Notes: a model not told the origin generated them from the sequence alone. Positions 1-64,000 are shown, numbered from the stretch's first letter. The stretch is 64,000 nucleotides of DNA from Octopus sinensis (GCF_006345805.1 NC_043019.1:13019360-13083359); one strand, 5' to 3'. Translations and numbers: made by a program.

Positions 1-405
1 AAAAAGCAGTCAAGAATGCTTATTTCTATTTTCCACAAGTTCCTACCGTTAATTGGCTATATTTACATACCGAATTCTACTAGTAAATAATTGTAGTCTT
101 TTTTTTAAAAACCATTATAGAAATTGTTTACTCTTATTATTATATTATATATATATAGATATATATATATATATATATGATAAATATATATTATTGAAAT
201 TCTGTTGCTGTCTATATGTGAGCCAGGTTGACAGGATTACAATGACATTGCACTGCCTCATAGCCAGTGCCTATGAAGACTAGTGATTATAATTATGTTA
301 AGTTCTAATGACCAGTTGTTTGTCCTGTTTTGGCAAATCAGAATTATGAAGCCTGTTTGTGTGCGTGTGTGTGAGAGAGAGAGTCTGTATGTATGTGTGT
401 GTATA

Positions 406-436
<31 letters not shown>

Positions 437-442
437 TATATA

Positions 443-896
443 GAGAGTACTATTATTCATAGGTACCGCACACTAGGAGGGACCTTTGCAGTCAAAACTA
501 CTAAAATAAAAAAATTTTAAATTTATATTTTTCACCGGAATATTTCAATACTGAATTTTTGTTCCGAATAGGCAAATTGTTACCGAAATGCATTGCGAAT
601 AAGCCCGCCATTTTCATAGATATGTAAAGATAAACATTCGTACATGCTACGACGAATTCTTACGGTTGACTGTCGGGTATGCTATCTTGTGTTTTTTCTT
701 ACATTCTTGAGTTCGTTGCACTGAAGAGCATAGAATGCATATTCTGCATTGATTGCGAAATCACAGTGATATGTAACTAAATTCTGTTTTTAAATGACTT
801 GCTTTGAAGTTTTGCATTCGGTAAAATTTGTTTTTTTAGTAGTTTTGACTGCAAAGGTCCCTCCTAGCGTGCGGTACCTATGAATATAGTACCCTC
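443..896. mobile_element. Non-autonomous TIR element (MITE), ~455 bp, GAG...CTC termini
   Basis: ~55-bp imperfect TIR GAG(A/G)GTACTAT(T)ATTCATAGGTACCGCAC.CTAGGAGGGACCTTTGCAGTCAAAACTACTAAAA; flanked by TA-rich tracts. Confidence 0.8.
715..777 (+). ncRNA. Type-I hammerhead ribozyme-like motif inside a TIR element
   Basis: GTTGCA / CTGAAGA / GCA..TGC / GAAA / TCAC-A-GTGA / TA / TGTAAC: 6-bp stem I, intact core, 3-bp stem II base, AUA site. Confidence 0.5.
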
Positions 897-1008
897 ATAT
901 ATATAAATAAATATTTTCAAAGTGGAAAAATTTACAGATTTTTTCTCTTACGAGGTTTTTCACGCTAACTACTGATAATTTCTTATAAGAGTTTATCCTT
1001 AATTTTAA

Positions 1009-1052
<44 letters not shown>

Positions 1053-1515
1053 GAGATGTTAAGAATTATTATTATTATAAAGTCACTTAATGTAACAGAT
1101 ACAAAATACTTATCCTGTCCAATTAAAGAAAAGAAGTAAAAAGAATCTTTAAACCTAATTCTGTGCTCTTTCCACTTTTACTTTTTACCTATGTATGTAT
1201 ATGAATATACACATGTATATATACACTTATGTACATACATTATGTGTGTGTGTGTATTCACGTATATTATATATATATATATATATTTATCTTTGGTTAA
1301 TGAGAGATGGAAGATACGAGAATTTTTATTAATCACTACAATTGTTTTGATGCACCTGGCATCAATTCCATGAGATTACGGAGGTGCTTCAGCATGGCCA
1401 CGGTCAAACAACTGAAACAAGTAAAAGATAAAAGAAATGTGTATACATATATATATATATATAAGAAATACTAAATTTCTAAATCTCTCGTAGAGACATG
1501 TACGGTGGTGGGGCG

Positions 1516-1771
1516 ATAGAATGGTTGTATACTGTCAATCTAACACAAACGTGACAGTAGGGGGTACACCACCGCTGTATAGACCTAGGAAGCATCAACG
1601 CCTCCTGATGGCTTTGACACATTTTTCCCTGTGTCCTTATATACATTTAAATGTATATAAGGACACAGGGAAAAATGTGTCAAAGCGTCGATGCTTCCTA
1701 GGGCTATACAGCGGTGGTGTACCCCCCTACTGTCACGTTCGTGTTAGATTGACAGTATACAACCATTCTAT
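1516..1771. repeat. Spacerless palindrome centred at 1648/1649
   Basis: ...TATACATTT|AAATGTATA...; the left arm has an ~11-nt insertion relative to the right. Confidence 0.9.
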
Positions 1772-1886
1772 ATATATATATACCAGAGTAAACACATAAA
1801 TGTGAAACAAGGTGGAAAAAAGAGTACTCAAATACCAGTGGTAGAGTAATATGCTTTATTTAAAGCAGCAGAAAATTCAACAAAAC

Positions 1887-1924
1887 CTGTTACTCTGAGT
1901 TTCACGTTGCCGTTCGTCGGACAG
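1887..1924 (-). ncRNA. Minimal type-I hammerhead ribozyme (U4C core variant)
   Basis: Reverse complement: CTGT CCGACGA ACG-GCAA-CGT GAAA CTCAGAG TA ACAG. GUA site; AATAAA follows downstream. Confidence 0.7.
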
Positions 1925-2616
1925 TTTTTGCTAGAACCGTGAAACTCAGAGTAACAGGTTTTGTTGAATTTTCTGCTGCTTTAAATAAAGTATATATATA
2001 ATATGTGTGTGTGTGCGGTGTATATATATAATATAGGTAATATATAGAGGTAATGGTGTCATTGAGACCCAAAGGTGTCAGTTAATGCTGAATTAGTGCT
2101 ATAGATAGACCATAGTTTAGTTCCAGGTTCGGTGATTTTGCGAATAAGGGGTTCAACGTTGGTCATATGTCAGCGTGTGTATATAAACATTTTTTTTCAT
2201 AACGTGATAAAAAAAACCAAGGCTGTGTAGATTTTAGAACATTTAAATCTACACAGCCTTGGTTTTTTTAACAAATTACGAAAAAAAAATTTATATATAT
2301 ATATACAATATATATATATATATATATACATATATCTATATATATATATATACATATATATATGTAAAAGCATATGTGGTATATGTATATATATGTGTAT
2401 TTGTGTCTGTGTAAATATATATATATATATTTGTTTTATTCATACATATAAGCACATGGACACATAGACATACTTACAGTCTGAGGAAGCTGATCCTTGG
2501 CAAAACTTTGAAGTCCTTCTCAACTTTTTGTTTTTAAAAATAAATATTATTCTCTACTTAATATCTTAAGTGGTCTTTCAATTAATGCCTGACTTTTTTG
2601 CATGACTATACATTAA

Positions 2617-2650
<34 letters not shown>

Positions 2651-3169
2651 ATAGAAATATTAAAATTACTAAGTCTTATTTTTAAGAATGCCATATTAGT
2701 ATGGCGATAACTATATATATATATATAATCAATAATAAAAGGGTAAAATTAATTGATTATTAATTAATCAATTTTACCAAGTAGTGTTCAGTATGTAAAA
2801 AGACCATTTATGGTATATCTAAAACATTACGTTATATAATTAGGGTTCAGTAAAAAAATTTACTTTACCACACACTGAACTTTTAGAAATAGCAGCCAAA
2901 AAATCTTAGCTATTTCTTCTACTATTGTTTGGGAGATTTTTCTTATAGTAGAAGAAATAGCTAAGATTTTTTGGCTGCTATTTCTAAAAGTTTGGTGTGT
3001 GGTAAAGTAAATTATTTTACTGAACCCTAATTATATACCGTATATATATATATATATATATACCCACACACATATACATGTATAATGTTGTTTGTGTGCA
3101 TATGAAATCTGTATATATATGAAGAAGAGGAACACAGTTAACCCAGGCAGGACATGTTTATCAGTTGCT

Positions 3170-3512
3170 AATTTTTTAGCTACAAATCTCTCATGGAAGC
3201 GCCATCCAACCAAAATGCAAATATATGGGAAACTACCACCTGTGTCATCTCTTTTGAAAGGTAGGAGAGTCCAGTTTGCTGGACATTGTTGTAGAGCTGA
3301 AAAAGAGGTAATTTCTACTCTTCTCCTCTGGAAGCCATCTACTCGCAATACCAGAGGGCACACACTCTCCTACCCTGATGTAACTCTCCGGATACAGGCA
3401 TCCAGCAACAGGACCTCCGTAATGCCATGATGGACCATGAAGTCTGGCGTAGCATGGTAAATTCCATTGCCTCGACCACGGTCGAACAATGAATGATGAT
3501 GATGATGATTTT
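3170..3512 (+). mobile_element. 5'-truncated RTE-like LINE 3' end with (TGA)n tail
   Basis: Encodes ...GRRVQFAGHCCRAE...; homologous copy at 40865-41260. Confidence 0.75.
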
Positions 3513-4273
3513 CAGTTGCATTTAAATTAGCTTAATGCTGAAGCGAAATAAGTAAAAATAATAGTGTCTTAGAGATAAAATAGAAAATTTCTATCTGTAA
3601 ATCTCTCAACGAGACATTCAATAACAGTACTCTGGAGTAAAGATTATTTGCCAATATAATGTGGCAGTTGAATGTTACTGCTATTTAGCCCCAGGAAACA
3701 TCGTCTCCTGCTGGCTATATGATACACTCTGTGTCCTTATATTTTTGAACAAGGGAGTTTAGCATCCCCACTTAGCACAAAGCAATATCTGTGTATCGCA
3801 ATTTCTGAATTATTTCCCTTCATCAGCCTAGAATAACTTTGGCTAGAGGTTGTGCTCCTAAATTCTTCATCATCATCATCGTTTTGTTTGTAATATATAG
3901 TTTTCAAAGTGACACATTGTTACTGATCTGATAAAAAGAAGATTTCTCTTTGTAAAAATCTCAACGAGATACATTCAGTAACAGTACTTCAGAGTAAAGA
4001 TTATTTGCCAACATAATGTGGGAGTCAAATGTTACTGTTATTTAATCCCAGGAAACATGTCTCTAGCTTGTTTGAAGTGATCACTAGTGATGGCAATGTT
4101 ATGCCTCTATTCACCTTCCCACACGACCTCAGACCCATCACGGAGATCTACATCAAGTGCCTGGATGAGGTAGTGCTGTCCTGGGTCAAGAGGGTGGCTG
4201 CCAGAAGACCTGATATCTGGTAACAGGACTCTGCACCATGCCACACAAGCAGGATGTATATATATGATATGTA

Positions 4274-4307
<34 letters not shown>

Positions 4308-4402
4308 GTTAATCCAAACAAGAAAACACAAAAAAACACAACGCGAGGATGTGGAACAATTATAGTATTATTGGACGCTCAGGAAAGAAGGGAAGAAGGA
4401 GG

Positions 4403-4437
4403 GTTTAACGTTTCGAGCGGAGCTCTTCGTCGGAAAC
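4403..4437 (-). ncRNA. Minimal type-I hammerhead ribozyme (U4C, extra A after A9) in a ~210 bp element flanked by (TA)n (about 4305-4510)
   Basis: Reverse complement: GTTT CCGACGA A GAGC-TCC-GCTC GAAA CG TT AAAC. Palindromic ACGU stem III. Confidence 0.6.
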
Positions 4438-4503
4438 ATAGGAGAAGGAAAGATCCCGAGAAGGGAAGACAAGAAAAAAAAATCGCCAACGGTACACACG
4501 AGG

Positions 4504-4543
<40 letters not shown>

Positions 4544-4544
4544 T

Positions 4545-4890
4545 TGTATTGTTGGGCAATCTGAGGCTGATCTTAGCCAGCGAAAAAATGGCCAAAAATC
4601 TTCAAATTCCTCTTGCTTACTATTAATAGAATTTTAGTGCAGTTCAAAAGCCAAGGAAAAGAATCCGCAGATTCTTGTCCCAGCTGACCTGGGCCCTTGG
4701 AAAGGAAGCTCTGCTGTTTGAAGAAAATTGTGGAAAATGAACCCCGTTCCAAGGCCTCAGACATTGCAAAACAGCTAGAAGTTAGTCCAAGAACGTGTGT
4801 TACATATCTGCATAAGCTTGGGTATTATGGACGAGCAGCTAGAAGAAAACCTCTCCTCAACCAATTAATATCAAATAAAAGATTTTGAAA
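4545..4890 (+). pseudogene. Tc1-family transposase N-terminal relic
   Basis: SDIAKQLEVSPRTCVTYLHKLGYYGRAARRKPLL, a Tc1/Tc3 HTH-RKP motif. Confidence 0.75.
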
Positions 4891-5184
4891 ATTAACGGTG
4901 TCTATTTACTTCCTGCATGTCTGTGTATATAAAACAGTGCATGACCTAGTGGTTAGGGAAGTCGACTCGTGTTCATGAGATCGTGGTTTCAATTTCTAGA
5001 TCAAGTGGTAAACACTTCATCTCATATTACTCTGCAGTCACTTTATGTTGCACACAGTACACTCGTTCAGATGACGTTGACTTGATGGAGAGAGCGAGCA
5101 CGAACATTTGATCACTATAAACAAATCGTTTATACAAGTTGTTCAACAAAAGCTGAACGCTCATACATTGAGTCCATCGTATAT

Positions 5185-5645
5185 ATTGGGTTGTCCGGAA
5201 AGTTTGTGCCGATTTTTAAAGGAAAGAAAAAGGTCAATAAATAATTGCCATTACATATTTAATCAACCAAATATGAACCATTTTGTTGCACAATGCATCT
5301 CCATCTTTCCTTTAACTTGAAAATACCCCCTTCCCAGAATTGAGGTGGTTTCATGGCAAGACTATTCTGCAGAGATCTGAATATGTGGAAATCCGAAGGA
5401 GCAATATTTGGTGAATATGGAGGATGGAGTAACACATCTCAGCCGAGCTGCAGCAATTTTTGTCTGGTTCCCAAAGCATCAAGTGCCGAAAATGAACTTT
5501 CTTATCTTCCATTTTAAAGGGTTACAGAATTAACACGGGTCATAGGAACATAAATCTTCTTCCACGAAAAGATAGCTTAAACTGTGCTCTAAATGGAGGT
5601 GTAGTCAAATCCTATTTTATGGACTCAACCATGTTCTAAAAGCCA
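5185..5645 (-). mobile_element. Mariner 3' end relic with TIR
   Basis: Reverse complement encodes PPYSPNIAPSDFHIFRSLQNSL; terminus TA|TTGGGTTGTCCGGAAAG. Confidence 0.75.
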
Positions 5646-6366
5646 TATGAGTTGATTTGGTAGACAGAAACTGAAAGAAGCCCTTCACATATATACATAT
5701 ATATAGGCACAGATGTAAATGTGTGGTAAGAAGTTTGTTTCCCAATCACATGGTTCTGGGTTGTCCCACTGCGTGGCACCTTGGGTGTCTTCTACTATAG
5801 CCTCAGTCTGACCAAAGCCTTGTGAGTAGATTTGGTAGACGGAAACTGAAAGAAGCCTGTTGTATATATATATGTATGTATGTATTTGTGTATCTGTTTG
5901 TCCCTCCACCATCGCTTGACAACATGACAACCGATGCTGGTGTGTTTACGTCCCCGAAACTCAGCGGTTTGCCAAAAGAGACCGATAGAATAAGTACTAG
6001 GCTTACAAAGAATAAGTCCTGGGGTCGATTTGTTCGACTAAAGGTGATGCTCCAGCATGGCTGCAGTCAAAATGACTGAAATACGTAAAAGAGTAAGCAT
6101 GACTGGCATATATGCATTGTTGTTCATTTCCAGTCTGCCACGGAAGATATTGCCTTGCTTGGAAACAGGAGTGTTGGTGACAGGAAGGGCATCCACCTAT
6201 AGAAAATCTGTCAGAACAAATTCTGCCCGACTCATACAATCATAAAATGAAAGTTAGACGAAACTGATGAGATCAACTCAATCTGAGTTAGCCTGGGGCT
6301 AAACCCACACACAAATATAATAAAAAAGAAAAAGAAGCGAATACAGGAAATAATAGTTGGTATTAC

Positions 6367-6372
6367 TTTATT
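6367..6372 (-). terminator. Probable polyadenylation signal (AATAAA) of UQCRB
   Basis: tttatt on the plus strand, about 45 nt downstream of the UQCRB stop. Confidence 0.6.
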
Positions 6373-6417
6373 CTGTACAATTTTTCCTAAATATTCAATA
6401 GCTAGAAGTTGATGCCA

Positions 6418-6495
6418 TTATTTACTGTTCCATAGCTGACGTTCTTTCCTCTCTTTAATCACTTCTTCAATATAGGGTTTCAAATACTGGACATC
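6418..6495 (-). CDS. UQCRB: UQCRB exon 4 (DVQYLKPYIEEVIKERKERQLWNSK*)
   Basis: ttctttacag|GATGTCCAG...AAATAA. YL.PY..EV..ERKER..W C-terminus. The four exons total 336 nt = 111 aa + stop. Confidence 0.94.
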   Translation of the reverse strand, partial: DVQYLKPYIEEVIKERKERQLWNSK

Positions 6496-6568
6496 CTGTA
6501 AAGAAATAAACCTTGCCAATTAGTGAAGTTTTAAATACTTAGGATATATATATATATATATACATATA

Positions 6569-6914
6569 TATAGAAAATAGTAAACAATGAAAAAACTACA
6601 GAAGGCTTGTTTTAAAAGGTTAAAAAATATATATTTGAGTCAATATGTCTGAAGAATATTATAAATTTTTTTCTTACAATGACATAGTTTAGAAGAAATG
6701 ACCGGTTTCGCGTTCAGCTTTTCAAATTTCTTACATAAACATAACGATGTAAGAAATTTGAAAAGCTGAACGCGAAACGGTCATTTCTTCTAAACTATGT
6801 CATTGTAAGAAAAAAATTTATAATATTCTTCAGACATATTGACTCAAATATATATTTTTTAACCTTTTAAAACAAGCCTCCTGTAGTTTTTTCACTTTTT
6901 ACTATTTTCTATAT
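6569..6914. repeat. Long fold-back palindrome (~165-bp arms, 10-nt loop)
   Basis: 6569-6736 is the near-perfect reverse complement of 6747-6914. Confidence 0.92.
6693..6732 (-). ncRNA. Minimal type-I hammerhead ribozyme with U3-A8 covariant core, sense in UQCRB intron 3
   Basis: Reverse complement: AAGAAAT TTGAAAA GC-TGAAC-GC GAAA CCGG TC ATTTCTT. Perfect 7-bp stem I, palindromic ACCGGU stem III, GUC site; stem II only 2 bp. Confidence 0.68.
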
Positions 6915-6952
6915 ATTCAACCACGTGCTTTCACAAACCAACTTTCTCACAC

Positions 6953-6989
<37 letters not shown>

Positions 6990-7725
6990 CATACATATAT
7001 ACATGCACATACATACATACATTGCATCAGCATGGCCGTAGCTCTGAGCTGAAACGAGAGAGAAAAAAGAAATACACACACACACATACATATATACACA
7101 CATACATACATATACACACACATATACATACATACATACATATATATACACACACATATAATGATCTTTAACATGCTAAATGGATTCACATGCTAAAGAC
7201 CATTAGTTAAAAGGGCCAATGAAACAAAACCATTTTCAAACGTGTATCCTATTTCTTTACTACCCACAAGGGGCTAAACACAGAGAGGACAAACAAGGAC
7301 AGACAAACGGATTAAGTCGATTGCATCGACCTCAGTGCGTAACTGGTACTTATTTAATCGACCCCGAAAGAATGAAAGGCAAAGTCGACCTTGGCAGAAT
7401 TTGAACTCAAAACGTAGCGACAGACGAAATACCTATTTCTTTACTACCCACAAGGGGCTAAACACAGAGAGGACAAACAAGGACAGACAGACGGATTAAG
7501 TCGATTGCATCGACCCCAGTGCGTAACTGGTACTTATTTAATCGACCCCGAAAGAATGAAAGGCAAAGTCGACCTCGGCGGAATTTGAACTCACAACGTA
7601 GCGGTAGACGAAATACCACAAAGCATTTCGCCTGGCGTGCTAACGTTTCTGCCAGCTCACCACGTGTATCCATTAAACTAATTGTATATGTTTGCTTATA
7701 ACCTTATTTCTGTTCCATTCTAAAC

Positions 7726-7772
7726 AAAACTGTTTGATCGAACGGGAACGTGAAACTCTGAGTAACAGTTTT
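7726..7772 (+). ncRNA. Hammerhead relic of the 1887-1924 family (mutated core)
   Basis: AAAACTGT TTGATCGA ACG-GGAA-CGT GAAA CTCTGAG TA ACAGTTTT. 8-bp stem I intact, core altered. Confidence 0.55.
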
Positions 7773-7804
7773 TGTGATTTTTTGCTGCTTTTCAATAAAG
7801 TATA

Positions 7805-9900
7805 TATCATCATCATCATCATCATCTAATGTCCGTTTTCCATGCTAGCATGGGTTGGACGGTTCAACTGGGGTCTGGGAAGCCAGAAGGCTGCGCCAGG
7901 CTCCAGTCTAATCTGGCAGTGTTTCTACAGCTGGATGCCCTTCCTAACGCCAACCACTCCGAGAGTGTAGTGGGTGCTTTTTATGTGCCACCTGCACAGG
8001 TGCCAGACAAGGCTGGCAAACGGCCACGATCGAATGGTGCTTTTTACGTGCCACTGGCACGGGGGCCAGACGAGGCTGGCAATGGCCACAATCGGATGGT
8101 GCTTTTTATGTGCCACCGGCACGGAGGCCAGTCGGGGCGGCGCTGGCAACGGCCACGTTTGGACGGTTCTCTTACGTGCCACCGGCTCTGGTATCTCAGC
8201 TACAATTTCCATTGATGTTGAAAGATTTCGATTTCGATTTTCACTTGCCTCAACAGGTCTTCACAAGAAGGAAAGGTATGCATAAGTGGGCTGGCTACGT
8301 CCCAGGTAGAGGCCATGGGTTATGGTCTCACTTGTCCTGCCGGGTCTTCCCACGCACAGCATACTTCCATAGGTCTCGGTCTCTGGTCATTTCCTCGGTG
8401 AGACCTAAAGTTTGAAGGTCGTTCTTCACCACCTCATCCCAGGTTTTCCTGGGTCTACCTCTTCCACAGGTTCCCTCAACTGCCAGGGTGTGGCACTTTT
8501 TCACACAACTATCTTCATCCATTCTCGCTACATGACCATACCAGCGCAAACGTCTCTCTTGCACACCACAACTGATGCTTCTTAGGTCCAACTTTTCTCT
8601 CGAGGCACTTACACTCTGTCGATCATGAACACTGACATTACACATCCATCGGTGCATACTGGCTTCATTTCTCACGAGCTTACGCATATCCTCAGCAGTC
8701 ACAGTCCAAGTTTCACTGCCATGTAGCATGGCTATTCGTACACGTGTCATACAGTCTGCCTTTTATTCTGAGCGAGAGGCCTTTTGTCACCAGCAGAGGT
8801 AAGAGCTCTCTAAACTTTGCCCAGGCTATTCTTACTCTAGCAGTTACACTTTCAGCACACCCGCCCCCGCTACAGACTTGGTCACCTAGGTAACAGAAGC
8901 TATCAACTACTTCTAGTTTTTCTCCCTAGAATGTGGCAGAAGTTGGTCTCTGAGCATTTTCAGTGTCTATTGCTCCTGAGCATCTGCCACATACAAAAAC
9001 TATCTTCCCAGTTAGCCTTCCTTTGACATTGCTGCACCTCTTATGTGTCCATAGCTTACACTTGGTGCATCTTATAGAGTTTCTACCTATGCCTTTTCTA
9101 CGGATCGAGCAGGGCCATCTACCTGAAGGCGTTTGTGATTTGCCTGCCTTCCTACATATTAGGACTTTGGTTTTAGCTAGGTTGATTTTAAGGCCCTTCG
9201 ATTCTAATCCTTGTCTCCACACTTGAAACTTTGCCTCTAGTTCTGATAGTGACTCAGCAATTAGAGCAAGGTCATCAGCATATAGGAGCTCCCAGGGGCA
9301 TCCTGTCTTGAATTCCTCCGTTATTGCCTGGAGGACTATGATAAATAGGAGGGGGCTGAGGACTGAACCTTGGTGGACCCCTACCTCTACTCTGAATTCT
9401 TTAGTGTACTCGTTGCCAACCCTCACCTTACTTACAGCGTCTCTGTACATGGCTTGCACAGCTCTCACTAACCATTCATCTATCCCTATTTTCCTCATTG
9501 ACCACCAGATAAGGTATCGGGGGACCCTGTCAAAGGCTTTCTCCATGTCAACGAAAGCCAGGTACAGGGGCTTATCCTTGGCTAGGTATTTCTCCTGCAG
9601 CTGTCTCACCAGAAATATGGCATCAGTGGTGCTTTTTCCTGGCACGAAACCAAACTGCATCTCATCCAAGCTGACTCTCTCCCTAATCAGTTGGGCTATG
9701 ATCGTCTCCGTAACCTTCATTACCTGATCCAACAGCTTGATACCTGTGTAATTATTTGTATCTAAAGCGTCACCCTTACCTTTGTAGCAGTTTTGACTAT
9801 TATGCTGCTACACCAGTCATTGGGTATGACTCCTTCGTGTATCACCTGGTTAACTATACGGGTGACTAGGCTGCTCCAACATGGCCACAGCTGCATGACT
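7805..9900 (-). mobile_element. 5'-truncated RTE-clade LINE: RT domain, C-terminus, minisatellite 3'UTR, (ATG)n tail
   Basis: ORFs 8926-9732 (QFGFVPG, DMEKAFDRV, GVHQGSVLSP, YADD) and 8328-8750 (RRLRWYGHV, RGRPRKTW); frameshifted. Confidence 0.92.
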
Positions 9901-10275
9901 AAAAAGATATATATATATATATTAGGAAGGGCATCCAGCTGTAGAAACACTGCCAGATCTGACTGGCCTGGTGCAGCCTTCGGGCTCCCTAGACCCCAGT
10001 TGAACCGTCCAACCCATGCTAGCATGGAAAGCGGACGTTAAATGATGATGATGATATACACACACACATGACAAACTGATTTCAGTTTGCATCTACCAAT
10101 TTCACTCACAAGGCTTCGGTTGGCCTGTGGCTATAGAAGAAGACATCTGCCAAAAGTGCCACTTAGTGGGATTGAACCCAGAACCATGTGGTTGGGAAGC
10201 AAACTTCTTACCACACAGCCAAACCTGCAACCTTCTGTTAAATATATCTATAGAGAAAATGTCTTCATAACTTAC

Positions 10276-10442
10276 ATCTTGAAGCTGTGTCCACTCCTCT
10301 TTCGGCAACACGATTTTCTTGTTACTAAGATTCAATGCACGAATAAGACGAAAGTTCCGTGCATCGTAGATGTCCTTGGGCAGGCGCCGGATGGCCTCCT
10401 TCACATCCTCACTTTCTCGTCGCACGTCATCTCGCATCAAAC
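10276..10442 (-). CDS. UQCRB: UQCRB exon 3 (GLMRDDVRRESEDVKEAIRRLPKDIYDARNFRLIRALNLSNKKIVLPKEEWTQLQD)
   Basis: gtctttag|GTTTGATG...CAAGAT|gtaagt. Carries the signature GLMRDD...V.EAIRRLP...R.FR..RAL.L...LPKE.WT of QCR7/UQCRB. Confidence 0.96.
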
Positions 10443-11473
10443 CTAAAGACGAAAAAACAATTCAGGTTGATTAAGCAACACAAATATTTTTTGAATTGAA
10501 CATTTTATGTACTGCTAAACGTTAAACATTAACTAAACCCTTTAGCATTCAGGTTATTCTGTCAAAAAGGCGGCGAGCTGGTAGAAACGTCAGCACGCCG
10601 GGCGAAATGCTTAGCGGTATTTCGTCTGTCAAAAAGGCGGCGAGTTGGCTGAAGCGTTAGCACGCCAGGCGAAATGCTTAGCGGTATTTTGTCTGCCGTT
10701 ACGTTCCGAGTTCAAATTCCGCCGAGGTTGACTTTACCTTTCATCCTTTCGGGGTCGATAAATTAAGTACCAGTTACGCACTGGGGTCGATGTAATCGAC
10801 TTAATACCTATGTCTGTCCTTGTTTGTCTGCTCTGTGTTTAGCCCCTTGTGGGTAATAAAGAAATAGGTATTTCGTCTGCTGTTATGTTCTGAGTTCAAA
10901 TTCCGCTGCGGTCAACTTTGCCTTTCATCTTTTGGGGTTGATAAATTAAGTACCTAATATTTCTTTATTACCCACAAGGGGCTAAACATAGAGGGGACAA
11001 ACAAGGACAGACATAGGTATTAAGTCAATTACATCGACCCCAGTGCGTAACTGGTACTTAATTTATCGACCCCGAAAGGATGAAAGGCAAAGTCGACCTC
11101 GGCGGAATTTGAACTCACAACGTAATGCAGACGAAATACCGCTAAGCATTTCGCCCGGCGTGCTAACGTTTCGGCCAGCTTGCCGCCTTTGATAAATTAA
11201 GTACCAGTTACGCTTTGGGGTCAATCTACTCGACTTAATCCCTTTGTCCTTGTTTGTCCCCTTGTGGACAATAAAGAAATAAGATTATTCTGTCAATTAC
11301 AATACATATTCATTCACATTCATCTGAATTAATCATGCATTATCCTGTAGTCTTGAAATTCCAATGACGTGATTGTTGATTTTTATGACATTGTTGAGTA
11401 GGTGTGAGAGGTCAGATATGGCCAGTTTGAACATAAAATAAGTAAAAAAATTCTGGGTTGGATATGGCTGGTT

Positions 11474-11925
11474 TAACCTTTTAAGCATTTAAACTGGCCA
11501 TAGCTGGCCAAAATATTCTGTTTTATTATCAAACTGGCAAGATCTGGCCTCTTACACCAATCCTACAATATCATTCTAAAAGTTAACAGTTACCTCTTCA
11601 AAACCTCAAAGCTACAATGTTAATTAATTACACAATTAATTCAAAACAATGTGAGTAAATAAGGATTACATTTGAGAGAGTAATTTGAATGCTTAAGGGT
11701 TAACTCGTTAGCATTTTAAATTGGACATATCTTATCAAAAATATTCTACCTATTTTATGTTAAAGCTGACCAGATCTGGCCTGTCACACCTACCCTATGA
11801 TGTCACTCTAAAAATATACAATCACATCACTGAAATCTCAAAGCTATCTGGTAATGCATGATTAATTCAAAACTATGTGAATAAATAAGCATTACTTTTG
11901 ACAATATGAATGCTAAAGAGTTAAA
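11474..11925. mobile_element. Two tandem piggyBac-like MITEs sharing TTAA; a third inverted, SINE-interrupted copy spans about 10535-11475
   Basis: TTAAC(C/T)...TAGCATT...AATGCT(A/T)AAG(G/A)GTTAA termini, ~225 bp units. Confidence 0.6.
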
Positions 11926-13946
11926 TGCTAGAAGCCAACAAACAAGCTTCTATGTAATCAATCAATTTGCCAGATATAGCAGCTAAATTCACCCAACTCA
12001 TCATCATCATTTAATGTTCAATCTTTCCTGCTTACATGGGCCAGACAGAATTTGTGGTGGAAAGATTTTCTACAGCCAGATGTCTGCTCTATTGGCAACC
12101 TTCACCTCTTTCCAAGCAAGGTAATATTTCCCCAAGGCGGCGATGGCAGAATCGTTAACACTGGTGGAATGCTAAGCAGTATTTCGTCTGCCACTGTTGT
12201 GAGTTCAGCCGAGGTGACTTTGCTTTCATCCTTTTGGGTCGATTAAATAAGTACCATGCACTGGGGTCGATATAATCGACTATACCTATTTGTCCTTGTT
12301 TGCCCCTCTATGTAGCCCCTTGTGGGTAATAAAGAAATAGGTAATATTTCCCCATGGATAGACATGTTTTTTTCATGAAAGACTGAAAACAAACACTGTT
12401 GCTTGTATAACGAGGATGAGGCTTATTTACATCCATTACATGACGTCAAGACATAGGTACACACAAATATACAGACACACGTGTGTGCCATCATCATCAT
12501 CATTTAGCATCTGCTTTCCATGCTGGCATAGGTTAGACGTTTGATTGAAAACTGAAGCTGGAGAGCTGCACCAGGTTCCATTTGATTTGGCATTGGTTCC
12601 TATGGTTGGATGCCTTTTCTAACACCAGCCACTCAAAGAGAATATTGGGTGTTTTTTATGTGACACTGGCATGCGTACCAGTTATGTGACACCAGCATCG
12701 GCCACAACTATGCACCCACTTGGCTTGATGAGTCTTCTCAAGCATGGCATATAGCCAAAAGTCTTGGTCACTTATTGTCTCCGTGAGGCACCATGTTACA
12801 TTTGAAGGGTGTATTTTATGCGTCATTGACACCGGCATTGGCCACAACTATATATATATGTGTGAAGGCGGCGAGCTGGCAGAAACGTTAGCACACCGGG
12901 CGAAATGCGTAGCCGTATTTCAACTGCTGTTACGTTCTGGGTTCAAATTCCGCCAAGGTCGACTTTGCCTTTCATCCCTTTCGGGGTCGATAAATTAAGT
13001 ACCAGTTACGCACTGGGGTCGATGTAATCGACTTAATCCCTTTGTCTGTCCTTGTTTGTCCCCTCAATGTTTAGCCCCTTGTGGGTAGTAAAGAAATATA
13101 TATATATGTGTGTGTATATATTGCTGAAAGATCAAAATTAATCAAAGGGCATACTAAGTATATCTACATACTGGAAATAACAGTCAAAACTCTTATTTAA
13201 ATTGCTGATGGGCTGGTAATATTTCACTGTGACAGACACGTTTCAGCAGGAGATTGGAAACAAGGGATACCATTTGAATGATGGTAACACCTGTTTACAA
13301 CCACTGCACTATGCCAAGGAAGCACAAACACACACAGAATCCCACCTCCTATTTTACATGGTCAGTGGGCCTCACGGAGGCAATGACAAATGACCGTGAC
13401 CTTTGGTAATATGCTGCGCTTGAATAGAAGACCCATCAAGTCAAGTGAAATCGCAGTCATAGCAGATACTGGTGTCATGTAACTGACCAAACTATATCAA
13501 ATCAGACTGGAGTCAGCTTGCCAACCCTGGTCAAACCATCTAACCCATGCCAGCATGGATAATGGATGTTAAATGATGATGATGGTAATTGGTGTGATAC
13601 AAGTAGTTGGAAACAGTGACTCGATGCAGCTACATTTATCATCAAGGTTTAGACATTTGTACACCGTGAAATATGTTCTCAAAACATTTATCTATACCAT
13701 TTCAAATGCAGTATGGGAATGGTTCCATTCAAAATGGTATTATTCCATTTTGAATGTGAAATGGTACAGACTGGAGAACCTACAGAAATGTTTTTTCTAT
13801 ATCCCATACACATATATGCATAGGTGTGGCTGTGTGATAACGTCAGCGTAAATAAATTTTGGAGTAATTGGTTAAAAACGTTAGGAAAATAACAGTTTTA
13901 TTGTATAGCCAACTAACTGAGTTGAATTGAAAGATAAGTGACTTAC

Positions 13947-14009
13947 CAAGTTGGTTAAAATAAGACCGATTGTAAAACCACTGCTGGAGAACTCTATACC
14001 AGGCTGGAG
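13947..14009 (-). CDS. UQCRB: UQCRB exon 2 (APAWYRVLQQWFYNRSYFNQL+G)
   Basis: ttttag|CTCCAGCC...CAACTTG|gtaagt. Resembles the family motif W(Y/F)YN...FN.LG. Confidence 0.92.
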
Positions 14010-14223
14010 CTAAAAGAGATATTTTCAAATTATCAGATGTACAGGAGATAGAAAAAAATATATGAAAAAATATCAAATTATATTCAATTAAAAATATTAA
14101 TCGTTAGTCAGGGTTAACGTATAATACTAAAATCTGACTAGAAAATAATAATGATGTGGTGAGGAAGAATAACATTAGTCAATAACTATTATTAAATTAT
14201 TTCAGCATGTAAAGGGGGGGGAA

Positions 14224-14264
14224 CTTAGGACATGTTTCAGTCTTACTGTCTTTTATCAGCAAAA
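14224..14264 (-). ncRNA. Degenerate hammerhead relic, sense in UQCRB intron 1
   Basis: Reverse complement: TTTTG CTGATAA A AGAC-AGTAA-GACT GAAA CATG TC CTAAG. G8 changed to A; mismatches in stems I and II. Confidence 0.4.
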
Positions 14265-15699
14265 CAAACTTTACTGTACTAACTGAAGTAGCATTAATTA
14301 TTAAGCATTAAATAATAAATGCATAATAATTAATGTCTACTGGTTAGCACAGAAAAAAAAATGCGGATAATTTAGGCAAAGGAGTGGCTGTGTGGTAAGT
14401 AGCTTGCTTACCAACCACATGGTTCCGGGTTCAGTCCCACTGCGTGGCACCTTGGGCAAGTGTCTTCTGCTATAGCCTCGGGCCGACCAATGCCTTGTGA
14501 GTGGATTTAGTAGACGGAAACTGAAAGAAGCCCATCATATATATGTATATATGTGTGTGTATGTTTGTGTGTATGTGTTTGTCCCCCTAGCATTGCTTGA
14601 CAACCGATGCTGGTGTGTTTACGTTCCCGTCACTTAGCGGTTCGGCAAAAGAGACCGATAGAATAAGTACTGGGCTTACAAAGAATAAGTCCCGGGGTCG
14701 ATTTGCTCGACTAAAGGCGGTGCTCCAGCATGGCCGCAGTCAAATGACTGAAACAAGTAAAAGAGTAAAGTTTTAAATATCAGAACACTTCCACCTGGGC
14801 TCCATTGGTGGCACACAATTGCTAAGTTATTTTTGTTTTTTTACAATACCACCATGACTGATATCCAAACTACAGTGGAGAAGGCTAGCCACTGGATTTG
14901 GTTAAAAAGAGACGATGAGCGATGGCTAGAAGAATATTGAGCTTTATTTGATAACCAGTTGATCTAGCAAGCGGGGCCTCATATCAGTGAGGAGGACCGG
15001 TGCACATTGATGCCGTCGAGAGGTAGGCCCCGAAACGGCGCGCATTCTCTCCTGATGACCCCATACACTTGCTGGCTTCTGGTATACTCTCTCTTTTGCT
15101 CTTTTATTTGTTTCAGTCATTTGACTGCGGCCATGCTGGAGCACCGCCTTTTTTAGTCAAGCAATTTGACCCCAGGACTTATTCTTTGTAAGCCTAGTAC
15201 TTATTCTATCGGTCTCTTTTGCCGAACCGCTAAGTAACGGGGACGTAAACACACCAGCATCGGTTGTCAAGCGATGTTGGGGTGGGGGTGGGGGACAAAC
15301 ACAGACACACAAACATACACACACATATATACGACGGGCTTCTTTCAGTTTCCGTCTATCAAATCCACTCACAAGGCTTTGGTCGGCCCGAGGCTATAGT
15401 AGAAGACACTTGCCCAAGGTGCCACGCAATGGGACTGAACCCGGAACCGTGTGGTTGGTAAGCAAGCTACTTACCACACAGCCACTCTGCGGAGTTTTTG
15501 ACTGGTAGCACTTGCATGTGCAAGTTGTTTGCAAGACATCTGAAATTTTAAAATTGTAAACGGTAATTTATGGACACCCCTGTATATTTATTTGTTTCAG
15601 TCATGAGATTAGACTGCAGCCATGCTGGAGTACTTGCCTTGAATTTTAGTCAAACAAACTGACTCCAGTACTTATTTTTTTAAAGCTGGGTATTTATTC

Positions 15700-16020
15700 T
15701 GTGGACAGCGAGGCTCACCAATGGAGAAGTTCTTAAGCAGATAGGGCCGAAAATGTCGCTAGAAGCTGGGATCACCAAGCGTAGATTGACATATTTCGGT
15801 CATATTATGCGGAGAGAATCCCTGGAGAAGGACATCATGCTTGGAATGGTCAGTGACAAGAGAGGAAGAGGCCAACCAAGAACCTGCTGGTTTGACACCA
15901 TCAGGAGTGATACCGGAATGGACATGGCCAGTCTGAAGGAAGCGGCCTAGGATAGAACTGACTGGAGGACACTGATCCAAAGAGTGACTGAGAGTTGACT
16001 TCGACTGAGCGGTTAGAGAG
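15700..16020 (+). mobile_element. RTE (BovB-like) LINE 3' fragment
   Basis: KRRLTYFGHIMRRESLEKDIMLG....RGRGQPRTCWFD. Confidence 0.75.
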
Positions 16021-17998
16021 ATATTTATTCTACTGGTTTCTTTTGCTGAACTGGTAAGTTACAAGGACATAAACACATCGACACCGGTTGACAAGCAGTA
16101 ACAAGGGAAAAACATAAAGACACATACAGAGATATATATCTTCTCTCAGTTTCCTTCGATCAAATCAACTACCTCGCCCCCAAAACATCAGCCCCTCTGC
16201 CTATAGTAGAACTCTCTCTTACTCTTTTTACTCTTTTACTTGTTTTAGTCATTTGACTGTGGTCATGCTGGAGCACCGCCTTTAATTGAGCAACTTGACA
16301 CCGGCACTTATTCTATCGGATCTCTTTTGCCGAACCGCTAAGTGACGGGGACATAAACACACCAGCATCGGTTGTCAAGCAATGCTAGGGGGACAAACAC
16401 AGACACACACACATACATATATATATATACATACATATATATATATACATACATATATACGACAGGCTTCTTTCAGTTTCCGTCTACCAAATCCACTCAC
16501 AAGGCTTTGGTCGGCCTGAGGCTAAAGTAGAAGACACTTGCCCAAGGTGCCACGCAGTGGGACTGAACCCGGAACCATGTGGTTGGAAAACAAGCTACTT
16601 ACCACACAGCCACTCCTGTGCCTAAATAGATTGTAAAAAATAAAGAGTGTGTCTTCTATCCTATAAATACGATGAACAGTAGCTACTGGAAAACCTGTGT
16701 AACTCTGCCTGACTTTCCTTATAACTTTCAGAAAAATGGGTAATTTTTACTGAAATTTTCTACAAATATCTTTCAGGTGTAGATTTCGATTATATCGGAA
16801 TCTCCTATGCAAAAATTTTTCGGAGGGGAAGGGGGCAGAGTTTCGACTTTGTTTCCTCCTAACTTTCAGAAAAACGGGTAGTTTTTCAAGAAAATTTGTA
16901 CAAATATCTTTCAGAAGGTGTATATTACGATTATGTCGGGATTAAATGTTTAAAAAAAAAAAGGAAGGAAACGTTGGTTGCATACACATACAAATTACAC
17001 ACAACACATTTTGTTTTTCAATATTCCAAGTTTAACGTAGATTAAACCCAAAAGAAATTACTGGTGGAGGGGGAAAACAGTTACACACACACAAAAAAAA
17101 AAAAAACCTTAATATTTAAGTGGTTGCCAGGATATTCGATGTAGAAAGAAATTTAGAAGACAGGAGCACGTTAGTGATTATTATGTGCACTGTCATTTCT
17201 TCACAGATTTTCGATAGGTAAAAAGTTGGGGAGGACAAATTGTTTAAACTTAGGTCAGACGTGACAGAACAGACTTCTTTCCAACCACGACTGCACAGTC
17301 TTTTTTAATTTATATACAAATTGGATCATATAGTCCCAAATTATTCATCATAAAACGACAGGTGTGTGATATGAATCAAATCTGGATCTTATTTCTAACA
17401 GGTAAAAATAGAGAAGGTGAATTAACTCAGGTCGGAAGTGACCGAGTAGATCTATGATTAAAGACCTTCCAACCACGACCATAACGTTTTTCAGTTTTTT
17501 ATACGTCGTGGAGCAGGTAGTTTAATGTATCCATCGCCTCGTAAGACGACAGGTGTGTGTGATTGGAAGTAAATTTCGAAGCTAGATCAAACAGATCGCG
17601 TGGACATTCCTTCGATGGTTCGCAATAACAAAGGTACAAATGCTGAGGTGTTTGTTCAAAAGGACAACTAGAAAAGACATAAGGTATATTCAGCCATATA
17701 CTGGGGTCGATTTATGTTCCTTTAACATAATACTAGATGTAAAAGGAATCATAAAGAAGACCAGGTGAGACGATAAACAAAAAATTGTCCTCCAAAATAT
17801 CAGAAGAGACACAGAAGGTGAATGTCCTTGGATAACATTGTTGACATAGGAAAGGGTGTTGGTCGAAGGTCAAAGAAGTGTTTGATTGTTATATAATTTT
17901 TGGGAAAAGCTGGAGGAGTATTATTTCTTGCACGGTAAAAATTAAATGAAAGAATAATTAATCAGTTAATTAAATAGAAAGGCTAATTATTTACTCAC

Positions 17999-18026
17999 CT
18001 TCTTTGATTGCTTGACGTGCGGCCAT
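17999..18026 (-). CDS. UQCRB: Cytochrome b-c1 complex subunit 7, coding exon 1 (MAARQAIKE+G, phase 1)
   Basis: Minus strand aaccATGGCCGCACGTCAAGCAATCAAAGAAG|gtgagt. Good Kozak context and donor; the phase joins exon 2 in frame. Confidence 0.85.
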
Positions 18027-18350
18027 GGTTGTTCTGACGGAGGACTTCACAAGAGGATCATGGGTATATCGCTTTCAATAACACTTATTTTTTTTTAGAA
18101 GAATTAAAAATAATCCTCTATAATATTTAGAATTCAAATACTTATATTAAACATTATGTATATCTAAAATATCAAAGTCGAAGAAAATTCCGAAAAAATT
18201 TTTCTCGGGAATTGGAAAGAGGAAAAACACAAAGAAAAAGTAGTAAACAATTTCGTAATCTCGTGGTAACGAGAACTCATGGTAAAGTGCAAGTGGATGA
18301 TGATAACGTGATTCGGTAGGTGGATCAGACTATCGTCTGCTATTTCCAAG
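18027..18350. promoter_or_regulatory. Shared bidirectional promoter/5'UTR interval between UQCRB and HS1BP3
   Basis: Divergent ATGs at 18026 (-) and 18351 (+). Repeat-free and locally CpG-richer sequence over about 18000-18720; GC-box-like run at 18703-18718. Confidence 0.7.
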
Positions 18351-18376
18351 ATGCTGGCAGCTACAGTTACCGTCAG
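18351..18376 (+). CDS. HS1BP3: HCLS1-binding protein 3-like, coding exon 1 (MLAATVTV+AG, phase 2)
   Basis: ccaagATGCTGGCAGCTACAGTTACCGTCAG|gttggt. Phase 2 matches the next exon, giving MLAATVTVRQLKNPETG, similar to the HS1BP3 N-terminus. Confidence 0.72.
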
Positions 18377-18776
18377 GTTGGTTCCTTTTTATTTCTTAAG
18401 ATTCACTGAAAAATGTTGCTCGAACCGTAAGGCATAAGGAGCGACAAAAAAAGGCGACGATTTAATGAAAAAATGTCCTGTTTCTACGTCGCCTTTTTTT
18501 TCTCTCCTCCCCACCATTCGCGCGTACTGATCGTATTTTCATTATCTTACCAACACCTTATGTGTGATACGTTGCTTCTTTGTCGCCTCTGCTTGCTTTG
18601 CTTTCCTTTTTTCTTGCTTGCTTTGCTTTGCTCTAATTTCAAGCAACAGGTTTTTAAATGTAACAGTTGTGAAATTTAAAAAAATCTCGGCCCTTTTTTT
18701 TGGGGGGGGGGCGTGGTCGATGACTAACAATGCATTGAGATGAGTGAAATAAGGTCTTAAAAGCATTCTTCATATA

Positions 18777-19448
18777 CAGCAGAAGCCGCTTATTGTGATC
18801 TAATTAGAGGGTGATGAGCCTCTTAAACGATAATAATAATAATAATAATAACGATCGGCTGATATAACATTAGCAAGAAGACAGTATGGAGATACCCCCG
18901 ATCGTGTTTGGTACCTATTGGTGTTTTATCACAGTAACCGTTTGCTAACGTTGTCTGTAATTACAATAAGCGGATTCTACCCATTGTAGTTGAAAGCATT
19001 CTTTCTTCGAATGCAGTTACAAGCTGCTTATTTTGATCAAATTAGAAATGATCCTTTTAAATGATAATAATAATAGTAATAGTGTTTCCTTTATTAGCCA
19101 CATGGGCCTACGTAGAGCATACAAGGACACAAAATACAAATAATTGCACAAAACGGAGGGATTTACAGAGTAAAAATATAAAATAATAACAAAAATAATG
19201 ATAATAATAATAATAATAATATTAATAATAATAATAATAATGATGATAATAATAATAATTATGATAATAATAATAATAATAGTGATAATAATAATGATAA
19301 TGATAATAATAATAATAATGATAATAATAATTGGCTGATAACATTAAACGGAGTGTGACAATATCCTGAGCGTATTCGGTGCTCATCAGTATCGATCACG
19401 ATATAACCCGTTCGATAACACTGTGATTATAATAAGCGGCTTCCACTG
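18777..19448. mobile_element. Old pogo/Tigger-like MITE expanded by (AAT)n
   Basis: Imperfect TIR CAG(C/T)(A/G)GAAGCCGCTTATT(G/A)T(G/A)ATC. Confidence 0.5.
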
Positions 19449-20207
19449 CATTTAATGTTATATATATATATATATATTTGCAAAGAAATTAGCGCTATTT
19501 TACTTTTTAAAGTCCTCGTATGTGGTTCAGATATATTTATGCCTGGGAAGAATAATAATAATAAAGAGGCATTGTGAGTGGTCTTGATGCTAAAAAAAGA
19601 ACATAGCCACGTTTGATAATGTGGTTCTGGTGTCACGCTGTGGCCTTGCAGCTTAAAACGATGGGATTGCCACGACTGGAGTGTCTTTTTAATCATAGGT
19701 CTGTACGATCGAAGATAACCTGGTGGAGCTAAAAACCACGGTTAATATAACGGTTAAAACCACGACCACGGGTTTCGAAACCCCTCGCTTCATTTCTTTA
19801 ATAATAATAATAATAATAATAATGATAATAATAATAACAATGATAATGATAATAATAATAATGATAATAATAATAATGATAATGATAATAATGATGATGA
19901 TAATAACCACTTGTTTAGCCCCAGGTCAGCACTGACTAAGCAGACGTATGTATGATCAAAGCTATTCCAACCGTGACCATCGTACCATTCTTTTTCTTTC
20001 TTTTCTTTTATACTTTTTTTTTCAAGCATAGTATAATATCTGGACCGAGGTGCCTTTGTTTATTTATTATAAGATAGGTCTGAGGGAGATTTGGCTGTTA
20101 TTTCTGTCTGATAGACCAACCACTTTCGATCTGTTCGAAGTCGATTCATTTGTCTAAAAACCATTCCTTGGCAAATATCGGTTCTCTGTGTCATCATAAC
20201 GGGGAAT

Positions 20208-20268
<61 letters not shown>

Positions 20269-20292
20269 TAATAATAATAATAAGAAGAAGAA

Positions 20293-20394
20293 TGTACCCT
20301 TATCAAACGGGTAGTCACGAGGGGTATATTGGGCTTCGTATATTTTACCCCAGTGTCTCTTCGATGTCATGCACTGCTCTCTCACTTAATAATG

Positions 20395-20439
<45 letters not shown>

Positions 20440-20792
20440 TACCCTTATCAGACGGGTAGCCAATAATAATAATAATGTACCCTTATCAGACGGGTAGCCA
20501 ATAATAATAATAATGTACCCTTATCAGACGGGTAGTCAATAATAATAATAATGTACCCTTATCAGACGGGTAGTCATGAGGGGTATATTGGGCTTCGTAT
20601 ATTTTACCCCAGTGTCTCTTTGATGGCATGCACTGCTCTCTCACTCAATAATAATAATAATAATAATAACAATAATAATAATAATAATATAATAATAATG
20701 TACCCTTATCAGACGGGTAGTCATGAGGGGTATATTGGGCTTCGTATATTTTACCCCAGTGTCTCTTCGATGTCATGCACTGCTCTCTCACT
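20293..20792. repeat. Array of three ~93-bp and three ~24-bp modules separated by (AAT)n
   Basis: All modules begin TGTACCCTTATCA(G/A)ACGGGTAG. Confidence 0.88.
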
Positions 20793-23700
20793 TAATAATG
20801 ATAATAATAATAATAATAATGATAATAATAATAGTTCTTTCTAGTTTTGGCACCAAGCCAGCAATTTTGAAGGGAAGGTGATGTCGGTTACAGAGACCCC
20901 CAGTGCACAACCGTTGCTTGTTTCATCGACCACGAAGGGACGAAAGGCTAAAGTCGACCTCGATGGAATATAATGATAATAAACCCCACAGAATGTGCTT
21001 TCCACGAATTGAGTTCGTGAAATCTATTTTCGTGACATCATGATATTATATATATATAACAACTCTGCAAAGCCAATAAAGCAGTCTCCGCCTACAAGGT
21101 TGCTCGGTCTGCTAGAAACAGCAGTCAAATCTCATTCGAATCTCTACGGTGAACATAGTGGGACACAATGAAGCATGTACTTCCTGTTATACTAAAAAAG
21201 TGAAAAAGTGAAAAAAGAGAGAATGGATGGTCACGACTAGAACGCCTTTGATTATATAGGTCTGCTCGATCAAGGTGTGACTTGGGGTTAAACAACATCT
21301 GATTGTGGATTGACACGAGTCACACGAGCACACGAGTCAACAAAGCAGCCTCCGTCTGCGCGTGTTTGCTCAACCTGCTAGAAATGATAGCCAGATATTC
21401 CTCATGTCACGTTCTTCAAATGTGACGGAACATCTCTCGTCATAGGCAGCTCGATCGAAGCTGACATGGGGGTTGAAGAACATCGACAACAATAATAAAT
21501 ATAGAATTGGGGTAACGTTGCTGGGATATGTTTTTTCCCCTCAATAATGTAGTCCTGTGCATTTTTCACTTAGACATATTCTATGAGTCAGAGTAAGACT
21601 CGTTTAGCCCCAGGCCTGCTCTGATCGAGCAAACCTATGATCAAAACCACTTTAGCGGTGAATATTCCGCCTTTTATTCAAACGATATGTATACTCTCTC
21701 TCTCTTTTACTCTTTTACTTGTTTCAGTCACATTTTGACTGCGGCCATGCTGGAGCACCGCCTTTAGTCGACCAAATTAAAGAATTTTAGTCAAAGAAAT
21801 TGACCTCAGGACTTATTCCTTTGTAAGCCCAGTACTTATTCTATCGGTCTGTTTTGCCGAACCGCTAAGTTACGCGGACGTAAACACACCAGCATCTGTT
21901 GTCAAGCGATGTTGCGGGGACAAACACAGACACACAAACATACGAACTACACACACACACACACACGCATCACACACACGCACCACATACACACGCACCA
22001 CACACACACATACACATATATACGACAGGCTTCTTTCAGTTTCCGTCTATCAAATCCACTCACAAAGCTTTGGTCGGCCCGAGGCTATAGTAGAAGACAC
22101 TTGCCCAAGGTGCTACGCAGTGGGAATGAACACGGAACCATGTGGTTGGTAAGCAAGCTACTTACCCACACAGCCACTCCTGCGCCTGTATCTGTAATTA
22201 TATAATAAAAAATATGTCCTTTATTTAAAAAAGATTTAGCAGCTATTTCTGACAGATTAAGCAACCACGGAGATTAGTTCGTGGCTACCTTATTAAACCC
22301 GAGGTCACCATTGACTGAGAAAAGTTGTGAATAAAATCATTCTTCCGGTGACAAAACAGTTTTTAAAATTTCTCATTTATTTCCCTGTGTATCTAGGACG
22401 ATATTATTTTAATGTAACCACTTGCTTAAGAAGATTACGGGTGGTTAATCTGAGGGGAGACGTGACTGCTATTTCTTGCAGGTCAAACGACCAGAGGACT
22501 CACTTAAAGCCTGGTTGTAGATTAGTTTTGATTGTAAAACTATTATCAATGACATTCCTGTCATGACCATTCCACCTTTTCTTTTCTTGACATAGAACTT
22601 ACATTATCCAATGTATTTAGAACAAAAGAAAAAAAGAGAAAGAAAAAGAAAAACACAGATAGAAACTCTTATAGGCGCAGGAGTGGCTGTGTGGTAAGTA
22701 GCTTGCTAACCAACCACATGGTTCCGAGTTCAGGCCCACTGCGTGGCATCTTGGGCAAGTGTCTTCTGCTATAGCCCCGGGCCAACCAATGCCTTGTGAG
22801 TGGATTTGGTAGACGGAAACTGAAAGAAGCCTGTCGTATATATGTATATATATATATATATGTGTATATGTGTTTGTGTGTCTGTGTTTGTCCCCCTAGC
22901 ATTGCTTGACAACCGATGCTGGTGTGTTTATGTTCCCGTCACTTAGTGGTTCGGCAAAAAAGACCGATAGAATAAGTACTGGGCTTACAAAAGAATAAGT
23001 CCCAGGGTCGAGTTGCTCGACTAAAGGCGGTGCTCCAGCATGGCCGCAGTCAAATGACTGAAACAAGTAAAAAAGTAAAGAGTAAGCGTGATTTGAGGAA
23101 GATTTGGCTACTATTTTTAACAGGTCGAGTAACCACGTAGAAGTCCCTCCTACATTTGTACTGATAATAGAAACTTATTTTTGTAACTAATGGTGTTGTT
23201 ATAATTCATGGTAGTTGCAGTTTGTTGATAATGTGTTGACTACAGATGTGGGTGGCAGATCTGGAGCAGAGATTATTTGGCACACAGTAGTACTAATAGG
23301 GGAAACACTGCATCATGTATCTTGATGCTGCAGGAATCTCTCTACTCTAATATATTAATGAAATCAATACGTCATGCCACAAAAAAAAAAAACAAAAAGA
23401 CAGCCAAGCTTATGGAAAGCGATGAAATGGGACTGCGAAAATAAAATAAAATAAAATAAATAAATAACTACACAAAAAATTAAAAAAAAAAGCATCAATA
23501 AGTTTAGCTGTGCTGTTTAGTGAGTAACTGTGTGACACCAATCTTACTAAATGTTATTATATTTTATTGATTTCATTGTATTGAATTGTGGATGAATCAT
23601 AATAACCAGCCAACAGACCAGAAAGAGAAAATCTGGTGCACTGTGTGCTGCTTTTAATATTGGGCAAATCAAACTAGAGTAAATATAGCAGAGGCTCCGT

Positions 23701-24568
23701 GAGTGTATATGTGTGTGTGCGTGCTTATATATATATACATATCATCATCATCATCATCATCGTTTAACGTCCGCTTTCCATGCTAGCATGGGTTGGATGG
23801 TTCAACTGGGGTCTGGGAAGCCCGAAGGCTGCACCAGGCCAGTCAGATCTGGCAGTGTTTCTACAGCTGGATGCCCTTCCTAACGCCAACCACTCCATGA
23901 GTGTAGTGGGTGCTTTTTATGTGCCACCGACACATAAATATATATAAGGCGCAGGAGTGGCTGTGTGGTAAGTAGCTTGCTAACCAACAACATGGTTCCG
24001 GGTTCAGTCCCACTGCGTGGCATCTTGGGCAAGTGTCTTCTGCTATAACTCCGGGCCAACCAATGCCTTGTGAGTGGATTTGGTAGATGGAGACTGAAAG
24101 AAGCCTGTCGTATATATGTACATATATATATATATGTGTGTGTGTGTATGTGTTTGTGTGTCTGTGTTTGTCCCCCTAGCATTGCTTGACAACCGATGCT
24201 GGTGTGTTTACGTCTCCGTAACTTAGCGGTTCGGCAAAAGAGACCGATAGAGTAAGTACTGGGCTTACAAAGAATAAGTCCCGGGGTCGATTTGCTCAAC
24301 TAAAGGCGGTGCTCCAGCATGGCCACAGTCAAATGACTGAAACAAGTAAAAGACTAAAGAGAGAGTAAGAGTATATATATGTATATACCATCGTCATCAT
24401 CATTTAAAGCAGTGGTTCTCAGCTGGAGCCCATATGACCCTTTGGGGTCCATATGAGATTTTTTTGCTGTTAAAGTTTAGGGGCAGTAAATTGGTTACTC
24501 TTCTACAATTTTTAAAACATATTTTAACAATATGCGCTGGAGTGGCTGTGTGGTAAGTAGCTTCCTTA

Positions 24569-24606
<38 letters not shown>

Positions 24607-25849
24607 CATCTTCATGGGTTGGTCAACTTCACAGGAACTGGCAAGTTCCTGTGAGGCTGTACCAGATTCTTATAATTATCTCTTTTGGCTTGGTTTCTAC
24701 AGCTAGATGCTCTTCCTAACATCAGCCTCTTTACAGAGTGCACGGGGTGCTTTTTTTGCATGACACCATCACCTGTGCTTTTTATGTGGAACCAGCACCC
24801 ACACCTTGGTTTTAGGATATCAACTTTGTCGTGGCAGGCAGGTCTTCTTGAGTACAGTAATATCATCATCATCATCATTTAACATCCATGTTCCATATTG
24901 GTATGGGTTGGACTGCATTGTGTTCCTGTGTCTAACAGCATAGTTTCTACAGCTGGATGCCTTTCATGATGCCAGCCACATTACAGTGTGTACTGTGAAC
25001 ATTTTTTTTCATGCCAGTAGCACTAGCAAGGCTAGTCATAGAGTTAGCAAGACTATGAACACCAGGGGTGGGGGCGAGGGATAAAATCAAGGTAAGAGCA
25101 TGAGAGTAGGGGCCAGAGAACGGTTTTTTTTGTAAAGGACACCTACATGACTACTGAGAAGGTGGGAGTGACTGAGTGGAGCCAGAGAGTGATGAGGGAA
25201 GTGGAGGTGTAGGAGATGACTTATTATGCTGAGGAGATGGATGAGAAAGAGGGATAATGTTTGGTAGGGTTTCAGGAGAGGGTGGGGAAGAGAGATGGTG
25301 GTGGTGGGAAAGATTAGTTATTGACTCAGTGTGTGTGTGTGTATGAGTGATTAGCAATAGTAGAGATGTGTCATCGTACTTTCCCATCACACTCTTATTC
25401 CTTCAAGTTTCATTTTATTTCTTCTGATGTTTCATTTTCTTCACTCAACCATGTCTGTTGATGCTTCAAGGAAATGCACCCAGTACACTCTGTGAAGTGG
25501 CTGGCAATGAGAGGGTGTATCCAACCATAAAAACCAACCCAAATGAAAATATAAACTCCGGATCTTTGGGAACAATAGCTCTAAGAAAGAAACAACTCAG
25601 ACTTTGCTGACCCATCCAACCCGTGCCAGCATGGAAAACTGATGTAAAATGATTATTCTTTTATTCTTTTATTCGTTTCAGTCATATGACTGTGGCCATG
25701 CTGGAGCACCACCTTTAATCGAGCAAATCGATCCTAGGACTTATTCTTTGTAAGCCTAGTACTTATTCTGTTGGTCTCTTTTACTGAACTGCCAGGTTAT
25801 GGGGATGTAAAAGGAAGCTTAAACTGTTTTGAAGCAAAAAGAAAGCTTG

Positions 25850-26930
25850 GTAGGATTCAATACTTAAAATGTTGTTCATCGTGTGCAACTGACAAAGAAG
25901 CTATTTTGCTAACCATATAAGAATATATTTTATAATGTACAGAATTTGTATTTTTTTCTGTCTAAATGATTTTGAAGACTGCAGACTAAATGATAACAAG
26001 ATGGGGCAATGCCTGGAGAATATGGTGGGTAGGGCATTGTTTCCTATTCAAACTGCTCCAGCCTTTGAAATATCATCCTTGCTGTATGTAGCCTAGCATT
26101 CTCCTGTTGGAAGAACACCTTTGTCTTGTAACCAAAGATGGTCGTTTTTCTTCATGTGCTGACCCAAGCTACTCAAGCTACTCACAGTAGATCTCCTTTG
26201 TTATCATCTGGTTTGGATTTAAAAGTTCAAAGAGGACTAAACCTTTCATATCCCGCCAAACAGATAACAACACCTTACATGGATGAAGACCTTCTTTAGC
26301 CTGGGGTGCTGGTGTTTCTCCTTTCCCTACCCACTGTCTTCGGTGCTTGACATTTTTATAGAGAACCTATTTCTCATCACCAATCACTATTTAGTCCAAA
26401 AAAAGTTCATTTGTGAGATGTAACAGCAAAGAAGAGTGCACATTCACTCTGTGCCCAATTAAACTTAGAAAGTTTGTGAGGAACCTATTGACCCAATTTA
26501 CTGATTTTTCTGAAGGCATGCATGTGTCAATGAATGGTTGAATGACCAAATCCAAGCTTCTCTGCTGGTTCCAGTTACTATGGGATTTTGTTCCTCCAGG
26601 GTTTGCAGGACATCCCCGTCAAGCTCTACAGATCTTCCAGAATAAGGATCATCTTCTCGGCAGTAGTTTCCAGTTCAGAATTTCTAGAACCACTGTTAAC
26701 ACTGGTTTACACTTATTGTCTGATCTCCATATACTGCATTAATATTCCTTGCCCTTTCTGTTGTGTTGTTGCTTTATTGAACTCGTGAAGCAAAATATAC
26801 CGAATATGCTCCTTTGTCCCTTCCATTATAGCTTTGAAAGAATAACTCCTAAAATCGAACTGCACTCTTCAAAACTTGCACTAAGAATAAGGACAAGGTA
26901 AAATTACTACCTGCTTTTATAGCAAGTTGA
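25850..26930 (-). pseudogene. Degenerate mariner transposase
   Basis: Remnants of the WVPHKL motif (about 26470-26500) and PPYSPGIAP (about 26005-26035), with many stops and frameshifts. Confidence 0.7.
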
Positions 26931-29241
26931 TTTTTAGTTCATGGAATTAAAAAAAAGCCACATTATTTATGGGATGACCCAATATATAACACACACACAC
27001 ACATATATATATATATACATACACAAAATGTAAGTCTCATGTATGGAAGTGTCAGCCCTTGAATCACTTTGTAACTTCTGCTGATTAAAAATAATAATAA
27101 TAATAATAATAATCCTTTCTACTATAGGCACAAGGCCACAAATTTGTGGGGAGGGGACTGGTTGATCACATCGACCCTAGTGTTTCACTGGTACTTAATT
27201 TACCGACCCCTAAAGGATGAAAGGCAAAGTCAACGTTGGCGGAATTTGAACACAGAATGTAGCAATGGGCGAAATACTGCTAAGCATTTCATCCAGTACA
27301 CTATCAATTCTACCAGATTGCTGCCTTAATAATAATAATAATATATATCTTCGAAATCGATCAACATCAATGGAAATTGCAGCTGTGATACCAGTGCCGG
27401 TGGCACGTAAGTGAACCATCCGAATGTGGCCGTTGCCAGCGCTGCCCTGACTGGCCTCGTGCCGGTAGCACGTAAAAAGCACCATCCATTCGTGGCTGTT
27501 GCCAGCCTCGCCTGGCCCCCGTGCAGGTGGCACGTGAAAAGCACCATCCGATCATGGCCGTTTGCCAGCCTCGTCTGGCACCTGTGCCGGTGGCACATAA
27601 AAAGCACCCACTACACTCACGGAGTGGTTGGCATTAGGAAGGGCATCCAGCCGTAGAAACATTGCCAGATCAGACTGGGCCTGGTGCAGCCTTCTGGCTT
27701 CCCAGACCCCAGTTGAACCGTCCAATTCATGCTAGCATGGAAAGCGGATGCTAAACGATGATGATCATGATGATGATCTATATAATATAAGCAGGGTAAA
27801 ATCCAAGCAGGCTGTATCCTCTTGAAGCACATCTGCTTATTCTTCTATTACAATCTAGTATGTAGTTGTTGTTATTGTTGCACTGATGTATGGTACATAT
27901 TAAGAGTTGAAAGTTCTGGAAATATTCTTTGCAGAATATCATATAAAAAAACAGGAATTTGGAAAATTTTGTTGGTATTAGTTATTCATCATTATACGTT
28001 TCATTTGCTATGTGTAATATTGAATAAATAATGCTAAAAAATTTTCCAAATTCCTGCTTTGTTGAAATGTTAAGAAAGGATCTTCAGATGTTGGGCCTCA
28101 CAGAGGAGATAACAAGAGACCGAGACGTTTGGCAGTTTTCAATGCCTGAGAAGACACATCAAGTTAAATAAAATTGTGGCCATCCATACATACAAGTCTT
28201 CTATACATCCATGCCTCTCACTCCTCTCAGCTGAGAGATCCTTGCCTTGTGGGTTCATGGGTGCTAGTACCACATAAAAGCATCTGTGCCGGTACCACAT
28301 AAAGGCACCAATGTCTGTGCCACATAAAAGCACCTATGTTGGTGCCGGGTAAAAGCACCCATGTTGGTGCCACATAAAAGCACCTGTGTTGGTGCCATGT
28401 GATGGCACTCATGCTGAGGTGGTACAATAGTACCCATTCCAGTGCCGTGTACAAGCATCTGTACCAGTTTCGCATAAGAGCACGGTGCCGGTGCTATGTA
28501 AAAGCCTCTAGTATACTCTGTAAGGTGGTTGGCACCCAGCCATAAAAACCATGCCAAAACAGACTATCGGAACATGGGTAGTTATTCAGCTGACCAGCTC
28601 CTGTCAAACCATCCAACCCATACATGGAAAACAGATGTTAAATAATGATTATATATCATCATCATCATCATCATCGTTTAAATGTCCGTTTTCCGTGCTA
28701 GCACGGGTTGGATGGTTCAACTGGGGTCTGGGAAGCAAGAAGGCTGCACCAGGCCCAGTCTGATCAGGCAGTGTTTCTACAGCTTGATGCCCTTCCTAAC
28801 GCCAACTACTCCGCGAGTGTAGTGGGTGCTTTTTACGTGCCACCGGCACAGGTGCCAGGGGAGTCTGGCATCGGCCACAATCGGTTGGTGCTTTTAACGT
28901 GCCACCGGCACGGAAGCCAGCCAAGGCGGCGCTGGCATCGGCCACGTTCAGATGGTGCTTTTTATGTGCCACTGGCACAGAAGCCAGTCGAGGCGGTGCT
29001 GGCATCGGCCACGTTCGGATGGTGCTTTTTATGTGCCACCGGCACAGAAATATATATATATATATATATAGGCGCAGGAGTGGCTGTGTGGTAAATAGCT
29101 TGCTAACCAACCACATGGTTCCGGGTTCAGTCCCACTGCGTGGCATCTTGGGCAAGTGTCTTCTGCTATAGCCCCGGGCCGACCAATGCCTTGTGAGTGG
29201 ATTTGGTAGACGGAAACTGAAAGAAGCCTGTCGTATATATG

Positions 29242-29274
<33 letters not shown>

Positions 29275-29906
29275 CTGTGTTTGTCCCCCTAGCATTGCTT
29301 GACAACCGATGCTGGTGTGTTTACGTCCCTGTTACTTAGCGGTTCGGCAAAAGAGACCGATAGATAGGCTTACAAAGAATAAGTCCCGGGGTCGATTTGC
29401 TCGACTAAAAGGCGGTGCTCCAGCATGGCCGCAGTCAAATGACTGAAACAAGTAAAAGAGTAAAGAGTATATAAATATGAGAGAGAGAGAGATTCTCATG
29501 TTTTGAATTGTATTTTTCCGTTTGTATTGAAAGACCCTATACATGTACAGACATGGCTGTGTAATAAGATAATTGTTTCTCAACAACATGGTTCCAGGTT
29601 CACTCCCACTGGTTGGAACCTTGGGCAAATATCTTCTACGATGGCCCCAGGCCAACCAAAGCCTTGTGAGTGGATTTGGCAGATGAAAACTGAAAGGTGA
29701 CCATTGTATGTGTGTATGTGTGCTTTTGTGTTTGTTCCCCACCAGTCTTGGTTTGTTTACATCCCTGTAACTTGGCCGTTCAGTAAAATAGACCACTAGA
29801 ATTAGTACTGGGGCTGATTTGGTTGACTAAACTCTTCAAAGACAGAAGAAAGAAACTACATGATATACATACATACGTATAAATGCAAAGATGCATATAT
29901 ATATCA

Positions 29907-30215
29907 CCGTGATCACTGTGACCGACCAAGCTATCAGATGTTGCTACACATCGCTGGTCACAATGCGCTTCGTATTGTTTTAGCCTTCAAATGACGCCAC
30001 CCGGCTGGCTAAGCGAGCAGGCCAACAGAAGAAAGAGTGAGAGAAAATTGTGGCGAAAGAGTACAGCAGGGATCGCCACCACCCCCTGCCAGAGCCTCAG
30101 GGAGCTTTTAGGTGTTTTTGCTTTCTCAACACTCACAACGGCCGGTCTGGGAATCGAAACCACGATCCTACAACTGCGAGTCCACTGCCCTAACCACTGG
30201 GCCATTGCGCCTCCA
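29907..30215 (-). mobile_element. tRNA-derived SINE family C. Others at 34222-34530; same head with a different tail at 38062-38360 and 41570-41950
   Basis: Head GGAGGCGCAATGGCCCAGTGGTTAGGGC...GTTTCGATTCCCAGACC. Confidence 0.82.
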
Positions 30216-30231
30216 CACACACACACATATA

Positions 30232-30362
30232 CAGGGTGTCCCAAAAAAATGTATACACATAGTGGTTCGGCAAAAGAGAACGATAGAATAAGTACTAGGC
30301 TTACAAAGAATAACAAATTTACAATTATTTAAGGTGTGTATACATTTTTTTGGGACACTCTG
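30232..30362. mobile_element. Tc1/mariner-type MITE with an internal SINE fragment
   Basis: TA|CAGGGTGTCCCAAAAAAATGTATACAC...GTGTATACATTTTTTTGGGACACTCTG|TA. Confidence 0.8.
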
Positions 30363-31044
30363 TATATATATATGCATGCATGTGTGTATACTGTTGAACA
30401 TGCAGAACTCAGAATAACTAAATACAATGCAAAATGAAATGTCGTTAAATTTTCTACACAAACAATAACGGTTGGGGAGGGTGTGGTGTATATATTATCA
30501 TTATGACCATCATCATCATCATTCTCATTATATATGTATAAAAATATGTGTGTATGGATTTAACATTTATTTTATTTTTTTTGCTAGTATAAAATATATA
30601 TTTGATGTCGGTCCCTGACTAACCAATAAAACAATATACGCACATGCTTAAGGTATCAAGGGAAAGGAGAGAAAGATTACAGTATTTTTTAGTGACCCAT
30701 TTTACCATGTCCCATATGAGAAATTACAACGGTATTTTTTTTTAATGAATAAAAAAATGTGCTCCAAATTTGCATTTTATCCTGTAGCTCTAAATGTATA
30801 ATTGGATTATGTTATTTATTGCTATTACATGTTAAACAAATTAAATATATAAATAAATAAATATATAAATAAATAAATAGGCGCAGGAGTGGCTGTGTGG
30901 TAAGTAGCTTGCTAACCAGCCACATGGTTCCGGGTTCAGTCCCACTGCGTGGCACCTTGGGTAAGTGTCTTCTACTATAGCCTCAGGCCGACCAAAGCCT
31001 TGTGAGTGGATTTGATAGACAGAAACTGAAAGAAGCCCGTCGTA

Positions 31045-31082
<38 letters not shown>

Positions 31083-32287
31083 TGTGTGTGTTTGTGTGTC
31101 TGTGTTTGTCCCCCTAGCATTGCTTGACAACCGATGCTGGTGTGTTTATGTCCCCCGTTACTTAGCGGTTCGGCAAAAGAGACCGATAGAATAAGTACTG
31201 GGCTTACAAAAGAATAAGTCCCGGGGTCGAGTTGCTCGATTAAAGGCGGTGCTCCAGCATGGCCGCAGTCAAATGACTGAAACAAGTAAAAGAGTAAAGA
31301 ATAAAGAGTATAAAAAAAAAAAAACTGAAATGAACAAATCTCACATGCTTTGTAACCATGTGGTTTTGAGTTCAATTTAGTCCCACTGCAGGGCACCTTG
31401 GGCAAGTGTCTTCTATAATAGCTGCAAGCTGACCAATACTTTGTGAGGGAATTTGGTAGATGGAGAATGTGTGGAATATATATATGAGCATATGTGTGTG
31501 TGTATGTGTGTGTGTGTGTGTGTGCTCCCCTACTGCTTGACAACCAGTGTTGGTTTGTTTATGTTCCCATAACTTAGCAGTTTGGCAAAATAAACTAATA
31601 GAATAAGTATCAGAATTTTGAAGAAAAAAAAAAGCACGGGGGGGATCAATTTGTTGGATTAAACACTTCAGGGCATTGCCCCTACATGGTTGCAGTCCAA
31701 TGACTGAAACAAGGAAAATATAAAAGATACAAGAAAATGGTAGTGTGCTCTGATTTAAAAGATGGTTTAGAAGAAAAGCGAGTTTTATTATATTCAGTAC
31801 TTATGCTTTAATATTTTGTCATTTTAGATAATGTAAGTGTAAAGGTTATGATAAGCCTATCGGTTGACAAAGTGTTTCAAGGGTGGAGTCCAAGTGTTTA
31901 ATATAATTATGTTAATAGTTATCACTTCTGAAAGATTAACATTCTTACATATAATATATACATACATACATGCATGCATGCATACATACTTATCATTTAA
32001 GTATATATGAGCAAGTTTAGATATGCAAGCATATGAATGAGAAGGCGTATAAATCTACACGTATACATAGCTGCATATATACTAAAATACCCTGTTGTCG
32101 ATGTTGAGATTCCAATGAAGGAGCCTTGGATCTAGGTTAGAAACCAGCTCTTTCTCTGTTGGCAAGAAATCTTGAAATAAAACTGAATAATGACATACTA
32201 AGCCTGAAAGAGATGAGTCTCTGATAAAGGCTAGCATAACTTTAAGTTGTATGGAACTGAGTCAAATTGATTTAAATTACACACACA

Positions 32288-32329
<42 letters not shown>

Positions 32330-33855
32330 ACACACACACACACATACACACACACATATCTTTCATTCCTTTTTTTTTTACTTGCATCAGTCATTTGACC
32401 AGGGCCATGATGGAGCACTGCCTTTTAGTTGAGGAAATCGACCCCCGAACTTATTCTTTGTAAGCCTGAGACCTCTTTTGCTGAACTGCTAAGTTACGGG
32501 GACATAAACACACCAGCATCGGTTGTCAAGCAATAGTGGGGGGGGGGACAGACACAGGCACACACAAACACACACACACACTCACATATATACATGATGG
32601 GCTTCTTTCAGTTTCCATCTACCAGCATCGGTTGCCATGCGATGTTGTGGGGACAAACACAGACACACAAACACACACGCGCATATATATATATACATAT
32701 ATACGACGGGCTTCTTTCAGTTTCCGTCTACCAAATCCACTCACAAGGCTTTGGTTGGTCCGATGCTGTAGTAGAAGACACTTGCCCAAGGTACCACGCA
32801 GTGGGACTGAACCCAGAACCATGTGGTTGGGAAGCAAGCTTCTTATCACACAGTCACGCATGTATAACGTATGTGTATGTATGTAGATTAAAAGTTTCTG
32901 CTTTAGGATAATTATCCTTTATGTAATGTGCACGTGTGTGTGTGGGGGGGTACATGAGTGTGTGAGGGTGCACACACTATTTCTTTACCTATCATCTTTC
33001 ACTCACAAGACACTTCTTGACAACATATCTCCTCATTACTGTGCAATGAAATTAAAACCAAAGCTTACATAGTTGTGTAGTAAACTTCTTTACCACACAG
33101 CCAGCCTACATTAGGAATCACTATCAGTGTACTTTTTCTCATGTGACATCACTAATGAAAAAAAACAAAAAAAACAATGTCAAATATGAAATGAATGTTA
33201 TGACAGTGTCATTCTGGGGAGAATTATCCAAACAAAAGTTACTAATCCACTGAGAAATAATGCTTGGGAATGATATTGTTATTACCGTATAGCCCCTAGT
33301 TAGACCCTGGCTTGGGAGACATATGATCAAAAGATAAAACAGCTAGATCATTTTACCTTTGTTTTTTTTTTTGTTTTATTTTTAAGGCATGCATTCTCTG
33401 CCCCAGATTGTATTATTCACTGTTTTTTCTTTATTTAAAAATTTCAGGCGCATGAGTGGCCGTGTCGTAAGTAGCTTGCTTACCAACCACATAGTTCCGG
33501 GTTCAGTCCCACTGCATGGCACCTTGGGCAAGTGGCTTCTTCTATAGCCTCAGGCCGACCAAAGCCTTGTGAGTGGATTTGGTAGACGGAAACTGAAAAG
33601 AAGCCCGTCATATATATATGTATATGTATATATGTGTGTGTGTGTGTTTGTCTCCCCCAACATCGCTTGACAACCGATGCTGGTGTGTTTACGTCCCTGT
33701 AACTTAACAGTTCGGCAAAAGAGACCAATAGAATAAGTACTAGGCTTACAAAGAATAAGTCTTGGGGTCAATTTACTCGACTAAAGGCGGTACTCCAGCA
33801 TGGCCGCAGCCAAATGACTGAAACAAGTAAAAGAGTAAAAAAAAGGGTGTGTAAT

Positions 33856-34095
33856 TCAGTGATTCTCAACTGGGGTTCATATAAGATTTTGTTAAAAATT
33901 TATAGGCAATAAATTGGTTATACTTCTGAAATACACAAAAAAATTAGCAATTTTTTTTAATACAATTCCTAATAATATTTAATTATAAAAATATAATAGG
34001 ATTTTTTAACCATTGAATGGTTATAAGGGTCCATCTGAATAAAATAGGGATCAAAGGGGTCCATAGGTAAAAACTGGTTGAGAAACACTGGCATA
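33856..34095. mobile_element. hAT-like MITE; partial relative at about 24410-24530
   Basis: TIR CAGTG(A/T)TTCTCAAC...GTTGAGAAACACTG. Confidence 0.55.
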
Positions 34096-35208
34096 ATCTG
34101 AGGAAGATTTGGCTACTATATCTAGCAGGTCATACAACCTTGTACACCCCATCCTCTGCAATGTAGGTTTTCTCTAGGGCAGCTATGGACCAAAAAATCA
34201 TAATCTGGTATTTGTTTATCATTGTGATCACCGTGACCGACCAGGCTATCAGATGTTGCTACACATCACTGGTCACAATGTGCTTTGCATTGTTTTAGCC
34301 TTCAAATTATGCCACCCCACTGGCTAAGCGAGCAGGCCAACAGAAGAAAGAGTGAGAGAAAGTTGTGGCGGAAGAGTACAGCAGGGATCGCCACCAACCC
34401 CCGCTGGAGCCTCGTGGAGCTTTAGGTGTTTTCACTCAATATACACTCACAACGCCTGGCCTGAGAATCGAAACCACGATCCTATGACCATGAGTCTGCT
34501 GCCCTGACCACTGGGCCATTGCGCCTCCACTTTGTTTATATCTTTCATAAGTCAAAACAACTTAACAAAACTCACTACGGTTACTGTTGGTGGGTTAAAG
34601 AGTAGAGAAAGTAAAACAAATATCTGTGTAATTTATAAATAAATGTCATTTTCTTGGTACAGTCATGCACCTGACTAATTTGTTGTTTTGCTTTCTTTGA
34701 ACCAATTTGAATTAATGAAAATAGGAGTTTGACTTTGTGTGGTTCAAGATGTCATTGAAAACAAAACATTCGTTGCAGATTGTAAATAGTATGAAATAGG
34801 CTGTGGAATGGTGGAATCATAAGAGCAGTGGACAAAATGCTCTTCTCTGTGTAGTCTTTAACCCTTTTGTTACCACGTTTCTGTTGGAATACATTGCCTT
34901 TGTTTCAGGTAATGTTGAGAATAATAAAAAAGTTTAGTAAAACAGCTTTGTTGTTATTAAACTGGGGTTGGAACATAAATTGACATGAAATTTAGATGAA
35001 AAGCTTTATTTGGATTGTTTCAACATTTTTGTTACCATTTATTGGTTGAAAAAAAAAAACACTGCCTTTCCTCTTTGTCTCATTTAACACCATGATAATG
35101 TTTTTTTTTTTTTTATCAAGCAACTAGGTTGCATTGTAATCATCTCAACTGAGACCAGCAATTAGCACATGACAATGGTTCAGAGTATATTTACATCAAC
35201 TATTTTAA

Positions 35209-36950
35209 CCAGTTTGCGGCAGTGATTCATTTGGTTGCCTTTGCACTGCAACGGTAATCGCACTGATTGAGATTAGCACTCACTGTGAGATAACATTCGG
35301 CACACATTTACATCAACCGCTTTAGTGCAAATACAGTTTATCTACCCAAACTATGTCCCTGTGCAGGATGGTTATGTGGTATTATTCTTTTAAGGCGGTG
35401 AGCTGGCAGAAACGTTAGCACGCCGGGCGAAATGCGTAGCCGTATTTCATCTGTTGTTACGTTGCGAGTTCAAATTCCGCCGAGGTCGACCTTACCTTTC
35501 ATCCTTTCGGGGTCGATTAAATAAGTACCAGTTACGCACTGGGGTCGATGTAATCAACTTAATACCTATGTCTGTCCTTGTTTGTCCCCTCTGTGTTTAG
35601 CCCCTTGTGGGTAATAATGAAATAGGTATTATTCTTGAATAAGGTCACTGACCGCACAAGTCAGATCAACTTCATGTATTTACAATCACGTGAATTCAAA
35701 AATTAACTTTAGTGTGGTAGAGTTCAATACAGGTGTCACACACTGTGGCATATCACATTGTGAACAATAGTATGTAGTTTGCTTACATTTCTCTTTTGCT
35801 TTACATACTGTGCGTCTCTTTGAAGCATTTGTCTTCTTGGTTGTGGGGGGAAGCAGTTGTGGAAAATATCCATGTCCCTTACTGTGCGATGAGGAGAGAG
35901 TCCGGCCTGTGGATGTCCTTATGTTCTGTACTTTGGCAGGTCTGATGTTCTATCATTTCGTGGAACAATAGATTCCTGAATGTCAATCCATCCTCCACAC
36001 CGCCAAGCATCTGCCAAACCAAATGTGAGTTCATGACACACATGTCAACAATATACAAGAAAATTTTTTTGTACTATTTCACAAATTTTCTCACCAATTT
36101 GTGTGTCATTGCCATCTGATCTGAGCAATTGACCCCACCTGTCTTTTCATTGTATAAAATAACCACACTCGGTTTCATTATGTCATTATCATCCACATCT
36201 TGTTTCCTAGTGTCCTTCGTTCTTGCAGAATGTAGTGTGGATATCATGCAGACATTTTTCTTGTCACACTACACTAAAGTGAGAATGCCACTATCGGTGC
36301 ATTGATACATTCCTTCTTACTTTCAAAATTTTATCTTGTGTAGATTGGGTGGCATGTTTTTCCTGTGCGTCCTCACAGTCCCACAGGCATTAGTCCTCCT
36401 CACCTGCAGCTTCAGGAAGAGTTCTGGACTGGAAAACCAGTTATTCATATAAATATTGTAGCCTTTGTCAAACAAGTTTTTATTCAGCAACAACATGACA
36501 TCAGTTGATGCTAGAGTAGATGCTGGAAGATCGAATCTGTCTTGATCAGTGTAGATTTTGTAATTCCACATGTACCCACAGGCTCTGTCAGTTGACTGGC
36601 ATACATTATAAACCTTGATTCCAAAGCAGATACATTTGGTTTGGTTGTGTTGTTTGAATTGGAGCCTTTCCTTGAATTTCCACAAACTCTCATCTATAAA
36701 TAATATCTTGTGTGGGGACATACACTGTTCCAGAATTTTCAGTCACTTTATCAATGATAGGCCTATTTTGTGCAGCCTGTCATCCTGGTTCTCACCTGAG
36801 CTGAAATGTAGATTTCAAAGAAGCACCAAAATTCAATCACCTGGCATTGTTTCTGGAAAGAAAGGTGTCGACGTGGCTGGACCCCATATTTTGGTGACTT
36901 TGATACAGTTGGATTGATATCGGTATGCTTAATTGATACTGAAGAATATC
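35209..36950 (-). pseudogene. Degenerate piggyBac element/transposase, interrupted by a SINE at 35393-35628
   Basis: IDESL..FK.R..FKQ...K...FGIK, NWFSSPELF, ACGTVR..RK; Cys-rich tail at about 35720-35820; TTAA|CC terminus at 35205-35210. Confidence 0.82.
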
Positions 36951-37787
36951 CCTTGATTATGGATAATGTTTACCTTTGTTTTTATTTCATTTTTGTTTTT
37001 TCTCTGAAAGTACAAATGGGATGTTTCATGTGAATTCACAAATATATAATATTTGCATAATATTGTACCTAGTTCTATTTCTATTTTTTTTGCTGGTTGT
37101 CATTATTTTTTACGGTTAATAGTTTGACCATAAAATGAACTTATTTCTTTTCAGTTAGGCAAGCCTGAAGTGAGCTGACCTAAGGTGATACATTTTGTGA
37201 TACAATACAACCCTAGAAAGGTTTGAACTTATGTGATCAGTAGTCAAGCTACTTAGTCTCACTTGCATCAAGTCTCACAACACCGAGATGCAAAATCTCA
37301 CAATCACTGGCTACTTAATTCTTGCAATCTATTTATATATATATAGTAAAATGACCCCCTTTGGTTATGAATGACCATGGGATTGCACCTAGAAAGTTTC
37401 CCTCCAAGGCACAAATCCAGTCAAGGTCGTTTATGGAAAACCAGCAACCATCCATGCTTATCAGTCTCCCCTTTCCACACCACTGAGAAGGCAAAGGCTG
37501 ATACAGCTTGGCACCAGTGAAGTAGAGCAATGTGAAATAAAGTGTCTTGCTCAAGAACACAATACACAACCCAGTTCATGAATTGAACTCACTACCTCAC
37601 GATTGTAAGCCTAACACTCTAACCACTGAACCTTGTGCATTCACAGCATGCAGTCATATATGTATATATATATATATATATAGGCTTGAAACGTTAAAGA
37701 CTTTTTCACTTCCCGAGCGTTATACTAATACATCTGTTTGTTGTCTACACCACCTGTCTTCGTCTTGTGTTTTTTATGAATTCTCCC

Positions 37788-37818
<31 letters not shown>

Positions 37819-39897
37819 ATAATCGTCACCATCATCATTTTAATGTTCATTTTCCATGCTTGAATGAGGCAGGCGGAATTCATTGAAATAGGTTTTCCAT
37901 GACCAGATGCTCTTTATGTTCCTATCCTTCACCTGTTTCTAGGTAAGGTAACATTATTTTCACAGAAATCAAAAACAAAGGAGATCACTTTTATGATGCT
38001 GATACACATTTGAGGTTATCACAACACCATGTCGAGACATTAACACACACACACCCATTGTTTGTTCCCTCTCAAGCCATACCTGGCTCATAAGAGCCGG
38101 TTTCCTGGTTTCTTGGTGTATAGGTTCCCTAACCTGGACGGGATGCCAGTCCGTCGCAGGTGAGCTGCAAGATGCAGGAGGAAGGAGTGAGAGAAAGTTG
38201 TGGCGAAAGAGTCAGCAAGAGTTTCGCCATTACCTTCTGCCGGAGCCGCGTGGAGCTTAGGCGTTTCGCTCATAAACACACACATCGCCTGGTCTGAGAT
38301 TTGAACTCGCGATCCCTCGACCGCAAGTCTGCTGCTCTAACCACTAGGCCATGTGCCTCCACACACACACACACACACCCATCCATGTATACATCTATCC
38401 ATACATCCATCCATACATACATACATACATATGGTGATTGTTTAGTTCCATGAAATCCACTCGTAAGGCTTTAGTCAGCCTGGAGCTATAGTAGAAGACA
38501 CTCGACCAAGGTTCTGTGCTGTGAAACTGAATCCAAGACCATTTGGTCCGCAAGCAAGTTTCTCAACTAACTACTCAGTCATTCCTAATATGAAATAGCA
38601 AATATATAAAGTAGACCGCAAAGCAGAAAATAAAACCAAACGGTCGAGAGAAACCTTGGTTGTACTGGCCTGTGGGCAGTTAGAGACAGGATAATGGGTT
38701 TAGTAATATAACACTACAGGGTAACACAATCACGGTTGAACATAGTTCACCAGAGGAAATTCCTCATCAGTAAAGTTTAACTGTGATTATGTTGTCTTCT
38801 AGGAACTCTAACATCGCTGCGAAAAAAAAAAAAAAAAAAGGAAAAAGCTGGGGCTGTAATTAAATTGTTTCTGTTGAGTCAATTACTATGTTAATCATTT
38901 GTAATTGATATAAAAATGTTGTTTGTCCACTTGACATTGTTTTTCTTCTTTATCTACTGGAATTTACAAAAAAAAAAAAGAAAGAAAGATAAAGTAAAGA
39001 AAGGATGATTAAGGCTGGTATAGCTTTGATCATAGGTCTAATCTACTCAGGATAGTGAAGGCATTTGGCTTAATGGTTAAGGTGTTCGGCTCAAGATCAT
39101 AGGGCCATGAGTAAGACACTTTATTTCATGTTGCTTCTGTCCATTCAGCTAGCAAAAATGATTTGCATCTGTAATTCAAAGGGCCAACCTTATCACATTC
39201 TGTGTCACTCTGCATCTCTTTGAGAACCATGTTAAGTGTATGGGCGTCTGTGAAGTACTCAGCCACTTGCATGTTAATGTCACGAGCAGGCTGTTCTGTT
39301 GCTTGGATCAAGTGCCAGTTTTTTTAATCTTCCTAGGTTCAGGCCTTGCCCAAGGTGCCATGCAGTGGGACTGAACCTGAAACCATGGAGTTGGGAAGCA
39401 AACCTCTTAACCACACAACTATATTTGCACCTAATTATTTATTAACTTTATAGTTTCTTTTAATTACAGTTAAAGTTTTTATAAATTAAAGTTATAGTTT
39501 CTATCACTTAACAATAACAATTGTATTAATGAAAATAATTAGTTCACTTTATTTAATTAAAGTTACTGGCTCTGTGCTCATTAATGTTTTAGTTTCTATT
39601 ATTTCTCTCATGAATGTCATGAACTTTCTCCAACCAACATTGCCTTCTGTTTCTATTTTTATGATAACATTCATTGATCCTTGTTTAAATACTATCGTGT
39701 CCTATTTTACTCAAAACCCTGGCCTAGTTTGAAACAACTTTCTGTCCACACTTCATTCTGTACCATCTTCCTTCAGTGAACAGATGTTACCAAATGATAG
39801 TTTAGATAACTTATCAGTTTATGATCTGAGGTACCCATTAATGGGGGATCAATATCACTGACTTTTAACGGTATTTGTTTTTTATAATAATATATAT

Positions 39898-40128
39898 TTC
39901 TTTACTACCCACAAGGGGCTAAACACAGAGGGGACAAACAAGGACAGATAAGCGGATTAAGTCGATTACATCGACCCCAGTGCGTAACTGGTACTTAATT
40001 TATCAACCCTGAAAGGATGAAAGGCAAAGTCGACCTCGGCGGAATTTGAACTCAGAACGTAACGGCAGACGAAATACGGCTATGCATTTCACCTGGCGTG
40101 CTAACGTTTCTACCAGCTCGCCGCCTTT
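39898..40128 (-). mobile_element. tRNA-derived SINE family B. Others at 7243-7660 (two, -), 10567-11280 cluster, 12866-13098 (+), 35393-35628 (+), 27120-27325 (-)
   Basis: GGCGGCGAGCTGGCAGAAACG head, GAGTTCAAATTCC B-box, ...GTAGTAAAGAAAT tail. Confidence 0.88.
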
Positions 40129-40864
40129 AAAATAATATAATAATATAGCCAAAGCAGGAAGGGTAGCAGTCTACCTGGTTTTATCTACAGGTCCTCTATG
40201 ACTGACGGTGAGGACGGTAAGAAGAAATCAGGATTGAGCTGCTTGCAACAGAGTGGGCTCCACTAAAGGCAACTGTAAACTTGGAGGCTACACTAAACTG
40301 AGCACTGGTAACCTGGTATCAATAAAGCTGTTCACATTTCAACTCATCACTCATATATAAATATTTTGTTTACTGACCCAATATCTGTTACAGGTATTAG
40401 GTTACTAGAGAAGATGAAATGTGAACAGAGATTCTCATTTCACATCTTAATTAAATATTCAAATGACTTGGGTTGCATTTTAGTCTTCCTCGTTATAATG
40501 ATTGTGTTTTGTTGTTATTTAAGCCCAAATCAACTCTTATCAAAGAAATCTATGAGCAAAGGTATGTTAACCATAACATTCAGTGGCTGAATTACATTAT
40601 TACATCCTGTATCTTTTTTCTTTCTTACGTCAATAGGGTATAAATTGCGAAAGAGTTGCTGATATTTCTAGCTAGTTCAGAGACCACGTAGAAGTTTCCT
40701 TCGTTTTTTTCCACTCTCCAATCCACTGTTGGCATTCTCACTAATACTCACCCTTTTGTATCTTGAGATTCTTTGGCATCTTGTCACCACCATCTTTGTC
40801 TTTTTTTCAGCTACTTTCATCCCCACAATGTGGGGTAGCCATGTATATCCTCTAATACGAGACA

Positions 40865-41260
40865 CCTGTCATCATCATTGTTCGACCGTGGACCAGACAA
40901 TGGAATTTACCATGCTACGCCAGACTTCACGGTCCATCATAGCATTACGGAGGTCCTGTTGCTGGATGCCTGTATCCCTGGAGATTACATCAGGGTAGGA
41001 GAGTGTGCGCCCTCTGGTGTTGCGAGTAGATGGCTTCCAGAGGAGAAGAGTAGAAGTTGCCTCGTTTTCAGCTCTACAACAATGTCCAGCAAACTGGACT
41101 CTCCTACCTTTCACAAGAGATGACACAGGTGGTAGTTTCCCATATATTTGCATTTTGGTTGGATGACGCTTCCACGAGAGATTTTGAGCTCTCATAAGGA
41201 GGCGAGTGTAGGTTCCATCCAACCGCCTCTCAAGCTTCTTTGATAACGTCCTCTGTACTT
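40865..41260 (-). mobile_element. RTE-like LINE 3' fragment (same family as 3170-3512)
   Basis: ORF 40875-41222: DGTYTRLLMRAQNLSWKRHP...RRVQFAGHC...DREVWRSMV. Confidence 0.75.
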
Positions 41261-43171
41261 GTCTCTTTATTATACTTTAGCCTCTCAAACATCTGGTTTA
41301 AAGCCATCTCTCCCTCTCTCAACTACCCTCCTCCATCACTCAGTCACTCGTAACTAAGGGCTTTTTTCTGTCTCTTCTCTTGCAAGCTACTTTGCAACCT
41401 CATTAGTGCTGGTGGCATGAAACAAAAAAAGCACCCACTACCCACAGACAAGTGGGTGACATTAGGAAAGGCATCCGGCTGTAGAAACCATACCCCAGAG
41501 CTGACATTGAACTCAATACAGTCTTGCAGCTTGTCAGATCTTATCAAACCATCCAACCCATATGGATGGAAGCACTCTGTCAGTTCCGACGACGAGGGTT
41601 CCGGTTGTTCCGAATCAACGGAACAGCCTGCTTGTGAAATTAACGTGTAAGTGGCTGAGCACTCCACAGACACGTGTACCCTTAACGTAGTTCTCGGGGA
41701 TATTCAGCATGAAACAGAGAGTGACAAGGCCGGCCCTTTGAAATACAGGTACAACAGAAACAGGAAGAAAGAGTGAGAGAAAGTTGTGGTGAAAGCGTAC
41801 AGCAGGGATCATCACCATCCCCTGCCGAAGCCTCATGGGGCTTTAGGTGTTTTCGCTCAATAAACACTCACAACGCCCGGTCTGGGAATCGAAACCGCGA
41901 TCCTACGACCACGAGTCCGCTGCCCTAACCACTGGGCCATTGTGCCTCCACCCAACCCATATCAGCATGGAGAAGGAGCATTAAAAGACGATGGTGCCAT
42001 TGATGATAATGAAACAATTTGAAAGAGACATTCTATTGATTCACAAAGAATTGGTAACAAGTGGTTGTTGTAGATTGCTATTCTTTCTGTCTAATTCAAT
42101 ACTTGCCTTTGTTCTTTCTTGTGCTCTTGTTACTACCAAACTTCTGCAATTCTTGCCGCACATTCTTATTACCCATCGAAACAATGTCAAATTCATTACA
42201 AAATCAATAATGCTCAACAGTCTAGACAAAACTATTGAGTGTTCAATGATATAAGTAATATCCGCATATTGATTTTTTTTCTGGGTTTTTTTTTTTAACA
42301 CCATACACATCTGCTACATATATTGGATTGTTAGATAAATGTTTGTTTGTCGTTTTTTTTTTTCTACTTGGCACTCCATTGTTGTATGTCTGAAAAGAGG
42401 TAAAATTAATTCAAATTTTGAAAAATGATAACAAAACTTGTAGATATTTGCTGATATTTCTAGCTAGTTCAGAGACCACGTAGAAGTTTCCTTTGTTTTC
42501 TCCACTCTCCAATCTACTGTTGGCATTCTCACTAATACTCACCTTTTGTATCTTGAGATTCTTTGGCATCTTGTCACCACCATCTCTGTCTTTTTTTCAG
42601 CTACTTCCATCCCCACAAAAAGTAAATAATAAATAAAATAAATAAATAGGCACAGGCATGGCTATGCTGTAAGAAGCTTGCTTCCCAACCACATGGTTCC
42701 GGGTTCAGTCCTACTGTGTGGAACCTTGGGCAAATGTCTTCTTAATATGATCTAGGACCGACCAAAGCCTCGTGAGTGGATTTGGTAGGCGGAAACTGAA
42801 AGAAGCCTTTCTTATTGTTCTTTACCACACAGCCACACCTGTGCTTATACAGCCACTCTTGTGCCTATATAGTCATTCTTGTGTCTATATAGCTGGATTC
42901 TTTATGTGAATCCATGTGTTGAAGCAAATTTTGTTGTTCCTGGGGAGACACAATATAACAATCATACATCACTGGTTTCAATGCATTTTGCATCAACGGT
43001 TATATTTAATACTTTTTTTTGCTGTATTGTGTATTCGTTATTTTTTGCATCTGTTATTGATTATTGATCTTATATAAAAATGAAACTGTAGCCTTTAATT
43101 TGCTGTTTTTCCATACACAAACCGAGAATATATCTTGCTGAACAGTTGTTATTTTAATGAGATATATTTTG

Positions 43172-43281
43172 TAATCACCTGAAGAGACACATCTACACCG
43201 TCAGATACTCCTAAACCAGTTGTTAAGTATCCCACCCATGAGAGATCGATGCTAGATGTGTCGAAATAATTGTAGTGATTA
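43172..43281 (+). ncRNA. Type-I hammerhead ribozyme with long stem II, sense in HS1BP3 intron 1
   Basis: TAATCAC CTGAAGA GACACATCTA [57 nt] TAGATGTGTC GAAA TAATTG TA GTGATTA. 7-bp stem I, 10-bp stem II, canonical core, GUA site; AATAAA immediately 3'. Confidence 0.8.
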
Positions 43282-43395
43282 ATAAACATTCTCATATCCT
43301 CCAGCTTCCTTATTAGTCAAATACCTAATGAACATTGTGAAAATGAATATGCTCTACCAGTAAGCTACCAAGTGTATACCATACAATTTATTATC

Positions 43396-43473
<78 letters not shown>

Positions 43474-43565
43474 TTGGTAGACGCCATGATATATATATTT
43501 GAGACGCCATGATAGATCGTTAGCCACTACACACATTTTTTTCTCTCCTTGTTTTTTCTGTGTAC

Positions 43566-43601
43566 CTTTCTGTAGAAGAGCATACGCTCGAAACGTAAAA
43601 G
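43566..43601 (+). ncRNA. Hammerhead relic (GAGC-stem family; A6 changed to U)
   Basis: CTTT CTGTAGA A GAGC-ATAC-GCTC GAAA CG TA AAAG. Confidence 0.5.
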
Positions 43602-43691
43602 ACTTTTTCTATTCCTGAGCGCTATACTAATACATCTGTTTGTTTTGTACACCACCTGTCTTCTTTTGTTTATTTTCATAAACTTTCCCTT

Positions 43692-43744
<53 letters not shown>

Positions 43745-43842
43745 ATATATATATATATGTATATATTTTTTCTTTTAAGTATTTTATTTAAAAATTTTAC
43801 TTTTGTATCTATTAATTTTTCATGTATAAATATATCTTTTAG

Positions 43843-44005
43843 GCAACTGAAAAATCCAGAAACAGGAATTGATGTCTCTGTACCAACATATGAGGAAATT
43901 CCAGGATTACTAACTAAATCAGTGGAATACCAAGTTACTGTGGTAACAAATTTGGCAATATTCAAATCTCCAAAGCATAAAGAATCTGACATTGTTCAGT
44001 TTGTG
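43843..44005 (+). CDS. HS1BP3: HS1BP3 exon 2 (RQLKNPETGIDVSVPTYEEIPGLLTKSVEYQVTVVTNLAIFKSPKHKESDIVQFV), PX domain start
   Basis: ttttag|G...GTG|gtaag. Resembles HS1BP3 TG.D..VP...E......VEYQ..VVT.LA.FKS.KH...D.VQF. Confidence 0.93.
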
Positions 44006-45206
44006 GTAAGTTAATAAAACAGACCAAATTATCAACATAATCGATACAAATTGCACTGCTACAGCCTTCACAAAACAATTTAAATTAGAAATTAACCTGT
44101 TCAATTTCCAAGGCGGTGCTCCAGCATGGCCACAGTCAAATGATTGAAACGAGAGCATAAAGACATGAGATTTATGTCCATGCCCCTGCACACAATCTGT
44201 CTCTGACAAACCTTCTCCCTATAACCCATCTCCCTAACACCTCCCTCATCCCCCCTACTCGTGTTCACCACCTGCTGTATTTCCCTCCCCTCTGACTCTT
44301 ACTCTCCTGTCACACCTTGGTGGACCTAACTGCACACAATGTGTCCCTGATGAATCTCTTCCCTGCTACATATCGTCCTAACACCCCTTCTCTCTATTTG
44401 TGTCCATTCACTACATTCCCTCCTCTACACATTACTCTCTCATTTCACATCAACATCGACTTACCCCCCCCCACACACCTTATCCAATCTTTGGTTTCTC
44501 CTTCCCTTATATGCCCTTCCTTATAACTTGAGTATAGTACCCAACCATCACATCTTCACTATCTTTCTTCCACTCTGTTTCTTTTCTCTCTCTTTCTCCT
44601 ACCAAGGTAGCCATCATCATCATCATCATCGTTTAACGTCCGTTCTCCGCGCTAGCATGGGTTGGACAGTTCGACCGGGGTCTGGGAAGCCAGGAGGCTG
44701 CACCAGGCTCCAGTCTGATTTGGCAGTGTTTCTACAGCTGGATGCCCTTCCTAACGCCAACCACTTTGTGAGTGTAGTGGGTGCTTTTTACATACCACCA
44801 GCACAGGTGCCAGGGAAGTCTGGCAGCGGCCATGATCGGTTGGTGCTTTTAACGTGCCACCAGCATGGAAGCCAGTCAAGGTGGCGCTGGCATCGGCCAC
44901 GTTCGGATGGTGCTTTTTACGTGCCACCGGCACAGAAGCCACTTCCCTCAATACAACACCTCCCCACCACATTCAGTCAAGGGGTCTTGTCTTGTAAGTT
45001 ATTTGGTGACCTCATAAGAAGCACCCAGTGCGCTCTGCAAAGTGGCTGGTATAAGGAAGGGCATCCAACTGCAGAAACCTTGTCTAAGCAGACAGTAGAA
45101 CCTGTTGCAGTCTTCTGACTTGCTGGCTCCTGTCAAACTGTCCAACCCATGCAAGCATGGAAAATGGACATTAAATAATAATAATGATGACGATGATGAT
45201 GACGAT

Positions 45207-45246
<40 letters not shown>

Positions 45247-46020
45247 ATGATGATGATTTTATATATATATAAAAAGAGTGGTTGGTAAGTAGCTTGCTTA
45301 CCAACCACATGGTTCCGGGTTCAGTCCCACTGCGTGGCACCTTGGGCAAGTGTCTTCTGCTATAACCTCGGGCCAACCAATGCCTTGTGAGTGGATTTGG
45401 TAGATGGAAACTGAAAGAAGCCTGTCGTATATATGTGTATATATATATATGTATGTATGTGTGTGTATATGTTTGTGTGTCTGTGTTTGTCCCCCTAGCA
45501 TTGCTTGACAACCGATGCTGGTGAGTTTATGTCCCCGTCGCTTAGCGGTTCGGCAAAAGAGACCGATAGAATAAGTACTGGGCTTACAAAGAATAAGTCC
45601 CGGGGTCGATTTGCTCGACTAAAGGTGGTGCTCCAGCATGGCCACAGTCATATGACTGAAATAGGTTCTACTGTCTGCTTAGACAAGGTTCCTGCAGTTG
45701 GATGCCCTTCCTTATACCAACCACTTTGCAGAGTGCGCTGGGTTCTTCTTATGAGGTCACCAAATAACTTACAAGGCAAGACCCCTTGACTGAATGTGGT
45801 GGGGAGGGGTAGTATTGAGGGAAGTGGCACGTAAAAAGCACCATCCGAACGTGACCGATGCCAGCGCTGCCTTGACTGGCTTAATATATATGCATGCATA
45901 CCAACATATATACATACTCACACACAAACATTCATATACATATGTTTGCATGCATACATATGTATATGAATGTTTGTGTGTGAGTATGTATATGTTGGTA
46001 TGCATGCATATATATGTATA

Positions 46021-47515
46021 TATATATATATGTATGTATGAGAGTATGTAAGTGTTTGTATGTAAGTGTGCAGGTATGTATATATAATATATACGGCTGT
46101 GTGTGTGTGTGTGTGTGTGTGTGCACCAAAATAAAAGCAATTAAATAATGGGAACATATACTTGCTGTGTTGTCCTGGCTTAAATGTCATTAAAAGGAAG
46201 TATATTCAATCATATATATTCATATATATATGTACATGTCACACCAATGCATACATCATCATTATTCTAGCTTTGTGTCTCCAAGCTAGAATGAGTTTTG
46301 GTGGGTATGCTCCCACTAGCTGTAATCCTTCATCACCTGGTACATGCAGCGAAACCACCACCACCACCATAACTGCCAATATTTGTTGTGTATGTCATTT
46401 ATTTTAGCATAGTTTTTATGACCCTGATGTTCTTCTTATCATCAGCCACTTGGCTGCATAGTCTGGGTCAATTTTATGGTACTGCTAGCACTAGAGAGGT
46501 TATCTGCAACAGCTTTAATGATTGAAAAGAATTTGTGTGTTTGTGTGTCTGCCTGTATAAACATACATTCCCTCTCTCATATATATATATATAAGCGCAG
46601 GAGTGGCTGTGTGGTAAGTAGCTTGCTAACCAACCACATGGTTCAGGGTTCAGTCCCACTGCGTGGCATCTTGGGCAAGTGTCTTCTGCTATAGCCTCGG
46701 GCCGACCAGAACCTTGTGTGTGGATTTGGTAGACGGAAACTGAAAGAATCCTGTCGTATATATGTATATATATATATGTATGTATGAGAGTATGTAAGTG
46801 TTTGTATGTAAGTGTGCAGGTATGTATATATAATATATACGGCTGTGTGTGTGTGTGTGTGTGTGTGTGCCACCAAAATAAAAGCAATTAAATAATGGGA
46901 ACATATACTTGCTGTGTTGTCCTGGCTTAAATGTCATTAAAAGGAAGTATATTCAATCATATATATTCATATATATATGTACATGTCACACCAATGCATA
47001 CATCATCATTATTCTAGCTTTGTGTCTCCAAGCTAGAATGAGTTTTGGTGGGTATGCTCCCACTAGCTGTAATCCTTCATCACCTGGTACATGCAGCGAA
47101 ACCACCACCACCACCATAACTGCCAATATTTGTTGTGTATGTCATTTATTTTAGCATAGTTTTTATGACCCTGATGTTCTTCTTATCATCAGCCACTTGG
47201 CTGCATAGTCTGGGTCAATTTTATGGTACTGCTAGCACTAGAGAGGTTATCTGCAACAGCTTTAATGATTGAAAAGAATTTGTGTGTTGTGTGTCTGCCT
47301 GTATAAACATACATTCCCTCTCTCATATATATATATATAGGCGCAGGAGTGGCTGTGTGGTAAGTAGCTTGCTAACCAACCACATGGTTCAGGGTTCAGT
47401 CCCACTGTGTGGCATCTTGGGCAAGTGTCTTCTGCTATAGCCTCGGGCCGACCAGAACCTTGTGTGTGGATTTGGTAGACGGAAACTGAAAGAATCCTGT
47501 CGTATATATGTATAT
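46021..47515. repeat. ~747-bp near-identical tandem duplication
   Basis: Identical ORFs at 46162 and 46909; breakpoints lie in (TA)n. Confidence 0.9.
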
Positions 47516-47735
47516 ATATATGTGTTTGTGTGTCTGTGTTTGTCCCCCTAGCATTGCTTGACAACCGATGCTGGTGTGTTTACATCCCCGTCACTTAGCG
47601 GTTCGACAAAAGAGGCCGATAGAATAAGTACTGGGCTTACAAAGAATAAGTCCTGGGGTCGAGTTGCTTAACTAAAGCGGTGCTCCAGCATGGCCGCAGT
47701 CAAATGACTGAAACAAGGAAAAGAATAAGAGTATA

Positions 47736-48238
47736 TCTATATATATAAAACTCTAGTTGTGTGAGTGTCTGTCCCCTTCGATTTAGATTCCTAACTCCTC
47801 CCACATTTTGCGGTGCAGTTTAACCAAATTCGGGTATCTTATAGTCGTGATTCATATCGAGCCCGTCTGACTATTAGCGCGCGTCAACGATGAGTCTACG
47901 ATTTTAAAAATAATTTAACATCATTTTTTAATCCATTTTAATGCATAAAATGCATCGTATGTCGATGGCGGCGGAGTTGGCGTCCACGCTCACAGCTGCA
48001 CCTGTTTGTTTCTCCCCCTTCCCTCCCTCGTGAAGCTGTGGGGAAGGGAGTGTAAAGAAATCGTCGTAATGCGTTGTGAAGGAAACCAGCGTTCTTTTAG
48101 AACAACGACTTCATGGCTTGAAGACACCAAAACAAAAATGGCTAAGAAAGCCCGAATTTATAAGGGAAGTAACTCTCTAAAAATGCTTATATAGTTATTT
48201 CCCTTACAAACCCGAGCAATGCCGGGCGATACTGCTAG
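47736..48238 (+). mobile_element. Non-autonomous Helitron (~500 bp)
   Basis: A|TCTATATATATAAAA...CCCGAGCAATGCCGGG hairpin...CTAG|T. Confidence 0.8.
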
Positions 48239-48253
48239 TTATATATAAAAAAA

Positions 48254-48300
48254 TTTTTTTGATAAGGTTCGTTATTTCAAGAACCGAAACATGTTTAATT
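48254..48300 (+). ncRNA. Hammerhead relic with U3-A8 core
   Basis: TTGATAA GGTTC-[10 nt]-GAACC GAAA CATG TT. 5-bp stem II and palindromic ACAUGU, but stem I is poor. Confidence 0.4.
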
Positions 48301-48364
48301 AAAATTTGTCTAATATAGCAGCATTTTCAAACTTCATTTTTTACAAATATATATATATATATAT

Positions 48365-48778
48365 AGGCGCAGGAGTGGCTGTGTGGTAAGTAGCTTGCTA
48401 ACCAACCACATGGTTCCGGGTTCAGTCCCACTGCGTGGCATCTTGGGCAAGTGTCTTCTGCTATAGCCCCGGGCCGACCAATGCCTTGTGAGTGGATTTG
48501 GTAGACGGAAACTGAAAGAAGCCTGTCGTATATATGTGTATATATATGTATGTGTATGTTTGTTTGTGTGTCTGTGTTTGTCCCCCTAGCATTGCTTGAC
48601 AACCGATGCTGGTGTGTTTATGTCCCCGTTACTTAGCGGTTCGGCAAAAGAGACCGATAGAATAAGTACTGGGCTTACAAAAAAAGAATAAGTCCCGGGG
48701 TCGAGTCGCTCGACTAAAGGCGGTGCTCCAGCATGGCCGCAGTCAAAGGACTGAAACAAGTAAAAGAGTAAAAGAGTA
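48365..48778 (+). mobile_element. tRNA-derived SINE family A, intact copy. Others (+): 5706, 14378, 22674, 23948, 29070, 30879, 33446, 45280, 47339. Others (-): 15090-15487, 16210-16625, 21700-22186, 32355-32845, 56960-57367
   Basis: A-box TGGCTGTGTGG, B-box GGTTCAGTCCC, internal (TA)/(TG) microsatellite, (AAGAGTA)n tail; more than 15 near-identical copies. Confidence 0.9.
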
Positions 48779-49411
48779 TATATATATATTTGTATGTATG
48801 TATGTATGTATATCATTATAAAATGTGTGTGTGTGGGAGAGATAATGAGAGAGAGAGAATGTATGCTTATACATGTAAACACACACAAATTCTATTCAAT
48901 CGTTAGCCCTCTTGCGGATATATATATATATTGAATTGAATTTATATTAAAGGAAAAAATCTTACAGTTTCTTTATCTAAGCATCAAAACTTTAAAAAAT
49001 ACTCTCACACACACACACACATACATACATACATATATACACACATGCATATATACACACATGCATATATACATATTTATGTATATTCAGGTGTGTGTGT
49101 ATGTATGTATGTATGTATGCATGCATGTATGCATGTATGTATGTATGTATGTATGCCCTTGTCCTCAACCTTCACCAGTTTCCTAAGAAAGTGATATTTC
49201 CCCATCCCCATGGGGAAATATTATTTTCTTTGGAAACTGATGAAGGTTGGTGATGGGAAGGGCATCCAGTCATAAGAAATCTAAATTAATGAATTCTTTC
49301 TGTCTCATAGAAGCCATGTAGTTGCTAAAGCAAAGACAATGATGTACACACACACACATGTATATGTGTTTGTGTGTGTGCACATGTGCATGTATGTGTA
49401 TATATATATAT

Positions 49412-50150
49412 ATCATCATCATCATCATCATCATTTAACGTCCGCTTTCCATGCTAGCATGGGTTGGACGGTTCAACTGGGGTCTGGGGAGCCCGAAAGC
49501 TGCACCAGTCCAGTCAGATCTGGCAGTGTTTCTACAGCTGGATGCCCTTCCTAACGCCAACCACTCCGAGAGTGTAGTGGGTGATTTTATGTGCCACCGA
49601 CACAGGTGCCAGACAAGGCTGGCAAACGGCCACGCTCGGATGGTGTTTTTTATGTGCCACCGACACAGATGGTGTTTTTTATGTGCCACCGACACAGGTG
49701 CCAGACGAGGCTGGCAGACGACCACGCTTGGATGGTGTTTTTATGTTCCACCGACACAGGTGCCAGATGAGGCTGGCAAACGGCCACGATCGGATGGTGT
49801 TTGTTACGTGCCCACAGCACGGAGGCCAGTCGATGCGGTACTGGCTACGGCCACGTTCGGATGGTTTTCTTGTGTGCCACGTGCCACCGGCACTGGTACC
49901 ACAAAGATACAAATTCCATTGATGTTCATCCATTTTGATTTGTTTTGATTTTCATTTGCCTCAACAGGTCTTCGGTCTTCACAAGTGTCACAAGAAGGAA
50001 GGTATGCACAGGTGGACCGACTACGTCCCAGGTAGGGGCCACAGGTTACGGCCTGACCAGTCTTGCCGGGTCTTCGGATGGTGCTTCTATGTGCCACCGA
50101 CACAGGTGCCAGATGAGGCTGGCGAATGGCCACGATCGGATGGTGTTTAT
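49412..50150 (-). mobile_element. Truncated copy of the 7805-9900 RTE (3'UTR VNTR plus ORF end). Similar 3'-end copies at about 9919-10056, 23738-23930, 27350-27775, 28655-29048, 44612-44935, 51750-52200 and 63640-63900
   Basis: Shared (CAT)n-TTTAACGTCCGCTTTCCATGCTAGCATGGG terminus and ~60-bp GTGCCACCGGCAC repeat units. Confidence 0.8.
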
Positions 50151-50223
50151 ATATATATATATAAATCACCGCTGGCGATTTTTTTCCTCTGTCTTCCCTT
50201 CTCGTGATCTTTCCTTCTCCTAT

Positions 50224-50258
50224 GTTTCCGACGAAGAGCTCCGCTCGAAACGTTAATC
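50224..50258 (+). ncRNA. Minimal hammerhead (same family as 4403-4437), sense in HS1BP3 intron 2
   Basis: GTTT CCGACGA A GAGC-TCC-GCTC GAAA CG TT AATC. One stem I mismatch; host element about 50165-50370. Confidence 0.55.
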
Positions 50259-50529
50259 CCTCCTTCTTCCCTTCTTTCCTGAGCGTCCAATAATACTTTA
50301 TTTGTTCCACGTCCTCGCGTTGTGTTGTATTTTTGTTTTTTTGTGTTTTCTTGTTTGGATTAACTTTATATATATATATATATATATATATTTATTTACT
50401 TACAATACATATCTATAATTCTTTTGTAAAGATAACTAATTTATTTTTTTACTAAATTTAAGAAGACTATATACATACATACATACATATATATACATAA
50501 CAGTAATCTGATTTATCTATTTAATTAAG

Positions 50530-50737
50530 GTTGGAAAGAAATTTAATGAGTTTGAAGATTTGCACACGTCCCTGAATGATAAATATTCTGGTATAGCTTT
50601 CCCACCATTTCCTAAAAAGGTATTATTAACTACAGATGATGTATATAAAGAAAGACGATCCGCATTAGATAAGCTCATGAAATTCTGCAGCAAAACTGAA
50701 CGCCTTTCTAAGAGTTATCTATTTTTACAGTTTCTTG
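50530..50737 (+). CDS. HS1BP3: HS1BP3 exon 3 (VGKKFNEFEDLHTSLNDKYSGIAFPPFPKKVLLTTDDVYKERRSALDKLMKFCSKTERLSKSYLFLQFL+G), PX domain
   Basis: aag|GTT...CTTG|gtgag. PX hallmarks: (K)F.EF..LH..L, PP.P.K, ERR..L, FL. Confidence 0.93.
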
Positions 50738-51127
50738 GTGAGTTTCAGTTTCATTATTATTATCATTATTATTATTTCTCTTATTATATTATTATAGTTG
50801 TGGTAATTATTCCAGCCAGCATTTAATTATAATTTCTTTTCATTTTTGTATTGTAAGATTCTTGAGCTGAAGTACTCTGTTCAATATTGAAATGTATTAT
50901 AGTTGTATCTTGGGAGGGTCATTATGCTAATAATAAGTACATGCATTGATTATGTTTTACTTCTTTATTTTTTATTTGTCTTCCTAATCACATGGTTTTA
51001 GGTTTAGCCTCACTGTGTGACACCTTGGGCAAGTGACTTCTACTGTAGCCTCAAGCAGACCATAGCCTTCTGAGGGGATTTGGTTGACGAGAACTGAAGG
51101 AAGCCCATAGTGTGTGTGTGTGCACGT

Positions 51128-51166
<39 letters not shown>

Positions 51167-52246
51167 TGTGTGTGTTTGTCCCTCCACTACCTCTCGGTAA
51201 GGGATTGCTTTGTTTGTTCCTGCAACTTAGCAATTCAAGAAAAGAGACCGATAGAATAAGTACCAAGCTTAAAAATATTTGTTTGACTAAGCACTTCAAG
51301 GTGGTGCCCCAGCATGGCTGCAGTCTAATGACTGAAACAATTAAAAAGCATTTGGTTAAATATTTAACAAATTAACTAATTGATTGTTTAATTAATTATT
51401 TGGTCAATCAACCAATCAGCTAGGTTTGTCAAAGTCCTTTTGTCACCATCCACAACTTCATCAGTGACATGCCATAGATAGACATGCAGCAGACTCGGAG
51501 TAGAGAAAGCATGCCACTGATGAGGTTATAGAGAGCGATAAAAGGTCTATGACAAAAGTAACTGATTGATTAATAGAAATATTAAATTTCTAAATATCTC
51601 AGAGAGATATAAGCAGTAGTGGAACGATATAGCAGTTGTATACTGTCAACTTAACGTGACAATCCCATAAAGGGAACCACACCACCGCTATGTAGCCCTA
51701 GGAAGCATCAACACTTCCTGTCGGCCTTGACACATTTCCTGTGTTCTTCATCATCATCATCATCATCATCATCATCGTTTAGCGTCCGTTTTCCATGCTA
51801 GCATGGGTTGGACAGGTCAACTGGGGTCTGTGAAGCTGGAAGGCTTCGTCAGGCCCAGTCAGATCTGGCAGTGTTTCTACGGCTGGATGCCCTTCCTAAC
51901 GCCAACCACTCCGCGAGTGTAGTGGGTGTTTTTTACGTGCCACCTGCACAGGTGCCAGACAGAGCTGGCGAACGGCCACGAACGGATGGTGCTTTTACGT
52001 GTCACCGGCACGGGGCCAGGCGATGCCGGCAACGGACACGAACGGATGGTGCTTTTACGTGCCACTGACACGGGGCCAGACAGAGCTGGCAACCGGCCAC
52101 GAATGGACGGTGCTTTTACGTGTCACCGGCACGGGGGCCAGCCGAGGCTGGCAACGGACGCGAACGGATGGTGCTTTTACGTGCCACCGACACGGTTGCC
52201 ATGTTTACAAAAGGGAGACAAGCACCCCCACCCAGCTAAGCCTGCA

Positions 52247-52289
52247 TCCAGAGACTAGTTTCTGAGTCTCTGCTCATCATCAGTCTGGA
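52247..52289 (-). ncRNA. Minimal type-I hammerhead ribozyme, antisense in HS1BP3 intron 3
   Basis: Reverse complement: TCCAGA CTGATGA TGAG-CAGAGA-CTCA GAAA CTAG TC TCTGGA. Canonical core, palindromic ACUAGU, GUC site, extendable stem I. Confidence 0.8.
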
Positions 52290-52416
52290 GTAGCATGGCC
52301 TGCTAGCTGAAGATACCTGTCTAGATTTTGTAATCAACTTAGCCCCTCCCCTGAACTTGCTGGCTTTGTGCCAATATCTGAAACCAATAACTAATATGTC
52401 TCTGATTCCACTTTAG

Positions 52417-52525
52417 GTGCACCCCCAAGTAAACTACAGAAAATGGAAAGTCTGGTTATCAGAGAAGATGCTGACGATGATGCCGAATGTGGTCGTACGG
52501 AAAATAATAAAAAGTTCGTAAAAAG
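52417..52525 (+). CDS. HS1BP3: HS1BP3 exon 4 (GAPPSKLQKMESLVIREDADDDAECGRTENNKKFVKS)
   Basis: ctttag|GTGC...AAAAG|gtaat. Open frame; phase 1 to 2 exactly bridges exons 3 and 5. Confidence 0.75.
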
Positions 52526-52639
52526 GTAATAATTATGTTGAAGTCTCACATTTATTCCCAACGTAACGTATATAATGTATTTTGTGAACAACAACACCAT
52601 TGGTACAGGCTTCCAACAGACTAATATAATATAAAAATA

Positions 52640-52890
52640 ACTGTTCCTTCTTGAGCCATGCCAGGCTCATAAGGGCCAGTTTCCCGGTTTCAGTGGCGTA
52701 GAAATTCTCCACCTGGACGGGACGCCTGTCCATCGCAGCATTACTCATTTTTGCCAGCTGAGTGGACTGGAGCAACGTGAAATGAAGTGTTTTGCTCAAG
52801 AACACAACGCATCGCCCGGTCCAGGAATCAAAACCACAACTTTACGATCATGAGTTCAACACCCTAACCACTAAGCCACACGCCCCCACT
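52640..52890 (-). mobile_element. tRNA-derived SINE family D. Relatives at about 4940-5165, 37480-37650 and 39050-39310
   Basis: Head GGGGCGTGTGGCTTAGTGGTTAGGG; core TTGTGTTCTTGAGCAAAACACTT..TTCAC.TTGCTC. Confidence 0.7.
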
Positions 52891-54359
52891 TCCAACAGAC
52901 TAACTATTGGTTCACTGCATTTATGATAAGTCAGACTAACAAAGGAGTTGTTTTAGGTGGACAAATAGCACAAAGGTATTTCTGTTTAAAATCACTGGTT
53001 TATTGCTAATCTTTAATATCTTATCTTTTACTTGATTCAGTCATTAGGCTGTGGCCATGCTGGGGCACTGCCTTTAAGAATTTTTAGTCAAATGAATAAA
53101 CAATTTTTGTTTTTAAGCTTAGTACTTATCATATTGCTCTTTTTTGCTGAACTGTTAAGTTATAGGAACATAAACACAACAACACTGGTTGTCAATTGGC
53201 AGTGGGGGATAAACATAGACACACACACACACACACTAACCCCTGGAACCTTCCCCTACAAGGATTATATAGAGGCTAGTTTTAGCGCCAATTTTCAGAG
53301 TGTATAGTAACTTGCAAGTCTGCTATGCACAATATCTTGCCTTTATAATAGTCATTTTCACATGTCTGTCCAGCTTCAAATTTGTTGATTTAACTGGTCA
53401 AAATGAATCTACAGTGCGTATTTTCTTCTGTCTTGACATGCTTCAATACAGAGATGAAAAATTTAAATTTACATCACTTTAAAATGGGAAATTTCTATCA
53501 TAAAACCAAGGGGAGTTTCAGTTGGTTTGTTATCAGAGGGATTAAGATGGCTGGGCCTGATTTCAAGATTTGGCTATGATTTCTAGCTGGCTGATACCCC
53601 ACATAGAGGTACCATTGTCAGGTCATTGAGAATGGGGTAAGAGCCCTAGACAGGAAAAAAAGCAGACTAAATACTTTGCAACAAATAAAACCTGTGTCCA
53701 GGGAAGCCACTGTCCTCGATCTGCTAGAAATAGCAACCAAATGCCCCTCGCATCACAACCTGCCATCTTAAAATAAAACAGGATAGTCACAGCAAGAATT
53801 GCATTCTGCTTAGTTAGGGTTGACCTGAGCTAAAAAATGAAAAGAGACAGAGTTGAAGGACACTAGTGTTAGGTTTGTGGGCAGCAAAAATGATTTAGTT
53901 ATAGTTTCTGGCCTTGAAAGATTTTGTTTCTACTGTCATGGTATTTCTCTGAAAACATTCCAGTTAATGCTCTTCTTTTACATATTTAGAATAAGCACTG
54001 AGCAAACAGGGTTAAAGAATGTGCAGGAGGTGGGAGAAGCAATAGGAGGGGAAAGGTAGGAGACTGATGAAAACTAGGTCGCAGGGGTATCAGCTGGAGG
54101 TCAACTTCTGGGGTCATGGGCCAACAAACATATCTAATTTTTGTGATTTACAGTACAAGGGTTCTTTGAGTTCTAGCCTAGATTTGTCAGAGATCATAGG
54201 ATTTTTTCTTCATTGCTGTGAGTTCAATGTAATAAAAACTAGCTTGAGGAAAATAAACATAAAATTGACGTATATGTAGGCATAGATAGCTATGTGGTTA
54301 AGAAGTTTGCTTTGCAATCAATCAACCTCTTAGTTCTGAGTTCAATTGCTCTGTGTAGT

Positions 54360-54468
54360 ACTTTGGATATATATATCTTCTATTGGGATTGGTTAACCTG
54401 AAGCAACAGGTTAACCAATACCAATACTTTGCAAGTAGCAGACAAACTGTGCAGAATTAAGTAAAGTG

Positions 54469-54499
<31 letters not shown>

Positions 54500-55290
54500 T
54501 TGATTTGGATGTATTTCTCCATTTTCTTATTTTGTATTATGAATTTGTGGTAAAACATTTTACCTTTGCCCATATAATACAATAAATGAATTGATTGCAT
54601 CGCAATTCTTAACATTTATGTATTAACTTTGTTGGGTACTTCACTAGCAGTATATTGGTTATATATTATCCCATGGAGGGTTGCATTTACAACCCCTATC
54701 TCAATTTGTATATATATATATACATAAATTTTAATAAGGGTAGAAATTGATATTAATCAATTAAAACCAGTGGCCTAGCATATTAAAAAAAATCCGAAGA
54801 TTAAAATATTTTTACATACAAAATTTAAAGGACTGACCACTAAAAGTGGATGGTCAACATGCTAGATATAGACGTCAAAATTGCTATTTTCCACGAAGAA
54901 TATGTTCTCAAATAAAAAACTCATTTGAGAACTCTTATTTGAGAACACATTCTTTGTGGAAAATACCGATTTTGATGTCTATATCTAGCATGTTGACCGT
55001 CCACTTTTAGTGGTCAGTCCTTTCAATTTTGTATGTAAAAATATTTTAATCTTCGGATTTTTTTTAATATGCTAGGTCACTGGTTTTAATTGATTAATAT
55101 CAATTTCTACCCTTATTAAATTTTATGTATATATATATATACATATATATATACACTTTACTTAATTCTGCACAGTTTGTCTGCTACTTGCAAAGTATTT
55201 GTATTGGTTAACCTGTTGCTTTCAGGTTAACCAATCCCAATAGAAGATATATATCCAAAGTGGTCAGTCCTTTAAATTTTGTATATATAT
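54360..55290. repeat. Nested inverted repeats (outer ~105-bp arms, inner ~205-bp arms)
   Basis: 54360-54470 pairs with 55150-55261; 54712-54918 pairs with 54938-55140. Confidence 0.88.
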
Positions 55291-55574
55291 ACATATATAT
55301 GTATGTGTGTGTGTGTTTGTGTGTAAAGGTTGAATTATATTTCATCCTTTACTTTGGAGGGTTCTAAAAGCAATTTCTACCATTGGGTCGTGACCCCAGT
55401 TGGGGTCACAAAGCAAAAATTAAATTCAAATAATTGAATTTCAGTTTATGTGTTATTTTCTCAAATGAATATTTAATACCTGGGGTCACACAAAAAAACA
55501 AAAAACCTCGTAATGAAAAACGGGGTCATGAATGAAAGAAGTTTAAGAAGCGCTGCCCTAGCAGATAAAAGGAT

Positions 55575-55622
55575 CACTTTGACTGACTCAGTTTTGAGCT
55601 ATATGGCTCATCTTCAGTGATG
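55575..55622 (-). ncRNA. Hammerhead relic (probable CpG decay of G12)
   Basis: Reverse complement: CTGAAGA T GAGC-CATATA-GCTC AAAAC TGAGTCAGTC. Stem I not recoverable. Confidence 0.35.
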
Positions 55623-56090
55623 AGCACCTGGCTGCTTGAGCGATAGCCAGAGTCTGCTCCAGCCAGCAATATATTGTAAACAAAGTGACCATCAGTCACC
55701 GATTTGCAACAAGCAAAATAGCTAGTTGTAAAATCTCAAGAAGCAATCAGGGTAGTAACTATACCAACATGTCATACTTATTATTTATAGAATTTATCTC
55801 TCTGCATATTGCGTATCTGCAATGTTTGTATATTGCAGCGAGATGTGTGGTGCACTGTTGACAACAAGTTCATTATATATAAATTCTATGAATAAATCAT
55901 GTAACTGCATCCTATAGGAAGTACTTCATTGAATGTGGTCTTCTTTGTTTATCAAGTAAGAGTGCCAGGAATATAAATGTGTGTGTGTGTATATATAATA
56001 TATATATATGTATATAAATAAATATAAGAGAGTGGTCACTATATGGCTCACTCTAGCACCAGTTAATCCAAAAGGTTTCAACCACAAAGG

Positions 56091-56214
<124 letters not shown>

Positions 56215-56536
56215 TAGGTGCAGGTGTGGTGTGTGGTAGGAAGTTTGCTTTCCAACCACATGGTTCCAAGTTCAGTCCCACTGTGTGGCACCTTGGGCAA
56301 GTGTCTTCTACTATAGCCTTGGGCCAACTAATGCCTTGTAGATAGAAACTGAAAGAGGTCTGTCGCGTATATATATATATATTTATATATATCTCGAATC
56401 TTTTACACATGCCATCGGCACAGGTGCCAGTAACACTCGAATGGTGTCTTTTACGTGCAACGATCAAAGTAGATATAATTAAGTAAATACTTGTTTTAAA
56501 AGGTTAAAGGAAATGATTTTTTCCATCTGTTTTCAG

Positions 56537-56661
56537 TCCAATGGATGAAGTTAACATTTTTGGTGAAGAGGAAGAGGAACCCCAAGAATTGTTTCCAGAT
56601 ATAGGAACAAATCAGAAGAAATTGGATTCAAACCTTTTTGTTGGCGATTCCAAAGCAAAAT
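56537..56661 (+). CDS. HS1BP3: HS1BP3 exon 5 (PMDEVNIFGEEEEEPQELFPDIGTNQKKLDSNLFVGDSKAK)
   Basis: ttttcag|T...AAAT|gtgagt. Acidic, IF/LF-motif region; phase 2 to 1. Confidence 0.82.
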
Positions 56662-56921
56662 GTGAGTGTCTTCATTATGTTTCTAATTTTAGTTTGTTTT
56701 TGTATTTTGGTTGGCATGATTCTAATTTTTGTATTTCAGAAAAGGGAAAAGGCCCATTTCCCTCCCCTTATTGAATAAAAAAGCGAAAACAAATTATATT
56801 TGTATCCATTGTAGGCGGATAGTAGAGTTGGTAAAGTATTTGAAAAAAAAATACCTGTGGTATTATGTCCTTTGTTGTTTAAAGTTTCAGAGCTCACATC
56901 TCACTCAAATCCATTTCACTT

Positions 56922-56961
<40 letters not shown>

Positions 56962-58079
56962 CTCTTTTACTCTTTTACTTGTTTCAGTCATTTGACTGCA
57001 GCCACGCTGGAGCACTGCCTTTAATCGAGCAACTCGACCCCGGGACTTATTCTTTTGTAAGCCCAGTACTTATTTTATCGGTCTCTTTTGCCGAACCGCT
57101 AGGTGACAGGGACATAAACACACCAGCATCGGTTGTCAAGCGATGTTGGGGGGACAAACACAGACATACAAACATACACGCACACATTTATATACATATA
57201 TATGACGGGCTTCTTTCAGTTTCCGTCTACCAAATCCACTTACAAGGCTTTGGTCGGCCTGAGGCTATAGTAGAAGACACTTGCCCAAGGTGCCACGCAG
57301 TGGGACTGAACCCGGAACCATGTGGTTGGTAAACAAGCTACTTACCACACAGCCACTCCTACGCCTATATATATATAAACAAATAAAAAAATAAATGTGC
57401 CCTTTTTAAAGTCTAGCCAGGCTCATGGGCCCAGTTTCCTGGTCTCTATGGCGTATGTGTTCCTCAGCTGGATGAGACGCCAGTCCATCATAGCGTTAAA
57501 AGCACTGGTGATGGTGCCTCTTAAAAAACACTGGTGATGGTGCCTCTTAAAAAGTACGGGTGCTGGTGCCATTAAAAATGCACAGGTGCTGGTGCCTCTA
57601 AGAAGCACTGGTGCTGGTACCACATAAAAGGCACCCAATACATTCTGTAAGAAAAGCACCCAGCTGTAGAAACCAACCGAAAACAGACCATGGAGCGTGG
57701 TGCGGCCCTTTATTTTGTCAGTTCCTGTCAAGCCGTCCAACCCATCCCAGCATGGAAAACGGATGCTGAATGTTAATGATGATGATATCAAGTCCTGGTG
57801 GTATCTGCTCTATTGACTTCTACCTTTATTACTCTATCTCCAGTATTTGTCTAAAGAACTACATCTCTGCTGCATTGATAAACTGTTGCATTTGTCTGTT
57901 CGTGTCCCAGGTCTTATATTGGTTATATGTATATTCCAAGGATTCTCGCTCTTAATGAAAGCTATTCAATTTAGTTGGTTTGATTTTATTCCGACAGCAG
58001 CTCTTTCCAAAGTCGATCTAAGGGAGATAAATGCATAGAACAAGGGAGATAAGTTATTGTAGTTTACTTTTAATGACCA

Positions 58080-58228
58080 TTTTCACTTTTGAAATAGTGG
58101 ACATGAATGAGATATGACAAAAGAAGTTAGAGAGATTAAGATGTATGCTCGGGTGTTGGTAGATAGAGAGATAGATTGATAGATAGAGAGAGAGAGAGAG
58201 ACAGGTATATCCCAGGATAGAGAGATAC

Positions 58229-58271
<43 letters not shown>

Positions 58272-58580
58272 GTGAGAGAGAGAGGATCTGTATCTCTGGA
58301 GGGAGAGAAAAAGAGCGGTATATCCCAGGATAGAGAGAAAGAGATTGATAGATAGATAGATAGATAGATAGATAGAGGTATATCCCTTGATAGAGAAATA
58401 GATAGACAGAGAAAGAGAGGGGGTATATTCCTGGATAGAGAGATAGCTAGATATATAGAGAAAGAGAGAGTTATATCTCTGGATAGAGAGATAGATAGCT
58501 AGAGAAAGACACATATACCTTGATAAAGAGATAGAGAGAAAGGTATATTCCTAAATAGATAGATAGATAGAGAGAGAGAG
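58080..58580. repeat. Compound (GATA)n/(GA)n microsatellite; (AAT)n blocks at 19190-19330 and 19800-19900; many (TA)n/(CA)n tracts throughout
   Basis: Direct inspection. Confidence 0.9.
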
Positions 58581-59549
58581 GGGTGTTAGTGACCATATGG
58601 GTTAGTTCTGGTATGCCTTGCATGAAATAGAAAGGATATTGTTGTCTGGGTTAGTGGTTTTGGTTAGAAGTAACTGGTGGTACTTTCACCCAGTTGATGT
58701 ATACGTATGTACTTCGGTGATGAATCTGGTAATCTCTCCCAAAACTATCAGATTCCATTCAACCAGGCACATTATCAAGTACACATATAAGTGTGAATGA
58801 GATTATCAATTGTGTGTTGTGTAGGGTTGGATGCAAAGTGGGCAAGAAATAATGGGGACTTTTTTGAGGTGATAGGGGCTGTTCAGAGAACCAGCATATT
58901 TGGGAAGTGGAAAGAAAGAGGGTTCTGCAAAATTAGTAAAGACCCTTTTGGTACAGAGGTGAGGACAAATAACGAAGCCTTTGCAATATGCTGTGCTTGA
59001 GAAGACTCATCAAACCAAGTGATATTGTAGTTGTGGCACATACTGGTGTCACACAACTGGCACTGTGGTTGGCATTAGGAAGGGCATCCAGCTGTAGAAA
59101 CCATGCCAAATCAGACTGGAGTCTGGTGTTGTCCCTCAGCTTACCAGCCCTGGTCAAACTGTCCTACTTGTGCCAGCATGGACAATGGACGTTAAATGAC
59201 GATGTTGATGATGATGATGATGATGATGTATATATTTCTTTGTGTTTGTTTATTTCCCGCATCACTTGACAACTGGTGTTGGTTCGTTTACGTTCCTGTA
59301 ACTAGCAGTTTACCAAGAGAGGCCAATAGAATGAGCACAATAAGCACCAGACTTTAAAAAAGCAAGTACTTGGGGGTAATTTGTTCAACTGAACCCTTCA
59401 AGGCTGTGCCCCAGCATGGTCACAGTCCAACAACTGAAACAATTGAAAGAGATTTATACTTTATATAATCGCTTACTCTTATGTTCTTAGTCATGCCTGA
59501 ATGCCGATGAATTTGGCAAAATGGCTAAAATAACTTCTTTCTCTTTCAG

Positions 59550-59682
59550 CTTACAAAGTGAAAATGTTTGAGGAAGAGAACTTGGAAGAAGAATCTGTTA
59601 AGAGTATACTGAGTCCCGTCACAGAAGAGAAAACATTATCTCCGGAAAACAAATCCAATTTATTTTCAGATGACCTTCTCCA
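59550..59682 (+). CDS. HS1BP3: HS1BP3 exon 6 (SYKVKMFEEENLEEESVKSILSPVTEEKTLSPENKSNLFSDDLLQ)
   Basis: ctctttcag|CT...CA|gtaag. Open frame; phase 1 to 2. Confidence 0.82.
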
Positions 59683-59983
59683 GTAAGAATTTCTGTCTTT
59701 ATTCTTCCCTTACTTTTTCAACTTCAGTTTTTCATCAATTTCAATTTTATTCTCTACAATTATTCTATACCATGGAGAAGGTAATTTTGACTGAATAGAT
59801 TAAGCAGTGAACACCCTACTTTGTTACTCAATCAGCTGAAAAAAAATAGCTATGAAATTTCACTTATATCACACTCAGCTGTCTGATAAAAATGAAAGGA
59901 CATCTGTTGGTATGGGTTACATAAGACTTATTGATATCCTTCCTGCAGGTAATCTTTATCTCTTTACCTTATGCAACCCCAGG

Positions 59984-60027
<44 letters not shown>

Positions 60028-60829
60028 TAAATTAGAGATAAAACCACTATTAGGCAAATCAAACAGTGAAAATCATAAACCAATACATAGAAATAAAATT
60101 AATTAATAAAAATATATAAAATATAAAATTCAAAATTTTAAATATTTAAATTAAAGTTAAAATTTAAAAAATTATTTAAATTAATAATTTATACTTATAA
60201 ATTTTTAAATATATATATAATATATATATATATTTTTTTTTTTTTTAATTATTTAATTAATTAATTTATTATATATTTTTTTATATTTAAAAAATTTTTT
60301 TTTTTTTTAATATAACTATCAAAAATTATTAAAAGTTTGAAATAAGATAAAGAGTAATATATATATATGAGAGTGTTGGAGTTTGTTTGAAGCATTATAG
60401 TACAGAAATAGAAGAGGAAGAAAAGGGAAATAAAGAAAGCTTCTAACAATGTTGGAAGTTTTACAAAAAGCCCCTTTATATTTTTTGGGTGTTATGTTAT
60501 GATGATGGCGACTACAACCAATATCATAACTTATACCGCCAACCCCCTCTTCCACCACCACCACCACCATAGGAAAATATGTCACAATGACCATGACCAA
60601 CAGTTGGAGAGTTACTGCTGCAGCTAACCCAAATGCTAAGTTTAAAATAAAATGATGACTGCTTCCTTCTGTCATTTTCTACTTATATATGTATATGCAT
60701 ATATATATAATATAATAATAATAATGAAATTATTGTATGCAGTGCTCAGGTGCACCACAACTTGTCAGAAAGTGCATATAAAGTACATGCAGTAATGTAG
60801 AAATGTCTGGAAAGCGAACAATGTATGAG

Positions 60830-61530
60830 TCAGATACATGCTTGTGTGTGTATGAAGGGGAGAAAATCAAGTGTAGTGTTGGCGAATCTCAGGAAGCATG
60901 GAAGTTTTGAAGGATGCAGTGCTCCGACAACTAACAACTGATGCCGGAAGTTTGTTCCATGCTTCAGCGTGTGTATGGAGGGGAGAATATCAGGTGTAGT
61001 GTTGGCGAATCTCAGGAAGCATGGAAGTTTTGAAGGATGCAGTACTCCGACAACTAACAACTGATGCCAGCAGTTTGTTCCATGCTTCAGCGTGTGTATG
61101 GAGGGGAGAATATCAGGTGTAGTGTTGGCGAATCTCAGGAAGCATGGAAGTTTTGAAGGATGCAGTACTCCGACAACTAACAACTGATGCCAGCAGTTTG
61201 TTCCATGCTTCAGCGTGTGTATGGAGGGGAGAAAATGAGGTGTAGTGTTGGCGAATCTCAGGAAGCATGGAAGTTTTGAAGGATGCAGTACTCCAACAAC
61301 TAACAACCGATGCCGGCAGTTTGTTCCATGCTTCAGCAACTCTCAGCGTGAAAAAATGTTTCCTGAAGTCATGGGAGCTGTGCTGTTTTCTGACTTTGTA
61401 AATATGTCCACGGGTGTTAGATGGGTGGAGTTTGAAAAGATGCTCAGAGTTATTGTTTGTACGATGGTTGATAATTTTATGGGTGTCTGCCAAATCAGCT
61501 GCCAGACGTCGGAGTTTGTGTATGTATGTG
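60830..61530 (-). mobile_element. CR1-like LINE 3' relic with 120-bp tandemly amplified terminus
   Basis: NTRGHIYKV...FRKHFFTLRVAEAWNKLP, a CR1/L2-type C-terminus; about 4 units of 120 bp at 60845-61340. Confidence 0.75.
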
Positions 61531-61693
61531 CATGCATGAGCATGGGTCTTGGTCCATGTCAATGTTTATATCAGTATAAAAAATGTTTTGAATTAGTGAT
61601 GCATTATTGTTGTTGCTATTATTATTATTATTATTATTATTATTACATAAAGTTAATCAATTTGTGTTGACGGTAATTCTTTCTAATTAACAG

Positions 61694-61901
61694 AGTGGAA
61701 GACGACTTTTCGCAACTGCTAGCAGTGAACAAAAAACCCAGGAAGCCGGTGCCAACCCCAAGAACACACAAACCCAAAAAAGCAGCAGATGCAGCGCAGA
61801 TAGCTAAGCAGCCCAGCCCTGTTTTACCAACATCCGTTGATGAATTTGCAAAATATATTGAAGAAAATACGGATAGAGAGGAGGTTGACCTTTTTTCATA
61901 A
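61694..61901 (+). CDS. HS1BP3: HS1BP3 terminal exon (VEDDFSQLLAVNKKPRKPVPTPRTHKPK...DEFAKYIEENTDREEVDLFS*)
   Basis: aacag|AGTG...TAA. VE.D..Q.L, Pro/Lys-rich stretch and ..YI......LF end resemble the HS1BP3 C-terminus. The seven exons total 972 nt = 323 aa + stop. Confidence 0.88.
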
Positions 61902-62522
61902 CATCCATTGATCCAGTTCAATCAACTGTTTATAGACTTAGTCGCAAAATTAAAAATCGTTTAAGCTTCCTATATAGAAATCTCACGTACATATATATAT
62001 ACATATATATATATATATAATATATATATATATATATTATACATGTACCGGTGTGGGATCATTTATCTGGCAATATAATATTTTGAACATCTTTTAATTA
62101 GGGTTTTTAACTCAAACCTAATATCTAAAATGCAAACCAAATGATTTGTTCAGCTTTTTAATTGGTAGGTGCCTGTTGTCATTTTATCCAAAAAATAATA
62201 TTTTACGATATATATATACATATATATATATATGTAATTGCTTTCATCCTTCAAAAAAACCATAAGATTAAAAGTCTGCACCTTCAAGTATTAATCTTTT
62301 TGATACCATTTGCCTGACACTGCCTGTTTGATACAACACCTTTATTTCTAAAGTGCCCATATTTTAATTACAAACTTCATCATAATTTTATTGAAGTACC
62401 TTTTCATAAGTTTATATTCCAAGTACCTGAATAATTAGTGTAGAAATATATGCAAAACTTAAGTTATTTTGCTAAATGCAACAAATTTCTTAAATCAATT
62501 TTAATCAAATCATATGACTCAA

Positions 62523-62653
62523 TCATGATTGGATAATATCCAAAGCTTTGGTTAATGACACTTGTGGATCCAAGTGGATCGTTTGTTGATGGTTGCTTCT
62601 GATAGAACCATCTGGAAAAGTATGTCTGAGGAACTCCACTTTTATTGCCCTCA
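62523..62653 (-). CDS. Candidate terminal exon of an unidentified convergent gene (RAIKVEFLRHTFPDGSIRSNHQQTIHLDPQVSLTKALDIIQS*, or the alternative frame ending at 62464)
   Basis: Strong minus-strand acceptor ccatctttatccacttatatttcag; non-repetitive coding-like sequence with two open frames. No upstream exon found in the window. Confidence 0.35.
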
Positions 62654-64000
62654 CTGAAATATAAGTGGATAAAGATGGATGGAGGGATGGTCATTAATGG
62701 AGTTAAATATATAGCAGAAGTTACTTGAACATTAAGACACCCATAAAATGCTTGTAATGGGTGTGGGTCCTGTACAGTTTATGATTTAAAGCAGCACAAA
62801 AGAAAGAATTTAAAATTTTATATTAACATACTTAACAGACAAATAATTTAGAAACAGATGATGTAATTGGGTGAAGCAACATCAAAGTAGAAAATTCCCA
62901 GTTTATTGTTTTTGCCCCTTACTGTGACCAAAAACAAGTCACAATTTCTCCTTTGCAGCACATTCTATCTTAAGAAATAGAAGTCACATTGGATACTACT
63001 ATCATTATGTCTGTGAAAAAAAAAAAAAAATTTTTAATAATTGATGGGATGGTCATGGTTGAAATGTCTTTGATTGTAGATCTACTCAATCTGAGCTAAC
63101 CTATGACGAAAATTGTCCCAAATGTGACCATCCCAATTTTGGAATATCAGAGAGCAATATTGTCCAGTGTCTCTTTTCAACAATGTTGGATTATCGTAGC
63201 AATCTCTCTTTTTACTTATACAAAAACCATTTCGTACCAGATGACTGAAAGCACATCGTTAAGCACTAAAGATGTACAATGACAATTGTGCAGCACATTC
63301 TGTCATACTGCCCCTTATCAAGGATGATATTTCCTGTATAATGGCAACCTAGCTGTGTATCCTTGACCCAACCAGATGAATTAAGGAGTACTTTACTTAT
63401 TCAGAGTAAAAGCTTAAGAATTTGGGCAGCTTTACCTTGTTTCATCATTGAACTCTTTTTCATTCATCTCCAAGAAATATATTTCAATTATCAGTACCTA
63501 TAATATACTCTCATTATGAACCAAATGAGGGAGCCATTACATGGTTGCTCAGTTTGCAAGAAATAGCAGCCAAAATCTCCTTCAAATCACTCCCCGCATG
63601 CATCATCTTAAGAAAAAGAAAGAGGGAAAGACACAACCAGGCTCTAGTCTGATCTGGCAGAGTTTCTACAGCTGGATGTCCTTCCTAATGCCAACCACTC
63701 CAAGAGTGTAGTGGGTGCTTTTACGTGCCAACGGCACGAGGGCCAGTCAGGCGGTACTGGCAACGGCCACACTCAAATGGTGTTTTTTACGTGCCACCTG
63801 CACAGGAGCCAGTCCAGCGGCACTGGCAACGACCTCGCTCGAATGTTTTTTCACGTGCCATTAGCGTAAACGCTGGTAACGATCACACTCGAATGGTGCC
63901 CACATAAGGTGTCAATTATTTACAAATAAGTAATAATCCAGCATTACCATAATCCAATGGCTATGCTGAATGAAACTTTTACAGAATGGAACCATTTCTT

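What the first reader, a model, noticed from the sequence alone, without database searches (positions are those of the whole stretch)
43150..43300. Best-formed sense hammerhead in HS1BP3 intron 1, with a 57-nt structured loop II
Seen: canonical CUGAAGA/GAAA/GUA core, 7-bp stem I extendable via ATGAGA/TCTCAT across an internal loop, 10-bp perfect stem II enclosing a further hairpin (GATACT/AGTATC), and AATAAA directly 3'. Stem III is a near-palindrome (AUAAUUGU). It is not masked by an inverted arm, so it could cleave the pre-mRNA about 570 nt before exon 2.
Basis: partly seen in the sequence, partly recalled or inferred. Interest (0 to 1): 0.78.

Follow-up and report, generated by a model that had tools for sequence, protein, structure and literature searches.

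The report
Hammerhead ribozyme relic in octopus intron
A complete type I hammerhead self-cleaving RNA motif lies in the sense strand of an HS1BP3-like intron, but it looks like a well-preserved single copy of a ribozyme-carrying repeat, not a ribozyme the gene has adopted.

Summary
It has CUGAAGA, GAAA and GUA, a 7-bp helix I, a perfect 10-bp helix II around a 57-nt insert, a 2-bp helix III with an AAUU loop, and AATAAA directly 3'. No motif this good appeared in 40 Mb of random sequence. Rfam Hammerhead_1 aligns over its full length but scores 21.1 bits, below the 34-bit cut-off. The gene on the + strand encodes a PX domain and resembles HS1BP3. The motif is in sense, 569 nt upstream of an internal exon.

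It belongs to a dispersed repeat of about 350 nt. A partial, core-mutated copy lies at 1292-1366(-). A 79%-identical copy sits on contigs from another sequencing project. Two more copies are visible only as antisense ORFs. Majority rule across copies gives an ancestral complete core, and the window copy is closest to that consensus. The other full copy keeps the core but has 4/10 helix II pairs and 2/7 helix I pairs broken, with no compensatory change.

Helix III is the palindromic type that published work links to cleavage as a dimer, and no partner copy is nearby. Best reading: a near-consensus solo copy of a retroelement-type hammerhead, with doubtful activity and no sign of host use.

The parts
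42970..43321 (+). Approximate extent of the repeat unit that carries the hammerhead (about 352 nt, 32% G+C).
   Evidence: Window 42995-43304 aligns to L002 (reverse complement) 511-828 at 78.7% over 319 nt. Weaker similarity reaches back to about 42970. The in-window partial copy extends the 3' side to 43321.
43157..43162 (+). 5' strand of the possible helix I extension (ATGAGA).
   Evidence: It pairs with 43290-43295 in the minimum-free-energy fold. Two of its 6 pairs are broken in L002.
43172..43178 (+). Helix I, 5' strand (TAATCAC).
   Evidence: It is identical in L002.
43179..43185 (+). Core C3-A9 (CUGAAGA, with N7 = A).
   Evidence: It is identical in L002.
43186..43195 (+). Helix II, 5' strand (GACACATCTA), starting with G10.1.
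   Evidence: It forms 10 perfect pairs with 43253-43262. Four of the 10 pairs are broken in L002.
43196..43252 (+). 57-nt insert closing helix II, with an inner hairpin GATACT 43204-43209 / AGTATC 43226-43231.
   Evidence: It is 82% identical in L002, where the inner hairpin is not kept.
43253..43262 (+). Helix II, 3' strand (TAGATGTGTC), ending with C11.1.
43263..43266 (+). Core G12-A15.1 (GAAA).
   Evidence: It reads AAAA in the copy at 1292-1366(-).
43267..43274 (+). Helix III and cleavage triplet. U15.2-AAUU-G16.2 is followed by U16.1 and A17, and the predicted scissile bond is 43274/43275.
   Evidence: The relatives have CAAUUG, a perfect palindrome ACAAUUGU. The duplex energy of the dimer helix is -4.6 kcal/mol here and -8.4 kcal/mol for the ancestral form.
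43275..43281 (+). Helix I, 3' strand (GTGATTA).
   Evidence: It is identical in the 1.3-kb copy and reads ATGGGTA in L002.
43281..43286 (+). AATAAA hexamer 7 nt after the cleavage site. It is probably the element's own poly(A) signal, near its 3' end.
   Evidence: It is present in all three DNA copies. A/T-rich simple repeats follow in each copy.
43290..43295 (+). 3' strand of the possible helix I extension (TCTCAT).
1292..1366 (-). Partial copy of the element (its 3' 77 nt) in the same window, fused to a 5'-truncated SINE tail. GAAA has become AAAA.
   Evidence: 79% identity, E = 8e-13. The SINE profile covers 1356-1444.
43843..44006 (+). Downstream exon of the host gene, holding the start of the PX domain. 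It is flanked by a ttttag acceptor and a gtaagt donor.
   Evidence: Joined to the exon at about 50530-50739 it matches Pfam PX at E = 1.2e-12.
43149..43295 (-). Accidental 48-codon ORF antisense to the hammerhead. I used it only as a handle to find relatives.
   Evidence: The relatives are P0002, P0004 and P0005. Homology to L002 runs 150 nt beyond the ORF.

Best explanation
This is a nearly consensus, solitary copy of an interspersed repeat of about 350 nt. The ancestral repeat carried a type I hammerhead ribozyme near its 3' end, just before an AATAAA signal and an A/T-rich tail.

In the source element the ribozyme would have cut multimeric or read-through transcripts into unit lengths. That is how it works in metazoan hammerhead-bearing retroelements (non-LTR retrozymes, Penelope-like element repeats, and the newt and Schistosoma satellites). 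Its helix III is 2 bp plus a palindromic loop, ancestrally ACAAUUGU. Published work says this design cleaves well only when two copies pair to form one long helix III.

Here a single copy landed in the sense orientation in an intron of an HS1BP3-like gene.
- Shown: the motif, its pairing, the repeat family and the decay of the other copies.
- Inferred: the retroelement origin, the dimer requirement, and weak or absent cleavage of the host pre-mRNA.

I put detectable self-cleavage of the monomer in vitro at high Mg2+ at roughly one in three. I consider host-level function unlikely.
For: Motif and significance.

Repeat family:
- An in-window partial copy at 1292-1366(-) has 79% identity, E = 8e-13.
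- Contigs L002 and L003 from other sequencing runs are 78.7% identical over 319 nt, with unrelated flanks on both sides.
- Two further copies, P0004 and P0005, are seen as antisense ORFs.

Ancestral hammerhead:
- The window and L002 both keep all 15 core, 10.1/11.1 and cleavage-site bases.
- Read back through their codons, P0004 and P0005 each differ from CUGANGA at one position. Both keep the Phe codon that corresponds to GAAA, and both have lost GUA.
- The majority base at every core position gives a complete core.
- At the 8 sites where the window and L002 differ in the shared 3' part, the 1.3-kb copy agrees with the window at 5 and with L002 at 2. The window copy is therefore close to the ancestor.

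No structural constraint between copies:
- There are 0 compensatory changes.
- Stems are 76% identical, flanks 77%.
- L002 does not fold as a hammerhead.

Helix III fits the description in PMC4209133 and PMC7229834: 1-2 bp, a palindromic loop, and dimer-dependent activity. A single PLE-type motif showed no detectable cleavage in PMC4209133.

The unit is 352 nt with 32% G+C. That is within the 170-400 nt, low-GC range given for animal retrozymes (PMC7229834).

No tandem or sense-strand partner lies nearby.
Against: - Only five copies are known, and DNA is in hand for three of them.
- No tandem array, reverse-transcriptase neighbour or target-site duplication was found. The class of mobile element is therefore inferred.
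- Whether L002 is a paralogue or the orthologous intron of another species is unresolved.
- The window copy has all 17 helix I and II pairs and the full core intact, which could hint at constraint. However, window-specific change is only about 3% (2 of 62 sites). At that rate about a quarter of copies would stay intact by chance.
- Invertebrate type I hammerheads with a 2-bp helix III plus tetraloop can cleave efficiently as monomers (PMC7229834), so inactivity is not established.
Confidence: 0.72

Rival explanations
1. It is a hammerhead the host has adopted. It self-cleaves the HS1BP3-like pre-mRNA in the intron and so tunes mRNA output, like the conserved intronic hammerheads of amniotes (RECK, C10orf118). 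The 57-nt helix II insert might be a regulatory module.
For: - It is in sense orientation, 569 nt before an exon.
- The core and both long helices are fully intact, while every other known copy is damaged.
- Helices I and II dominate the predicted ensemble even with 300-nt flanks.
- Intronic type I hammerheads derived from retroelements are known to be active (PMC3088659).
Against: - There is no compensatory change and no extra conservation of the stems in the related full copy.
- A more distant cephalopod contig carrying the same exon has no related sequence in the 1 kb upstream.
- Helix III is weakened in the window copy (C to U gives a U.G pair), and it is the dimer-type helix with no partner.
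- Helix II at 10 bp does not fit the canonical loop-loop geometry (PMC4209133).
- The Rfam score is below the gathering cut-off.
Confidence: 0.1
2. It is a chance resemblance: ordinary inverted repeats in AT-rich intron or repeat DNA that happen to flank hammerhead-like core strings.
For: - Rfam reports nothing at its curated threshold.
- By my extrapolation, a genome of a few Gb would hold a few chance motifs of this quality.
- Loose descriptor hits occur by chance at 0.41 per window.
Against: - No motif this good appeared in 40 Mb of random sequence. That implies about 1e-4 or less per 64-kb window.
- The same core is present in an independent, 21%-diverged copy.
- Degraded copies are each one step from the core consensus.
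- The palindromic helix III is a hallmark not imposed by my descriptor.
Confidence: 0.05
3. The conserved feature is really the 45-48-codon ORF on the opposite strand, which encodes a small peptide.
For: - The ORF is open in the window and in three relatives.
- dN/dS is 0.34 over 22 differences.
Against: - Relatives could only be found if the ORF was open, so there is ascertainment bias.
- Homology to L002 continues about 150 nt past the stop codon at similar identity.
- The start and stop positions differ among copies.
Confidence: 0.03

Closest known systems
Canonical metazoan type I hammerhead (Rfam RF00163: newt satellite 2, Schistosoma Sm-alpha, cave-cricket satellite)
   Same: - Open helix I.
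- Core CUGANGA, GAAA and UH.
- G10.1:C11.1.
- Helix III of 1-2 bp capped by a palindromic tetraloop. The Rfam consensus has GAAACGCGCGUC; here it is GAAAUAAUUGUA, ancestrally GAAACAAUUGUA.
   Different: - Helix II is 10 bp with a 57-nt insert, not 4 bp plus a short conserved loop.
- Helix I is 7 bp, followed by an internal loop.
- No conserved loop-loop nucleotides are recognisable.
- The score of 21.1 bits is below the 34-bit gathering cut-off.
Animal non-LTR retrozymes (PMC7229834; bioRxiv 10.64898/2026.07.22.740005)
   Same: - The unit is about 350 nt with low G+C and carries one type I hammerhead.
- Helix III is 2 bp plus a tetraloop, as described for invertebrate retrozymes.
- Dispersed solo monomers are reported alongside the arrays.
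   Different: - No tandem array is seen here.
- Circular RNA is untested.
- The vertebrate survey reports that retrozymes are depleted from introns, whereas this copy is intronic.
Hammerheads in the terminal repeats of Penelope-like elements (PMC4209133; PMC8557442)
   Same: - Helix II is longer than usual (7-8 bp there).
- Helix III is small and palindromic and implies action as a dimer.
- The position is near the 3' end of the repeat.
- The motifs occur widely and decay fast within genomes.
   Different: - There is no unpaired base between A9 and G10.1.
- Helix I is longer here (7 bp against 4-5 bp).
- No reverse transcriptase / GIY-YIG ORF lies next to it. The only reverse transcriptase in the window is about 34 kb away and matches RVT_1.
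Conserved intronic hammerheads of amniotes (RECK and C10orf118 introns; PMC3088659)
   Same: A type I hammerhead in the sense strand of an intron of a protein-coding gene, probably of retroelement origin.
   Different: - Those are conserved at the same locus across many species and cleave in vitro.
- Here no orthologous conservation is shown, and the only comparable copy has broken stems.

Membership tests
Hammerhead ribozyme, type I | Invariant core C3 U4 G5 A6 N7 G8 A9 / G12 A13 A14 / A15.1:U16.1 / H17. | tested here: met
   CUGAAGA 43179-85, GAAA 43263-66 and U-A 43273-74.
Hammerhead ribozyme, type I | Three helices around the core with helix I open, and a G10.1:C11.1 pair at the base of helix II. 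| tested here: met
   Helix I is 7 bp, helix II is 10 bp starting with G:C, and helix III is 2 bp plus AAUU. Helices I and II are in the minimum-free-energy fold and in 35-69% of the ensemble.
Hammerhead ribozyme, type I | Score at or above the Rfam RF00163 gathering threshold. | tested here: not met
   21.1 bits against 34, seen only in a 136-nt search. There is no match in the whole-window or 700-nt searches. The 63-nt insertion in the model's loop II explains much of the shortfall.
Hammerhead ribozyme, type I | Helices supported by compensatory changes among relatives. | tested here: not met
   There are 0 pairs with a change on both sides. L002 breaks 4/10 helix II pairs and 2/7 helix I pairs. 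Only two full DNA copies were available.
Hammerhead ribozyme, type I | Canonical metazoan geometry for the loop-loop contact: helix I about 6 bp, helix II about 4 bp, with conserved loop bases (PMC4209133). | tested here: not met
   Helix II is 10 bp and closed by 57 nt. By eye I saw no clear complementarity between loop II and the helix I internal loop. Some other tertiary contact cannot be excluded.
Hammerhead ribozyme, type I | Site-specific self-cleavage giving 2',3'-cyclic phosphate and 5'-OH ends. | not testable with these tools
   This needs in vitro transcription or mapping of RNA ends.
Animal non-LTR retrozyme | Head-to-tail tandem repeats of 170-400 bp, each with one type I hammerhead. 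| tested here: not met
   There is no second copy in tandem. Solo monomers of such families are, however, reported (bioRxiv 10.64898/2026.07.22.740005).
Animal non-LTR retrozyme | Unit size and low G+C content. | tested here: met
   About 352 nt and 32% G+C. The unit boundaries are approximate.
Animal non-LTR retrozyme | Expression as linear and circular RNA of unit length. | not testable with these tools
   No transcript data were available. It is unknown whether the Logan contigs L002 and L003 come from RNA or DNA.
Penelope-like element terminal-repeat hammerhead | Location in a repeat flanking an ORF with reverse transcriptase and GIY-YIG endonuclease. | tested here: not met
   No such ORF lies within several kb. 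A non-autonomous derivative would lack one.
Exapted intronic hammerhead (amniote RECK / C10orf118 type) | Sense orientation inside an intron. | tested here: met
Exapted intronic hammerhead (amniote RECK / C10orf118 type) | Conservation at the orthologous position across species. | tested here: inconclusive
   L001 carries the same exon from a distant cephalopod (75% nt identity) and has nothing similar in the 1 kb upstream. The orthology of L002 is unresolved. No genome of a close relative was reachable.

The most novel reading that the evidence does not exclude
The octopus lineage has kept this one copy intact because it is an active sense-strand intronic ribozyme that cuts the HS1BP3-like pre-mRNA. 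Its unusual 10-bp helix II with a structured 57-nt insert would then act as a switch, for example through a bound factor or RNA editing, that sets cleavage. This would be an independent invertebrate parallel to the amniote intronic hammerheads.
Probability: 0.06. Interest if true: 0.7.

Novelty: new member of a known kind. Interest (0 to 1): 0.3.

Why it matters
Type I hammerheads in animal repeats are well known, so this one is not surprising in kind.

It does add a cephalopod family with an unusually long helix II that carries a 57-nt insert. A full-text search for 'hammerhead ribozyme' together with 'octopus' found five papers (four listed), and by title and abstract none describes one.

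It also offers a clean natural test case. It is a solitary, fully intact, dimer-type hammerhead in the sense strand of an intron. Assaying it would show whether such stray retroelement ribozymes damage or modulate host transcripts. The vertebrate survey reports retrozymes as depleted from introns and exons, which its authors read as selection against genic insertion.

Tried and rejected
1. Rfam at gathering threshold on the whole window, and at E<=10 on 700 nt, gave no hammerhead. Only a 136-nt search exposed the sub-threshold match.
2. I tested whether the motif derives from the abundant tRNA-type SINE of the window.
   - A profile of 12 copies hits dozens of sites but not 42970-43321.
   - It does cover 1356-1444, next to the partial copy, which is therefore a junction with a 5'-truncated SINE.
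   - Local alignments of the 5' half of the motif to that copy or to the SINE consensus score no better than shuffles.
3. I looked for the orthologous intron through the exon peptide. The only hit was one distant contig (L001) with no related upstream sequence.
4. A metagenome scan for a 20-mer across helix I and the core gave one unrelated G+C-rich contig. That is a chance match.
5. P0003 from the full HMMER scan is a six-fold tandem repeat protein that scores by summed weak matches. I judged it spurious.
6. I searched for a target-site duplication of 7 nt or more around the unit and found none.
7. I looked for other hammerheads in the window with strict and one-mismatch descriptors. Only 52247-52289(-) and 715-777(+) turned up, and neither has a paralogue or an Rfam hammerhead match.
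8. A coding role for the antisense ORF is unconvincing.
9. The sequencing-run accession of L002 did not lead to a paper that names the organism.
I did not attempt it.

Full report
**1. The observation**

- Helix I: TAATCAC (43172-78) pairs with GTGATTA (43275-81).
- Core: CUGAAGA (43179-85) is followed directly by GACACATCTA (43186-95).
- Helix II: that strand pairs perfectly with TAGATGTGTC (43253-62) and begins with the conserved G10.1:C11.1.
- GAAA (43263-66) is followed by UAAUUG and then U16.1-A17 (43273-74). The scissile bond would therefore be 43274/43275.
- AATAAA follows at 43281-86.
- ATGAGA (43157-62) and TCTCAT (43290-95) can extend helix I across an internal loop.
- The 57-nt loop II contains GATACT/AGTATC (43204-09 / 43226-31).

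**2. Is it more than chance?**
- The minimum-free-energy fold of 146 nt contains helices I and II and the extension (-31.9 kcal/mol, z = -3.4).
- With helices I and II enforced, the constrained ensemble holds 35-69% of the total for flanks of 0 to 300 nt.
- A type I descriptor run on both strands of the window finds this motif as by far the best hit.
- The same descriptor on 40 Mb of first-order Markov sequence built from the window gave 0.41 loose hits per 128 kb. It gave one hit with helix I + II of 13 bp or more, and none with 17 bp or more.
- By extrapolation, a motif this good is expected about once per ten thousand such windows. A whole genome of a few Gb could still hold a few by chance.

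**3. Infernal score**
- Rfam finds nothing at gathering thresholds in the whole window, and no hammerhead at E<=10 in a 700-nt slice.
- When only 136 nt are searched, Hammerhead_1 (RF00163) aligns over its full length (model 1-45) to 43173-43280.
- The score is 21.1 bits against a gathering score of 34, with E = 0.0043 for that small search.
- The alignment carries a 63-nt insertion in the model's loop II, which accounts for much of the penalty.

**4. Host gene**
- The exon at 43843-44006 has a ttttag acceptor and a gtaagt donor, and it starts on the third base of a codon.
- The joined translation matches Pfam PX at E = 1.2e-12.
- The motif is therefore intronic, in sense, and 569 nt upstream of that exon.
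- I could not verify that this is intron 1. The upstream exon would encode only about ten residues.

**5. It belongs to a repeat family**
- Within the window, 43245-43321 matches 1366-1292 on the minus strand at 79% identity (E = 8e-13). In that copy GAAA has become AAAA. The homology stops where a 5'-truncated copy of the window's abundant tRNA-type SINE begins.
- The SINE itself does not explain the motif. Its profile does not hit 42970-43321, and alignments of the motif's 5' half to it are at shuffle level.
- To reach other genomes I used the accidental 48-codon ORF antisense to the motif. It found P0002 (78% identity) on two 1.17-kb Logan contigs from runs SRR11869394 and SRR11869391.
- The reverse complement of L002 aligns to window 42995-43304 at 78.7% over 319 nt. 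Nothing else on either flank is alignable anywhere in the window.
- An exhaustive HMMER scan of 1.84 billion representative proteins added two more antisense-ORF copies: P0004 (54% identity over the homologous 45 residues) and P0005 (40%). It also gave a spurious repeat protein, P0003. All are from Logan assemblies.
- An island of about 320 nt with unrelated flanks, a second truncated copy 42 kb away on the other strand, and further diverged copies elsewhere are the signature of a dispersed repeat. I still cannot exclude that L002 is the orthologous intron of another octopod.

**6. What the copies say about the ribozyme**
- L002 keeps every core base, G10.1:C11.1 and GUA, and it scores 19.9 bits with Hammerhead_1.
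- L002's helix II is GACACACTGA/TAGATAGGTC, with 4 of 10 pairs broken. Its helix I 3' strand is ATGGGTA, with 2 of 7 pairs broken, including position 1.1.
- The helix I extension and the inner hairpin are also broken in L002. There is no compensatory change, and the sequence does not fold as a hammerhead.
- Identity between the two copies is 77% upstream, 83% across the motif, 76% in the helix I and II strands, 82% in loop II, 15/15 in the core and 22/23 in the 3' tail. The stems are thus no better kept than the flanks. With 21% divergence, 15 unchanged core bases have a chance probability of about 3%, which is only suggestive.
- Where the window and L002 differ in the shared 3' part (8 sites), the 1.3-kb copy sides with the window at 5, with L002 at 2 and with neither at 1. 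The window lineage has therefore changed little, about 3%.
- I read P0004 and P0005 back through their codons:
  - Both keep the Phe codon that is the complement of GAAA.
  - Their equivalents of Ser-Leu-Gln (the complement of CUGAAGA) are Ser-His-Arg and Ser-Pro-His. Each is one base from CUGANGA.
  - Both have lost the Tyr codon that complements GUA.
- The window's codons for both helix II strands (Asp GAT, Thr ACA) are the hub from which nearly all other copies differ by a single change.
- Majority rule therefore reconstructs an ancestor with a complete core and the long helix II, and the window copy is the closest to it.

**7. Helix III**
- In cis it is A15.1:U16.1 plus U.G, closed by AAUU.
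- In L002 and the 1.3-kb copy it is C:G, which makes ACAAUUGU a perfect palindrome.
- PMC4209133 states that most metazoan type I hammerheads have a 1-2 bp helix III capped by a small palindromic loop. It says this prevents efficient cleavage as a monomer and allows two neighbouring copies to form an active dimer. It also reports that single PLE-type motifs showed no detectable cleavage.
- PMC7229834 adds that a 2-bp stem plus tetraloop is the invertebrate pattern, and that many invertebrate retrozyme hammerheads do cleave efficiently.
- Here the intermolecular 8-bp helix is worth -4.6 kcal/mol, against -8.4 kcal/mol for the ancestral sequence.
- No second sense copy is in tandem or anywhere else in the window.
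- Helix II at 10 bp, against the canonical 4 bp, places loop II far from the helix I internal loop. The usual tertiary contact that gives activity at physiological Mg2+ is therefore not evident.

**8. Interpretation**
- The best-supported reading is a near-consensus solo copy of a hammerhead-bearing retroelement-type repeat: about 352 nt, 32% G+C, with the hammerhead near the 3' end, then AATAAA, then an A/T-rich tail.
- It lies by accident in the sense strand of an intron.
- It fits the known world of animal type I hammerheads (Rfam RF00163, non-LTR retrozymes, Penelope-like element repeats). It meets the core and helix criteria but fails the Rfam threshold, the tandem-array criterion and the canonical loop geometry.
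- The exaptation reading, an analogue of the RECK and C10orf118 intronic hammerheads (PMC3088659), is not excluded. It has no positive support beyond orientation and intactness. A distant cephalopod contig with the same exon (L001) has nothing related in the 1 kb upstream.
- Chance is very unlikely, given a second copy with the same core.
- The antisense ORF is almost certainly an artefact of how the relatives were found.

**9. Limits**
- No octopod genome could be searched by nucleotide sequence, so copy number, consensus, tandem arrays and orthology are all open.
- DNA for two of the five copies was not obtainable.
- Catalysis was not tested.

Noticed in passing
window 52247-52289 (-): A compact type I hammerhead-like motif lies antisense to the gene: tccaga-CUGAUGA-ugag/cagaga/cuca-GAAA-CUAG-UC^ucugga. 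It has a 6-bp helix I, a 4-bp helix II that starts with U:A instead of G:C, and a palindromic ACUAGU in place of helix III. No compact motif of this quality appeared in 40 Mb of random sequence. However, it has no Rfam hammerhead match and no paralogue in the window.
   Followed up: partly
window 715-777 (+): A weaker hammerhead-like motif has CUGAAGA, a 3-bp helix II base enclosing an AGAAU/AUUCU hairpin, GAAA, a 4-bp helix III, UA, and a 6-bp helix I with one G.U pair. It is within the range expected by chance at loose thresholds. It has no Rfam hammerhead match and no paralogue.
   Followed up: partly
window, many sites, for example 14273-14779, 22595-23088, 30781-31312, 48314-48778: A tRNA-derived SINE of about 450-500 nt is extremely abundant. 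More than 30 full or partial copies hit a profile built from 12 of them. One fragment lies at 44110-44154, just after the exon, and others lie at 42627-42871, just upstream of the hammerhead unit.
   Followed up: partly
window 1292-1366 (-) relative to 43245-43321 (+): The partial copy is inverted relative to the hammerhead copy. If the intron extends that far upstream, the pre-mRNA would contain a 77-nt stretch about 79% complementary to the 3' half of the hammerhead, 42 kb away.
   Followed up: no
window 8926-9732 (-) and 36323-36721 (-): There are fragments of other mobile elements: a reverse-transcriptase ORF (Pfam RVT_1, E = 5e-29) and a piggyBac-type transposase fragment (DDE_Tnp_1_7, E = 4e-23).
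   Followed up: partly
window 60830-61339 (-): An ORF is made of four near-identical units of about 41 residues (LKHGTNCWHQLLVVGVLHPSKLPCFLRFANTTPDILPSIHT). This indicates a tandem DNA repeat of about 123 bp. It has no meaningful Pfam match.
   Followed up: no
window 43396-43514 and 43692-43766: Microsatellites lie between the hammerhead unit and the exon: (TAA)13, a 23-nt unit repeated twice, and (TA)37. The two AT-rich tracts form long imperfect inverted repeats with each other.
   Followed up: no
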